Source of the DNA: a virus
Lineage: Duplodnaviria > Heunggongvirae > Uroviricota > Caudoviricetes
Length of the DNA stretch: 37,329 nt
Direction: 5' to 3' (one strand)
IMG/VR virus record: IMGVR_UViG_2850808358_000008
Coordinates: 1-37,329 of that record
In this document: one piece after another, positions 1-37,329 of the stretch
How positions within the stretch are numbered: the first letter of the stretch is position 1
Layout: every line of letters starts with the position of its first letter
Program-made: the position numbers and the translations under genes
The notes under the pieces: model-generated
What the model was told of the DNA's origin: nothing
Databases searched by the model: none
What the model saw: the letters and a program-made list of their open reading frames with translations, nothing else

Positions 1-1005
1 TTAATCCCCCGTGGACACTGCGTGGACACTTACGCCACCTTTCAGCGGATTAAGGGCCACCGCATCCTGCAGGTAATCCGGTGCAAAATGCGCATATGCC
101 ATTGTTTGCTGAATGGTTGCGTGGCCAAGAATCTTCTGAAGCGCAATAATGTTTCCTCCGTTCATCACAAAATGGCTGGCGAACGTATGCCGCAGCACAT
201 GTGCAGCCTGGCCTTTTGGTAAATCGGGCTTAACTCTTTTCAGCGCCAAGCAGAATTCCCGGTACTTCACCTCAAACAAGCCGCCTGTTTCTCTGGTTTT
301 GATCGCCTCACAAACTGCCTGCGAAATTGGCACTGTTCTCTTTCGGCCATTTTTGGTTTCAAGAAACGTTACACGGTTATGAACTATCTGTTCACCACGA
401 AGCTTACAAGCTTCACTCCAGCGCGCCCCTGTGCTTAAACACAAAAGCGCAACACGCCAGTAGTCGCCCTCCAATGTATCGAGCAATAGCGCTACTTCCT
501 TCCGGGACAGGAAAGCCATTTCTCGCGGGGATACATAAAGAATAGAAATCCCCCTTACCGGATGCTCTGCATCCCAGAGGCCTATTTTCTTCAGTACGGT
601 AAACATTCCGGATAACCGATTCATATATCTGTTAGCAGATGACGGTTTCAATCCATCAGCTATCTTTTGAGAACGCCACGCGATAATTTTCAGCTTATCA
701 AGATCCACAGCCTGCATATCAGCGCCAAGCTCATTGATTATGTTGCGCAGTTGTTTTCGGTCTTCTTCCGCCTTACGCCTGTGCTGGCCGTGATACATCC
801 ACCACAACTCAAGCAAATCATTTAGCGTTCGACGATCACGGTAGCCCTGTATATATTCCCGCTTTTCAGCGTTCGCCATGATGTAGCGTTCAGTGGCCAC
901 CGCTACCGATTTTTTGTCAAATACCTTACGCACGCGCTTTCCCTTGCGTCCGTTCGGCCTGATGTCCAGCAAATAACGACCATCTTCGAGCTTCTTAATC
1001 GACAT
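1..1005 (-). CDS. int: Tyrosine integrase, P2 Int-like
   Basis: 339-aa ORF with conserved tyrosine-recombinase C-terminal motifs (HVLRHTFASHF, MAYAHF) and an N-terminus resembling P2 Int by recollection. ATG at 1005 follows a GGAGGG RBS; the ORF track begins at a TTG at 1020. Confidence 0.9.
   Translation of the reverse strand: MSIKKLEDGRYLLDIRPNGRKGKRVRKVFDKKSVAVATERYIMANAEKREYIQGYRDRRTLNDLLELWWMYHGQHRRKAEEDRKQLRNIINELGADMQAVDLDKLKIIAWRSQKIADGLKPSSANRYMNRLSGMFTVLKKIGLWDAEHPVRGISILYVSPREMAFLSRKEVALLLDTLEGDYWRVALLCLSTGARWSEACKLRGEQIVHNRVTFLETKNGRKRTVPISQAVCEAIKTRETGGLFEVKYREFCLALKRVKPDLPKGQAAHVLRHTFASHFVMNGGNIIALQKILGHATIQQTMAYAHFAPDYLQDAVALNPLKGGVSVHAVSTGD
11..28. repeat. attL core (gtggacactgcgtggaca), lying inside the 3' end of int
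   Basis: The 18-mer recurs at 36149-36166 with one mismatch (gtggtcactgcgtggaca). The left copy encodes the integrase C-terminus, as is typical for att cores. Confidence 0.65.
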
Positions 1006-1101
1006 CGCGAAGCCCTCCAATGAACCGCTCTACAATTTCTCCAGCCTCTTTCCAGCAATAATCAGACCAGACAAAAAGCAGGTCTAACCAGTTTTCTGGC
1101 C

Positions 1102-1421
1102 TCAGCGGGGTAATTTTTGTTTTGTTTCGGTTGAACTCTGATCGCCCTCCAAACTGGAGAAGCCATCAAGAGAGAGAGCCGGAGAAATTTGCCCAACCTC
1201 CGGCATCGTTTCATCTGTTGATAACCAATAAGCATACTTCTTAAATTTTGGGTGTTTCGTAACCTTAAGTAAGGCCCCCTCTGTTACTTGCTTCCCCCTC
1301 ACCTCATAGTTAGTTACCGTCCATAAGGCAGCCCAACACAATCCGCAAACTCCTGGCGGGTCATACCTTCTGCTTCACGAATCAGGCGAAATTTTTCACC
1401 CATGCTTGACAAAGATGCCAT
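1102..1421 (-). CDS. C: P2 C-type immunity repressor, interrupted by an apparent 1-bp deletion near 1320-1322
   Basis: The N-terminal HTH part (MASLSSMGEKFRLIREAEGMTRQEFADCVGLPYG) stops at 1316-1314, and the C-terminal part (TVTNYEVRGK...KFKKYAYWLSTDETMPEVGQISPALS) continues in the neighbouring frame to 1102. Both halves resemble P2 C by recollection. Confidence 0.65.
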
Positions 1422-1483
1422 ATCGGGCATATCCTCCATTACAAACATGCCACATCGGGCACTCACACATAAAAAAGCTCAAA

Positions 1484-1510
1484 TAAGCCTATATAAGCCA
1501 TTTTGAGCCA
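1484..1510. promoter_or_regulatory. Three 10-bp-phased direct repeats (TAAGCCT, TAAGCCA, TGAGCCA) in the C/cox divergent control region; candidate operator
   Basis: Repeats start at 1484, 1494 and 1504, between divergent C and cox. P2-type C and Cox proteins are known to bind direct repeats in the Pe/Pc region. Confidence 0.35.
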
Positions 1511-1537
1511 TTCGAACGAATTAAGGAGATTACCACA

Positions 1538-1825
1538 ATGAGCGAATCAGAGCTTGAGGGGTTCATTCAGGTAGCACCATATCCACTTGAAGCGGTGCCA
1601 TATCAACTATTCGCCAAGATGATTGGCCGCAAAGAATCAACCGTCAGAACCATGATTGACGCTGCAAAGCTACCAACGATTGACTTTGTAAAACCAGGTT
1701 CAGCAAAGACGCGAGCATCAGAAAACTGGGTATATCTGCCAGCATTTAACGCAGGTATGCGCAAAGCGTTTTTTGATCAGCCGAAAGAGCGCCGCGACGC
1801 ATGGTTGCTCTGGCTGGGTCTTTGA
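1538..1825 (+). CDS. cox: Cox-like excisionase / early transcriptional regulator
   Basis: 95-aa ORF divergent from C. Internal motif (WVYLPAFNAG ... AWLLWLGL) resembles P2 Cox by recollection (WVYLPAWNNG ... GWLMWLGL). RBS AAGGAG lies upstream. Confidence 0.8.
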   Translation: MSESELEGFIQVAPYPLEAVPYQLFAKMIGRKESTVRTMIDAAKLPTIDFVKPGSAKTRASENWVYLPAFNAGMRKAFFDQPKERRDAWLLWLGL

Positions 1826-1836
1826 CGAGGATTTTT

Positions 1837-2178
1837 ATGAGACAACAACGTAATTCACGCTTCCGCAACGGCGCAGAACGCCATGCTAACCGTTTCGCTA
1901 CCAGTGCATCACGTAGCAACTCTCGCTACAGCCTGAGCGAAACACACGCAACGCCGGATGGCTACCCCGTAAAACAAATCGGCGAGCATACCTGGCTGAT
2001 TGAGAAAGCCGGAATCGCGGTCCACAAATGCCCGCGAAATCCGTTTACCGGAAACCGCATTTTTGCGCTGAGCAGCGGAGACAATCAGTTCGGACAGGAT
2101 TTCACATTGTACGAAGCACTACGCACGGTTGATCGCCTGCTGCGTGGACAGAGTTTTATTAAACAGGCTGATTTATAA
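1837..2178 (+). CDS. Hypothetical early protein
   Basis: ORF in the early operon after cox. The ATG at 1837 was chosen because the longer ORF start (1801) overlaps the end of cox. Confidence 0.4.
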   Translation: MRQQRNSRFRNGAERHANRFATSASRSNSRYSLSETHATPDGYPVKQIGEHTWLIEKAGIAVHKCPRNPFTGNRIFALSSGDNQFGQDFTLYEALRTVDRLLRGQSFIKQADL

Positions 2179-2189
2179 CAGGTGCTTTA

Positions 2190-2476
2190 TGACTAAAGAA
2201 CATACTCAGGGTGTATTTATCCGCTTTATTGATTTTCGCGGTGAACTGTTATTACGCGCATCCGCTATTGATGGAGTGGCTCCGGCGGGGAGAAACGGAA
2301 CCGCTGAAGCCACTTACGTTTATCTGAACGGCACTCGACTGCTTGTGGAACTTCCGTACCAGAGCGTACGAGAAATCATTAGCGAAGCTGAAAAGGCACG
2401 TCAGGTTAATGGCGATAAACCCTATATCGAAATTATTTGTATGGATTCAGAAGCAGAAATCCAGAAGGCAGATTAA
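2190..2476 (+). CDS. Hypothetical early protein
   Basis: 95-aa ORF, co-oriented and tightly packed in the early operon. Confidence 0.45.
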
Positions 2477-2486
2477 AGGGCGTGCG

Positions 2487-2729
2487 ATGGACAAAGAATA
2501 TAAAGCTCTCGTCAATAAAGCACTTGAGCGTTTTCATTTTCGCTTAAACACATCAGGGCTTCACGCCGAACACGCAGCCCATGATTCATTAGCAAGGGCA
2601 ATCAGAAGCCTTTATGACGTGGCCTTTTACGCTGACGATTTGGATGCAATTAACGAACTTTCCGAACTCGTCTGCGCTGCAGAATGCGGGGATCGCATTG
2701 AACCATATAAACTGGGGAATATCGCATGA
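2487..2729 (+). CDS. Hypothetical early protein
   Basis: 80-aa ORF in the early operon. Confidence 0.45.
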   Translation: MDKEYKALVNKALERFHFRLNTSGLHAEHAAHDSLARAIRSLYDVAFYADDLDAINELSELVCAAECGDRIEPYKLGNIA

Positions 2730-2839
2730 GTATATTTATGTCATGGATTGTTCTGATTATTTCGGTGGCCTGCGCAATCGGGATTATGCGAATTATTCAT
2801 TCAGTGAAAAAGATTGAGCGTTTTTTCTCTGACGAATAA
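2726..2839 (+). CDS. Small hydrophobic peptide (37 aa), possibly a membrane protein
   Basis: ATG overlaps the previous stop (ATGA). Product MSIFMSWIVLIISVACAIGIMRIIHSVKKIERFFSDE is mostly a single hydrophobic segment. Below the ORF-track length cutoff. Confidence 0.3.
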   Translation: MSIFMSWIVLIISVACAIGIMRIIHSVKKIERFFSDE

Positions 2840-2932
2840 CAGCACAAATAAAACACCAGATTAAATAAGAAAACGTGAAAACCATCCGAATTAGCGGAGG
2901 CATTCACACACGTAAATAATGGAGATACAAAA

Positions 2933-3343
2933 ATGAACGCAAAAGAAAAAGGCATTGTAACTGTGCTAAAAAATATATCGAAGACCGCAAACAAAGCCAT
3001 TCAGGATGCAACAAATGCAGGAATGATTGGGCCTGCCACCACAGCCATGATGATAGCAAGGGTAACCGCCGAAGCAGCCGAAATTATCGAAAAACAGGAT
3101 GCTGAACTAACGGTTCTCAGAACACAACCAGTCACCGGACTGGATTTGTCTAACACCGGACGCCTTATTTACACAATTGGCTCGGAGCCACAGCAATACA
3201 CCATTATCGCCGGATTACAGGATAAATACTTGATCACTCCTCACCCCATAAGGGAATCAGAAATTCTGACAAATCTCCGCCTGATAGAGCGCTCTCAAGT
3301 CGCATTCATTGATGGCGCGCAACGTGCCGTATTTAACGCATAG
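2933..3343 (+). CDS. Hypothetical early protein (136 aa)
   Basis: ORF preceded by GGAG; position corresponds to the B/orf80 region of P2-like early operons. Confidence 0.5.
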   Translation: MNAKEKGIVTVLKNISKTANKAIQDATNAGMIGPATTAMMIARVTAEAAEIIEKQDAELTVLRTQPVTGLDLSNTGRLIYTIGSEPQQYTIIAGLQDKYLITPHPIRESEILTNLRLIERSQVAFIDGAQRAVFNA

Positions 3344-3366
3344 GGCTATTGGGCAAAGAGAGCGTA

Positions 3367-3570
3367 ATGGCAATTAAGCATTTTCCCGTCGTTCGCTTTA
3401 CCTCCAGAGGACGCGAATACGAGGTCGACGAACGCCTGATTACCACTATCGACAAACACCGTTCAGAAAAGGATGCACATCACATCTATCTCACTGACGG
3501 CACTTACTTCTGCGCCACGAATGTGGTGCGGGTGAACCTTATCCGACAGGCACAGGAGTCACGCAGATGA
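3367..3570 (+). CDS. Hypothetical early protein (about 68 aa)
   Basis: ORF in the early operon; its stop overlaps the next start. Confidence 0.45.
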   Translation: MAIKHFPVVRFTSRGREYEVDERLITTIDKHRSEKDAHHIYLTDGTYFCATNVVRVNLIRQAQESRR

Positions 3571-3812
3571 CCATTCTGGACTACATCGCTGCCAATCCGG
3601 GTTGTAGCAGTGGAGAAATCGCCGCAGCACTGAATACCCCAACCACAGCCATTAATGCGGAGTTACGCCGACTCTGGCGCGACGGCTTAGTCATCAGAGA
3701 AGAACGCAAAACAGGCGGTCGGTTCTCTTACCAGGTAAACCCGATGCCGTTCGGGTGTGGCAACCCACTTACTCACATGTTTAACCAGCTACTGAAGGAA
3801 GCCAGAGCATGA
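3567..3812 (+). CDS. Small early protein, possible winged-helix DNA-binding protein
   Basis: 81-aa ORF, translationally coupled to its neighbours. Confidence 0.45.
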   Translation: MTILDYIAANPGCSSGEIAAALNTPTTAINAELRRLWRDGLVIREERKTGGRFSYQVNPMPFGCGNPLTHMFNQLLKEARA

Positions 3813-4108
3813 GCACCATCAACCACCAGGAACTACGCGAACTGGCGACTGACCTGCAACGAATGGCAACGCATCAAAAATTACTGGCATTTCGCGCAAT
3901 GCTCTCGCCGTCTGCTGTGCTGGCACTGCTGGATGAGCTGGAGCACGCCAGAACCATGGCTCCAGCCATTCGCCTGACGCTCCATCATGAAATCGCTGAT
4001 TTCTGCGCGACGTTGGAGGCGCCGGGCGAACCGGAAACGCCGGAAGCAACACAGCAAGAGCTGCTGCAACGCATTGACAAGGTTTTTGATTTTTTTCTGA
4101 ACCAGTAA
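3809..4108 (+). CDS. Hypothetical early protein (99 aa)
   Basis: ORF translationally coupled to the previous gene. Confidence 0.45.
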   Translation: MSTINHQELRELATDLQRMATHQKLLAFRAMLSPSAVLALLDELEHARTMAPAIRLTLHHEIADFCATLEAPGEPETPEATQQELLQRIDKVFDFFLNQ

Positions 4109-4216
4109 GAAACCAGAACATGCACACACAAAAAAACCGCTTGCCATGCCTCAATCGGTCAGGTTACATTTCCGCCGCACCTCATAAAACGGGTGCCGGG
4201 ATTTCCACCCCGCTGA

Positions 4217-4420
4217 CAACTACAGCGCACAACCGCGCCAGCGGTTTTTTTGTGCGTACTGTATCGCCACGTCTTTTTCGCACACGAATTATGGTGGGGC
4301 GTACGGGGCCGACTTCGGTCGGGCCGGGTTCTGTAGTTGCCGGTTGTGGAAACCCTGTACGTCTCACCACCCCGAGTTTTCCACCTCTGGATGGTGAGTT
4401 TTCAAAACTTGCAACTACAG
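4217..4420. repeat. Noncoding early region with three copies of the 9-mer CAACTACAG (two direct, one inverted) and a UUCG-loop hairpin
   Basis: CAACTACAG at 4217-4225 and 4412-4420, its reverse complement at 4331-4339, each next to a CACAACC-like motif. GGCCGAC-ttcg-GTCGGGCC hairpin near 4300-4320. Weak hairpin plus T7 run at 4232-4250. No convincing ORF across 4109-4430. Confidence 0.4.
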
Positions 4421-4430
4421 AGGCCACACC

Positions 4431-4661
4431 ATGGCAAACCGCAAACAGCACCGCGCTATCGCGGAGCGTCGTCACATCCAGACTGAAATCAACCGCAGAC
4501 TTTTCCGCGCATCACGCGTCGCGCAAATCATGCACATCAATATGCTGCATGAGCGCAGCCACGCACTATCAAACATCTATTCCGCCGCTGTTTTCAGCTA
4601 TCTGGCGGATGATCTGCACGAGCTTCAACAGCTCATCCAGCAGCAAAACAAACTCCATTAA
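4431..4661 (+). CDS. Hypothetical early protein (76 aa)
   Basis: ORF with a GAGG RBS overlapping the third CAACTACAG repeat. Confidence 0.4.
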   Translation: MANRKQHRAIAERRHIQTEINRRLFRASRVAQIMHINMLHERSHALSNIYSAAVFSYLADDLHELQQLIQQQNKLH

Positions 4662-4733
4662 TTCCTGTTCCGGGCCTTTCCTGCACCTTGCGGCGGGAGG
4701 CCTTCGCACATCTGTAACCAGAGGATTGCCGCA

Positions 4734-5099
4734 ATGATTCTCGCCAACGACTTTCTTGAATACCTGCTCAACACAGAGCGTGATCTTGCCGTTCGCGTGC
4801 GTGAACGTTATGACATGTACCTGAAATCCCTGCCTGTACCGCAGCTCGCTGACGGAAAGATTGTTATTGATGGTCGCTACATGATTGACAGCCACGAGGG
4901 AAATTACAGGCTTTACCGCATTGAAGGTGGCACCCCGTACGTTATTGGCATTTACCAGCGCCCATCCTCTGCAATCGTCGATGTGATTGCCGACAGCATC
5001 CGCATCACACATCGCCATGCCGACACAGAAGACACCGTGCTGGAAATTCAGCGGCTGGCTACAGTCTGCCGCGACACCCTGAATGGCATGACGAAGTAA
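4734..5099 (+). CDS. Hypothetical early protein (121 aa)
   Basis: ORF immediately upstream of A. Confidence 0.5.
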   Translation: MILANDFLEYLLNTERDLAVRVRERYDMYLKSLPVPQLADGKIVIDGRYMIDSHEGNYRLYRIEGGTPYVIGIYQRPSSAIVDVIADSIRITHRHADTEDTVLEIQRLATVCRDTLNGMTK

Positions 5100-5105
5100 A
5101 TCACT

Positions 5106-7726
5106 ATGACGGCAGAGTACATCAGGGACTGGCAACAACCGCGCCACGCAGTGGGGCGTGAAGGAACGGGGATCCCCGCTCCTGAATCCGCGCTTTCCTC
5201 CTGGCTGGATGCTTACCGGGCAGAGAACGAGCGCCGCCAGGAAATGGCTGATGCGGCGTTCTCCGCCACGCCGCTGGGCAACCTGATTAATAAAAGCCTG
5301 GACGCACAGGAAAAACAGGACAAAACCATCACACTGGCAGGAGACGCCAGAAAACAGGCACGCGGCGCGGTGGATGAAGCCATGGCCTCGCTGCGCCTGC
5401 TGCCGTCCTATCTGCGCGATCCGCTTATTCGCCACCTCTCCTTCCTGCGCAAAAAACAGGAAGCCGATCGCCAGAAAGGCAAAAAGAGCTGGCAGGCTGA
5501 ACGCTACGCGCGCGGAACCCTGCGCAAAATATTCGAACGTCTGGACCGCACCGACCACCGCTGGCTGACACGGGGTTATCGCGCCCTTGCCGGACGCGAA
5601 CGCCTGGACGATTTGCTTTACCTGCCGCAGCTCAACAAGCACCAGATACAGACGCTGGCCACCATGACGGCGGCGATGTTCAGCAGCACATTCGAAACAC
5701 TCTGTGATGGCCTTGGTGCCAGAGATGGCGAGCTGACCATGGAGGTGACGCTGAAGGCATATCAGATGCTGGCCCGCATGGCGTTACATCTGCACACCAT
5801 ACCGCCGCATTATGACGCACTGACAACAGACAAAGACCGGAGGAACGAACCGGACACGGAGCTGCTGCCGGGCGCAATCCTTCGCCTGACCTGTGCGGAC
5901 TGGTGGAAACGCAAACTGTGGCTGTTACGTTGCGAGTGGAGAGAAGAACAACTCCGCGCCGCCTGTCTGGTTTCCAGAAAAACATCGCCTTATCTGAGCC
6001 AGGACGCGTTAAGCGAGTTTCGCGCACAGCGCGAGAAAACACGCGATTTCCTGAAAAGTTTCATGCTGGAAAATGAAGACGGGTTCACGATTGATCTCGA
6101 GACAGTGTATTACGCGGGAGTAAGTAACCCGGTTCACCGTAAGGCAGAAATGATGGCCACCATGAAAGGGCGGAACTTATAGCCGAATCCCGTGGCGACA
6201 AAGCGGTGTTTCTGACTGTCACCTGCCCGTCAAAATACCACGCAACAACGGAGAACGGTCATCCGAACCCCAAATGGAACGGGGCTACCATGCGCGATTC
6301 CAGTGATTATCTGGTTAACACTTTTTTTAAAGCCGTTCGTAACAGACTGGACCGCAAGGGCCTGCGCTGGTATGGCATCCGCACGGTGGAGCCTCACCAT
6401 GACGGCACCGTGCACTGGCATATGATGGTCTTTGCCCATCCGGAAGAAATCGACAGCATCGTGACCATCGCCCGCGATATTGCCATTCGTGAAGACCGCC
6501 ACGAGCTGGGCGATGACATAACTCCGCGCTTTAAGGCGGAGTACGTCGACGGTTCGAAAGGTACGCCGACCAGCTATATCGCCACCTACATCGGAAAGAA
6601 CCTGGACAGCCACGCCGTGGATGGCATTGACCCGAAAACAGGCAAACCGCGCATCGACGACGAATCAGGAAAGACGATGGCAGAAAGCGTGGAACGCGCC
6701 ATCGGCTGGGCGCGCCTTCACCGGGTCCGCCAGTTCCAGTTCTTTGGCATCCCCTCCCGTCAGGTATGGCGTGAACTGCGCCGCCTTGCCAGCCAGATGG
6801 CACGCAACCCGGAAGGCCCGCAACGGCTGAAGGATGACGCAATGGATGCGGTTCTTGCTGCCGCTGATGCCGGGTGTTTTGCCACCTACATAGAGAAACA
6901 GGGCGGCGTACTTGTTCCACGTAAGGACTACCTGATTCGCACCGCCTACGACCTCGCAGATGAGCTGAACGATTACGGCGAACAGAGCGTACAGATTTAC
7001 GGGATCTGGTCGCCACTCATCGGGGAATCCTCCCGTGTGTGCACGCATCCGGACAACTGGAAGCTGGTAAGACGTAAACCGGAAGCGGAAGACAGCGCCC
7101 GCGAAAATGGTTTTGACCTTCAGGGCGGCCCTGCCGCCCCTTGGACTCGTGGCAATAACTGTCCCCGTGTACAGGAAACGAACAACAACGGGACAGAACA
7201 GCCGGAAGAACGGCCAGCACTGTGGCCGCAGCTCCCTGACGGCGTTGAAGTGAATGAATGGATGCGCTCACTGAAACGGCACGAACGCCGGGCGCTGATG
7301 CGTTCGCTGCGTGACAAACAGGCAAAAAACAGCAGTGCTGAAATGCAGAACTGGACACAGAGCCGCAAACAGCCACAGCCTTTGCCTGATAACCACGAGT
7401 TACTCGCTAAAGAATGGCGGGAGTCTGCTGAATCCCTTGGCCTGCATATCGGTGAACAGCAGATGCAGCACCTGTTACGGGGCGGCAGTCTGTACGTTGA
7501 CGGCAGCATCATTGCACCGCAGGGATTTGAAATTGTACGCAAACCGGATACCCGCCCGGACAGCCGAATCGCGCAGCTCTGGCAGCGCCTGAGCCGTAAT
7601 CACGGCGTAAGCAGCACGGAGATCCGCCATAACCCGGTCGCCAGCTATCTGGAACAGCTGGGGCATCAGACCCCGAAGCCGCTGCACGCCTGGCATCCAC
7701 ACTTCAGCAGGACCAGAACACCATGA
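5106..7726 (+). CDS. A: Rolling-circle replication initiator, P2 gpA-like, split by an apparent 1-bp deletion in a GGG run at 6168-6170
   Basis: Two ORFs (5106-6182 and 6206-7726) whose reading frame stays open across the junction (ERAELIAESRGDKAVFLTVTCPSKYH). The downstream part carries a metal-binding HWH motif and a YIATY double-tyrosine motif typical of P2 A-type nickases. Confidence 0.8.
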
Positions 7727-7926
7727 AAACCCCCGTTACCGTGCTTTCTGACATGCTGCGCGCCATCCGTGACGCAGAGCACGCACAGAGAATCAGTGAA
7801 ACCGCTGAACGCGCCCGCCGCAAAGCAGGCCTGCTGCGGGGTGGCCTGACCAGCGGAAACAAAAAACAGACAGAAACGGGATTCACAAAACCCGTGAATG
7901 AGCAAAAAACGCGCCGCGATATATGA
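7723..7926 (+). CDS. Hypothetical small protein, translationally coupled to A
   Basis: ATGA start/stop overlap with A. The 3' part overlaps the dyad repeats upstream of parM, so coding status is uncertain. Confidence 0.3.
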   Translation: MKTPVTVLSDMLRAIRDAEHAQRISETAERARRKAGLLRGGLTSGNKKQTETGFTKPVNEQKTRRDI

Positions 7927-7973
7927 AGCGCGCATAAAACAGGCAAAAACGGGATTTGAAAACCCCGTAAACG
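7874..7973. promoter_or_regulatory. Two dyad-symmetric repeat units upstream of parM; candidate parC-like centromere/operator
   Basis: aaACGGGattcacaaaaCCCGTgaatg at 7874-7900 and aaACGGGatttgaaaaCCCCGTaaacg at 7947-7973, flanking an AT-rich stretch just upstream of the parM start. Confidence 0.4.
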
Positions 7974-8002
7974 ATTAATTAATCAACATAAGGAAAAGCG
8001 AC

Positions 8003-8962
8003 ATGAAAATTTGTATCGACGACGGCTCCACCAACATCAAGCTGGCATGGACTGAGAACGGCGAACGCCGCAACGCCATCAGCCCGAACAGCTTCAAGTC
8101 GGAATGGTCTGCGCCGTTCGGTGGCTCGCAGCCTGCGAACTACATGCTTGATGGCGTGCGCTATGGTTTTGATCCGGTCAGCGATCGCTTTGTCCAGACG
8201 ACCGACACGCAATACCAGTACAGCGATGTGAATGTAATCGCCATTCACCACGCGCTGGTCAAATCAGGCATCACACCACAGGAGGTGGATGTGGTTGTCA
8301 CCCTGCCACTGAGCGAATATTTCGACACAAACGCACAGCCGGACATGGCCAACATCAACCGCAAAAAAGCGAACGTTATGCGCCCGGTGGAGTACCAGAA
8401 CGGTGAGGCATTCACTATCCGTAACGTGCGGGTTATGCCTGAATCCATTCCGGCTGGCTTTAAAGCACTGGCTGACATGAGTCCGTTTGAATCCCTGCTG
8501 ATTGTGGATTTAGGCGGAACCACGCTGGATGTGGCAAAGGTTCAGGGACAACTGGCAGGTATCAGCCAGGTGTTTTGCGATCCACACGTAGGCGTTTCTC
8601 TGATAGCCGATGCCGTACTGTCGGTGATGGCCACTAACGGTATGCGTACCAGTCACCATATCGCCAATACCATTATCGAACATCGCCGCGATGAAGCCTG
8701 GCTGCGCCAGCACATCCACAATGACGCGCATTACGCCAGCCTGATGACGGTTATTCGTGAAAAGGAAGAAACACTGAAACAACGCGTGATCCGCGCGCTG
8801 GCGGGTTTTTCGGGTTACGGGCGGGTGATGGTTGTCGGTGGCGGGGCGGAGATTGTGGCACCCGCTATCCGCGAAGCCTGCGGAGTTAATGCGACTTTCA
8901 TCGCGGACGGGGTGCCACAGTTTGCTCTGGTTAATGGGCTGTACGCAATGGACAAGGAGTAA
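8003..8962 (+). CDS. parM: Actin-like ATPase of the ParM/StbA family
   Basis: 319-aa ORF. N-terminus MKICIDDGSTNIKLAW and motifs DVNV(I/V)A(I/V)HHAL, MPESIPAG, DLGGTTLD and GGGAE match plasmid R1 ParM as recalled. Confidence 0.8.
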   Translation: MKICIDDGSTNIKLAWTENGERRNAISPNSFKSEWSAPFGGSQPANYMLDGVRYGFDPVSDRFVQTTDTQYQYSDVNVIAIHHALVKSGITPQEVDVVVTLPLSEYFDTNAQPDMANINRKKANVMRPVEYQNGEAFTIRNVRVMPESIPAGFKALADMSPFESLLIVDLGGTTLDVAKVQGQLAGISQVFCDPHVGVSLIADAVLSVMATNGMRTSHHIANTIIEHRRDEAWLRQHIHNDAHYASLMTVIREKEETLKQRVIRALAGFSGYGRVMVVGGGAEIVAPAIREACGVNATFIADGVPQFALVNGLYAMDKE

Positions 8963-8966
8963 ACCA

Positions 8967-9278
8967 ATGACGACACCAACCAGACGGATAAGTTTCTATC
9001 TGAAGCCCGCCGCCGTCAAGAACGAAGGCGAAGCATGCGCTTGGCTGGACAGCCTTACACCAGAAGCCCGCAAAAGCGGCCAACGCGTGGCTTTTCTGGC
9101 CGGGCTGGCGCTTCTGAAAATGAATCCAGCAGAGGCTTACCGACTGGCTGCATGGGCTGACGATGAGGCGTTATCGGTGACACAAACCAGGACAGAACGC
9201 CCCGTGCCACAGCCAGTACCAACCGCACAGATAACCAGTCAGATAGCAGGGAATATCCGGGCATTATTTCCTGAATGA
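8967..9278 (+). CDS. parR: ParR/StbB-like ribbon-helix-helix adaptor
   Basis: 104-aa ORF directly after parM. N-terminal RRISFYLKP and central AFLAGLAL resemble R1 ParR (RRTIAFKLNP, ALTAGLAL) as recalled. Confidence 0.55.
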   Translation: MTTPTRRISFYLKPAAVKNEGEACAWLDSLTPEARKSGQRVAFLAGLALLKMNPAEAYRLAAWADDEALSVTQTRTERPVPQPVPTAQITSQIAGNIRALFPE

Positions 9279-9338
9279 CGAATTTGACGGCTTTTAATTT
9301 TATCGGGGTGCACTGTCGCCCCGCACGAGGAAAACACG

Positions 9339-9507
9339 ATGAAAAAATACGAATACATGCTAATGAAAGAAGCACTGCGGGCTGGTCTGGCTCCCTGTCC
9401 TGTATCCGTAGAAGCTGTTGTTGGGAACACGATTTTCCGAACGCTGCGAAATCGCGTATCCGTGAAGATGGTTCACCAACCACCCAAATCTACCAGCATG
9501 ATCTATC
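9339..9507 (+). pseudogene. 5' fragment of a 175-aa hypothetical gene interrupted by the IS600-like element
   Basis: The frame beginning at ATG 9339 runs into the IS left end at 9508, and rejoins in frame after the IS at 10771 once the 3-bp duplication is removed. Confidence 0.6.
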
Positions 9508-9571
9508 TGAGGTAGCCTGAGTTTAACGGACACTCCTTCCTGAAATAGAATGGCATCAGAAGGAGCTAATA

Positions 9572-9874
9572 ATGAGCAGAAAAACCCAACGTTACTCTAA
9601 AGAGTTCAAAGCCGAAGCTGTCAGAACGGTTCTTGAAAATCAACTTTCGATCAGTGAAGGCGCTTCCCGATTATCCCTTCCTGAAGGCACTTTAGGACAA
9701 TGGGTTACCGCCGCCAGAAAAGGGCTCGGTACTCCTGGTTCCCGCACGGTGGCTGAACTGGAATCTGAAATTCTGCAACTGCGTAAGGCGTTAAATGAAG
9801 CTCGCCTTGAGCGAGATATATTAAAAAAAGCAACAGCGTATTTTGCACAGGAGTCGCTGAAAAATACGCGTTAA
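9572..9874 (+). CDS. IS3-family transposase OrfA (HTH / leucine zipper)
   Basis: 100-aa ORF beginning MSRKTQRYSKEFKAEAV. A7 slippery run near 9817-9826 for the usual -1 frameshift into orfB. Confidence 0.85.
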   Translation: MSRKTQRYSKEFKAEAVRTVLENQLSISEGASRLSLPEGTLGQWVTAARKGLGTPGSRTVAELESEILQLRKALNEARLERDILKKATAYFAQESLKNTR

Positions 9875-9909
9875 TCGAACAATGGCGACAACAATTTCCC
9901 ATTGAAGCG

Positions 9910-10727
9910 ATGTGTCAGGTATTTGGTGTATCCAGGAGCGGTTATTACAACTGGGTACAGCATGAACCCTCAGACAGAAAACAAAGTGATGAGCGGCTAA
10001 AACTGGAGATTAAGGTGGCACATATCCGCACTCGCGAAACATATGGAACCCGGCGGCTCCAGACGGAGCTGGCAGAGAATGGCATCATCGTTGGTCGTGA
10101 CCGACTGGCACGTCTTCGTAAGGAGCTAAGGCTACGCTGTAAGCAGAAACGCAAGTTCAGAGCGACTACGAACCCGAACCACAATCTGCCAGTTGCGCCA
10201 AATCTGCTGAACCAGACGTTCGCTCCTACAGCACCAAATCAGGTCTGGGTGGCGGACCTGACGTATGTTGCCACACAGGAGGGATGGTTGTACCTCGCTG
10301 GCATCAAAGATGTTTATACGTGCGAAATTGTCGGCTACGCCATGGGAGAGCGCATGACAAAAGAGCTGACAGGTAAAGCCCTGTTTATGGCGCTCAGGAG
10401 CCAGCGCCCACCTGCCGGGCTAATCCACCACTCCGATCGAGGTTCACAGTACTGCGCATACGATTACCGGGTCATACAGGAGCAGTCTGGTCTGAAAACA
10501 TCAATGTCGCGTAAAGGTAACTGTTACGACAACGCTCCGATGGAAAGCTTCTGGGGAACGCTGAAAAATGAGAGCCTGAGCCACTATCGTTTTAAGAGCC
10601 GGAATGAGGCCATCTCAGTAATACGGGAATACATTGAGATTTTCTACAATCGTCAGCGTCGTCACTCTCGTCTGGGAATATCTCCCCGGCAGCCTTCAGG
10701 GAAAAATATCATCAGATGGCTGCTTAA
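9910..10727 (+). CDS. IS3-family transposase OrfB (DDE), with an apparent 1-bp deletion in a GGG run at 10674-10676
   Basis: DDE-type transposase ORF. The plausible C-terminus (GNISPAAFREKYHQMAA, stop 10725-10727) is in the neighbouring frame; the frame as sequenced instead runs past the IS end to 10812. Confidence 0.75.
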
Positions 10728-10770
10728 AAAAAGAACAAATGGTAGTGTCCGCTATTGCCAGTACACCTCA

Positions 10771-11129
10771 ATCTGCCGCTGCCCGAGGCTATCAAACTTA
10801 TGCGTTCGCTGAAATTTGCGATTTGGATGCAGACACAAATCAACAAAGCGGTGCAAAACACCTTCGTTAAGAGACTAATACCGGAGCTTGCTGCCAGATG
10901 TGCAAAATGTACCAGACCCGCACTTCAATTTGATCTGTCATTGATTCAACAAGCTACGGAGGCAGAACTGTACCGCCTGTCACCTATCCGTGATGCTCAC
11001 ACGGAAGCATCAGAAATGTTCCGGCTCATGTTTCAATTTAATTTTGCCGTTCGACGCACACGCGTTCAGGTCAATCGCATGATGCAGGAGCAGGAAGAGT
11101 TAACACAGTACAAAGGGGGCAGCCAGTGA
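10771..11129 (+). pseudogene. 3' fragment of the IS-interrupted 175-aa hypothetical gene
   Basis: In-frame continuation of 9339-9507 after removing the IS and one copy of the ATC duplication. Confidence 0.6.
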
Positions 11130-11365
11130 GTAATTCAGCACGACTACAGCTTGGTTTTTCACCGCTATCAAAAACCATCGTATTGGCAAAAATGCGTGAC
11201 TTAGGAGACGGAACAAAACGCCGCGTAGGAAATGATCGCGGTCGCGATGTAACCAACGAGGCCGCTCAACTCGTTTGGCATCTAGTCATGGCAGAAGGCG
11301 GTGAAATTAATTGGGAGCTGGATGATGGTTCTCGTATGATTTTGAGGGCCGAGAAGAGTAAATAG
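11126..11365 (+). CDS. Hypothetical protein (79 aa)
   Basis: GTG start overlaps the upstream stop (GTGA), suggesting translational coupling. No recognisable family. Confidence 0.35.
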   Translation: MSNSARLQLGFSPLSKTIVLAKMRDLGDGTKRRVGNDRGRDVTNEAAQLVWHLVMAEGGEINWELDDGSRMILRAEKSK

Positions 11366-11379
11366 CTCAAGGGGGATTA

Positions 11380-11565
11380 ATGCTAAATGATGATGAAGAA
11401 GAGCTGCTTATGCAGGAATGGTCGCTCGGTGATTATGATAATGGTGAAAATGGGTGCCCGCATTGTGGCCGTTATCGTTTATGTATCTGCCAGAATGGAA
11501 AACACAGATGTGAAAAGTGCAATTGGTCTCCGGAACTTAATGACTACGTGCCGATCGAGTGGTAG
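11380..11565 (+). CDS. Small cysteine-rich, zinc-ribbon-like protein (61 aa)
   Basis: AAGGGGG RBS. Seven cysteines arranged CPHCG...CIC...C..C, with an acidic N-terminus. Confidence 0.45.
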   Translation: MLNDDEEELLMQEWSLGDYDNGENGCPHCGRYRLCICQNGKHRCEKCNWSPELNDYVPIEW

Positions 11566-11605
11566 AGGTAAGTCACACTAGGTGTTTTTTAGTTGATTTT
11601 ATAAA

Positions 11606-11632
11606 TGCACAATAGTGCACAAATTTGCACAA
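11606..11632. repeat. Three TGCACAA direct repeats at exactly 10-bp spacing
   Basis: TGCACAA at 11606, 11616 and 11626, followed by a T7 run, at the start of the noncoding stretch before the cos/portal region. Confidence 0.4.
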
Positions 11633-11639
11633 TTTTTTT

Positions 11640-12054
11640 GAACGACTTTTTGCCCTTCCGGCCCGCGTGGCGGCTGGATCCGTCAAGGATCCGTGCGTGC
11701 ACAAAAAAACGCGTTTTTTCTGCGCGCAGGTGACGGGGGAACAGCCCGCGTTTCAGGGGTAAATAGCATCCCCTGAACGATGTCGCAGCGACACAACAGA
11801 ATGGCTGTATTTCTCACGCTGAGCGTGAAAAAGACGTGAGGGCTTTTGATTTGATGGGTGGAAGATAAGGCCGTCAAAATCGCACTGAGGCGGCGAGAAC
11901 ATGCAGTCAGCGCAGTGGGATTGCGTAAGAGTCTGACTGTCGATGATGGCAATCAGCAGGAAAGCGTCGTGAAATTATCTGACTGATACAGGAGCTGGAG
12001 AGTCGGGGCATAAATTTTTTATGCCCCGGCGAAGCAGCAGACAAGCGAAGCGCG
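11640..12054. other. Noncoding region likely to contain the cos site / packaging signals
   Basis: About 490 bp without convincing ORFs between the accessory genes and portal Q, the position of cos in P2-like prophages. Contains GCGTGGCGG near 11665-11680 (reminiscent of P2/186 cos ends as recalled) and the palindrome CGGATCC-gtcaa-GGATCCG. Exact cos not determinable here. Confidence 0.3.
12005..12027. terminator. Perfect 10-bp inverted repeat (GGGGCATAAA ttt TTTATGCCCC) just downstream of Q
   Basis: Hairpin immediately after the Q stop on the minus strand; no strong U-tract. Confidence 0.35.
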
Positions 12055-13101
12055 TCAGGATGTGGGCTGGGTGTCTAACAGTGCGTAAGGGTTAAAGCGG
12101 ATCACCTCTTCGCCAAGCCAGTCATTGATGTGCTTCATGGCCTCCATGACGGGCATCAGCTCGTTAATTGCGTAAACCCGCGCGGCCTTCTCCACATCAC
12201 CAAACGCACTTTTTTCGCCCGGCATCGCCCCCATCAGTTGCGGCGGAACGCGGTGCGCAGCCAGCACATCATCACGGGATGCCGCCTTAACATTCATGAA
12301 CTCATCCTTTGCGGTGATCTGCTGGAACGGCAAAATTTGCACCCTTTCTTTGCCCCCGTTGGGCGCATGAATGAGCACGTTTTTAAACGCACCACCACCA
12401 CGTGCCCCCTGTAGCGTTTCTTTCAGGGAGTCCATGCTTTCGCGGTTTACCTGCGCTGCACCGATGTAGATGATGCACCCGGCGTGGGATCCGTTGTCGT
12501 AGTACAGTTTTCTGAACATGTCCGCCGAATGAGAAAGGCTGGCCGAGAGTAATGCGCCAAGATATTCCGGCATGCCGTAGATTTCCTGGTTAATATCCGG
12601 ATTCATCAGGTGGCACACTTTGCCAGGACGAAACTGAAACGCATCCTTGCCATCCTGCACATACCACCATGATTCAAGATCGCTTCCGCGTCGCATGTAT
12701 TTCGCCAGGGCGTGCCGTAATTTAAGCGGTTCGCCGAGCATATTGCTCCGAAGCTCAAGGAATGCGTTACCGAACACAAACCAGTCCAGCGCCAGCGCCG
12801 AGAAATCCTGCCGGGAAAGCAGCGGGTGCGGAATATAGCAGCCGAGCAATACATTGCGCTTAAAGTAAAGCGCAGACTGATGCCAGGACGTTTGCCGGGC
12901 AGCTCTTGCCAGACCGTACCAGTCCACCGGGGGTTCATACCACCGCCCGTTATCAGCACAGTACATATTGTCCAGCAGGTCATGCCCGGTCAGGCGATAA
13001 GGACCATCAAATGTGAATGCACTGAGCGATGATTCTTTCCTGAGCGCATCAGCGAGATCAATGCGTGAACTCATGCGCACTTTTTTATTTTTTCTGCTCA
13101 T
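12055..13101 (-). CDS. Q: Portal protein, P2 gpQ-like
   Basis: 348-aa ORF at the position and orientation of P2 Q, leftward next to cos and upstream of the terminase large subunit. Confidence 0.85.
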   Translation of the reverse strand: MSRKNKKVRMSSRIDLADALRKESSLSAFTFDGPYRLTGHDLLDNMYCADNGRWYEPPVDWYGLARAARQTSWHQSALYFKRNVLLGCYIPHPLLSRQDFSALALDWFVFGNAFLELRSNMLGEPLKLRHALAKYMRRGSDLESWWYVQDGKDAFQFRPGKVCHLMNPDINQEIYGMPEYLGALLSASLSHSADMFRKLYYDNGSHAGCIIYIGAAQVNRESMDSLKETLQGARGGGAFKNVLIHAPNGGKERVQILPFQQITAKDEFMNVKAASRDDVLAAHRVPPQLMGAMPGEKSAFGDVEKAARVYAINELMPVMEAMKHINDWLGEEVIRFNPYALLDTQPTS

Positions 13102-14852
13102 CAGAACTCCATAACCGTGAAACGCTCGTTTTCTCCTTCGCCGCCAATCGGTTCATTAATGACAGCAAGCATGGTTGCCCACGCAAGGTAGCCGTGGCTG
13201 ATCCCCCTCGCGCGGTCCGTTTCGTAAGTGATAAAGCCGCCCGGTGTTTTCACCTTACGCACGGCGTTAAAGGCCGCGACCAGCTCGCGTTCGGCGCGAT
13301 CGTATTCCCACCGCCCGGCACGCATTATTTGCAGCATTTTCAGTACCAGCGACCGTTTTGATGACAGCGTGAAGGTGTACGGAATAGCAGCAGGGAAAAA
13401 CCGTTTCACTATCTGATAAACGGCATCCCCGTGCCCGCCAGTCGCATCAATGCCGATGTGTTCCACGTTGTAGCGACACGTGAACTCTTCAATGACTCTG
13501 GCCTGTTCTTCAAACTCCAGCCCCTGAACGCGTCGCGTCTCCACCGTTCGAAAACGGCCACCAGGAACAGCCGGAGGAACCACCACGGACACAGCGCCGC
13601 TGTCGCCGTTTCCACTGCTGCCGTTTGCGTCATACCCAATCCATACCGGACGATTCCCCATCGGGCGGGGAGCAAAAGGTTTCCAGTCTTTCCAGTCGTC
13701 GTATCCATCAACACCGCAGCCAATCAGGATATTCAGGTTAAATGCCGATTCCCCTTCGCGGACAAACTCACACATATAGAGATTGCGGAACTCGTCTTCG
13801 GTGTTTTCATCACGAATTTCATCAATATCGGTGTGTTTCCAGCCGTGATTAACCACATCTTCCAGCGTGACAATTTGCCGCCACGTCCGGTCGGGGCAGA
13901 TAAGCCCGTTATGCAGCGTTTTCCAGTCCACAGAAAAACGCTGGCGTTTATGCGCGGCCTTTTTCTCGTTCCAGCGGTCGCCGTTCCAGTAGACGTATGC
14001 CTCGTGCGTTTCGGTGGATGGCGTGGAGAAGTAGGTGCGTCGCAGCCCGCTGAGGGTTGCCATAGCGCCAGCCACCTTGCGCAGTTCAGCAAAGCGACTG
14101 ACCCAGAAAAATTCATCAAAATAAAAATTGCCTGTGTAGGACTGTGCCGTCGCAGCAGAAGTACCGAGAAAATGCAGTTCTGCGCCGTTGGAGAGGATGA
14201 TTTTATCGCCCCCTTTCAGCTCCACATCAACTTCAGCCGCGGCCTTCTGAATAATGCTTTTAAACTGGAACGCCTGACGACGCGACGCAGACAAAAAAAT
14301 CTGGTTACGCTGGTAAGGTTGTGCCACATCGTCACGCAGCGCCATCAGCAGTGCTTCCTGTGCAAAATACCAGGTCGCCCCAATCTGTCGGGATTTCAGG
14401 ATCATCCTGTTACGTATCCCGGCTTCACTGCAAAGGGTCAGGGAGTCAAACCAGCCCCGCTGATGCCACTCCAGCCTGCTGATGATTTTTTCCCGCAGTG
14501 CGGCAATCTGCTCCGGCGTGAAATGATTTTTGAGTTTTTTCGCCCGGCCTTTCTTTCCTGTGGCCGTCGCATCCGGCTGGCCATCATGCAGTTTTTTAAG
14601 CTGCCGGGTCAGCAGGTCTATTTCCTTAAAGTCACCGCCTGTTTTATTCTGTTTTTCAGTAAGCTGGATGAGGCGCGCATCGATGGACTGCGTGACACGC
14701 TGCACGGGTGGCGTTTCATCCCACTGGTCGCGTTTTTTCCACGCATAAATCGTGTTCGGGTTTATTCCCATCAGACGTGATATTTCTGCGGGTGGATAAC
14801 CCTGCCAGTAAAGTTGCCGCGCACGCTGGCGCACAAAAGCGTCCTGAATCAT
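13101..14852 (-). CDS. P: Terminase large subunit (ATPase), P2 gpP-like
   Basis: 583-aa ORF, co-oriented and overlapping Q, divergent from the O operon. Confidence 0.85.
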   Translation of the reverse strand: MIQDAFVRQRARQLYWQGYPPAEISRLMGINPNTIYAWKKRDQWDETPPVQRVTQSIDARLIQLTEKQNKTGGDFKEIDLLTRQLKKLHDGQPDATATGKKGRAKKLKNHFTPEQIAALREKIISRLEWHQRGWFDSLTLCSEAGIRNRMILKSRQIGATWYFAQEALLMALRDDVAQPYQRNQIFLSASRRQAFQFKSIIQKAAAEVDVELKGGDKIILSNGAELHFLGTSAATAQSYTGNFYFDEFFWVSRFAELRKVAGAMATLSGLRRTYFSTPSTETHEAYVYWNGDRWNEKKAAHKRQRFSVDWKTLHNGLICPDRTWRQIVTLEDVVNHGWKHTDIDEIRDENTEDEFRNLYMCEFVREGESAFNLNILIGCGVDGYDDWKDWKPFAPRPMGNRPVWIGYDANGSSGNGDSGAVSVVVPPAVPGGRFRTVETRRVQGLEFEEQARVIEEFTCRYNVEHIGIDATGGHGDAVYQIVKRFFPAAIPYTFTLSSKRSLVLKMLQIMRAGRWEYDRAERELVAAFNAVRKVKTPGGFITYETDRARGISHGYLAWATMLAVINEPIGGEGENERFTVMEF

Positions 14853-15006
14853 TGCTCCCCCTGAGTAATTACAGGAAGATTACCCGCGCGCGAAACCGTT
14901 CTCCTTAACCCCCTGTTCTGGCCGTTTTCTTACAACAAAAGCCCTTTGTATCAGCCTGTTACGCTTTGCCATCATGACTGAAGAACCAGTCAGAGGGGCA
15001 AAAACT
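14853..15006. promoter_or_regulatory. Divergent late promoter region between P and O
   Basis: Intergenic region between divergently oriented P and O, where P2-like phages carry Ogr-activated late promoters. Contains TGT...ACA partial dyads, but no exact match could be confirmed by eye. Confidence 0.3.
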
Positions 15007-15843
15007 ATGGCTAATGAAAAAAAGACATCCCGCAAAAAGTTTCGCGTGGCTGTCTCCGGATCAACTGTTGATGGCCGTGAAATCAGTCCGGTACATCTGC
15101 GTGAAGCTGCCGAGAACTTCAACCCGGATGTTTACGCTGCCCGCGTGAACGTTGAGCACTATCTCTCGCCATGCCCGTCAAGCGAATTTTCCGCAATGGG
15201 CGATGTCACCGCGCTGAGTACGGAAGATATTACGGAAGGCCCGCTGGCCGGACGTACTGCGCTGTATGCAGAAATCGAACCGACCGAGCGCATGAAGCAG
15301 CTTGTCGCTGACGGCAAGAAAATCTATTCCAGTATCGAACTGCACCCGCAGTTCTCCGTTAACGGGCGCGCCTATCTGGTCGGGCTGGCGATGACCGACA
15401 CCCCGGCAAGCCTGGGCACTGAGCGCCTGAAATTCACGGCACAGCAACGTCAGGCAGTGATGACGTTCAACAGTATCCAGGGTGAAGCACCGCTTATCTC
15501 CGAAGCCATCGAGTCTGAAATCATCGAAATGGCAGAACAACGCCAGGAAGAAGGCACCCAGTGGTTTAACCGCGTAATGGGGATTATTGGTCGTGGCCGC
15601 AAAGCGGATGACGCCAGTTTCTCCCGCATTCAGGAAGCGGTGGAAGGCGTCGCAACGTCACAGGCCGACATTATCGACCGTTTTAATGCACTGGAAACCC
15701 GCCATCAGCAGGACAGCCAGAAAATCACTTCACTGACCACAGAGCTGGCAGCACTGAAGGAAAAACTGCGCACGCAGGACGGCGATCCGCAGAACCGGTT
15801 CACCGCAACGGGCGCAGCTTCCGACCAGCTGGCTGACTTCTGA
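15007..15843 (+). CDS. O: Capsid scaffolding protein, P2 gpO-like
   Basis: N-terminus MANEKKTSRKKFRVAVSGSTVDGREIS resembles P2 O as recalled; GAGGGG RBS. The ORF track starts 33 nt earlier. Confidence 0.85.
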   Translation: MANEKKTSRKKFRVAVSGSTVDGREISPVHLREAAENFNPDVYAARVNVEHYLSPCPSSEFSAMGDVTALSTEDITEGPLAGRTALYAEIEPTERMKQLVADGKKIYSSIELHPQFSVNGRAYLVGLAMTDTPASLGTERLKFTAQQRQAVMTFNSIQGEAPLISEAIESEIIEMAEQRQEEGTQWFNRVMGIIGRGRKADDASFSRIQEAVEGVATSQADIIDRFNALETRHQQDSQKITSLTTELAALKEKLRTQDGDPQNRFTATGAASDQLADF

Positions 15844-15866
15844 TAAGACAAAGGAGCAAATTTTTT

Positions 15867-16919
15867 ATGAATCTGGTGATGTCAGATATTACCCGCAACA
15901 AGCTGGGTTGCTATATGGCGCAGCAGGCGTCGCTTAACAATATTCCGGTTTCCGCACTGGTATCGCGATTTACCGTGGAACCCTCGGTACAGCAGCGTTT
16001 TGAAAACGCCTCAAAGGAAAGCACCGAATTTACAAAAAGAATTAACGTGATCGGCGTGACCGACCAGAAAGGCGAAAAAATCCTCCTGGATACCACCGGG
16101 CCGATTGCGCGCACGAATACCAGTTATGACGGCACAAAACGCCGTAACCCGAATAACGTGGTTGATCTGAAAAACCGCAAATACCAGTGCGAACAGGTGA
16201 ACTACGACACGTTTATTTCATATCCGCAGCTTGATGCCTGGGCGGCACACCCTGATTTTCAGTCCCGCATCAGCGCACAGATTGCCCGACAGGTGGCACT
16301 TGACCGCATCATGATCGGTTTCAACGGCACGTCTCACGCGGATGAGTCCAACTTCAGCACCAACAAGCTGCTTCAGGACGTTAACGTGGGATGGCTGGAG
16401 CACATCAGAACCGACGCCAGCGAACGCGTTATGAATGACGTGACGCTGACCTCCCGCAACATGGACAACACCGTGGCGCACGCGGGTAAGTATGCGAACG
16501 CTGATGCACTGGTACAGGACGCGCGTTCATCCCTGCTGGATGAATGGCACAAGGAAGCTGACGACCTTGTGGTGATTATGGGGCGCAACCTGTTTAACTC
16601 GCTGCGTCTGCCCGTGCTGAACAGCATCAGCGGCCAGAATCCCAATGCGGAATTACTTGCCGGGCAGCTCATCCTGTCATCGCGCACCATTGGCGGGCTG
16701 GGCGTGTTCCTTGCGCCGTTCTTCCCGGATGCAACGATGCTGATCACCTCGTTCAACAACCTGTCGATTTACTGGCAGAAAGGTTCAATGCGTCGCCTGA
16801 TGAAAGACGAGCCGGAATACAACCGCATCGCCACCTACCAGTCCATCAATGACGCTTATGTCGTTGAAGACTATGGCAAGTGCGCGATGGTCACTGGCCT
16901 GAAGTTCGCCGACAGCTAA
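15867..16919 (+). CDS. N: Major capsid protein, P2 gpN-like
   Basis: Motifs FTVEPSV, MIGFNGTS, GWLEHIR, PDLVVIMGR and the C-terminal YVVEDYGKCAMVTGLKF match P2 N as recalled. AAGGAG RBS. Confidence 0.9.
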   Translation: MNLVMSDITRNKLGCYMAQQASLNNIPVSALVSRFTVEPSVQQRFENASKESTEFTKRINVIGVTDQKGEKILLDTTGPIARTNTSYDGTKRRNPNNVVDLKNRKYQCEQVNYDTFISYPQLDAWAAHPDFQSRISAQIARQVALDRIMIGFNGTSHADESNFSTNKLLQDVNVGWLEHIRTDASERVMNDVTLTSRNMDNTVAHAGKYANADALVQDARSSLLDEWHKEADDLVVIMGRNLFNSLRLPVLNSISGQNPNAELLAGQLILSSRTIGGLGVFLAPFFPDATMLITSFNNLSIYWQKGSMRRLMKDEPEYNRIATYQSINDAYVVEDYGKCAMVTGLKFADS

Positions 16920-16964
16920 TCAACTCACGGCGGGCATCATGCCCGCCAGTAACGGAGAGAACAA

Positions 16965-17765
16965 ATGATTACTCCTGCACAGCAACACTGGCAGAACGTG
17001 ATGGCACAGCGCGCAGGCCGGGCGAATGAAGGCGTGGACCACGCCGCGCGTACCGCGCATGAAGAGGTGCTGTATCGTCTGCGTCTGGCACAGGCCCGGC
17101 TTAAGGGCGTACAGGCCAGAAGCGCGAAAGCCGCCATCAAAAAAGAGTTGTTGCCGGATTTTTCCGGCTGGATTGAGGGAACGCTGGAGGCTGACGGCGG
17201 GCAGCAGGATGAAGTGATTGCCACGCTGATGGTGTGGGCGATTGACTGTGGCGATCTTCCGCTTGCGCTGCGTATCGGCGCGTATGTGGTCCGTCACAAC
17301 CTCATCATGCCGGATAACTTTGGCCGTACTGCTGCCACGGTACTGACCGAAGAAATCTGCAACCCGGTACTGACGCAGGCCGGGACGGATGCCGACGCGG
17401 ATTTATCCGCCTTTATCGAACCACTGGACACCCTCCGGGAGATTGTCACCGACCAGGACATGCCGGACGAAGTGCGCGCCAAATTATGCAAGGCGTGCGC
17501 CTTTGCCCGTCGTGGTCTGAGCGATGCAGACAACATGGCCTTATCACTGAAGCTGCTGCGCGAAGCAATGCACCTGAACCCGAACGCAGGTGTGAAACGC
17601 GAGATTGCAACCCTTTCCCGCGCCCTGAAAAAAGCCGATTCAGCAGCCGCACCAGAAGACGCCAGCACACAGCAGACGCAGGACGAAAGCAGCAAAAGTA
17701 AAAAGACAACGCGGAAGCCTGCAACACGAAAAACCACCGCGACGCAGAAGGCGAAGCGCGGTTAA
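16965..17765 (+). CDS. M: Terminase small subunit / endonuclease, P2 gpM-like
   Basis: 266-aa ORF. MPDEVRAKL and AGVKREI motifs match P2 M as recalled. Confidence 0.85.
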   Translation: MITPAQQHWQNVMAQRAGRANEGVDHAARTAHEEVLYRLRLAQARLKGVQARSAKAAIKKELLPDFSGWIEGTLEADGGQQDEVIATLMVWAIDCGDLPLALRIGAYVVRHNLIMPDNFGRTAATVLTEEICNPVLTQAGTDADADLSAFIEPLDTLREIVTDQDMPDEVRAKLCKACAFARRGLSDADNMALSLKLLREAMHLNPNAGVKREIATLSRALKKADSAAAPEDASTQQTQDESSKSKKTTRKPATRKTTATQKAKRG

Positions 17766-17866
17766 CGACTGACCCCGTCAGCGGGCGGCGTGCGCGGTGT
17801 TCCGGTTTGACTCCGTGACCGTTTACACCGCGCACCCACCGCCCGATTTTTTCAGGAGTGAACCCC

Positions 17867-18361
17867 ATGAGTATGGTTGCCAGAACTGAACCAGGACCCG
17901 CAGAGGACGACATCACCGATACCGATGATGGCGACACTCGCATTTCAGCAGGTGCATTCTGGCCGGATATTGTGCTGCGCGAGCTGCGTCTGGCGGTACG
18001 ACTGCCGGGCCGCGTGACCACCTCCCGCCTGCTGCATACTGCCACCGGGGCCGTGGCTCACGTTACCCGCGAGCTGGAAGCATGGCAGCAGGAACAGCAG
18101 GCGGCTGGCCATCAGACGCTGGCCGATGTTCCGGCACCCGTAATTAACGGAGAAAGCGTCAATCTCTGGCACTGGCGCAATGCTGTTTATACCGCCACAC
18201 GCGCCCTGATTCTGGAGCGTTACCGCGATGCGGACACAACGGACAAGGGCGACCGCCGGGCGGACGCACTGGATATACAGACATCGGATTTGTGGCGCGA
18301 TGTGAGCTGGGCCATCTCTGACATTCTGTGCCGCCCGCGAATCTTTGCGGAGTTGTGCTGA
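17867..18361 (+). CDS. L: Capsid completion protein, P2 gpL-like
   Basis: AGGAG RBS 8 nt upstream of ATG 17867. C-terminal DELWRD-like region (SDLWRDVSWAI) resembles P2 L. Confidence 0.8.
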   Translation: MSMVARTEPGPAEDDITDTDDGDTRISAGAFWPDIVLRELRLAVRLPGRVTTSRLLHTATGAVAHVTRELEAWQQEQQAAGHQTLADVPAPVINGESVNLWHWRNAVYTATRALILERYRDADTTDKGDRRADALDIQTSDLWRDVSWAISDILCRPRIFAELC

Positions 18362-18558
18362 TGAAAGTGAAGGCACTGGAAGGCGACACCGTGGATTCGC
18401 TCTGTTTCCGGTACTACGGCACGACGCAGGGCGTCACCGAAAAGGTGCTGGATGCCAACCCCGGACTCTGCCGACAGGTATTTCTGGAAGCCGGACAGGA
18501 GGTGAAAATGCCGGAGCCGGAGAAGAAAAAACAACGAGAGATGATACAGCTATGGTAA
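18361..18558 (+). CDS. X: Tail protein X (LysM-like), P2 gpX-like
   Basis: MKVKALEGDTVDSLCFRYYG...DANPGL matches P2 X (MKTFALQGDTLDAICVRYYG) as recalled. ATGA overlap with L. Confidence 0.8.
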   Translation: MKVKALEGDTVDSLCFRYYGTTQGVTEKVLDANPGLCRQVFLEAGQEVKMPEPEKKKQREMIQLW

Positions 18559-18854
18559 CAGGTTTTTTTCAGCGGGTGAGTGACTGGATCACCTTCTGGG
18601 CATCAGTCACAGCCACCACAATAGGCGTGATGACCATCAGTGAAAAAATAGCCCTTGCCGGGTTGTTACTCGGTTCTCTGTCTGCATTACATGCCTGGCG
18701 ACATCGCCGCCTGATGGAAACCGCCATGCAGCGTCGCAATGAACTCATCGCCAGTATCCTGGCGCAGTCAGACGCACAGCCACTTCACGACAGTGAGCGT
18801 CAGGCTCTGAACATTCTGCGGGATAACGATACACATGATAAAGCTGCCCGTTAA
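18552..18854 (+). CDS. Y: Holin (possible pinholin), P2 gpY position
   Basis: 100-aa ORF with two hydrophobic segments, directly upstream of the endolysin. Confidence 0.7.
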   Translation: MVTGFFQRVSDWITFWASVTATTIGVMTISEKIALAGLLLGSLSALHAWRHRRLMETAMQRRNELIASILAQSDAQPLHDSERQALNILRDNDTHDKAAR

Positions 18855-19383
18855 ACGTTACGCCGTAGCCGCCATTGTGGCGCTGGGGTTCTCCATTGCC
18901 CCTCACAAACTCCGGACCAGCCCGGAAGCGCAAATCCGCATTGCCACATGGGAGGACTGTCGCGCAACGCCTTACCGGGATATTGCCGGGGTAATGACCG
19001 TGGGGTGCGGCTCGACCGGGCATGTGGAAAATCGTCTGTACACCGAAACGGAAGTCGCCGGGCGCTGGGTTAATGATATGCAACATGCAGAAAACTGCAT
19101 AAATCAGAACTTCAGCGGCAACGCCATGCCACAGTCCGCGTTTGAGGCAATGACAGATGCCGCCTTTAATCTTGGATGCAGAAATCTTATGTGGTTCAGG
19201 GATAAGAACCGTAACTACCACCGCACCACTATCTGGAAACATGCACAGGCGCACAACTGGCCTGACATGTGCAACAGACTGACTGACTTCGTGAACAGCG
19301 GCGGCGAACGCTCACAGGGACTGGTTAACCGTCGTACTGATTTTCGTGCATGGTGCTTACGTGACACCGGAGGCCAGTCATGA
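18835..19383 (+). CDS. K: Endolysin, lysozyme with an N-terminal signal-anchor-release (SAR)-like segment
   Basis: Ala/Gly-rich hydrophobic N-terminus (YAVAAIVALGFSIA) followed by WEDCRATPYRDIAGVMTVGCGSTGH, resembling the catalytic Glu/Asp/Thr region of P21-type SAR lysozymes as recalled. Confidence 0.75.
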   Translation: MIKLPVKRYAVAAIVALGFSIAPHKLRTSPEAQIRIATWEDCRATPYRDIAGVMTVGCGSTGHVENRLYTETEVAGRWVNDMQHAENCINQNFSGNAMPQSAFEAMTDAAFNLGCRNLMWFRDKNRNYHRTTIWKHAQAHNWPDMCNRLTDFVNSGGERSQGLVNRRTDFRAWCLRDTGGQS

Positions 19384-19853
19384 AAGTGCGTTACATCCTG
19401 ATGATGGCACTGACCGTCCTCACGCTGCTGACCATAACACTCTGGCAGACATTCAGACTGGGGCAGGAAGACGGACACAACCGTTATACACAGGCGCAAC
19501 TGGACGATTACAGCCGGACCCTGAAAGAGGCCGGCACCATCATCAGCACCGCATCCGGTGTACTGCGTGACGTCATGACAGCGCGCCAGAACCGACAACA
19601 GGAAGGGGAAATCCGACGTGAACAGCTACGCAACGATATCACGACAGATGCATGTGCCCGCGCTGTTCCTGACGCTCGCTTTACTGAGCGGTTGCACCAG
19701 CACGCAGAACGCGTCCGCGCCGCCGCCGTCGTTCCGTTTCATCCCGGAAGGGCTGACCGCCCCCGTACTTCCCCCGCCGTTTCCGGTGACGCCATCATGG
19801 GGAAACATCGGGATATGGAGCGACAGCCTCATGGACGCACTGGAAACCTGTAA
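19380..19853 (+). CDS. lysB: Inner-membrane spanin (Rz-like), P2 LysB position
   Basis: N-terminal transmembrane segment (ILMMALTVLTLLTITLW) followed by a charged coiled-coil-like region; contains the embedded o-spanin gene. Confidence 0.65.
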   Translation: MKVRYILMMALTVLTLLTITLWQTFRLGQEDGHNRYTQAQLDDYSRTLKEAGTIISTASGVLRDVMTARQNRQQEGEIRREQLRNDITTDACARAVPDARFTERLHQHAERVRAAAVVPFHPGRADRPRTSPAVSGDAIMGKHRDMERQPHGRTGNL

Positions 19854-19938
19854 CGCCGATAAGCGGGCCATTGAATTACTGGAACAACGCAGGCTGCAAC
19901 GACTGAACAACGAGGAAAACAACCATGCTGAAAACTGA
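19648..19938 (+). CDS. lysC: Outer-membrane lipoprotein spanin (Rz1-like), P2 LysC position
   Basis: Signal peptide with lipobox (MHVPALFLTLALLSGC) and a proline-rich body, in an alternate frame overlapping lysB and extending beyond it. Confidence 0.65.
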   Translation: MHVPALFLTLALLSGCTSTQNASAPPPSFRFIPEGLTAPVLPPPFPVTPSWGNIGIWSDSLMDALETCNADKRAIELLEQRRLQRLNNEENNHAEN

Positions 19939-20392
19939 TTCCCTGCGTGAAGCCATGACCCGTTCATGCCGGTGGTGTCATGCCAACCCGGAAAAATTCA
20001 CCATTTTCGTGGAGAGCGGCAACATTGAAACGACCGGAGAAACCCCATCGTTTGTTTACCGCTATCAGATAGTGATGTTTGTCATGGATTACGCCGGAGA
20101 GCTGGACGACCTCACGCTGCCGCTGCTGGCGTGGTTATCCGAAAATCAGCCACAGTTGTTGCTCAATCCGGAGCGTAATCAGGACATCAAATTTTCCGCC
20201 GTTATCAATGACGATGACAGCGCCGATCTCCTGTTTACGCTCCCCCTGCGGGAACGCGTTCGCATCACGCGCAGCAGTCAGGGCACACCGCAGGCAGAAC
20301 ACCTGCCGGAGCCAAAACCCCGCCTGCCCTCTTCCGAAGGCGACTGGTCGCATGTATTCCAGGATGTGACGTGGGGGGAAAGCGATGGATAA
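19925..20392 (+). CDS. R: Tail completion protein, P2 gpR-like
   Basis: 155-aa ORF. MLKTDSLR...LLAWLSENQP resembles P2 R as recalled. Confidence 0.75.
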   Translation: MLKTDSLREAMTRSCRWCHANPEKFTIFVESGNIETTGETPSFVYRYQIVMFVMDYAGELDDLTLPLLAWLSENQPQLLLNPERNQDIKFSAVINDDDSADLLFTLPLRERVRITRSSQGTPQAEHLPEPKPRLPSSEGDWSHVFQDVTWGESDG

Positions 20393-21020
20393 GGCATTCA
20401 CCCGCGTGGATGAAACCTTTGAGGCTATCCGCGACAGCCTGAATCAGCAGGCCATTAATAACATCGCCAGAAAGCTGGCACAGGATTTACGCCGCGCCCA
20501 GCAGGCGCGTATCCGGTCACAGAAAGCGCCGGACGGGACCGCATGGACACCACGCAGACGCCGCGTAACCCGGATACAGGAGCGCATTCGCTTTATCTGG
20601 AATAACGAAGCACGCACGCTGAAAAACTGGCATCACGACACGGGGAAATACGGGCGAACCATCACCGGGTGGGATGAGGATAAAAACAATATCCGCACGT
20701 TTTACCGGGATGACATCGACCGTTTTCTGGAAATACGCACCCGGCGCATCAACCAGGACAGCACAAAGCGCGTCTCCATGTTCGTAAAACTGCGCACCGC
20801 CCGCTACCTGAAAGCCCGTGCAGATGCTTCCGGTGTGACGGTGGGTTACAGCGGCGTGGCCGCACGTATTGCACGCGTTCATCAGTTCGGTGAGCGCGAT
20901 CAGGTTGCGCCGGGCATTTTCACCGATTACCCGGTACGTGAGCTGCTGGGTATCAGCCAGGCAGATGAGCGCCTGATTTATAACACGGTGCTGGGCCGGA
21001 TTGCGGAGGCTGTACGATGA
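20385..21020 (+). CDS. S: Virion morphogenesis / tail completion protein, gpS position
   Basis: 211-aa ORF between R and V. Longer than P2 S as recalled, so assignment is by position. Confidence 0.55.
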   Translation: MDKAFTRVDETFEAIRDSLNQQAINNIARKLAQDLRRAQQARIRSQKAPDGTAWTPRRRRVTRIQERIRFIWNNEARTLKNWHHDTGKYGRTITGWDEDKNNIRTFYRDDIDRFLEIRTRRINQDSTKRVSMFVKLRTARYLKARADASGVTVGYSGVAARIARVHQFGERDQVAPGIFTDYPVRELLGISQADERLIYNTVLGRIAEAVR

Positions 21021-21598
21021 GCGCAGAACTCATGCGACTGCTGAGCAATATCATCCGCACCGGGATTATCTCTGAAGTTGATGAGGAATCCTGGTGCGTG
21101 CGCGTTCGCAGCGGCGAACTGGAAACAGGCTGGCTGCGCTGGAACACCACGCGCGCGGGAGACTTCAACGTGTGGTTTCCGCCATCACCAGGCGAACAGG
21201 TGGCAATTGCCTGCATCGGCGGCAACCCGGAAACCGCCATGATAATCGGCAGCCTGTGGAGTGATGCCATTCCGGCACCCGGCAAAAGCCTGAAAGAAAT
21301 CGTGGTCAGCGCGCCGGACGGCGCGGTGTTCCGCTACGACGCGGACGCAGGCGCACTGAGCGCAAGCGGCATGAAAACGGCCACTTTGCAGGCATCCATC
21401 AGCGTGACACTGAACACGCCTGTCGTGGAATGCACAGACCTTCTGAGAACAGCGACGCTTGACGTCACAAAAGGGGGAACGATGAGCGGCAATATCACGC
21501 ACAGCGGCGGCGATTTCACCTCAAACGGCATCACAGTGCATACGCATAAGCACGGTGGCGTTAAAGGTGGCAGCGATTCGACAGGAGGCCCGCAGTGA
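21017..21598 (+). CDS. V: Baseplate central spike, P2 gpV-like
   Basis: 193-aa ORF with a Gly/His-rich C-terminus (HTHKHGGVKGG), at the head of the baseplate gene cluster. Confidence 0.8.
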   Translation: MSAELMRLLSNIIRTGIISEVDEESWCVRVRSGELETGWLRWNTTRAGDFNVWFPPSPGEQVAIACIGGNPETAMIIGSLWSDAIPAPGKSLKEIVVSAPDGAVFRYDADAGALSASGMKTATLQASISVTLNTPVVECTDLLRTATLDVTKGGTMSGNITHSGGDFTSNGITVHTHKHGGVKGGSDSTGGPQ

Positions 21599-21945
21599 CA
21601 ACCCGCTACACAGGAATGAACCCGGACGGGACGGGAAACCTGAACGATATGGAGCACCTGAAACAGTCAGTCAGGGATATCCTGACCACCCCGCTGGCAA
21701 GCCGGGTTATGCGACGGGAATATGGCAGCCTTGTGCCTGATTTGATTGACGAACCCATGAATAACACCACGCGTCTGCAATGCATGAGTGCTGCCGTGAT
21801 TGCGCTGACACGATGGGAACCCCGCATTGCCCTGGATGCCATCGACGTTGTCTGGAAAGCGGGAGGCCGCGCCGGGGTGACGCTGTCGGGCACTGTCATG
21901 CAGACCATGCAGAATGTTGAATTAACCATCACGCTGAGGGAGTAA
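21595..21945 (+). CDS. W: Baseplate protein, P2 gpW-like (gp25-like)
   Basis: 116-aa ORF translationally coupled to V. Confidence 0.8.
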   Translation: MTTRYTGMNPDGTGNLNDMEHLKQSVRDILTTPLASRVMRREYGSLVPDLIDEPMNNTTRLQCMSAAVIALTRWEPRIALDAIDVVWKAGGRAGVTLSGTVMQTMQNVELTITLRE

Positions 21946-21948
21946 ATC

Positions 21949-22845
21949 ATGCCCGCCGTTGACCTTTCACAGTTACCGGACCCCGCCATCATCGCGGAGC
22001 CTGACTTTGAGGCAATTCTGGCTGACACAAAGGCCATGATGATTGCGTCCTATCCCGCCGAACAGCGTGAAGCCGTTTCCGCCGCGCTGGAGCTGGAATC
22101 GGAACCCCTTAACGTTATCGCTCAAACCATGTCGTTTCGTGAAATGCTGTTACGCCAGCGGGTCAATGAGGGTGCACGCGCCTGCATGCTAAGCCACAGC
22201 GCCGGGACAGACCTGGACAACCTCGCGGGCAATATGAACACAAAGCGCCTGGTTATCACTCCGGCAACGGATACCACCGACGCAGTGATGGAAAGTGACA
22301 CCTCGCTGAGACTACGGGCGCAACGGGCATATGACGGTCTGAGTGTTGCTGGCCCGTCAGGTGCATACGAGTATTTTGCACGCAGCGCCAGCGGTCTGGT
22401 GCGTGATGCGCGGGCCATCAGCCCGTCTCCGGCCAACGTGACGGTTTCCATCCTGTCCACTGAGGGCGACGGCACAGCAACGGAGGCGTTGCTTAATACC
22501 GTTCGCGCCGTTCTGAATGCAGAGGATACCCGCCCGGTGGCCGACCGCCTGACCGTACAGAGTGCCAGAATCGTGACATGGCGGCTGAATGCAAAACTGT
22601 ACTTTTACCCCGGCCCGGAATCCGAACCTATTCTGGCTGCGGCGGAATCGTCGTTCAGGAAGTGGCTGGCTGAGCAGGGGCTTATCGGTCAGGACGTGGC
22701 GTTGTCCGCCATTGCTGCCGCACTGCATGTGCACGGTGTGCAACGCGTGGAGATAATCGAACCCACACAGAATATGGCCATCAGCGACATACAGGCGGCG
22801 CGCTGTGAGTCATTCACCATCAGCGAAGGTGGACGCAATGAGTAA
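21949..22845 (+). CDS. J: Baseplate wedge protein, P2 gpJ-like
   Basis: 298-aa ORF after W. Confidence 0.8.
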   Translation: MPAVDLSQLPDPAIIAEPDFEAILADTKAMMIASYPAEQREAVSAALELESEPLNVIAQTMSFREMLLRQRVNEGARACMLSHSAGTDLDNLAGNMNTKRLVITPATDTTDAVMESDTSLRLRAQRAYDGLSVAGPSGAYEYFARSASGLVRDARAISPSPANVTVSILSTEGDGTATEALLNTVRAVLNAEDTRPVADRLTVQSARIVTWRLNAKLYFYPGPESEPILAAAESSFRKWLAEQGLIGQDVALSAIAAALHVHGVQRVEIIEPTQNMAISDIQAARCESFTISEGGRNE

Positions 22846-23368
22846 TTCGTTGTTACCACCATCAGCCAGCAATTTCATGCGTTGTGCCGAAGCCGTCGGA
22901 ACACGCATTACAGACATTCCGGTAGACCTCAACACGCTGTGGTCGCCGGACACCTGCCCGGTGCATCTGCTGCCTTATCTCGCCTGGGCGTTTTCCGTTG
23001 ACCGCTGGGATCGCAACTGGCCGGAAGAGACAAAGCGACAGGTTATTCGTGATGCATGGCTGATACACCGACACAAAGGGACCATCAGCGCACTGCGCCG
23101 GGCCATTGAGCCGCTGGGATACCTCATTCGCGTGTCTGAGTGGTGGGAGTTCGGCGGAGAACCGGGAACATTTACCGTTGAAGTCGGCACGCTGGACAGT
23201 GGCGTGACGGAGGAAATGTATCTGGAAATGGAGCGGTTGATTGCTGATGCCCGTCCGGTCAGCCGCCACATGACAGGGCTGAATATCATTCAGGAAATTC
23301 CGGGGGATATTTTCGCAGCGGCGGCAACTTATGACGGTGAAGTTATTACCATTTATCCGGACGATTAA
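22838..23368 (+). CDS. I: Baseplate protein, P2 gpI-like
   Basis: 176-aa ORF overlapping the end of J. Confidence 0.8.
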
Positions 23369-23370
23369 GC

Positions 23371-25480
23371 ATGAGTACCACAACACGTAAATTTAAAACC
23401 GTTATCACCGATACGGGTGCCAAAAAATTAGCTCAGGCAGCCGCGCCAGATGGTAAGCCTGTCCGCCTGACTCATATGGCCGTGGGCGACGGTGGCGGCA
23501 CGCTGCCCACACCAGACAGTAAGCAGACCCGTCTGGTGCATGAGGTGTGGCGACACACTGTTAATCGCGTCATCCTGGACGCAACACATCAGAACCGCAT
23601 TATTGCGGAGCTGGTTATTCCTCCTGAAACGGGCGGATTCTGGATCCGGGAAATTGGTGTATTTGATGAGCACGGCGATTTAATCGCGGTGGGCAATACT
23701 GCCGAAAGTTACAAACCAGCCGTTGCCGAGGGGTCCGGACGTGCACAAACATTTCGCACCATTCTGACCGTATCCAGCACTGCCACCGTGGCGCTTACCG
23801 TGGATAACACCATGGTGATGGCCACAGTGGATTACGTGGATGACAAACTGAAAGAGCCTGAACAGTCACGACGTCACCCGGATGCCTCGCTGACCGCAAA
23901 AGGCTTTGTTCAACTCAGTAGCGCCACCAACAGCACGTCTGAAGCACTGGCCGCAACGCCGAAAGCGGTCAAGGCAGCCTATGACCTTGCTAACGGGAAA
24001 TATACCGCACAGGACGCCACTACAGCGCGGAAAGGACTTGTCCAGCTCAGTAGCGCCACCAACAGCGATTCAGAAACGCTGGCGGCAACACCAATGGCGG
24101 TAAAGGCAGCATATGACCTTGCTAACGGGAAATATACTGCGCAGGATGCCACCACAGCGCGGAAAGGCCTTGTCCAGCTCAGTAGCGCCACCAACAGCAC
24201 GTCTGAAACGCTGGCGGCAACACCAAAGTCGGTAAAGGCAGCCTATGACCTTGCTAACGGGAAATATACCGCTCAGGACGCTACGACAGCACAAAAAGGA
24301 ATTGTCCAGCTCAGTAGTGCAACCAACAGCGCATCTGAAACGCTTGCTGCGACACCGAAAGCTGTGAAAGCAGCTAATGACAATGCGAATGGTCGGGTAC
24401 CTTCTGCCCGTAAGGTGAATGGTAAGGCGCTTTCAGCGGATATAACACTGACACCGAAAGATATTGGTACGCTTAACTCAACAACAATGTCATTCAGAGG
24501 TGGTGCTGGTTGGTTCAAATTAGCAACGGTAACCATGCCACAGGCGAGTTCTGTTGTTTCAATTACGTTGATTGGTGGCGCTGGATATAACGTCGGTTCA
24601 CCTCAACAGGCAGGTATATCTGAAATTGTTTTGCGTGCAGGTAATGGTAATCCGAAGGGGATTACTGGTGCTTTATGGCAGCGCACATCGGCAGGGTTTA
24701 CAAATTTTGCCTGGGTCAATACATCTGGTGATACTTACGATATTTACGTTGCAATCGGAAATTATGCGACTGGTGTAAATATTCAATGGGATTATACCAG
24801 TAATGCCAGCGTAACGATTCATCCGTCACCAGCATATTCTGCTAATAAGCCGGAAGGGTTAACGGACGGTACAGTTTATTCACTCTATACGCCATCAGAG
24901 CAGTTTTATCCGCCTGGCGCACCAATCCCGTGGCCATCGGATACCGTTCCGTCTGGTTATGCCCTGATGCAGGGGCAGACTTTTGACAAATCTGCCTACC
25001 CGAAACTTGCAGTCGCTTATCCGTCAGGCGTGATCCCTGATATGCGTGGCTGGACGATTAAGGGCAAACCTGCCAGTGGTCGGGCCGTATTGTCTCAGGA
25101 ACAGGACGGCATTAAATCGCACACCCACAGCGCCAGCGCATCCAGTACGGATTTGGGGACGAAAACCACATCGTCGTTTGATTACGGAACTAAATCCACA
25201 AATAACACCGGAGCACATACACACAACTTTGCTTACAACAATACTTCAGCATACGCAGAAACTCCCGGTACCGGTGGTGGAATGCATGCAACTAACACAA
25301 GCAAGACAGCAAGTAATCGCGTATTAAGCGCAGGAGCTCATACTCACACAGTAGCAATAGGTGCGCATACACATACGCTCGCTATTGGTTCGCACACACA
25401 CCATTACCATTGCCGCTTATGGCAACGCGGAAAACACCGTAAAAAACATCGCATTTAACTATATTGTGAGGCTTGCATAA
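23371..25480 (+). CDS. H: Tail fibre protein, P2 gpH-like, with an apparent frame disruption in a (CA)n run near 25393-25402
   Basis: Large ORF after I with an N-terminus like P2 H, internal tandem repeats and a His/Thr-rich AHTHT stretch. The expected C-terminus ([26 protein letters not shown], stop 25478-25480 overlapping the G start) is in the +1 frame relative to the ORF as sequenced, which ends at 25458. Confidence 0.8.
23899..24380 (+). repeat. About 3.6 tandem copies of a 132-bp (44-aa) repeat inside H
   Basis: Units start at 23899, 24031, 24163 and 24295 and encode KG(F/L/I)VQLSSATNS(T/D/A)SE(A/T)LAATPK(A/S)[21 protein letters not shown] with a few substitutions. Confidence 0.85.
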
Positions 25481-26079
25481 TGGCATTCAGAATGAGTGAA
25501 CAACCACGAACCATAAAAATTTATAATCTGCTGGTCGGAACCAATGAATTTATTGGTGAAGGTGATGCATACATTCCACCTCATACAGGTCTGCCTGCAA
25601 ATAGTACTGATATTGCTCCGCCAGATATTCCAGCTGGCTTCGTGGCTGTTTTCAACAGTGATGGGGCGTCCTGGCATCTCGTTGAAGATCATCGTGGTAA
25701 AACGGTTTATGACGTGGCTTCCGGCGACGCGTTATTTATTTCTGAACTCGGTCCGTTACCGGAAAATGTTACCTGGTTGTCGCCGGGAGGGGAATATCAG
25801 AAGTGGAACGGCACAGCCTGGGTGAAGGATACGGAAGCAGAAAAACTGTTCCGGATCCGGGAGGCAGAAGAAACAAAAAACAGCCTGATGCAGGTAGCCA
25901 GTGAGCATATTGCGCCACTTCAGGATGCTGTAGATCTGGAAATCGCAACGGAGGAAGAAATCTCGTTGCTGGAAGCCTGGAAGAAGTATCGAGTGCTGCT
26001 GAACCGTGTTGATACATCAAGAGCACCGGATATTGAGTGGCCAGCTTCCCCAGTGGAATCAAGGAGTAAACAAGCATAA
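25480..26079 (+). CDS. G: Tail fibre assembly chaperone, P2 gpG-like
   Basis: 199-aa ORF whose start overlaps the expected H stop (TAATG). Confidence 0.8.
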
Positions 26080-26173
26080 AGGCTTTCATTTCAAACCATT
26101 GTAGTCCAGTTTTTTGTATAGTACCCTGCTCATTTCGGATGACATGTGTGATTTGGAATTTCAGGGTACCATT

Positions 26174-27352
26174 ATGAATGTTATTTCATCATTAAAACAG
26201 CTTAACAGACAGCGAAATATTAAAACAAAAAAGATAAAGACGAAGGCCAGACTGGCATTTCTAAAAATGCGATACAGAAGGAAAACATCATTACAGCCGG
26301 ATAGTTATAAAACAGTGTGCATTTTCATGCACATGCAAGCCATTGGTGACGGCATCGTTACCTCAGGGTTTATTAAACAACTTCAAAAATCCGGTATGGT
26401 GGTATATGTGATAGCACCTTCAAGAGTATCATTCCTCTTTACTGATATTGTTGGCGTGGATGCCTTTATATCTTACGAGAAAAATAAATTTAACGAACTA
26501 AAAGCAAAGATAAAAAAACTGAATGTAGATCTTGTTGTTGACTTCTCAAATTTTGATAACACAGCGATAACCAGATTGCAAACCCTACATTTACTTAGAC
26601 CTAAACACTCTATCTGTTTTAATCATCCTGCCGTAACTATTTTTGATACAAATATAATCGATAATCGTTCCATTCACACATCTGAAAGAATGAAAAAAGT
26701 TTTATCTTTACTAAAGATAAAAAATAATAATTATGCTGCAGCGCTTAATTTTGACAACAAAATATATGAACCAGCAAATATTGTTGCAAATGAATTCAGG
26801 AAGAAAAACAAAAAATTAGTTATATTTAACCCTTATGGCTCTCAGAATAGCAGAACCTTATCTGATGAACAGATAAACAAAGTACTAGCTTACCTTAATA
26901 ACCTTAAGGGATATCACACAATAGTTTTTAATATGGGAAAACAGATTAATCACAATGGATTGGATAATGTGTCTCTATCTCCATTTTCTGATGCCGGATG
27001 TTCATTTGCATTGGTTCGCCATGCTGATTTTGTTATAACTGTAGATACTGCCATTGTACATTTAGCCAGTGCATTAAACATTAGACAATACTGTATATAT
27101 AATAACAGAATGCATGAAGGAAAATTCGAAAATAATATTGTGTGGGGGCCAAACAGCAAATTAGCGACTCAACTCACCACATCCGAACATCTAAGGTCTG
27201 AAGGGGGCGACGATATGCATAAATTCGACATAATGATCTTAATTAATGCTATCAAACAAGATTTGACAAACGATATACCGAATTACCACTCGGATTTAGG
27301 TTGTAAAAATAGATCCAGAAACCCAGAATTAGAAAGTAGCAATTCTTTATAA
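26174..27352 (+). CDS. Glycosyltransferase family 9 (LPS heptosyltransferase-like) moron
   Basis: Motifs HMQAIGDGIVTSGFI, VIFNPYGSQNSRTLSDEQ and ADFVITVDTAIVHLASALN parallel WaaC/WaaF-type GT9 signatures as recalled. Visibly AT-rich compared with flanking phage genes. Start uncertain; the ORF opens at 26114. Confidence 0.7.
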   Translation: MNVISSLKQLNRQRNIKTKKIKTKARLAFLKMRYRRKTSLQPDSYKTVCIFMHMQAIGDGIVTSGFIKQLQKSGMVVYVIAPSRVSFLFTDIVGVDAFISYEKNKFNELKAKIKKLNVDLVVDFSNFDNTAITRLQTLHLLRPKHSICFNHPAVTIFDTNIIDNRSIHTSERMKKVLSLLKIKNNNYAAALNFDNKIYEPANIVANEFRKKNKKLVIFNPYGSQNSRTLSDEQINKVLAYLNNLKGYHTIVFNMGKQINHNGLDNVSLSPFSDAGCSFALVRHADFVITVDTAIVHLASALNIRQYCIYNNRMHEGKFENNIVWGPNSKLATQLTTSEHLRSEGGDDMHKFDIMILINAIKQDLTNDIPNYHSDLGCKNRSRNPELESSNSL

Positions 27353-27448
27353 AGTAGAAACCTCAACAGTTTTATCAGGACCTACGATATATTATATAAC
27401 AACAAGCCGCCCATTACCCAATATGAGGGTATTAGCGGCAATGTAAAA

Positions 27449-27943
27449 TCAGAACAGTCCTTTAACTGAACTGGCCGCGCTGTTAAGGGATGATGTGACC
27501 TTATCTTTGAAGCCGGACAGCATATCACTGAACGATGAGGATTGCAGACGCTCCCGCAAATCCTCATCACAGCGTTCAAGGGTCAGTGAAAATTCTATCT
27601 TTTTCGCCTTACCGTAGCGATCAAACTCGGAACGGGTCGTATTCGTTTCAGTCAGTACATACATGCCGTAAATCTGCCCGACACCATCAATCAGAGGCCA
27701 GGGGCGTCCTGTATATGCCTGTGTGGTCAGCAACGAAAGCGACACTTCGCCACCTGTAATTTCAGGATAAAGCACGCCGGAAAGCACGATGCGATCATCA
27801 CCTGCGCCGATATACTGCCAGCTTGCTGAACGGTTAACGCGTTCATTTTTCACATGCCGCCAGCTTTTGTTTTGCTGTAACTGCTGATGCGGCAATGTGC
27901 GCAGCTCAAAAACAAACATGCCGTAGATCATCATCATGGCCAT
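27449..27943 (-). CDS. U: Tail protein, P2 gpU-like
   Basis: 164-aa ORF. N-terminus MMMIYGMFVFELRTLPHQQLQ...WRH resembles P2 U as recalled. Confidence 0.8.
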   Translation of the reverse strand: MAMMMIYGMFVFELRTLPHQQLQQNKSWRHVKNERVNRSASWQYIGAGDDRIVLSGVLYPEITGGEVSLSLLTTQAYTGRPWPLIDGVGQIYGMYVLTETNTTRSEFDRYGKAKKIEFSLTLERCDEDLRERLQSSSFSDMLSGFKDKVTSSLNSAASSVKGLF

Positions 27944-27949
27944 GACTCC

Positions 27950-37329: not shown

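Follow-up and report, generated by a model that had tools for sequence, protein, structure and literature searches.

An early-operon island of a P88-like P2-type prophage as a probable IsrK-C4 RNA immunity cassette

P4's IsrK-C4 immunity system has been published, and related systems are described in P1, P7, N15, and lambdoid prophages (PMC3632133; Barquist et al.). According to a 2025 review, c4 represses translation of ant and underlies the heteroimmunity of P1 and P7 (PMC12197685). IsrK is a structural homologue of SeqA and the ~80-nt RNA STnc1160 is CI-like, and the analogy of this pair with SeqA/CI has been discussed (PMC4825925). Hershko-Shalev et al. reported in 2016 that IsrK of Gifsy-1 has its own promoter and a leaky terminator, that STnc1160 (~80 nt) is processed from read-through transcripts, that IsrK pairs with this region, and that IsrK acting in trans switches on translation of the downstream antirepressor (PMC4825925). 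Transcription of both IsrK and STnc1160 is high in lysogens (PMC7067206). The published models differ in sign and output, with repression by C4 or CI in P1 and P4 versus activation by IsrK in Gifsy-1. For P2-like or Xuanwuvirus phages, our literature search found nothing on a C4/IsrK cassette.

The window analyzed here, meaning the whole stretch of 37,329 nucleotides, is a P88-group (Xuanwuvirus) prophage of the P2 type. In its early operon, an intergenic gap of ~320 bp (4109-4430) interrupts consecutive genes on one strand, with the stop of ORF 3809-4108 as its left edge and the ATG at 4431 as its right edge. A sequence-only reading had pointed out this gap as an island with no convincing ORF; the gap is real, while the absence of an ORF needs the qualifier that a 205-aa ORF (4120-4737) crosses it. 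With a probability of roughly 0.88, the island is an IsrK-C4 RNA secondary-immunity cassette of the P4 seqA-CI-seqC or P1 c4 type. The 9-mer repeats within it are the loop of a C4 antisense RNA (inverted copy, b') and two RNA targets (direct copies, b1 and b2). The parts of the cassette, their order, the fold, and the complementarities with their evolutionary upkeep are direct observations of this analysis. On the plus strand a predicted promoter (4141-4170) is followed by an IsrK-like RNA (4177-4251), a C4 RNA (4287-4374), the downstream targets (4378-4422), a gene for an epsilon-like protein (4431-4661), and replication gene A from 5106. The individual features are as follows.

4141-4170, plus strand: predicted sigma-70-like promoter of the cassette, with -35 TTGCCA at 4141-4146, an 18-nt spacer, and -10 TACATT at 4165-4170.
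4177-4251, plus strand: IsrK/seqA-like small RNA, consisting of a 5' hairpin, a hairpin with target a1, target b1, and an intrinsic terminator.
4202-4208, plus strand: target a1 (TTTCCAC), the complement of C4 segment a', in an IsrK hairpin (inverted repeat I6).
4217-4225, plus strand: target b1, the first direct copy of CAACTACAG, inside IsrK.
4231-4251, plus strand: IsrK intrinsic terminator, with stem AACCGC/GCGGTT, loop GCCA, and then T7, found by a terminator scan.
4287-4374, plus strand: C4/CI-like antisense RNA, with the mature RNA predicted at roughly 4291-4370.
4329-4339, plus strand: recognition segment b' (UUCUGUAGUUG) in the loop of hairpin 2, holding the inverted 9-mer copy.
4346-4352, plus strand: recognition segment a' (GUGGAAA), single stranded between hairpin 2 and the closing stem.
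4378-4384, plus strand: target a2 (TTTCCAC), lying shortly after the 3' end of C4 (inverted repeats I16 and I3).
4412-4422, plus strand: target b2, the second direct 9-mer copy plus AG, overlapping the Shine-Dalgarno sequence AGAGG at 4419-4423.
4431-4661, plus strand: putatively regulated gene for a 76-aa homologue of P4 epsilon ("derepression protein," an antirepressor), assigned by Pfam PF25738 and BLASTP.
4734-5099, plus strand: orf121, a downstream gene placed in the regulated unit by gene order.
5106 to ~7926, plus strand: replication gene A, with two 1-nt deletions, likewise placed in the regulated unit by gene order.

The repeats that drew attention to the island are present as described: three exact copies of CAACTACAG, two direct (4217-4225 and 4412-4420) and one inverted (4331-4339). 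These are the only exact matches in the 37.3-kb window and all lie inside 204 nt, versus an expectation of 0.18 matches, and none of 100 shuffled sequences reaches three; with one mismatch allowed, the 12 matches found against 6.1 expected are unremarkable. The sequence-only reading had placed each copy beside CACAACC, which holds for copies 1 and 2, while copy 3 is followed by CACACC. Its UUCG hairpin is also there (CCGAC-UUCG-GUCGG, 4309-4322), as is the overlap of the third repeat with the ribosome-binding site of the next gene, where the repeat runs into the Shine-Dalgarno AGAGG 8 nt ahead of the ATG at 4431. Its terminator-like element exists at 4231-4251; rather than weak, it is a decent intrinsic terminator. 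That reading made no mention of the second repeated segment (TTTCCAC/GTGGAAA), the cassette promoter, or the identity of the downstream gene, and it gave weight to CACAACC, which does not covary.

Which of the proposed functions, operator, iteron-like element, or small RNA, applies to the island? Two Rfam RNA families match it, and only the small RNA survives of the three. The Rfam scan covered the whole window at gathering thresholds, and a local rerun gave the same C4 result. The isrK family (RF01394) scores 63.6 bits at 4177-4251 (gathering score, 50; E = 1.7e-11), over model positions 1 to 77 of 77, and this segment folds at -26.1 kcal/mol (z = -3.5). As a member of that family, the RNA would be expected to bind Hfq. 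The terminator at its 3' end was detected independently of the Rfam match and is unchanged in 19 relatives. CACAACC at 4228-4234 is the 5' arm of this terminator. The c4-a1b1 family (RF03163) has no match in the window even at E <= 1, and a search of the window for tRNA and tmRNA found none.

The predicted promoter TTGCCA-18-TACATT matches 9 of 12 consensus positions, ends 6 nt before the start of IsrK, and is the sole promoter-like site within 3800-4800, with transcription predicted to start near 4177. Both hexamers are invariant in 18 P88-like variants while the DNA upstream of ~4124 differs among them, and therefore the cassette has its own conserved (predicted) promoter and its left border is defined. 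The position with respect to the RNA genes is that of PLE in P4, of the N15 promoter, and of P1c4 in P1. As for SOS control of the cassette, the only LexA-like box (CTGT-N8-ACAG) lies inside gene A, and 30 of 100 shuffled sequences hold at least one, so that this candidate was dropped. A 21-nt stretch just upstream of the predicted promoter (4124-4144) is complementary to the terminator 3' arm and U-tract (4237-4257), at -27.4 kcal/mol. In N15 (-16.7 kcal/mol) and P4 (-18.9 kcal/mol) only weak and different pairings are seen.

The C4 family (RF01695) scores 80.5 bits at 4287-4374 (gathering score, 45; E = 2e-14), over the full model (positions 1 to 87 of 87). A closing stem of 17 bp (4292-4308 with 4353-4369) encloses the UUCG hairpin (4309-4322), a second hairpin with a stem of 4323-4327 with 4340-4344 and a 12-nt loop, and then 8 nt of single strand. 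The minimum free energy (MFE) fold of 4287-4374 is the consensus structure of the family, at -45.3 kcal/mol with z scores of -3.4 to -4.9. In a cross-family alignment of 13 sequences (P88-like, N15, P1, and P4-like, with variant L033 counting only as gaps), 13 of the 27 pairs of the C4 fold show compensatory changes. The segment GTGGAAA/TTTCCAC repeats the three-copy layout of the 9-mer, as a', a1, and a2. An alternative hairpin (4363-4376 with 4385-4398) holds target a2 in its loop, and the MFE fold of the read-through transcript has the C4 loop and the b2 site of the leader paired in cis. The accessible part of C4 forms duplexes of -35.7 kcal/mol with the leader and -34.0 kcal/mol with IsrK, and none of 500 shuffles is as good. 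Comparable energies also occur at unrelated places in the window (near 20.3 kb, 15.9 kb, and 18.7 kb), and therefore duplex energy is not used as evidence of specificity.

The evolutionary upkeep of the complementarities comes from an alignment of 19 P88-like variants with a near-constant backbone (89% mean column identity). The recognition segments change jointly in all three copies, which is the outcome of the covariation check against relatives that the sequence-only reading had proposed. On the IsrK side, compensatory changes occur in 4 of 7 pairs of the a1:a' helix and 7 of 9 pairs of b1:b', with 99.2% and 100% of cells paired; on the leader side the counts are 4 of 7 pairs for a2:a' (100% paired) and 6 of 11 for b2:b' (96.2% paired). 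The covarying pairs total 11 for a1:a' plus b1:b' and 10 for a2:a' plus b2:b'. When the partners are slid by 1 to 3 columns, pairing falls to ~40%, and none of 500 column shuffles reaches the observed covariation score. Column-wise pair counts were preferred to a "longest helix" statistic of own versus cross pairing, a noisy measure since the invariant UUC/GAGG parts find partners everywhere. In all variants, the UUC that stays constant in the C4 loop forms pairs with the Shine-Dalgarno sequence (alignment pairs 159-161 with 252-254). The suggested tie between the third copy and control of the next ribosome-binding site is borne out, with b2 covering the Shine-Dalgarno sequence of 4431-4661.

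CACAACC was also considered as a third recognition element and rejected: against GGTTGTG, 77% of cells in the relatives are paired with no compensatory change. The C4 side varies without compensation, and the IsrK side is invariant because it is the 5' arm of the terminator.

The P88-like variants carry six a types and eight b types in mixed combinations on one backbone. For example, b' is CUGUAGUUG in the window and CUUUGGUUG in the L014 type, for which the fitting b2 would be CAACCAAAG. The six specificity segments hold a disproportionate share of the variation: 40 of their 64 columns vary, versus 39 of the 200 columns elsewhere (Fisher p = 4e-10). Among viral contigs, a pattern scan extends the diversity to at least 80 unique variants; across at least 79 contigs there are at least 30 loop types and at least 15 single-strand types, every one of them with targets that match it at constant offsets.

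These patterns bear on the idea that the repeats are protein-binding sites, either an operator for an early-gene product or iterons for a replication protein. A 9-mer that occurs three times in 204 nt, once at the start of a gene, would suit such sites, and DNA-binding proteins are encoded nearby, such as the MarR-like product of 3567-3812. However, the inverted copy is the loop of an RNA hairpin that fits the Rfam C4 model, and the copies vary yet stay complementary, including through G-U pairs (CUGCGUUUG with CAAACGTAG) that are meaningful only in RNA. Eight 9-mer types sit on a near-identical backbone with near-identical neighbor proteins, so that a binding protein would need to have coevolved repeatedly. 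We regard protein-binding sites as an extremely improbable explanation of the repeats.

Is the island instead protein coding? Either ORF 4120-4737 (205 aa) would be a genuine gene, or else a short ORF resembling orf45 would be translated from the ATG in AATTATGG (4291) and be coupled to the gene at 4734 via an ATGA overlap. The long ORF is open in most relatives and its stop overlaps the ATG at 4734; it is an annotated CDS in P88_4B11, and the ORF is annotated as one in many Stx phages as well. It matches Pfam PF10554 ("Ash protein family") with 27.2 bits against a cut-off of 26, as well as PHROGs 995, 821, and 6928 ("transcriptional regulator"), and the Gifsy-1 orf45 over the C4-like RNA has been seen as a tagged protein (PMC4825925). 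Sequence variation tells a different story: over 4177-4430 it is flat across codon positions in the 205-aa frame (25/27/25), and from 4431 on, a third-position excess (24/23/45 over 4431-4658) fits another frame, that of the epsilon-like gene. Frame-shifting indels run over dozens of codons in several relatives (L011 and L068, with +1 followed by -1, and L034, L041, and L094). The Pfam and PHROG matches cover exactly the isrK-plus-C4 nucleotides, and PF10554 also matches the obsolete "cI protein" CDS of P4, which overlies the CI RNA. This indicates that RNA genes, conceptually translated, underlie PF10554 and several PHROG families labeled "transcriptional regulator," and a coding role for the island itself is very improbable. 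PF10554 also matches N15 gene 32.

The gene behind b2 is an epsilon homologue. Its 76-aa product matches PF25738 with a modest 31.8 bits against a cut-off of 27, over the core of the profile only (positions 16 to 71 of 95), versus 170 bits for P4 epsilon itself; BLASTP aligns it with P4 epsilon at 32% identity over 50 aa (E = 3e-8). It is 100% identical to the "derepression protein" of P88. NCBIfam has no match for the epsilon-like protein, orf121, or the 205-aa ORF, and orf121 shows no homology to P4 ORF151, the candidate tried for it (E = 0.13). No ORF at the a2/b2 target has an Icd or Ant match in Pfam, PHROGs, or NCBIfam, and no Icd/Kil-type ORF lies between C4 and the antirepressor gene in the window, unlike in P1, P4, and N15. 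Therefore, the translational-coupling and polarity step of those three phages may not apply here.

How might the cassette work? Transcription, processing, and repression in this phage are carried over from the homologous systems, and by analogy with P1, P4, N15, and Gifsy-1, transcription from the cassette promoter would either end at the IsrK terminator, yielding an IsrK small RNA of ~75 nt, or read through. The read-through transcripts would be processed, as in the related phages, to a stable C4 RNA of ~80 nt; for the C4 family, RNase P makes the 5' end and the stable product measures ~77-80 nt. By pairing with a2 and b2, C4 would block translation of the epsilon-like antirepressor, and it probably would also lower transcription into orf121 and gene A, by polarity or premature termination. 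IsrK, which carries a copy of the target, could titrate C4 or compete with the in-cis pairing and so relieve the repression. The variable a and b segments would set the specificity of immunity, again on the model of the known systems.

The same parts might have a different main output, with C4 pairing to a1/b1 and a2/b2 on the nascent transcript causing premature termination of the downstream block, including gene A, rather than mainly occluding the ribosome-binding site. The cassette falls into the P4/N15 subtype (with isrK in place of c4-a1b1, a terminator directly after b1, and an epsilon homologue downstream), for which such a mechanism has been summarized in P4 (PMC4825925, PMC3632133), and gene A starts 450 nt 3' of the epsilon-like gene. 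Against this, b2 and the constant loop UUC pair directly with the Shine-Dalgarno sequence in every variant, and a search of the plus strand of 3800-4800 found no second intrinsic terminator. Premature termination as the main output is less likely than not. It and a translational block are not mutually exclusive outputs, and orf121 and gene A may feel polarity from the cassette. In P1, the translational block reportedly leads to Rho-dependent polarity (Biere, Citron and Schuster, 1992).

The Gifsy-1 model would shift the emphasis to the other RNA. IsrK would be the dominant factor, a trans activator that opens an inactive fold of the read-through mRNA for translation of the antirepressor, and C4 would be mainly a processing by-product. 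This mechanism was demonstrated by experiment at the homologous Gifsy-1 locus (PMC4825925), targets a1 and b1 are kept by covariation as strictly as a2 and b2, and the C4 loop pairs in cis with the leader in the predicted fold of the read-through transcript. However, the C4/CI RNA is the immunity factor in the genetics of P1, P7, and P4 (P1 annotation; PMC3632133; PMC12197685), and the extensive, stable, and covarying C4 fold is hard to square with a by-product. An IsrK-dominated mode of action is unlikely for this locus, and repression by C4 is our preferred reading of the cassette.

The RNA region of the window is 100% identical to that of phage P88, which is mitomycin inducible (PMC5285337). 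The C repressor gene and gene A are frameshifted in the window, and therefore this copy may belong to a nonfunctional prophage; the window has 1-nt deletions at about 1320, 6171, and 7659, which may stem from prophage decay or from errors of assembly. The cassette with the epsilon-like gene is found in 1,285 of 5,426 complete E. coli genomes. The isrK-C4 tandem is also found in P88_4B11, Shae_phiSM, N15, and P4, and in N15 and in Stx, Salmonella, and Yersinia phages it lies ahead of Rha/Ant-type antirepressors. One GenBank record carries "C4 antisense RNA" and "isrK" side by side. In RefSeq the RNA part of the cassette, the ~320-bp gap, is blank, and in some phage records spurious CDSs over it are named "peptidase," "Rha protein," "regulatory protein," "Ash family," or "transcriptional repressor."

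The value of this assignment is mainly housekeeping, since it accounts for a gap of ~320 bp that is left blank in RefSeq and miscalled as a CDS elsewhere. It also means that helper-type P2-like phages share an RNA immunity device and an epsilon-type antirepressor with satellite P4. The diversified specificity segments are relevant to heteroimmunity and possibly to helper-satellite conflict, though the principle has been known since P1/P7 c4 and P4 CI. A bolder and doubtful suggestion is that the P88-type cassette, placed within the Pe early operon just ahead of the epsilon-type antirepressor and gene A, does not merely duplicate the device of P4 or P1: its IsrK terminator might be promoter selective owing to the complementarity of 4124-4144 with 4237-4257, with transcripts from Pe reading through and those from the cassette promoter stopping; its at least 6 by 8 types might confer RNA-based heteroimmunity among helpers; and helper and satellite might cross-regulate each other when their types match. 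Such cross-regulation is conceivable since these RNA families, along with an epsilon homologue, also serve P4-like satellites.

Among the closest described systems, P4 shares its layout with the window. In P4 an isrK-like element (8692-8615) is followed by C4 (8507-8420), with the promoter PLE directly upstream; a1 and b1 (GTGAGAA and TTCACAGG) lie inside the IsrK-like element ahead of an intrinsic terminator; a2 follows closely after the RNA, and b2 is placed on the next ORF's Shine-Dalgarno sequence; and an epsilon-family gene and then replication genes are found downstream, an arrangement like that of the window, whose promoter is a predicted one. In P4, however, an Icd/Kil-type ORF whose ribosome-binding site is masked by b2 stands between CI and epsilon, whereas here b2 masks the epsilon-like gene directly. 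The spacer between the IsrK-like element and CI/C4 is ~105 nt in P4 versus 35 nt here, and epsilon has 95 aa in P4 versus 76 aa here (32% identical). The host element is a satellite in the case of P4, whereas here it is a helper-type P2-like phage with the cassette inside the Pe early operon.

The immI region of P1 and P7 shares the family and fold of C4 and the use of two recognition segments, each with an upstream (a1, b1) and a downstream (a2, b2) match. The curated annotation of P1 gives the same order as here (promoter, a1, b1, c4, a2, b2, and the next gene, which is icd in P1), and in both P1 and the window the downstream loop target abuts GAGGCC(N6)ATG. Segment variation defines heteroimmunity in P1/P7, and P1-like contigs hold many types. 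The upstream element of P1 is c4-a1b1 (RF03163), whereas that of the window is isrK; the regulated genes of P1 are icd and ant1/2 rather than an epsilon homologue, and P1 has a second promoter controlled by C1. The hallmark of P1 immI, an Icd-type ORF at a2/b2 followed by Ant1/Ant2, is absent from the window.

The IsrK-orf45 (STnc1160)-anrP locus of Gifsy-1 resembles the window in its isrK-family RNA, in a downstream RNA of ~80 nt (predicted in the window) complementary to IsrK, and in the antirepressor gene that follows. It differs in its Rha/AnrP-type antirepressor, in its lambdoid prophage background, and in its model of IsrK activation via orf45 translation. The orf45-equivalent frame of the window runs for 148 codons across the epsilon-like gene with no coding signature. 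In the anti-immunity region of N15 (CA RNA-icd-antA/antB), isrK and C4 exceed the Rfam thresholds and are accompanied by a promoter, a terminator, and a/b targets that match, as in the window with its predicted promoter, and its a' type (GTTGAGAAC) is common to the P88-like variant L033. Unlike the window, N15 has an Icd-like ORF and Ant-type antirepressors downstream, and it is another type of genome, a linear plasmid-prophage. The IsrK-C4 device is thus already well known from P1/P7 c4 and P4 CI, and the copy in the window is an unannotated member of this group. What may be new is its presence in helper-type P2-like phages with an epsilon homologue, the extent to which its specificity has diversified, and a possible promoter-selective terminator.

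A 21-nt inverted repeat, 90% complementary, joins positions 4124-4144, just upstream of the promoter of the isrK-C4 cassette (the IsrK RNA gene plus the C4 antisense RNA gene), to positions 4237-4257, which comprise the 3' arm of the IsrK intrinsic terminator and its T-run. When the RNA enters from upstream, the long-range helix is predicted to supplant the terminator hairpin in the minimum free energy fold (-50.2 kcal/mol, z = -4.5). By way of this helix, transcripts from Pe, the early-operon promoter upstream, could read through the terminator. In one related contig, L094, the arms of the repeat lack one A and one T between them. N15 and P4 show only a weak counterpart of this pairing or none.

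The cassette itself varies among relatives. In a P88-like variant (L009 5191-5454), the C4 target inside IsrK, a1, reads ATTCTCAC and is mismatched to the C4 recognition segment a' (GTGGAAA), while a2, the target in the leader of the epsilon-like gene, matches a'. This variant looks like a recombinant, and the mismatch suggests that a1 is under less constraint than a2. A second C4-like RNA gene lies directly upstream of the first in L112 (324-587, - strand), giving tandem genes, and L108 (2671-2934) carries the 5' half of C4 followed by unrelated sequence. The gene abutting the left border also differs, as comparison with L003 2572-3123 and L126 303-1133 revealed.

Neighbors at the left border of the cassette
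Window, ~4124: Ead-like gene
Shae_phiSM: extra "DNA binding protein" gene
P88: "lipoprotein/serine protease"

That the neighbor at this border changes from relative to relative suggests a hotspot for recombination or cargo within the early operon.

When translated, the isrK-C4 RNA region is matched by protein families, namely, Pfam PF10554 ("Ash protein family") and PHROGs 995, 821, and 6928 ("transcriptional regulator/repressor").

Stretches matched by PF10554 or the PHROGs
Window: 4120-4737
P4 (L127): 8168-8584, - strand
N15 (L002): 2600-2890

The label given to this stretch differs between phage records: peptidase, Rha, antirepressor, regulatory protein, and Ash family all occur. Another RNA match, Rfam IS009 (25823-26021, 218 bits), falls entirely within ORF 25480-26079 and looks like coding sequence rather than an independent sRNA. 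This ORF, which directly follows a 695-amino-acid tail-fiber ORF, is probably a tail fiber assembly gene.

Two genes of the window are frameshifted relative to P88_4B11. The immunity repressor gene C (1102-1466, - strand) is split by a 1-nt deletion at ~1320 (CCC to CC).

ORFs of the split gene C
1314-1466, - strand: residues 1-28
1102-1341, - strand: residues 29-100

In replication gene A (5106-7926), 1-nt deletions at ~6171 and ~7659 leave three separate ORFs; identity is otherwise 95%. The deletions in gene A together with the frameshift in gene C suggest either a decaying prophage or an assembly prone to indels. After gene A, this integrated P2-like prophage carries a ParM/StbA-type actin-like plasmid segregation gene (8003-8962; Pfam PF06406, 275 bits, and PF21523, 229 bits).

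In the closing stem of C4, the 3' strand (4363-4376) can instead pair with GGAUGGUGAG downstream (4385-4398), an arrangement that places a2 in a hairpin loop. An equivalent alternative pairing was seen by eye in N15 and P1. The alternative pairing in the window resembles structures A and B, the alternative structures described for the Salmonella prophage Gifsy-1.

What the first reader, a model, noticed from the sequence alone, without database searches (positions are those of the whole stretch)
7723..9278. ParM/ParR actin-type partition-like locus with upstream dyad repeats in a P2-like prophage accessory hotspot
A strongly ParM-like ATPase and a ParR-like small protein follow two 27-bp dyad-symmetric repeats (7874-7973). 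Type II partition systems are plasmid hallmarks; an integrating P2-like phage is not expected to need one. Possibilities include plasmid-like maintenance of the excised phage, an acquired plasmid module, or a ParM-like protein repurposed for phage exclusion, since this locus (between A and cos) is where P2-like phages carry tin/old-type defence cargo.
Basis: partly seen in the sequence, partly recalled or inferred. Interest (0 to 1): 0.7.

Follow-up and report, generated by a model that had tools for sequence, protein, structure and literature searches.

The report
ParMRC partition cassette in P2-like prophage
A complete, intact plasmid-style actin (ParM/ParR) DNA-segregation cassette with its own small binding site is a conserved core part of a very common family of P2-like prophages; databases already annotate it, but nobody has tested what it does for a phage that integrates.

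Summary
ORF 8003-8962 is a full-length R1-type ParM, about 50% identical to R1 ParM with the ATPase motifs intact. ORF 8967-9278 is a ParR of Pfam PF10784. Two 42-nt repeats upstream each hold a 20-bp dyad, 73 bp apart. This motif occurs nowhere else in the window.

The window is a P88-like (Xuanwuvirus, P2 family) prophage. The locus is in about 25% of complete E. coli genomes, almost always chromosomal. RefSeq and PHROGs already annotate it as ParM and partition protein.

It is not hotspot cargo and not a recent plasmid pick-up:
- The closest plasmid ParMs are about 53% identical.
- ParMs at 55-62% identity from Hafnia, Plesiomonas, Serratia and Enterobacter all sit in P2-like prophages, in the same order: A, parM, parR, then portal.
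- Both genes are under purifying selection and intact in 64 of 64 loci.
- The variable region starts after parR.
- The GGG-N10-CCC dyad pair and its 72-73 bp spacing are conserved across three genera, although hairpin stability is not.

Best reading: a working mini-ParMRC acting on the circular extrachromosomal phage genome, most likely to prevent its loss. Spatial organisation of lytic replication is the main rival. The function is untested. Interest is moderate.

The parts
5106..7926 (+). Replication gene A (P2 GPA-type rolling-circle initiator), split here into three ORFs (5106-6182, 6206-7726, 7723-7926) by two 1-nt deletions. Its 3' end contains dyad site 1.
   Evidence: Pfam PF05840 on both large pieces. 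Single 2823-nt ORF in P88. Deletions located at about 6172 and about 7660.
7860..7901 (.). Repeat unit 1 of the parC-like site. Dyad core 7876-7895 (ACGGGATTCACAAAACCCGT), GGG-N10-CCC at 7878-7893.
7933..7974 (.). Repeat unit 2 of the parC-like site. Dyad core 7949-7968 (ACGGGATTTGAAAACCCCGT), GGG-N10-CCC at 7951-7966. It lies 73 bp from site 1 and 52 bp before the parM ATG.
7956..7986 (+). Putative ParR-controlled parM promoter: -35-like TTGAAA (7956-7961, inside dyad 2), 16-nt spacer, -10-like ATTAAT (7978-7983). ATTAATCAA is conserved across genera. Inferred by eye; the consensus scan did not call it.
   Evidence: Invariant ATTAAT.AA block in the E. coli/Hafnia/Plesiomonas alignment. No promoter in 7700-8003 passed the consensus scan.
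8003..8962 (+). parM, an actin-like segregation ATPase of 319 aa. Phosphate-1 (IDDGSTNIK), MPES, phosphate-2 (DLGGTT) and GGGAE motifs are intact.
8967..9278 (+). parR, an adaptor and centromere-binding protein of 103 aa. It has an N-terminal ribbon-helix-helix region (TRRISFYLKP...), a hypervariable linker, and a conserved C-terminal tail NIRALFPE.
9279..12054 (.). The true variable (cargo) region between parR and the portal gene. In this window it holds an IS3-family insertion sequence (orfA 9572-9874, orfB 9910-10812) and small ORFs (DUF7446 at 11126-11365, Zn-ribbon at 11380-11565).
   Evidence: Not homologous to P88 over 9277-11603. Interval length varies from 990 to 2870 bp among 50 related loci. 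Pfam results.

Best explanation
This is a complete, functional type II (ParMRC) DNA-segregation cassette. It is a vertically inherited core module of one lineage of P2-family phages.

Proposed mechanism:
1. ParR dimers bind through their ribbon-helix-helix N-termini to the four GGGATT/AATCCC half-sites. These are arranged as two 18-20-bp dyads seven helical turns apart, forming a small parC.
2. Dyad 2 overlaps the -35 of a weak parM promoter, so ParR also autoregulates the operon.
3. The conserved C-terminal tail of ParR captures the ends of ATP-ParM filaments.
4. Filament growth between two ParR-parC complexes pushes sister copies of the circular phage genome apart.

The substrate can only be the extrachromosomal circle, the form present after infection or excision. 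Gene A, the neighbouring rolling-circle initiator, multiplies that circle into monomeric circles.

The most likely biological pay-off is that the phage is not lost from dividing cells while it is off the chromosome. That covers the establishment of lysogeny, spontaneous or abortive excision, and carrier states. The SXT/R391 ICEs provide the parallel: there, rolling-circle replication, srpMRC and a toxin-antitoxin system together prevent loss. These phages likewise carry a hok-type toxin.

Shown here: protein identities, motif integrity, site architecture, conservation, selection and synteny.
Inferred: ParR binding to the dyads, the promoter, filament-driven movement, and the biological role.
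For: Protein identities:
- ParM carries both Pfam ParM domains and is about 50% identical to R1 ParM, with the nucleotide-binding motifs conserved.
- ParR matches PF10784. A 13-sequence ParR profile matches the solved pB171 ParR, PDB 2jd3, at E 4.5e-15.

Conservation and selection:
- Among 21 ParR variants the invariant parts are the N-terminal DNA-binding region and the C-terminal tail N-I-x-x-x-F-P. The linker is free to vary, as expected for an adaptor.
- The tail motif is shared with plasmid ParRs, including the R1 type.
- dN/dS is 0.063 for parM and 0.21 for parR. ORFs are intact in 64 of 64 loci.

The cis sites:
- The dyad pair is unique in the window.
- GGG-N10-CCC pairs are 73, 73 and 72 bp apart and lie 52-59 bp before the ATG in E. 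coli, Hafnia and Plesiomonas phages. Flanking sequence is otherwise unconserved.
- RNA-hairpin stability is not conserved: -10 versus about -4.5 kcal/mol.
- The half-site core AA(A/T)CCC matches the R1-type iteron core ..AACCC.
- Site type tracks the ParR beta-strand. RR goes with AACCC and RK with ATTTTTCT, in phages and plasmids alike.

Context:
- The order A, parM, parR, portal holds in all five non-Escherichia clade members examined.
- The phage ParMs form a separate clade.
- No terminator on the + strand separates A from parM.

Precedents:
- A functional centromere with only four repeats in two pairs exists in srpC.
- srpMRC reduces loss of an integrating element.
- A hok/gef homologue is present in this and related phages.
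- One 34.5-kb circular 'plasmid' record is an entire P88-like phage genome.
Against: - No experiment exists for this locus. The papers found list the gene only as an annotation, and no functional study turned up.
- The element is overwhelmingly chromosomal: 1526 of 1528 places in complete E. coli genomes. Any episomal phase must therefore be short.
- In P2-type phages excision is normally coupled to lytic commitment, when cell division and inheritance matter little. This favours the replication-positioning rival.
- Only four half-sites are present, against ten iterons in R1.
- The promoter is weak, and the consensus scan did not detect it.
- Within the closely related P88-like population the dyads are not less variable overall than their flanks. 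Variation is concentrated in the 4-bp spacer but is not confined to it.
- The window's own copy has a substitution in the right half-site of both dyads, and its gene A is frameshifted. This particular copy may be inactive as a phage.
- The AlphaFold monomer model of ParR was of low confidence.
Confidence: 0.55

Rival explanations
1. Same ParMRC machinery, but its role is in the lytic cycle. It would move and spread the replicating monomeric phage circles within the cell so that A-dependent replication and packaging are efficient. The model is the actin-like AlpC with its adaptor AlpA in the Corynebacterium prophage CGP3. Inheritance by daughter cells would be irrelevant.
For: - parMR lies directly downstream of gene A on the same strand, with a 77-bp gap and no + strand terminator. 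It is therefore probably read through from the early lytic operon.
- The A-to-parMR order is conserved in every lineage examined, which suggests coupling to replication.
- Dyad 1 sits inside the end of A.
- In CGP3, AlpAC is induced early and is needed for efficient phage DNA replication.
Against: - No expression data exist for this locus.
- R1-type ParM filaments push pairs of centromeres to opposite poles. That suits segregation more than concentration at a replication site.
- Hafnia and Enterobacter phages have extra ORFs inserted between A and parM, so strict coupling is not required.
- Co-carriage of a hok-type addiction toxin fits an anti-loss strategy better.
Confidence: 0.3
2. The cassette is repurposed cargo that benefits the lysogen. 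Either it is anti-phage defence or exclusion, or phage ParR binds R1/IncFII-type parC iterons and destabilises incoming plasmids (partition incompatibility).
For: - The locus lies next to the region where P2-like phages carry variable cargo. In relatives that region holds HicAB and a KAP NTPase.
- The phage half-site core AA(A/T)CCC resembles the R1-type iteron core, and the ParR beta-strand keeps the RR pair.
Against: - No PADLOC model matches either protein.
- parMR is conserved rather than variable.
- The complete ParM + ParR + cis-site set is under purifying selection with the motor motifs intact. An exclusion function would not need all of this.
- ParR is only 24-25% identical to the plasmid ParRs.
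Confidence: 0.07
3. The dyad repeats are not ParR sites. They are RNA hairpins or terminators, for example stopping antisense read-through from the portal/terminase operon on the minus strand. Alternatively they are elements of the A gene or the replication origin. The centromere would then lie elsewhere or be absent.
For: - The scan flags dyad 2 as terminator-like on the minus strand.
- In P88-type sequences each dyad can form an 8-bp hairpin of about -10 kcal/mol, followed on the minus strand by a T-rich tract.
- The pattern of conserved arms with a variable centre would also fit a hairpin.
Against: - In Hafnia and Plesiomonas only GGG/CCC can pair, giving 3-4 bp stems, 10-nt loops and about -4.5 kcal/mol. 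Yet GGG-N10-CCC, the 72-73 bp spacing and the distance to parM are all kept.
- Site type co-varies with the ParR beta-strand and matches the iteron cores of plasmids with similar ParRs.
- The position upstream of parM, overlapping a promoter-like element, is the canonical parC position.
Confidence: 0.08

Closest known systems
ParMRC (parA/stb locus) of plasmids R1/NR1, type II partition
   Same: - ParM is homologous end to end, about 50% identical, with the ATPase motifs conserved.
- ParR belongs to the same Pfam family (PF10784) and has a similar C-terminal tail.
- The gene order is the same: cis site, parM, parR.
- The cis site overlaps a promoter-like element.
- The half-site core resembles the R1 iteron core AACCC.
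   Different: - The host replicon is an integrating P2-family phage, not a low-copy plasmid: 1526 of 1528 E. coli places are chromosomal.
- The cis site has four half-sites arranged as two dyads 73 bp apart, rather than 2 x 5 direct 11-bp iterons.
- The first dyad lies inside the coding sequence of the replication gene.
- ParR is shorter (103 aa), with a deletion after the helix-helix region.
srpMRC of SXT/R391 integrative conjugative elements (Carraro et al. 2015, PMC4489591)
   Same: - Both are actin-type partition loci on elements that live integrated and have a transient, rolling-circle-replicating circular form.
- Both centromeres have just four repeats in two pairs.
- Both act together with a toxin-antitoxin-type stabiliser.
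   Different: - SrpM and SrpR are only distantly related to R1 ParMR, whereas the phage proteins are close R1-type homologues.
- The element is a virus, not a conjugative element.
- srpMRC function has been shown experimentally. The phage locus has not been tested.
AlpC/AlpA/alpS of Corynebacterium glutamicum prophage CGP3 (Donovan et al. 2015, PMC4446434)
   Same: An integrated prophage encodes an actin-like filament protein and a DNA-binding adaptor. The adaptor binds sites in the promoter region upstream of its own operon and so links circular phage DNA to the filaments.
   Different: - AlpC is a divergent actin-like protein and AlpA is not a PF10784 ParR.
- The host is Gram-positive and the phage type is unrelated.
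- Its demonstrated role is efficient replication after induction, not inheritance.
Partition loci of phage-plasmids (e.g. the StbA-type ParM of P1-like phage D6)
   Same: A tailed temperate phage genome carrying an R1-type ParM, 47.5% identical.
   Different: D6-type phages are maintained as plasmids, so a partition system is expected there. P88-like phages have an integrase and are found integrated.

Membership tests
Type II (ParMRC) partition system | Actin-fold ParM ATPase homologous to R1 ParM | tested here: met
   PF06406 at 2e-82 plus PF21523 at 5e-68. PDB 1mwk at E 8e-94 over residues 2-316.
Type II (ParMRC) partition system | Nucleotide-binding and hydrolysis motifs intact (phosphate 1 DDGSTNIK, MPES, phosphate 2 DLGGTT, GGGAE) | tested here: met
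   All are identical or conservative in the residue-by-residue alignment with R1 ParM. That these motifs are the functional ones comes from my own knowledge of R1 ParM.
Type II (ParMRC) partition system | Small ParR adaptor of the ribbon-helix-helix ParR/StbB family encoded directly downstream of parM | tested here: met
   PF10784 at 1.6e-24. A ParR profile hits the solved pB171 ParR (2jd3) at E 4.5e-15. parR starts 5 nt after the parM stop. The fold itself could not be confirmed: the AF2 monomer had pLDDT 57 and gave no Foldseek match.
Type II (ParMRC) partition system | ParR C-terminal peptide that binds ParM | tested here: inconclusive
   A C-terminal motif N-x-x-x-(L/M)-(F/I) is invariant in 21 phage ParRs and shared with plasmid ParRs, including the R1 type KKNAMKLIN. 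That this tail is the ParM-binding element in R1 is recalled from the literature. Binding was not testable here.
Type II (ParMRC) partition system | parC: repeated ParR-binding sites upstream of parM, overlapping its promoter | tested here: inconclusive
   Two dyads (four half-sites) lie in the canonical position. They are unique in the window and conserved in architecture across three genera. The number and arrangement differ from the 10 direct iterons of R1. ParR binding has not been shown, and the consensus scan did not call the promoter.
Type II (ParMRC) partition system | ATP-dependent filament formation and stabilisation of an unstable replicon | not testable with these tools
   Needs biochemistry and plasmid-stability assays.
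Type II (ParMRC) partition system | Carried by a low-copy autonomous replicon (typical, not strictly defining) | tested here: not met
   1526 chromosomal against 2 plasmid places in complete E. coli genomes. An integrase sits at 1-1020. Integrating carriers are already known, as in the SXT/R391 ICEs.
Anti-phage defence cargo of the P2 hotspot (tin/old type) | Match to a known defence protein family | tested here: not met
   No PADLOC hit for either protein.
Anti-phage defence cargo of the P2 hotspot (tin/old type) | Presence/absence variability among otherwise related phages | tested here: not met
   parMR is constant: 64 of 64 loci intact, and found in 1278 genomes against 1355 carrying the P88-type A gene. 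The interval after parR varies from 990 to 2870 bp.
Phage-plasmid | Maintained as an autonomous plasmid, with a plasmid replicon and usually no integrase | tested here: not met
   An integrase and Cox are present and the element is found integrated. Only one 34.5-kb circular 'plasmid' record corresponds to the whole phage. The same phage, 100% identical over 2.4 kb, is chromosomal in another strain.

The most novel reading that the evidence does not exclude
P88-like (Xuanwuvirus-type) P2-family phages are facultative episomes. Besides integrating, they could persist for many generations as a low-copy, actively partitioned circular replicon. Gene A would supply rolling-circle replication, ParMRC would supply segregation, and hok would kill cells that lose the element. 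This would be a hidden carrier or plasmid-like state in a prophage family present in about a quarter of E. coli genomes. It would blur the line between integrative phages and phage-plasmids, as srpMRC did for ICEs.
Probability: 0.15. Interest if true: 0.7.

Novelty: new member of a known kind. Interest (0 to 1): 0.45.

Why it matters
Partition systems are treated as a hallmark of plasmids and phage-plasmids. Here a canonical R1-type ParMRC is a selected, core component of an integrating phage lineage. That lineage is present in about 25% of complete E. coli genomes and has relatives in Hafnia, Plesiomonas, Serratia, Enterobacter, Citrobacter and Salmonella.

Working out what it does would show how temperate phages manage their off-chromosome phase. 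Candidate roles are preventing loss of excised or not-yet-integrated genomes, and organising lytic replication. It would extend the ICE and CGP3 precedents to a major enterobacterial phage family.

There is also a practical consequence. Tools that classify contigs as plasmid or phage-plasmid from ParM/ParR hits will mislabel these prophages.

The locus is small (about 1.4 kb), genetically tractable and already available in culturable phages (P88, phiSM), so the question is directly testable.

Tried and rejected
- Structure of ParR. The AlphaFold2 monomer built from a 21-sequence alignment had mean pLDDT 56.8. Foldseek against the PDB gave no match below E 1. I discarded the model and used a profile-sequence search instead.
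- Single-sequence ParR against the PDB: no hit.
- Consensus promoter scan of 7500-9600: nothing upstream of parM. The proposed promoter is by eye and by conservation only.
- Search for the P2 ori/nick sequence, recalled from memory: no match. The phage origin remains unlocated.
- Conservation of the dyads within the P88-like population. Column variability was no lower than in the flanks. This became informative only when the variants were listed and when other genera were compared.
- ParR specificity classes within Escherichia. ParR clusters fall to 55% identity, which suggested incompatibility types. The divergence turned out to be confined to the linker, so I rejected the idea.
- Expression evidence from EHEC CP-933T transcriptome and proteome papers: nothing on parM or parR in the text or the held supplements.
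- Whether the strain carrying the 34.5-kb circular record also has an integrated copy. Its chromosome is not in the searchable collection.
- Genome-contig scan with a single protein: only near-identical relatives. Divergent relatives came from the protein search plus contig look-ups.
- Literature searches for a functional study of ParM in P2-like phages: none found.


Full report
**What is there**

ORF 8003-8962 (+) encodes a 319-aa protein. It matches both Pfam ParM domains over their full length: StbA_N at 2e-82 and the ParM C-terminal domain at 5e-68. It aligns end to end with plasmid R1 ParM (PDB 1mwk, E 8e-94, about 50% identity). IDDGSTNIK, MPES, DLGGTT and GGGAE are all conserved in that alignment.

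Five nucleotides after its stop codon, ORF 8967-9278 (+) encodes a 103-aa protein. It matches PF10784 (Plasmid_stab_B, the R1/NR1 ParR/StbB family) at 1.6e-24. A profile of 13 ParRs, including this one, hits the solved pB171 ParR (2jd3, 'StbB protein') at E 4.5e-15 over the whole length.

Upstream lie two 42-nt direct repeats, 7860-7901 and 7933-7974, 79% identical. Each contains a 20-bp dyad, at 7876-7895 and 7949-7968. The dyad pattern occurs only at these two places in the 37-kb window, against 0.09 matches expected by chance.

**Two corrections**

The window has two single-base deletions, at about 6172 and about 7660, that split A into three ORFs. Dyad 1 therefore lies inside A coding sequence.

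Second, 52 distinct P88-like sequences show that the consensus site is a perfect 7-bp inverted repeat, CGGGATT-N4-AATCCCG. Most variation falls in the 4-bp spacer. The window copy has one substitution in the right half-site of each dyad.

**Context and how common it is**

The window is a P88-like prophage (genus Xuanwuvirus, Peduoviridae, the P2 family). The integrase is at 1-1020, followed by gene A and parMR. The portal and terminase genes lie on the opposite strand, followed by head, tail and ogr-like genes.

The locus is 94-97% identical to phages P88, phiSM of Citrobacter rodentium, P884B11 and others. In several of these records it is annotated 'plasmid segregation protein ParM' and 'partition protein'. 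PHROGs has families for both proteins.

In 5426 complete E. coli genomes the locus is found in 1362, at 1526 chromosomal places and 2 plasmid places. The P88-type A gene is found at 80% coverage or more in 1355 genomes, and parMR in 1278. parMR is therefore nearly co-extensive with this phage type.

[quoted passage not shown] I found no functional study.

**Not a recent plasmid pick-up and not hotspot cargo**

- The best plasmid ParMs are 53% identical or less. Nothing lies between 60% and 95% apart from six records above 95% identity; by DNA search these are mostly large (0.2-1.4 Mb) records labelled plasmid.
- Among 5.8 billion clustered proteins, the homologues at 55-62% identity come from Hafnia, Plesiomonas, Serratia (two) and Enterobacter.
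- In all five the gene lies in a P2-like prophage in the same order: Phage_GPA gene A, parM, PF10784 parR, a few variable genes, then portal and terminase on the opposite strand.
- A neighbour-joining tree of 105 full-length ParMs places exactly these, together with the Escherichia ones, in one 16-member clade.
- Four sampled homologues just outside that clade (48-52% identity) lie in an ICE, an integrated plasmid, a plasmid-like contig and a non-phage contig.
- Within the P88-like population dN/dS is 0.063 for parM and 0.21 for parR. ParM is 319 aa in all 64 loci examined; ParR is 103 aa in 63 and 102 aa in one.
- By contrast, the interval between parR and the portal gene ranges from 990 to 2870 bp, in 27 size classes among 50 loci.
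- That interval carries different cargo in different lineages: an IS3-family element here, HicAB in Serratia, a KAP NTPase in Enterobacter.
- Neither ParM nor ParR matches a PADLOC defence model.

parMR is therefore the conserved flank of the cargo hotspot, not cargo itself.

**The cis site**

E. coli, Hafnia and Plesiomonas phages each have two GGG-N10-CCC dyads. They are 73, 73 and 72 bp apart, about seven helical turns. The proximal dyad lies 52-59 bp before the parM ATG.

An alignment of the upstream regions shows that almost the only invariant blocks are GGGA..A.CCC (twice) and ATTAAT.AA, about 20 nt before the start codon.

RNA-hairpin stability is not conserved. It is about -10 kcal/mol in P88-type sequences but about -4.5 in Hafnia and Plesiomonas, where only GGG and CCC can pair. 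This argues for protein-binding sites and against terminators.

The Serratia and Enterobacter phages use a different design: 14-20-nt inverted arms containing ATAGAAAAAT, 26-28 nt apart. Their ParRs begin NRKISFYLKP rather than TRR(I/V)SFYL.

The same pairing holds in plasmids:
- R1-type pHK01, with KRRTIAFKL, has 2 x 5 direct 11-bp iterons ending in AACCC.
- An IncL/M plasmid, with NRKCSFYIYP, has direct ATTTTTCT iterons.

Site type therefore tracks the predicted DNA-reading strand of ParR. This is indirect evidence that the dyads are ParR sites.

A -35-like TTGAAA lies inside dyad 2, 16 nt before the conserved ATTAAT. The consensus scan did not call this promoter, so it remains an inference.

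**ParR as an adaptor**

Across 21 Escherichia-type ParRs, down to 43% overall identity, the invariant residues are the N-terminal R6-P14 strand, the following helices, and the C-terminal N96, I97, F101 and P102. Residues 65-95 are hypervariable. The C-terminal motif is shared with ParRs from the other phage genera and from plasmids. This pattern of DNA-binding head, free linker and conserved tail is what an adaptor linking DNA to ParM filaments requires. That the tail is the ParM-binding element in R1 comes from my memory of the R1 structural work and was not tested here.

**Mechanism and role**

The molecular reading is a small but complete ParMRC. ParR binds four half-sites, autoregulates the operon and captures ParM filament ends, and the filaments push sister DNA molecules apart. 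I hold this with high confidence, about 0.85.

A centromere with only four repeats in two pairs is known to work in srpC of the SXT/R391 ICEs.

Because the prophage is integrated, the only sensible substrate is the extrachromosomal circle made by infection or excision. Gene A, a rolling-circle initiator, then multiplies it.

Two roles are plausible.
- **Anti-loss** (my preferred reading). The cassette prevents loss from dividing cells while the phage is off the chromosome. Carraro et al. showed this for R391, where relaxase-driven replication, srpMRC and a toxin-antitoxin act together. These phages also carry a hok/gef toxin gene: 34781-34921 in the window, and 'MokW-like' in P88 and relatives. 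One 34.5-kb circular 'plasmid' record is a whole P88-like phage.
- **Lytic organisation**. The cassette positions replicating genomes during lytic growth, as AlpC and AlpA do in prophage CGP3. In favour of this, parMR follows A on the same strand with no terminator. In P2-type phages, excision usually means lytic commitment.

I cannot separate these two roles computationally. Defence, plasmid incompatibility and 'the dyads are terminators' are minor rivals.

**State of this particular copy**

Relative to P88 the window has frameshifts in A (two). It has split ORFs where P88 has a single tape-measure gene and a single tail-sheath gene. The DNA methyltransferase near the right end is also split, and an IS sits in the hotspot. 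This copy is either a decaying prophage or comes from an error-prone assembly. parM and parR themselves carry no indel.

**Verdict**

The 'plasmid hallmark in an integrating phage' oddity is real. It is, however, already annotated, very common, and has mechanistic precedents in ICEs and in one actinobacterial prophage.

This analysis adds four things:
- The module is an old, core, phage-specific ParMRC lineage rather than cargo.
- Its mini-centromere now has a defined architecture.
- Site type matches ParR type in both phages and plasmids.
- Clear experiments can now be specified.

Interest is moderate, and the novelty class is a new member of a known kind.

Noticed in passing
window 5106-7926; also 27950-30792, 31839-33022, 35313-36104: Replication gene A is split by two 1-nt deletions. 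The tape-measure, tail-sheath and DNA-methyltransferase genes also appear as two overlapping or adjacent ORFs each, where P88 or a related record has one. This is either a degraded prophage or an error-prone assembly. parM and parR are untouched.
   Followed up: partly
window 34781-34921 (+), with Com 35162-35368 and the methyltransferase 35313-36104: A Hok/Gef-family toxin ORF (PF01848, 2.5e-8) lies near the att end. The same region is annotated 'MokW-like host killing' in P88 and relatives. The phage thus carries homologues of both stability loci of plasmid R1 (parMRC and hok/sok). No sok-like RNA was looked for.
   Followed up: partly
window 4177-4251 and 4287-4374 (+): Rfam hits to isrK (63.6 bits) and C4 antisense RNA (80.5 bits). 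They lie just upstream of a 76-codon ORF (4431-4661), collinear with the P88 gene annotated 'derepression protein' by the P88 alignment. This suggests P1/P7-style antisense control of an antirepressor in a P2-like phage.
   Followed up: no
window 9572-10812: An IS3-family insertion sequence (orfA HTH_Tnp_1, orfB rve) sits in the cargo region right after parR, replacing the P88 gp19-gp20 region. The C-terminal end of orfB reads oddly, so it may be frameshifted or truncated.
   Followed up: partly
L005 (NZ_CP148288.1, 34,461 bp, circular): A record labelled as an E. coli plasmid is a complete P88-like phage genome, with integrase, cox, A, parMR, structural genes and hok. The same phage (100% identical over 2.4 kb) is chromosomal in another strain of the same project. 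This may be an excised or induced phage assembled separately, or a real episome.
   Followed up: partly
L089:5887-5940, L090:5883-5950, L095:1057-1181: The Serratia and Enterobacter phage parM upstream regions use inverted arms containing ATAGAAAAAT. This is the reverse complement of the ATTTTTCT direct iterons of an IncL/M plasmid whose ParR shares the NRK beta-strand start. The E. coli-type phage sites share the AACCC core of R1 iterons. ParR specificity types seem to be shared between phages and plasmids even though the ParMs form separate clades.
   Followed up: partly
alignment A1 (ParR residues 65-95): The ParR linker is hypervariable within Escherichia, with overall identity falling to 43-55%, whereas ParM stays at 91% or above. 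E. coli-type ParR also lacks a roughly 13-residue segment present in the ParRs of other genera and of plasmids.
   Followed up: partly
L003 (NZ_JBQPOM010000071.1): A 226-kb contig labelled Vagococcus sp., a Gram-positive genus, carries a ParM 97% identical to this E. coli-type phage protein. It is probably contamination or a mislabelled assembly.
   Followed up: no
window 25823-26021 (+): A full-length Rfam IS009 hit (218 bits) lies inside an ORF of the tail-fibre region (25480-26079).
   Followed up: no

Follow-up and report, generated by a model that had tools for sequence, protein, structure and literature searches.

Gene H, the tail fibre gene of a P2-like prophage, is very probably the carrier of a real and heritable mutation, the loss of two bases from a short CA run near its 3′ end, and not of a sequencing error. 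We hold the account as a whole with equally high, though not complete, confidence: a real, recurrent slipped-strand deletion of one CA unit knocks out the fibre, and the frame breaks found elsewhere in the record are separate errors of assembly.

In the mechanism that we propose, slipped-strand mispairing would have shortened (CA)5 to (CA)4. This heritable 2-bp deletion would put H in a reading frame whose stop lies 22 nt ahead of gene G, and the folding of the fibre tip would be lost. The tract would be a mutational hotspot, at which the same deletion is repeated on nearly identical prophage backgrounds. The resulting allele would persist because the fibre gene of a non-induced prophage is under little selection, and the window (the whole stretch of 37,329 nucleotides that was analysed) would be the carrier of one such allele. 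Hereafter OFF denotes (CA)4 with a frameshifted 695-aa H, and ON denotes (CA)5 with an in-frame 703-aa H.

Gene H and its truncated terminus

The prophage lies between an integrase gene (4..1005, minus strand) and the host gene flk (36334..37326). As sequenced, H (23371..25458, plus strand) encodes 695 residues, of which the last 18 codons are frameshifted. Directly downstream, and intact, is G (25480..26079, plus strand), the tail fibre assembly chaperone, which matches PF02413 (Caudo_TAP) with an E-value of 9e-44. The genes U, tape-measure, E/E′, tube and sheath occupy the minus strand (27449..33022), with V-W-J-I-H-G on the opposite strand and D (33048..34286) followed by ogr on the plus strand; this arrangement of the tail genes is common to all relatives fetched. 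Between G and U there is an AT-rich cargo gene (26174..27349; GC 0.30–0.38 versus about 0.5 in the flanks). Its product is a family-9 glycosyltransferase (GT9), heptosyltransferase-like and 100% identical to WP_001100987.1 of the M9 prophage; it may be an LPS-modifying moron through which the phage changes its own receptor. The integrated prophage also contains ParM/ParR-type plasmid partition genes (8003..9275), which are conserved in relatives. Downstream of parR, at about 9280–11605, lies an IS3-family insertion (HTH_Tnp_1 orfA and rve orfB; ORFs 9572..9874 and 9910..10812) with no counterpart in five aligned related prophages.

How does H end? Across the junction the sequence is att ggt tcg cac aca cac cat tac cat tgc, and a taa follows in the same frame. 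The tract itself, (CA)4CC at 25393..25402 (plus strand), is the site of the 2-nt deletion; its ancestral state is (CA)5CC, coding H-T-H-T. Beyond it the out-of-frame tail of H (25402..25458, plus strand) comprises 18 residues and a stop, the TAA at 25456–25458. Stranded in the +1 frame (25400..25480, plus strand) are the 26 residues and TAA of the conserved fibre C-terminus, and this TAA, at 25478–25480, overlaps the ATG of G as TAATG. The stop that H uses as sequenced is 22 nt upstream of that ATG, and the stop–start overlap of H and G is lost. The GAGG 8 nt before the ATG of G is retained. If one CA is restored to the tract, the computed product is an H of 703 aa with the canonical end, and the intact homologues of H are themselves 703 aa, encoded in a single ORF.

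An earlier note on this DNA had placed the shift within 25393–25402 and described the neighbouring frame as encoding a typical fibre terminus. Its coordinates, peptides and junction all proved correct when the DNA and the ORF list were read. Alignment with four close relatives puts a 2-nt gap of the window in that interval: one missing CA, tcg(CA)4cc in the window versus tcg(CA)5cc, is the only difference in 200 nt. The match of the +1 peptide to the conserved C-terminus of all fetched homologues and of T4 gp37 is no coincidence. The comparison with related fibre genes that the note had suggested was run, and the homologues end in a frame other than the one read in the window.

Why should a dinucleotide run be found here at all? 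The needle of the fibre contains three returning HxH motifs (AHTHTV, AHTHTL and SHTH; 25339..25401, plus strand), identified by reading the codons and aligning them with the gp37 needle. The two earlier HTHT motifs, written with CAT and ACT/ACG codons, contain no long run. The last, S-H-T-H-T, is tcg cac aca cac acc, and H contains a CA microsatellite because this motif was encoded as CAC ACA CAC ACC. With (CA)5 restored, the 37-kb window would have just two five-unit dinucleotide runs, of which this is one. The homologue P0001 has one extra AIGAHTHTL unit (equivalent to about 25363–25389 of the window); gain or loss of whole HxH repeat units is thus a second kind of variation in the needle, one that keeps the frame.

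The domains of H point to a well-known family. By profile search the N-terminus is of the P2 gpH type (PF12571, E 5e-54) and PF03406 is matched four times (E 5e-78). These four repeats are encoded by a 132-nt tandem repeat at 23899–24381 (3.7 copies, 84% identity); in the related prophage L039, five substitutions are clustered at 24312–24324, consistent with conversion between the repeat copies. The collar domain PF07484 follows (residues 516–563; 24916..25059, plus strand), as judged by a profile match and by alignment to 2XGF, and after it comes the HxH needle, the order found in the gp37 tip. The C-terminal 190 aa of the repaired H align over their full length with the T4 gp37 tip as crystallised (PDB 2XGF; E 1.3e-73). 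The alignment spans query residues 1–190 and includes the terminal 19-residue stretch besides the collar and the HxH motifs. The conserved C-terminus is in frame in all homologues compared and in the window is found only in the +1 frame; a terminal 15-residue ending is kept in every homologue retrieved. The H of the window is therefore a frameshifted (pseudogene) member of the P2 gpH/T4 gp37-type tail fibres. The collar, the HxH motifs and the conserved terminus are shared by the repaired H with the T4 gp37/P2 gpH/lambda Stf family, and here too a Caudo_TAP chaperone gene follows the fibre gene. On the other hand, its N-terminal part is P2 gpH-like (PF12571, PF03406), not T4-like, and H as sequenced differs from the family in lacking the last 26 residues in frame.

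What does this loss mean for the protein? In gp37 the collar D10 is made of residues 811–881 and 1010–1026, and the needle D11 (882–1009) is inserted in D10 (PMC6957217). The 26 residues lost from H align to gp37 1001–1026, that is, to the last needle strand and the collar-closing strand, and in the window they are replaced by 18 unrelated ones. Since both of these strands are gone, we infer that the 695-aa product would be unable to complete the trimeric tip. Such a trimeric, chaperone-dependent tip most probably cannot fold, the fibre of a (CA)4 prophage is probably non-functional, and the prophage of the window, by homology, is probably unable to make adsorbing virions.

The CA tract in relatives and its probably recurrent deletion

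In all 40 complete E. coli genomes that have the fibre tip, the DNA is 2 nt longer across the site than a 100-nt query from the window, and the best E. coli matches cover 903 nt for a 901-nt query. Among public contigs found by a variable-gap pattern scan, the tract is 10 nt long in 17 of 18, either as CACACACACA or as the synonymous CATACACACA, whose CAT codon breaks the run in six of the 18. The one contig with (CA)4 is L039. The longer-tract alleles in genomes and contigs are (CA)5 or CATA(CA)3. Thus a full-length tract is present in 57 of the 58 sequences (40 genomes and 18 contigs) belonging to samples that were not chosen for the OFF allele, and neither (CA)3 nor (CA)6 occurs among these 58 DNA sequences. 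Allele-specific scans of viral contigs gave (CA)4 once, (CA)5 five times and (CA)6 never; the variable-gap scan of one-genome-per-species contigs returned no matches. Five exact look-ups in a collection of 15 billion proteins found no (CA)6 or (CA)3 version of H.

Where, then, does (CA)4 occur? The 90% cluster to which the H of the window belongs has five members, all with the identical frameshifted 21-residue ending: the window protein, CTZ25587.1 (encoded in L039), CTY23455.1, EOX7139640.1/EPA8250498.1/GAB5129841.1 and WP_319052514.1 (MDX4989388.1). They come from different submitters; the four distinct proteins besides that of the window represent about 25 independent assemblies, mostly draft, and one of them, P0123 (EOX7139640.1/EPA8250498.1/GAB5129841.1), is on 6 contigs and in about 21 samples. 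The closest relatives of the H–G–GT9 module of the window, L049–L054 (99.6% identical), are all (CA)4 and have none of its C-run deletions. L049–L052 encode an intact tape-measure protein (935 aa), an intact sheath (394 aa) and an intact D (369 aa), and over 14.7 kb the only indels that separate these four from the window are five private C-run deletions of the latter. L039, too, has (CA)4, yet shows no excess of private indels. Because (CA)4 is common to many independently sequenced isolates, the CA deletion should be taken as a real allele. A homologue search with the last 136 aa, frameshifted tail included, returned short fragments only, none of which covers the tail, since the OFF proteins are hidden inside the 90% clusters; coverage of the frameshifted query ends at about 87–90%, and no homologue representative matches the tail.

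Did the deletion arise once or many times? To address this question we restored each OFF protein to frame and searched for exact copies of the result. Such in-frame siblings exist for three of the four: P0127 (5 contigs), P0138 (2 contigs) and P0139 (8 contigs). The corresponding genomes are nearly identical. Over 22 kb, 7 SNPs and the CA indel separate L049 (OFF) from L055 (ON); over 17–18 kb, 2 SNPs separate L051 and L052 (OFF) from L057 (ON). For L039 (OFF) the count is 0 SNPs over 4.6 kb relative to L059 (ON), and 2 over 12.7 kb relative to L060 (ON). In the first group, L049 goes with L055 at sites 6738 and 11276, and L050–L052 go with L057 at sites 7018 and 13413. The CA state cuts across both of these splits, in violation of the four-gamete test. 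On both sides of its tract L039 has the haplotype of the (CA)5 genomes L001, L046 and L042, and its private SNPs lie 87 nt upstream and 169 nt downstream of the tract. A single origin spread by descent was ruled out by the CA state set against these SNP bipartitions.

The conflict between the CA state and the SNP tree therefore calls for at least three independent slippage events. On the most parsimonious reading of the sequences, (CA)5 would have been shortened to (CA)4 on three or more separate occasions, twice in the first group and once in the lineage of L039; the allele of the window would be either a fourth event or common with the first group. A short gene-conversion patch, in place of recurrence, could in principle have moved one deletion between haplotypes. 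It would need to be shorter than about 2.1 kb in the first group (group A) and shorter than 256 bp for L039. Mutation, one of three origins that the earlier note had offered, is thus supported in the form of recurrent dinucleotide slippage, with ON and OFF siblings on three haplotypes.

How mutable is the tract? Very roughly, it is about 1,600 times more mutable than the average site (2 CA events versus 15 SNPs in 12.1 kb), a figure inflated by ascertainment. Five intact haplotypes (P0126, three others and the M9 protein) were looked up in their OFF versions, and exact look-ups in the 15-billion-protein collection found none. P0126, with 191 contigs, is the most abundant intact haplotype, and since even this one is without an OFF counterpart, the hotspot is a modest one.

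If both states are found on nearly identical genomes, might the tract be a contingency locus, a reversible ON/OFF switch of the fibre that P2-like prophages keep as useful? The tract sits in a receptor-binding protein, its state shows homoplasy against the SNP tree, three nearly identical haplotypes are each represented by both states, and the mutability, crude and inflated as it is, points the same way. In common with the known contingency loci based on simple sequence repeats (SSRs), H has a coding microsatellite in which a change of length switches the reading frame, and a length polymorphism among near-identical genomes that has arisen repeatedly. Such loci switch reversibly between several lengths; the H tract, however, has only five units and one alternative length, four. 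The tree is explained by deletions alone, with no reversion required. The full-length tract in 57 of 58 unselected sequences also speaks against a switch, and the perfect repeat is not conserved, the CAT codon of CATACACACA interrupting it in a third of the 18 public contigs.

A further observation concerns L059 (14060–14757; GCA_001283905.2), where IS1 truncates the prophage just past the GT9 gene and H is in frame, with (CA)5. The truncated prophage adjoins the host suc genes, and the ON state is evidently not tied to prophage integrity. An ON state that does not track phage viability fits better with neutral drift than with regulation. We consider a contingency locus improbable, at something like one chance in ten, and we are just as doubtful that the codons of the last HxH motif, CAC ACA CAC ACC, serve as a low-frequency reversible switch of the fibre. 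If they did, a population of lysogens would always contain a minority of fibre-competent and fibre-less prophages. Of the slipped-strand variation of the fibre tip proposed in the earlier note, then, the slippage is supported and the reversible, adaptive switch is not: only four and five units are seen, and deletions suffice. We conclude that the CA tract is an ordinary mutational hotspot and probably not a regulated switch.

Frame breaks elsewhere in the record

Could the true tract of this prophage nevertheless be (CA)5, the record having dropped one CA? The record is certainly rich in errors. Within 31 kb the window has 16 private indels whose length is not a multiple of three, 12 of them deletions; this rate, 0.51 per kb, compares with 0–0.4 per kb in 19 comparison loci. 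Mapped against five relatives, the private 1-nt deletions lie at 1321, 6172, 7660, 11760, 11859, 28981, 32682, 33090, 33133, 33219 and 34969, mostly in G/C runs. They break the repressor gene C, repA (twice), the tape-measure gene and the sheath gene, as found by tblastn of the proteins of the M9 prophage (L005) against the window, and leave D with a scrambled N-terminus. The 10 kb of host DNA adjoining the prophage in CP026877.1 (GCA_002950035.1) is affected likewise, with three private 1-nt deletions relative to nine of nine E. coli: by one of them pdxB is frameshifted (G4 to G3) and by another the 3′ end of accD is altered (C5 to C4), the two sites being L019 11387 and 15994. We conclude that the frame breaks in C, repA, tape-measure, sheath and D are assembly errors private to this record and not prophage decay.

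The CA change was at first taken to be one more of these errors, and this hypothesis was dropped on account of the (CA)4 shared with other assemblies. The change is a loss of 2 nt in a dinucleotide run, whereas every other private indel of the window is of 1 nt; it is neither private nor of the usual type. The same protein end recurs in some 25 samples, from several submitters and assemblers and in prophages that are otherwise intact, and the closest relatives of the module, L049–L054, carry (CA)4 free of the C-run deletions that mark the window. Sequencing error, the first of the origins offered in the earlier note, is for these reasons very unlikely.

Least credible of all, to the point of being negligible, is programmed recoding, in which a +1 shift of ribosomes at the CA run would yield full-length H from a (CA)4 template: such a shift would restore the conserved end, but H is a single ORF (703 aa) in 40 of 40 complete genomes and in all fetched proteins, the two-frame layout, far from being conserved in homologues, is confined to recent derivatives of in-frame alleles, and cac-cat-tac presents no slippery +1 motif (hungry or stop codon).

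Precedents and meaning

Real, recurrent deletion by slippage being the reading that we prefer, what is its nearest parallel? The closest precedent is the stf frameshift of lambda PaPa relative to Ur-lambda. According to PMC12617516, the stf frameshift of laboratory lambda abolishes the gp37-related side fibres; the annotation of HK630 reads ‘missing C relative to Ur-lambda’. In both cases a gp37-related fibre gene has suffered a small frameshift, by which a functional fibre is lost (here probably), and in both the downstream chaperone gene, tfa in lambda and G here, is intact. The lambda mutation, however, is of a single base, affects an accessory side fibre and became fixed in a laboratory stock, whereas the slip of 2 nt in the window hits the only tail fibre of a P2-like myovirus, and does so in the wild and repeatedly.

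Some consequences are practical. In the prophage of the window, H should be annotated as a frameshifted pseudogene. The 695-aa product is entered in RefSeq and GenBank (WP_319052514.1 is an example) under the plain name ‘tail fiber protein’, and predictions of host range or designs of engineered fibres that use it would inherit a scrambled tip. Moreover, an assembly rich in errors may still contain genuine frameshifts; look-ups in the population can tell these from errors without reads.

For the biology of these prophages, the tract presents a small natural hotspot: the codons chosen for a metal-binding HxH motif form a repeat that is prone to slip, and the repeat leads to the repeated knock-out of a receptor-binding protein during residence as a prophage. 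The finding is a modest addition to what is known of prophage decay and not a new mechanism.

Follow-up and report, generated by a model that had tools for sequence, protein, structure and literature searches.

A variable-copy PF03406 repeat array in the proximal shaft of a P2 gpH-type tail fibre of a P88/P2-like E. coli prophage

In a P88/P2-like prophage of E. coli, the tail fibre gene very probably contains an in-frame array of the PF03406 tail fibre repeat, made of three full 44-amino-acid units and a partial unit of about 33 amino acids, which lies in the proximal shaft of a P2 gpH-type fibre. Comparison with related loci showed that the copy number of this array differs by whole units, from one to eight, among fibres that are otherwise nearly identical. 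The prophage was analysed as a 37,329-nucleotide stretch of DNA, the whole of which we call the window (IMG/VR record IMGVR_UViG_2850808358_000008, positions 1 to 37,329), and all coordinates below are positions in it.

On its gene content, the window reads as a P88/P2-like (Peduoviridae) E. coli prophage, with an integrase at 1-1020, replication gene A, portal, terminase, capsid and tail genes, and gpD at 33048-34286. Among phages it is closest to P88 (Xuanwuvirus, Peduoviridae), and among genomes to E. coli prophages with 98.7% identity. The fibre gene belongs to a series of consecutive plus-strand open reading frames (ORFs) in the order J-I-H-G, the same order as in P88. The features of this region are as follows.

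21949-22845, plus strand: gpJ-like baseplate gene (PF04865, Baseplate_J), in the block directly upstream of the fibre gene
22805-23368, plus strand: gpI-like gene (PF09684, Tail_P2_I), directly upstream of the fibre gene
23371-25458, plus strand: P2 gpH-type tail fibre gene, a 695-amino-acid ORF recognized by Pfam PF12571, four PF03406 stretches and PF07484, and by synteny
23386-23829, plus strand: N-terminal tail-collar/baseplate-attachment domain of the fibre, amino acids 6-153 (PF12571, E = 5.2e-54)
24865-25392, plus strand: distal receptor-binding region related to the T4 gp37 tip, amino acids 499-674, with a collar and a His-x-His needle (phmmer against the PDB)
25480-26079, plus strand: tail fibre assembly chaperone of the gpG/Tfa type (PF02413, Caudo_TAP, E = 8.9e-44), with the same annotation in relatives
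26114-27352, plus strand: family 9 glycosyltransferase (GT9), heptosyltransferase-like cargo between the fibre chaperone gene and gpU

The glycosyltransferase gene occupies the site at which P88 has an invertible fibre segment and an invertase. It is kept in related E. coli prophages and matches PHROG 36326 (function unknown), and a megablast search of 50,697 phage records returned no match to it. One possibility is that its product modifies the lipopolysaccharide (LPS) core and so affects receptor availability. Several other elements were seen in the prophage. A ParM/StbA actin-like plasmid segregation protein is encoded at 8003-8962 on the plus strand (PF06406, E = 2e-82), inside this integrated P2-like prophage, and an IS3-family element at approximately 9572-10812 on the plus strand (ORFs 9572-9874 and 9910-10812, with an rve integrase core and HTH_21) sits between the ParM-like gene and the portal gene. 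Rfam matches above the gathering score were found for isrK (4177-4251) and the C4 antisense RNA (4287-4374, plus strand), which lie beside an Ash-family gene, and for ‘IS009’ (25823-26021, plus strand), which lies within the tail fibre assembly gene.

The initial annotation had located the repeats inside a tail fibre gene, and the three Pfam families and the gene order agree with this. Relatives with 98.7% identity annotate the gene as a ‘phage tail protein’. It has the PF12571 N terminus and the J-I-H-G gene order of the P2 gpH type, and its C-terminal frame is not intact; the fibres of relatives with an intact gene are 703 amino acids long, compared with 695 in the window. PF03406 (Phage_fiber_2, ‘Phage tail fibre repeat’) scored 256.8 bits against a cut-off of 22 (E = 5.4e-78) over four stretches, so that the repeats exceed the gathering cut-off of the family model and are, as its members are, tandem units of about 42-44 amino acids in a tail fibre protein. 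At the distal end, the PF07484 collar covers amino acids 516-563, and amino acids 499-674 matched a solved structure (2xgf, E = 1.2e-59, phmmer). The translation of this region contains the motifs SHTHS, AHTHN, AHTHT (twice) and SHTH. Similarity to a solved tip combined with repeated His-x-His motifs is what characterizes tips of the T4 gp37 type.

The array begins just after the N-terminal attachment domain and forms the proximal shaft of the fibre, which bears out the assignment of the repeats to the shaft in the initial annotation. In a phmmer search against the PDB, fibre protein S of phage Mu (5yvq, residues 102-156) aligned with the terminal unit; in the cryo-EM paper on Mu, the fibre was built for its N terminus only. 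We also modelled amino acids 1-381 as a monomer with AlphaFold2 (AF2), using a 30-sequence alignment. Only the N-terminal domain was confident, with one short helix per unit within repeats that themselves had low confidence (pLDDT 25-46), and a model of this confidence does not yield a rise per unit.

Tandem Repeats Finder delimited the array at 23899-24381, with a period of 132, 3.7 copies, 84% matches, 0% indels and a score of 658, and found no other array in 22000-27000. This is almost exactly the tandem 132-bp array of about 3.6 copies at 23899-24380 that had been described from the sequence at the outset. A separate repeat search recovered three copies spaced by 132 and 132 bp. When the sequence was matched to itself at an offset of 132, 297 of 351 positions agreed, compared with 127 ± 2.7 (maximum 134) at the best-matching offset when the gene was codon-shuffled 100 times. 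The array is in frame with the plus-strand ORF at 23371-25458, its first codon being codon 177, and divides into the following units.

23899-24030, plus strand: repeat unit 1, amino acids 177-220, KGFVQLSS...TTAR (Tandem Repeats Finder, unit HMM and Pfam PF03406)
24031-24162, plus strand: repeat unit 2, amino acids 221-264 (Tandem Repeats Finder and unit alignment)
24163-24294, plus strand: repeat unit 3, amino acids 265-308, ending in ...TTAQ (Tandem Repeats Finder and unit alignment)
24295-24393, plus strand: terminal partial unit 4, amino acids 309 to about 341, the first 33 or so codons of a unit, KGIVQLSS...AANDNANG

The units had been called near-identical, a description that their sequences do not bear out: the full units are only 84-88% identical in DNA (84.1% for units 1 and 2, 87.1% for units 1 and 3, and 87.9% for units 2 and 3) and the fourth is partial. 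Units 1 to 3 differ from one another at 16-21 of 132 positions, the longest exact stretch common to two units is 38 bp, and 40 of 44 amino acids are identical among the three. Unit 4 is 60.6-63.6% identical to the others over 132 nucleotides and 74-76% identical over the first 34 codons, and its alignment with them is lost past approximately column 97, a point that is the exit junction from the array into the distal fibre. Synonymous divergence among the full units is high (dS 0.41-0.69) and the dN/dS ratio is low (0.08-0.14). These values point to old copies under strong purifying selection on the peptide, not to fresh duplicates. An Rfam scan found no RNA family within the array. Three short ORFs inside it (23906-24103 on the plus strand, and 23979-24200 and 24070-24294 on the minus strand) were considered and rejected as by-products of the repeat, as no supporting evidence was found for any of them.

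A comparison of repeat number across related prophages had been proposed as a check, and we carried it out on 80 IMG/VR loci that encode the N-terminal domain, counting units with an HMM built from the units of the window. A list of protein homologues of the N-terminal domain was unfit for this purpose, as all of its entries were 307 amino acids or shorter and most were labelled ‘partial’, and the IMG/VR DNA loci were used in its place. The count was restricted to the 61 complete fibres with an N-terminal domain at least 96% identical to that of the window, and the units were distributed among them as follows.

1 unit: 6 fibres
2 units: 18 fibres
3 units: 27 fibres
4 units: 8 fibres
7 units: 1 fibre
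8 units: 1 fibre

In all 61 fibres the array starts at amino acid 177 and keeps an exact 44-amino-acid register. Fibres that share the same distal domain differ in length by exact multiples of 44 amino acids (659/703, 671/715, 666/798, 775/951 and 656/700/744), and such steps were seen in five classes of distal domain. Part of this survey consists of IMG/VR contigs from draft genomes, in which arrays may be collapsed; the difference between three and four units is also present in complete genomes and phage records. Among complete E. coli genomes, 21 have the array length of the window, with the same four unit peptides, and two have exactly one unit fewer. P88 has three units, and the locus of STEC1585 (L003) is exactly 132 bp shorter than the window.

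The longest arrays carry traces of recent growth. In two IMG/VR loci, L008 and L019, fibre codons 177-518 hold seven and eight units, respectively. Units 3-4 of L008 are 100% identical to its units 5-6, as expected for a duplicated two-unit block, and units 4, 5 and 6 of L019 are mutually 100% identical, as expected for a triplicated unit. Both are freshly expanded arrays. Unit 2 of STEC1585 is a mosaic, in which positions 16 to 60 or so correspond to unit 1 of the window and the ends correspond to unit 3. The units also have signatures specific to their position: the first begins with KGF in all relatives examined, the penultimate ends with ...TTAQ and the terminal begins with KGI. As the first and terminal units keep these signatures, change takes place among the internal units. 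Arrays of one unit are hybrids of the first and terminal units. Together with the signatures, this is what unequal exchange among the internal units should produce.

We therefore favour a reading in which the number of units rises and falls through unequal homologous recombination, gene conversion or slippage from one 132-bp unit to another; sequence cannot discriminate RecA- or phage-mediated crossover from replication slippage. The initial annotation had proposed the array as a substrate for copy-number change and had regarded the idea as not refutable from sequence. Comparison with relatives does test it, and the outcome (1, 2, 3, 4, 7 or 8 units across close relatives, whole-unit steps and identical adjacent units) supports it. 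Each unit would add a fixed increment of length to the trimeric shaft, so that a change in unit number would alter the length of the fibre. Unit number might further act, in P2-type and lambdoid fibres, as a fast-evolving, selected ‘length dial’ that tunes the reach of the receptor-binding tip through O-antigen or capsule of varying thickness. We consider this extension doubtful; it is compatible with the range of one to eight units on attachment domains that are at least 96% identical, with the occurrence of this variation in at least five distal backgrounds and with the 100% identical fresh duplications.

A different account would be that the array is a static structural repeat, composed of ancient fixed units, and that differences between phages arise by swapping of whole arrays without gain or loss of units. 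The age of the window’s units (dS 0.41-0.69) and the stability of its allele across 21 genomes are what such an account would predict. It is nevertheless improbable, as it is hard to reconcile with exact 44-amino-acid steps within the same N-terminal and distal-domain background, with adjacent units or pairs of units that are 100% identical in L008 and L019, with the mosaic unit of STEC1585 and with one-unit arrays that are hybrids of the first and terminal units.

Three genes of the window are interrupted by small frameshifts. In the fibre gene, relatives have (CA)5 where the window has a shorter run:

25393-25401, plus strand: (CA)4 run with a 2-bp deletion, seen as a gap in the pairwise comparison with the E. 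coli strain 165 locus (L002, NZ_CP020509.1)

The deletion at 25393 shifts the frame of the last 25 or so codons, and the conserved gp37-like C terminus is lost. The fibre gene spans 2090 bp in 21 of 21 full-length matches from complete genomes, compared with 2088 bp in the window. The deletion may be genuine, in which case it is an inactivating mutation and changes of the array in this copy would have no phenotype, or it may be an error of sequencing. In the tape-measure gene (27950-30792, minus strand), one base pair is missing from a C run at 28981, which leaves the overlapping ORFs 27950-29251 and 28957-30792, whereas relatives have a single 2808-bp gene. Replication gene A (PF05840, 5106-7726, plus strand) is split into ORFs 5106-6182 and 6206-7726 in different frames; relatives are 2 bp longer across it and annotate a single replication endonuclease. 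Because the fibre, tape-measure and replication genes are all frameshifted and an insertion sequence (IS) element is present, the prophage is either decaying or imperfectly sequenced, a question that bears on any claim that it can be induced. The strain 165 locus, which is most closely related to the window in the fibre region, belongs to a prophage that has itself undergone a deletion: at 5024-5998 a shortened major capsid gene is joined directly to a truncated gene for tail protein I, and the genes between capsid and fibre are absent.

Imperfect sequence raises the question of whether the four-unit array is itself a collapsed or expanded product of assembly. The three small frameshifting deletions relative to relatives could indicate such imperfection, and arrays of this family do break in drafts: in one draft (P0006) a contig ends inside unit 1, in a draft E. 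coli genome (L088, positions 2225-2321; GCA_050009615.1, contig JARLSK010000029.1) a scaffold gap of about 100 Ns lies between identical units and splits the fibre gene into two called genes, and of 120 short homologues in the database, 55 break off within a unit, although that list is biased towards short proteins. The sharing of the array among several prophages per genome probably contributes to such breaks as much as its tandem structure does. For the window itself, an artefact is very improbable. The longest exact stretch between units, 38 bp, is below common read lengths and k-mers, the units differ at 16-21 of 132 positions, the array has no indels or frame breaks, and an array of equal length with the same four peptides is present in 21 independent complete E. 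coli genomes. The warning in the initial annotation that the region is prone to collapse in short-read assemblies is thus borne out by broken drafts across the family and does not extend to this allele, in which collapse is unlikely because the units are 12-16% diverged, share at most 38 exact bases and recur as a four-unit allele in independent complete genomes. We regard the array of the window as, in all appearance, an old and stable four-unit allele and not a misassembly.

Tail fibres are often the targets of programmed diversification, and at the corresponding position P88 carries a DNA invertase together with a fibre segment that can invert. The idea that the array is a target of this kind, whether of a diversity-generating retroelement, an invertase or on/off phase-variable slippage, can nonetheless be set aside as wholly improbable: blastn of the unit against the whole window found the array alone and no second, template-like copy; the ORFs scanned, a part of those in the window, showed no reverse transcriptase; no invertible segment of the Gin/Cin/Pin type known from P88, Mu and P1, no invertase and no inverted alternative fibre segment is present here, the downstream order being Tfa, GT9 glycosyltransferase and gpU; an inverted-repeat search found nothing meaningful flanking the array; and the unit is intragenic, free of indels and, at 132 bp (44 codons), a multiple of three, so that changes in unit number preserve the frame, which is not how a phase-variable contingency repeat behaves.

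The array also coincides with the point at which this fibre gene changes its relatives. The gene is matched in 4,076 of 5,426 complete E. coli genomes, with a median of two and a maximum of 17 sites in each. Lambdoid side tail fibre (Stf) genes, which lie downstream of gpJ and lom and have a PF08400-type N terminus, account for many of the matches. These genes share the array and the distal part with the window’s gene at approximately 94% identity and carry four or three units. Homology to them begins 9 nucleotides into unit 1, 2 or 3. Similarity to P88 breaks off within unit 3, and that to phage 503458 reaches as far as the end of the array. The distal part was also found in the Stf of a P1-like phage, and in relatives the transition from the array to different, unrelated distal domains falls at unit position 34, 36 or approximately 33. 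The array is the left boundary of a module common to the P2-type fibre and the lambdoid side tail fibres. The conserved unit may act as a recombination linker, through which distal modules for receptor binding and host range would move between unrelated phages. This role as a module junction, like the catalogued Pfam status of the repeat, had been missed in the initial annotation.

Exchange of this kind has precedents. Tail-fibre modules are reportedly exchanged among unrelated phages at conserved motifs, as Haggard-Ljungquist et al. are said to have described in 1992 (J Bacteriol), and Sandmeier in 1994 (Mol Microbiol) is likewise said to have described their horizontal exchange among unrelated phages at such motifs. 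The present case resembles those in that homology between the P2-type fibre and the lambdoid Stf genes starts exactly at the repeat array; what the survey adds is the count of units, from one to eight, among near-identical fibres, on which we found no statement in the searchable literature.

The repeat itself is an already known family, long catalogued and behaving here as expected. PF03406 (Phage_fiber_2, InterPro IPR005068) is present in the P2 H, Mu S and P1 S fibres. The Pf2 domain was first identified in the lambda Stf protein, its structure and function being little known (PMC3368898). A search of the literature on PF03406 or on copy-number variation of fibre repeats yielded domain listings and a single statement, that Pf2 is structurally uncharacterized. 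All four units of the window match the family, and there is essentially no difference between this array and known PF03406 systems, of which it is one four-unit allele of a widespread array: a P2 record has the same layout with three full units and a partial one, and the lambdoid Stf proteins, as PF03406 relatives, have three to four.

Measured against the P88 and P2 systems of gpH with its gpG/Tfa chaperone, the window’s fibre has an N-terminal domain 99.4% identical to that of P88, the same J-I-H-G order and the array in the same position. The distal half is unlike that of P88 and has instead a T4 gp37-like tip with His-x-His motifs, which is common to the lambdoid Stf genes and the P1-like phage. 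P88 combines three units with an invertible segment and invertase, whereas the window combines four units with a GT9 glycosyltransferase gene at that site, and the window’s gene, unlike gpH of P2 and P88, is frameshifted at its 3′ end. A broader parallel is found in bacterial surface proteins, which have intragenic tandem repeats of variable copy number, for example in Legionella (PMC2639597). In both cases the units stay in frame and their number differs from strain to strain by recombination or slippage; the array described here differs in that it lies in a phage structural gene and has long, 132-bp units that are 12-16% diverged in the window’s allele.

Because the repeat has long been recognized in the fibres of P2, Mu, P1 and lambda, its detection in this prophage has little discovery value in itself. 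For annotators, the variation in unit number means that length differences of whole multiples of 132 bp are to be expected among the fibre genes of P2-like and lambdoid prophages, as are breaks in draft assemblies wherever units are identical. For the fibres themselves, the array would be a natural exchange junction of receptor-binding modules, and as such may be useful for the design of chimeric fibres in phage or tailocin engineering.

What the first reader, a model, noticed from the sequence alone, without database searches (positions are those of the whole stretch)
26080..27448. AT-rich GT9 glycosyltransferase moron at the Z/fun position
A heptosyltransferase-like GT9 gene with visibly lower GC than surrounding phage genes sits between G and the tail genes, where P2 carries the Z/fun exclusion gene. 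A prophage-encoded LPS-core glycosyltransferase could remodel the cell surface (lysogenic conversion) and block superinfecting phages that use LPS core as receptor.
Basis: partly seen in the sequence, partly recalled or inferred. Interest (0 to 1): 0.7.

Follow-up and report, generated by a model that had tools for sequence, protein, structure and literature searches.

The report
Prophage-borne WaaU-like LPS core glycosyltransferase
A P2-family prophage of E. coli carries, right after its tail-fibre genes, an intact AT-rich gene for an enzyme related to the one that adds the last heptose to the LPS core, and it occurs almost only in strains with the R3 core type; this suggests the phage edits its host's cell surface, but no experiment has tested that.

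Summary
An intact 392-aa ORF (26174-27352, +) lies between tail-fibre assembly gene G and tail gene U of a P88-like (Xuanwuvirus, P2-family) prophage. It is the lowest-GC stretch of the window (0.33 against 0.53). It is a real GT9 enzyme: it passes the Pfam cut-off, a confident AlphaFold model matches solved GT9 structures best, and the catalytic motifs are invariant. Its closest E. coli relative is WaaU, the outer-core HepIV transferase. A 55%-identical homolog sits in a canonical waa cluster. Others sit beside O-antigen genes or in Orbaceae LPS loci. At least five more lie directly after tail-fibre or tail-fibre-assembly genes in other Providencia-type prophages, including E217-like and Mu-like ones. 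In E. coli the gene is in 49 of 5426 complete genomes, at three or more integration sites. It stays intact in decayed prophages. 45 of the 49 hosts have the R3 core, against 25% overall and 42% of other carriers of the same phage backbone. Best reading: a cytoplasmic LPS outer-core glycosyltransferase, probably a heptosyltransferase, used for lysogenic conversion. Phage exclusion, the donor sugar and the timing of expression are inferred only. It is a new variant of a known kind, of moderate interest.

The parts
26174..27352 (+). WaaU-like GT9 glycosyltransferase gene (392 aa). It has an N-terminal basic helix (14 K/R and 0 D/E in the first 40 aa), a G58-D59 motif and a D291-T292...H296 motif.
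26080..26173 (+). 94-nt spacer between the G stop and the GT9 start. No sigma-70 promoter or intrinsic terminator is predicted. The only signal is a -10-like TATAGT at 26117-26122 with no usable -35. Read-through from the late V-W-J-I-H-G operon is therefore possible.
27353..27448 (.). Spacer between the convergent GT9 and U genes.
27406..27439 (-). Hairpin GCCGC...GCGGC, followed on the minus strand by a T-rich run. It is the terminator of the FI-U tail operon. Related prophages carry a hairpin at the same place, and the variant here resembles the one in the acetyltransferase-cargo type.
   Evidence: (z -2.7)
25480..26079 (+). G, tail fibre assembly protein (Caudo_TAP), the left boundary of the slot. 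This G type (92-99% identity) was found only in the GT9-carrying relatives among the P88-like viral contigs sampled (80 fetched, 57 with enough flank).
23371..25458 (+). H, tail fibre (tail-collar N-terminus, four Phage_fiber_2 repeats, Collar domain, His-rich tip). Its 3' end is disturbed by a 2-nt gap relative to the closest genome.
27449..27943 (-). U, tail protein (Phage_P2_GpU), the right boundary of the slot.

Best explanation
The gene encodes a cytoplasmic, membrane-peripheral GT-B enzyme of family GT9, in the WaaU branch. It most likely adds one sugar to the distal outer core of the host's lipid A-core on the inner face of the inner membrane, before MsbA export. The sugar is most likely L-glycero-D-manno-heptose, taken from the host's ADP-heptose pool. 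The preferred acceptor appears to be the R3-type core. The prophage thereby changes the LPS core of its lysogen (lysogenic conversion). The likely pay-off is altered adsorption of core-dependent phages, possibly including the prophage's own virions. Shown here: GT9 fold and motifs, WaaU relatedness, the LPS-locus context of homologs, repeated placement after tail-fibre genes in unrelated prophages, the R3 association, and retention in decayed prophages. Inferred only: donor, acceptor and linkage, expression in lysogeny, and phage exclusion.
For: Motifs. D59, R227, D291, T292 and H296 align with WaaC D13, K192, D261, T262 and H266, and are invariant in 34 family members.
WaaU relatedness. The family profile scores 118 bits against K-12 WaaU, and 23, 15 and 9 bits against WaaQ, WaaC and WaaF. 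BLASTP gives 23% identity, E 3e-17, over residues 24-339, including the basic N-terminal extension. WaaU is described as adding HepIV to GlcIII (PMC4483631).
Context of homologs. P0009 (55% identity) follows waaQ-G-P-GT4-GT8-GT8 and precedes waaA-coaD. Orbaceae homologs lie with GT9, GT8, GT2 and EptA-like genes. P0027 and a Citrobacter homolog lie between asmA and galF-like/O-antigen genes. Prophage copies follow a Caudo_TAP or tail-fibre gene in E217-like, Mu-like and other prophages.
Companion genes. Prophage copies are sometimes paired with a GT2 or with a WcaB-like acetyltransferase. A homolog of that acetyltransferase (39% identity) is the alternative cargo in the same E. coli slot.
Host association. 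45 of 49 GT9-positive E. coli genomes have R3 waaL, against 1364 of 5426 overall (OR 35, p 4e-23) and 573 of 1357 other backbone carriers (OR 15, p 1e-12). R3 waa clusters without any waaU were read directly in four hosts.
Selection. The gene is intact in 48 of 49 genomes, including prophage remnants whose neighbouring fibre, Tfa and U genes are broken. dN/dS is 0.28 between alleles. At least three integration sites were seen.
Against: There is no biochemical or phenotypic evidence. No promoter is predicted upstream and no terminator separates the gene from G, so it may be expressed mainly late in lytic growth. Even for WaaU the donor sugar is only 'putative' in the genome annotation. The family is only 23% identical to WaaU. 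The fibre tip and Tfa resemble lambda Stf/Tfa (93% DNA identity), which from my own knowledge uses OmpC, so self-exclusion through the core is not obvious. Four GT9-positive hosts are not R3, and one of them has an R1/R4-like core. The association statistics are not corrected for the relatedness of genomes, and the backbone itself is enriched in R3 hosts (44% against 19%).
Confidence: 0.6

Rival explanations
1. The enzyme has the same activity, but the gene is a late gene. It is transcribed as the last gene of the tail-fibre operon during lytic growth, and it alters newly made LPS so that progeny virions are not lost on debris, vesicles or sister cells. It would then be a receptor-masking function rather than a lysogenic-conversion function.
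For: The gene is co-oriented with Tfa and lies 53-140 nt downstream of the Tfa or fibre gene in every prophage locus examined. In the window there is no terminator after G and no recognisable promoter.
Against: The gene stays intact in prophage remnants that can no longer make virions, which argues for a benefit in the non-induced state. The P. rettgeri locus has a terminator hairpin and a TATAAT box between Tfa and the gene. From general knowledge, new LPS made in a short latent period would replace little of the surface.
Confidence: 0.2
2. The enzyme modifies the LPS core, but the selected benefit has nothing to do with phages. Candidate benefits are altered O-antigen ligation, serum or antimicrobial-peptide resistance, immune recognition of the R3 core, or protection from tailocins or protists.
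For: Retention in decayed prophages and purifying selection. Hosts come from many animal and clinical sources. Chromosomal homologs act as ordinary LPS genes.
Against: The repeated placement directly after receptor-binding genes in several unrelated phage backbones is more easily explained by a link to phage adsorption. In the sampled relatives the gene is also linked one-to-one with one Tfa type.
Confidence: 0.15
3. The enzyme glycosylates a protein, for example the Ser/Thr-rich repeats of tail fibre H, in the way the GT9-related autotransporter heptosyltransferases TibC and Aah act.
Confidence: 0.04
4. The gene is an intracellular anti-phage defence or abortive-infection gene of the kind found in P2-family variable slots, or it is silent hitch-hiking cargo with no function in E. 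coli.
For: It occupies a variable slot of a P2-family prophage. Its low GC could attract H-NS silencing (general knowledge).
Against: No PADLOC model matches. The active-site motifs are conserved and dN/dS is 0.28. It is intact in 48 of 49 genomes. The two P2 hot-spot papers searched do not mention glycosyltransferases or LPS.
Confidence: 0.05

Closest known systems
E. coli K-12 WaaU (RfaK), putative ADP-heptose:LPS heptosyltransferase IV
   Same: GT9 fold. Full-length homology: 118 bits to the family profile and 23% identity. Shared basic N-terminal extension. Shared insertion after the DT..H motif (IYNNR..NNIVWGPN here, FYPNS..HLIWSPN in WaaU). Low GC (0.31).
   Different: WaaU is a chromosomal gene of the K-12-type waa cluster. 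This gene rides on a prophage and occurs mostly in R3-core strains, which have no waaU. Identity is low, so acceptor and linkage may differ.
Inner-core heptosyltransferases WaaC, WaaF and WaaQ (GT9)
   Different: Sequence relation is very weak (9-23 bits to the family profile). They lack the N-terminal basic helix. NCBIfam equivalog cut-offs for HepI and RfaQ are missed by a wide margin.
P2 lysogenic-conversion genes fun(Z), tin and old
   Same: Non-essential cargo in a variable slot of a P2-family prophage. fun(Z) also lies after G.
   Different: fun(Z) is on the opposite strand, lies between G and FI, and blocks T5 growth (annotation note). Here the cargo is a surface-glycan enzyme, co-oriented with G and lying between G and U.
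Phage O-antigen conversion modules (GtrABC of P22 and Shigella phages, Oac of Sf6); cited from own knowledge
   Same: A prophage-encoded change of LPS that alters phage adsorption and serotype.
   Different: Those systems modify O-antigen repeat units, largely on the periplasmic face, using a three-gene Gtr set or a membrane acetyltransferase. Here a single soluble GT-B enzyme of the core-assembly type is present, with no gtrA, gtrB or gtrC.
Glycosyltransferase genes in the hypervariable tail-fibre region of the P2-like xenorhabdicin tailocin locus (PMC13280938)
   Same: Glycosyltransferase genes lie next to tail-fibre genes of a P2-type contractile tail and are proposed to give self-protection by changing LPS.
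   Different: Different organism, a tailocin rather than a phage, and the families reported there are a mannosyltransferase and an unspecified glycosyltransferase. Relatedness to this family was not tested.
Accessory, mobile-element-encoded enzyme of R3 core assembly in E. coli O157:H7 (Kaniuk et al. 2004, J Biol Chem 279:31237; title seen, details from memory)
   Same: A precedent that the R3 core is completed or modified by an enzyme encoded outside the waa locus, on a mobile element.
   Different: It is plasmid-borne, not phage-borne. As I recall it is a GlcNAc transferase acting on the inner core, not a GT9 of the WaaU type.

Membership tests
Glycosyltransferase family 9 (Pfam PF01075 / CAZy GT9) | Match to the family HMM above the curated threshold | tested here: met
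   26.7 bits against a cut-off of 22, E 4e-6, C-terminal half only
Glycosyltransferase family 9 (Pfam PF01075 / CAZy GT9) | GT-B two-Rossmann fold closest to solved GT9 enzymes | tested here: met
Glycosyltransferase family 9 (Pfam PF01075 / CAZy GT9) | Catalytic Asp in the N-terminal G-D motif, and the D-T/S..H donor-binding motif | tested here: met
   D59, D291, T292 and H296 align with WaaC D13, D261, T262 and H266 and are invariant in 34 sequences. The roles of the WaaC residues are from my own knowledge of the literature.
Glycosyltransferase family 9 (Pfam PF01075 / CAZy GT9) | Uses ADP-heptose as donor | not testable with these tools
   Needs an enzyme assay or mass spectrometry of the core
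WaaU-type outer-core (HepIV) transferases | Closer to WaaU than to any other GT9 paralogue, over the full length | tested here: met
   Profile scores are 118 bits (WaaU) against 23, 15 and 9 bits (WaaQ, WaaC, WaaF). BLASTP E 3e-17 over residues 24-339.
WaaU-type outer-core (HepIV) transferases | Encoded in the waa core-biosynthesis cluster | tested here: not met
   This copy is in a prophage. A 55%-identical homolog does occupy the distal position of a waaQ-type operon next to waaA.
WaaU-type outer-core (HepIV) transferases | Adds heptose to the terminal glucose of the outer core | not testable with these tools
   Activity is inferred from homology only. WaaU's role is as stated in PMC4483631.
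WaaU-type outer-core (HepIV) transferases | Curated equivalog model | tested here: inconclusive
   NCBIfam returned no WaaU-specific match for WaaU itself. WaaU and this protein both give only weak HepI and RfaQ hits far below the cut-offs.
Moron / lysogenic-conversion gene | Composition unlike the phage backbone, and present or absent among otherwise near-identical phages | tested here: met
   GC 0.33 against 0.53. Among 57 P88-like contigs with enough flank (80 fetched, U 99-100% identical), the slot holds GT9 in 5, an acetyltransferase in 6, an invertase module in most and nothing in about 5.
Moron / lysogenic-conversion gene | Own promoter and terminator, with expression from the repressed prophage | tested here: inconclusive
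   No promoter or terminator is predicted between G and the gene. The downstream hairpin belongs to the U operon. No expression data are available.
P2 Fun(Z)-type exclusion | Homology to Fun(Z) and a block of T5 growth | not tested
   Only the position was compared. The protein is a GT9 enzyme, so homology is not expected.
Autotransporter heptosyltransferases (TibC/Aah) | TibC-like fold with an iron-binding cysteine cluster, encoded next to its protein substrate | tested here: not met
Known anti-phage defence systems (PADLOC-DB 2.0) | Match to any defence-protein model | tested here: not met
   0 families at E <= 1
GtrABC O-antigen glucosylation cassette | Three genes: gtrA flippase, gtrB GT2 bactoprenol transferase and gtrC membrane transferase | tested here: not met
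   The slot holds a single soluble GT-B gene and no membrane-protein genes.

The most novel reading that the evidence does not exclude
The WaaU-like GT9 gene is one member of a small set of receptor-editing genes (GT9, a WcaB-like acetyltransferase, a GT2). These genes travel with tail-fibre/Tfa modules across unrelated temperate myoviruses: P2-like in E. coli, and E217-like and Mu-like-tail prophages in Providencia. On this reading each gene is matched to a particular LPS core type (here R3), so that receptor-binding protein and receptor-modifying enzyme form a linked 'key and lock-changer' cassette. The cassette would create a previously undescribed R3 core glycoform in about 1% of E. coli.
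Probability: 0.3. Interest if true: 0.65.

Novelty: new variant of a known kind. Interest (0 to 1): 0.5.

Why it matters
Prophage-driven LPS conversion is well known for O-antigen. It has not been described in the literature I could search for the core oligosaccharide through a cytoplasmic WaaU-type GT9 enzyme. The only mention found is that GT9 annotations have been listed in Pseudomonas prophages, without any functional study.

If the enzyme is active, it would define an extra R3 core glycoform in lineages that include STEC, ETEC and carbapenem-resistant clinical isolates. That would bear on phage-therapy host range, on core-directed antibodies and possibly on O-antigen ligation.

The near-exclusive association with one core type gives a directly testable prediction about acceptor specificity. 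The recurrent placement after tail-fibre genes in several phage lineages suggests a general rule for where to look for receptor-modifying genes.

Tried and rejected
- PADLOC scan: no hit.
- Sequence search of the PDB, single sequence: only chance hits. With the family profile: only a 45-residue WaaC motif at E 0.07.
- The afdb50 fold library was not available.
- Sigma-70 promoter and terminator scan, plus my own relaxed scan of 25850-26180: nothing convincing upstream of the gene.
- Rfam and tRNA scans: nothing inside 26080-27448.
- The closest non-E. coli homolog contig (P0003, 76% identity) has uninformative flanks. DNA homology to the window starts 3 nt before the ATG and ends 68 nt before the stop, so no shared regulatory region could be defined.
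- The GT2 next to the P. rettgeri copy and the GT2 next to the Orbus copy are related only generically (30% identity in the GT2 domain). A jointly transferred GT9+GT2 pair is therefore not supported.
- The idea that low GC marks recent import from a specific donor was dropped. The family is 10-15 points below its flanks in every Enterobacterales host and matches the genome only in Orbaceae.
- The neighbour-joining tree intermixes phage and chromosomal copies, but it has no support values, so I use it only qualitatively.
- The frameshifted T, FI, D and A genes in the window do not show that the prophage is defective. All are 1-nt deletions at C-runs relative to every relative, which looks like sequencing error.
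- Literature searches for a described prophage WaaU-like or GT9 core-modifying gene found none.

Full report
**1. What is in the sequence**

The window is an E. coli prophage of the P2 family. A 2.6-kb stretch around the finding is 99.9% identical to the chromosome of strain OkiPb01714, and it covers at least 80% of the query in 46 complete genomes. The RefSeq annotation of that genome gives this order:
- replication genes, ParM, portal and terminase, capsid genes, lysis genes, baseplate genes;
- H (tail fibre), then G (tail fibre assembly), then 'glycosyltransferase family 9 protein', all on one strand;
- U, T, E, FII and FI on the other strand;
- D and ogr.

The tail half of the window matches Xuanwuvirus phages (P88, 500465-2, PhiR44_2) at 94-96%. 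The element is therefore P88-like, not P2 itself.

In the window the coordinates are H 23371-25458 (+), G 25480-26079 (+), the ORF of the finding, and U 27449-27943 (-). The mechanical ORF starts at a TTG at 26114. The ATG at 26174 gives the 392-aa product that RefSeq calls.

The ORF has GC 0.332 and GC3 0.298, against 0.534 for the rest of the window. It is the single lowest-GC 1179-nt stretch of the 37 kb, with z = -5.4.

**2. Is it a GT9 enzyme?**

Yes. The evidence is as follows.
- Pfam PF01075 is passed: 26.7 bits against a cut-off of 22.
- The sequence signal is otherwise weak. There is no PDB hit by sequence, and NCBIfam gives only sub-threshold RfaQ and HepI hits.
- I therefore collected 34 homolog clusters, aligned them and predicted the structure. 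The model has mean pLDDT 90.1 and pTM 0.86.
- Foldseek against the PDB puts GT9 structures on top: 3tov, WaaC (6dfe, 2h1h) and WaaF (1psw), with E from 5e-14 to 3e-11.
- In an alignment with the four E. coli GT9 paralogues, D59, R227, D291, T292 and H296 fall on WaaC D13, K192, D261, T262 and H266. These positions are invariant across the family.

The protein looks catalytically competent.

**3. Which GT9?**

The family profile scores 118 bits (E 1e-37) against K-12 WaaU. It scores 23, 15 and 9 bits against WaaQ, WaaC and WaaF. Pairwise BLASTP to WaaU gives 23% identity, E 3e-17, over residues 24-339.

Two features are shared with WaaU and absent from WaaC, WaaF and WaaQ:
- a strongly basic N-terminal helix, with 14 K/R and no D/E in the first 40 residues;
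- an insertion after the DT..H motif.

WaaU is described as the heptosyltransferase that adds the fourth heptose to the third glucose of the K-12 outer core (PMC4483631). The genome annotation still calls it 'putative'.

**4. Where do relatives live?**

Chromosomal LPS loci:
- P0009 (55% identity) lies in a canonical enterobacterial waa cluster, after a GT9 (WaaQ-like), GT4, a Kdo-family kinase, GT4, GT8 and GT8, and before waaA-coaD. The contig is about 73% identical to E. coli in housekeeping genes, so it is another genus.
- Orbaceae copies (Orbus, Gilliamella) lie among GT9, GT8, GT2 and EptA-like genes.
- P0027 and a Citrobacter copy lie between asmA and galF-like/O-antigen genes.

Prophages, always directly after the tail-fibre or Tfa gene and on the same strand:
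- P0011, in an E217-like myovirus prophage of Providencia stuartii, at the prophage end.
- P0016, in P. alcalifaciens, followed by a convergent hexapeptide acetyltransferase.
- P0018, in a prophage of P. rettgeri with Mu-type baseplate genes, followed by a convergent GT2, DinI and an integrase.
- P0010 and P0004, after Caudo_TAP genes.
- P0008, also in a phage contig.

A neighbour-joining tree places Orbaceae at the base and intermixes phage and chromosomal copies in Enterobacterales. It has no support values, so it is only a qualitative guide.

Low GC is a family trait. The genes range from 0.26 to 0.41 and sit 10-15 points below their flanks in every Enterobacterales host. K-12 waaU is 0.31.

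**5. The slot**

P2 fun(Z) lies after G, on the opposite strand, before FI. In P88 the slot between Tfa and U holds a second inverted fibre/Tfa pair and a DNA invertase.

I fetched 80 IMG/VR contigs whose U is 99-100% identical to the window's. I examined the 57 with enough flank:
- Most carry the invertase module.
- Five carry the GT9 gene.
- Six carry a 187-aa hexapeptide acyltransferase, WcaB/CysE/EpsC-like.
- About five carry nothing.

That acetyltransferase is 39% identical (E 5e-40) to the one that accompanies the GT9 gene in the P. alcalifaciens prophage. When the slot does not hold an inversion system, it therefore tends to hold enzymes of surface-glycan modification.

In this sample the Tfa type of the window (92-99% identity) was found only with the GT9 cargo.

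**6. Distribution and selection in E. coli**

- The gene is in 49 of 5426 complete genomes, always chromosomal. It is intact in 48 and IS-disrupted in one.
- It remains intact in prophage remnants. In strain L6-21 the fibre is cut by IS903B, Tfa has an internal stop and U is truncated. In PapRG-04-4 the portal and fibre genes are fragments.
- Two alleles 96% identical differ by 20 synonymous and 22 non-synonymous changes, giving dN/dS 0.28.
- Integration sites differ: beside raiA-bamD, yfhH-purL and flk-fabB.

**7. Association with the R3 core**

The waa clusters of four hosts were read directly: OkiPb01714, EC7518, L6-21 and NCTC9966. All are waaQ-G-P-I-Y-J-(GlcNAc transferase)-L. This is the R3 arrangement from my knowledge of the waa types, and it contains no waaU.

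The counts are:
- The R3 waaD-waaL segment occurs in 1364 of 5426 genomes, 25.1%.
- A chimeric query (GT9 gene plus 700 nt of R3 waaL) showed that 45 of the 49 GT9 genomes also carry R3 waaL. The union of 1368 equals 1364 + 4, which confirms the count. This gives OR 35, p 4e-23.
- As a control for the phage's own host range, the U-T backbone is in 1406 genomes. Its union with R3 is 2152, so 618 backbone carriers (44%) are R3.
- Excluding GT9 carriers, 573 of 1357 backbone carriers (42%) are R3. GT9 carriers against other backbone carriers give OR 15, p 1e-12.

One of the four exceptions has an R1/R4-like cluster.

These tests treat genomes as independent, which they are not. The several integration sites and the varied sources argue against a single clone.

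**8. Expression signals**

No sigma-70-like promoter and no intrinsic terminator are predicted in the 94-nt spacer after G. The only signal is a -10-like TATAGT at 26117-26122.

The hairpin at 27406-27439 is followed by a T-run on the minus strand. Counterparts sit at the same place in all relatives, so it is the terminator of the FI-U operon.

In the P. rettgeri prophage the spacer does contain a hairpin followed by a TATAAT box.

Whether the E. coli gene is expressed in lysogens, late in infection, or both cannot be decided from sequence.

**9. Interpretation**

The best-supported account is a WaaU-like outer-core glycosyltransferase that acts on lipid A-core at the cytoplasmic face and prefers an R3-type acceptor. 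The donor is probably ADP-heptose. The enzyme would give the lysogen a modified core.

The step from 'modifies core' to 'blocks superinfecting phages' is inference. It rests on two things: the recurrent linkage to receptor-binding genes, and a parallel proposal for glycosyltransferases in P2-like tailocin loci (PMC13280938).

A caution applies. The fibre tip and Tfa are 93% identical in DNA to lambda stf/tfa, whose receptor as far as I know is OmpC. The cognate phage may therefore not be the target.

The rivals are late-expressed receptor masking, a phage-unrelated benefit of core change, fibre glycosylation, and silent cargo or intracellular defence. Each is set out with evidence and refutation tests in the structured fields.

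**10. Novelty**

The gene is auto-annotated as GT9 in RefSeq and forms a PHROG of unknown function (phrog_36326). I found no paper that describes it or any prophage-borne WaaU-type core enzyme. GT9 annotations in Pseudomonas prophages have been tabulated without study.

I rate it a new variant of a known kind (prophage LPS conversion), of moderate interest. The R3 association and the cross-phage fibre linkage are the parts most worth following up.

Noticed in passing
window 28981, 32682, 33090, 33133, 33219; also 6172, 7660, 11756, 11856, 25393: The window has single-base (at 25393, two-base) deletions relative to the closest genome. The five tail-region sites (28981-33219) were also checked against two further relatives and all lie at CCC/CCCC runs. 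They split T (27950-29251 / 28957-30792), sheath FI, D, the replication gene and the 3' end of H into apparent frameshifts. The pattern looks like homopolymer sequencing error rather than prophage decay. The AT-rich GT9 gene is unaffected.
   Followed up: partly
L100, L126, L127, L131, L136, L153 (IMG/VR), about 171-734 nt downstream of the U stop: Sibling P88-like prophages carry a 187-aa WcaB/CysE/EpsC-like hexapeptide acetyltransferase in the same slot. It is 39% identical to the acetyltransferase that sits next to the GT9 homolog in a Providencia alcalifaciens prophage (L003 11167-11733). Its U-terminator hairpin resembles the GT9-type one. Any association with a core or O-antigen type was not tested.
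   Followed up: partly
E. coli genome collection: The P88-like U-T backbone itself is in 1406 of 5426 complete genomes. It is enriched in R3-core hosts (44%, against 19% of genomes without it), which hints that this phage group prefers R3 strains.
   Followed up: partly
window 25823-26021 (+): Rfam family IS009 (218 bits) matches inside the 3' half of the tail fibre assembly gene G. It is probably an Rfam family built on a conserved prophage tfa segment rather than a separate RNA gene.
   Followed up: no
window 4177-4251 and 4287-4374 (+): isrK (63.6 bits) and C4 antisense RNA (80.5 bits) lie side by side in the early/immunity region. This suggests P1/P7-style antisense control of an antirepressor in this P2-family prophage.
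   Followed up: no
window 9572-10812 (+): An IS3-family transposase (rve, HTH_21) lies in a 2.3-kb segment (about 9277-11605) that does not align with the closest genome. That genome has a DUF3800 gene between the partition genes and the portal gene.
   Followed up: no
window 8003-8962 (+): A ParM actin-like segregation protein gene (with a partition/stability gene next to it in relatives) lies inside an integrating prophage that also has an integrase (1-1020, -). This raises the question of a plasmid-like phase.
   Followed up: no
window 23371-25458 (H) and relatives: Tail fibre length varies widely among GT9-carrying relatives (H is 1749 nt in OkiPb01714, 2088 nt here and up to 849 aa in L128), apparently through changes in the number of Phage_fiber_2 repeats.
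   Followed up: no
window 36334-37329 (+) and L184: The last ORF of the window is 331 aa and is probably the host flk gene. The GT9-carrying prophage of O104:H21 strain 94-3024 is integrated next to flk-yfcJ-fabB, so the window's prophage may sit at the same site. Other carriers use raiA-bamD and yfhH-purL.
   Followed up: partly
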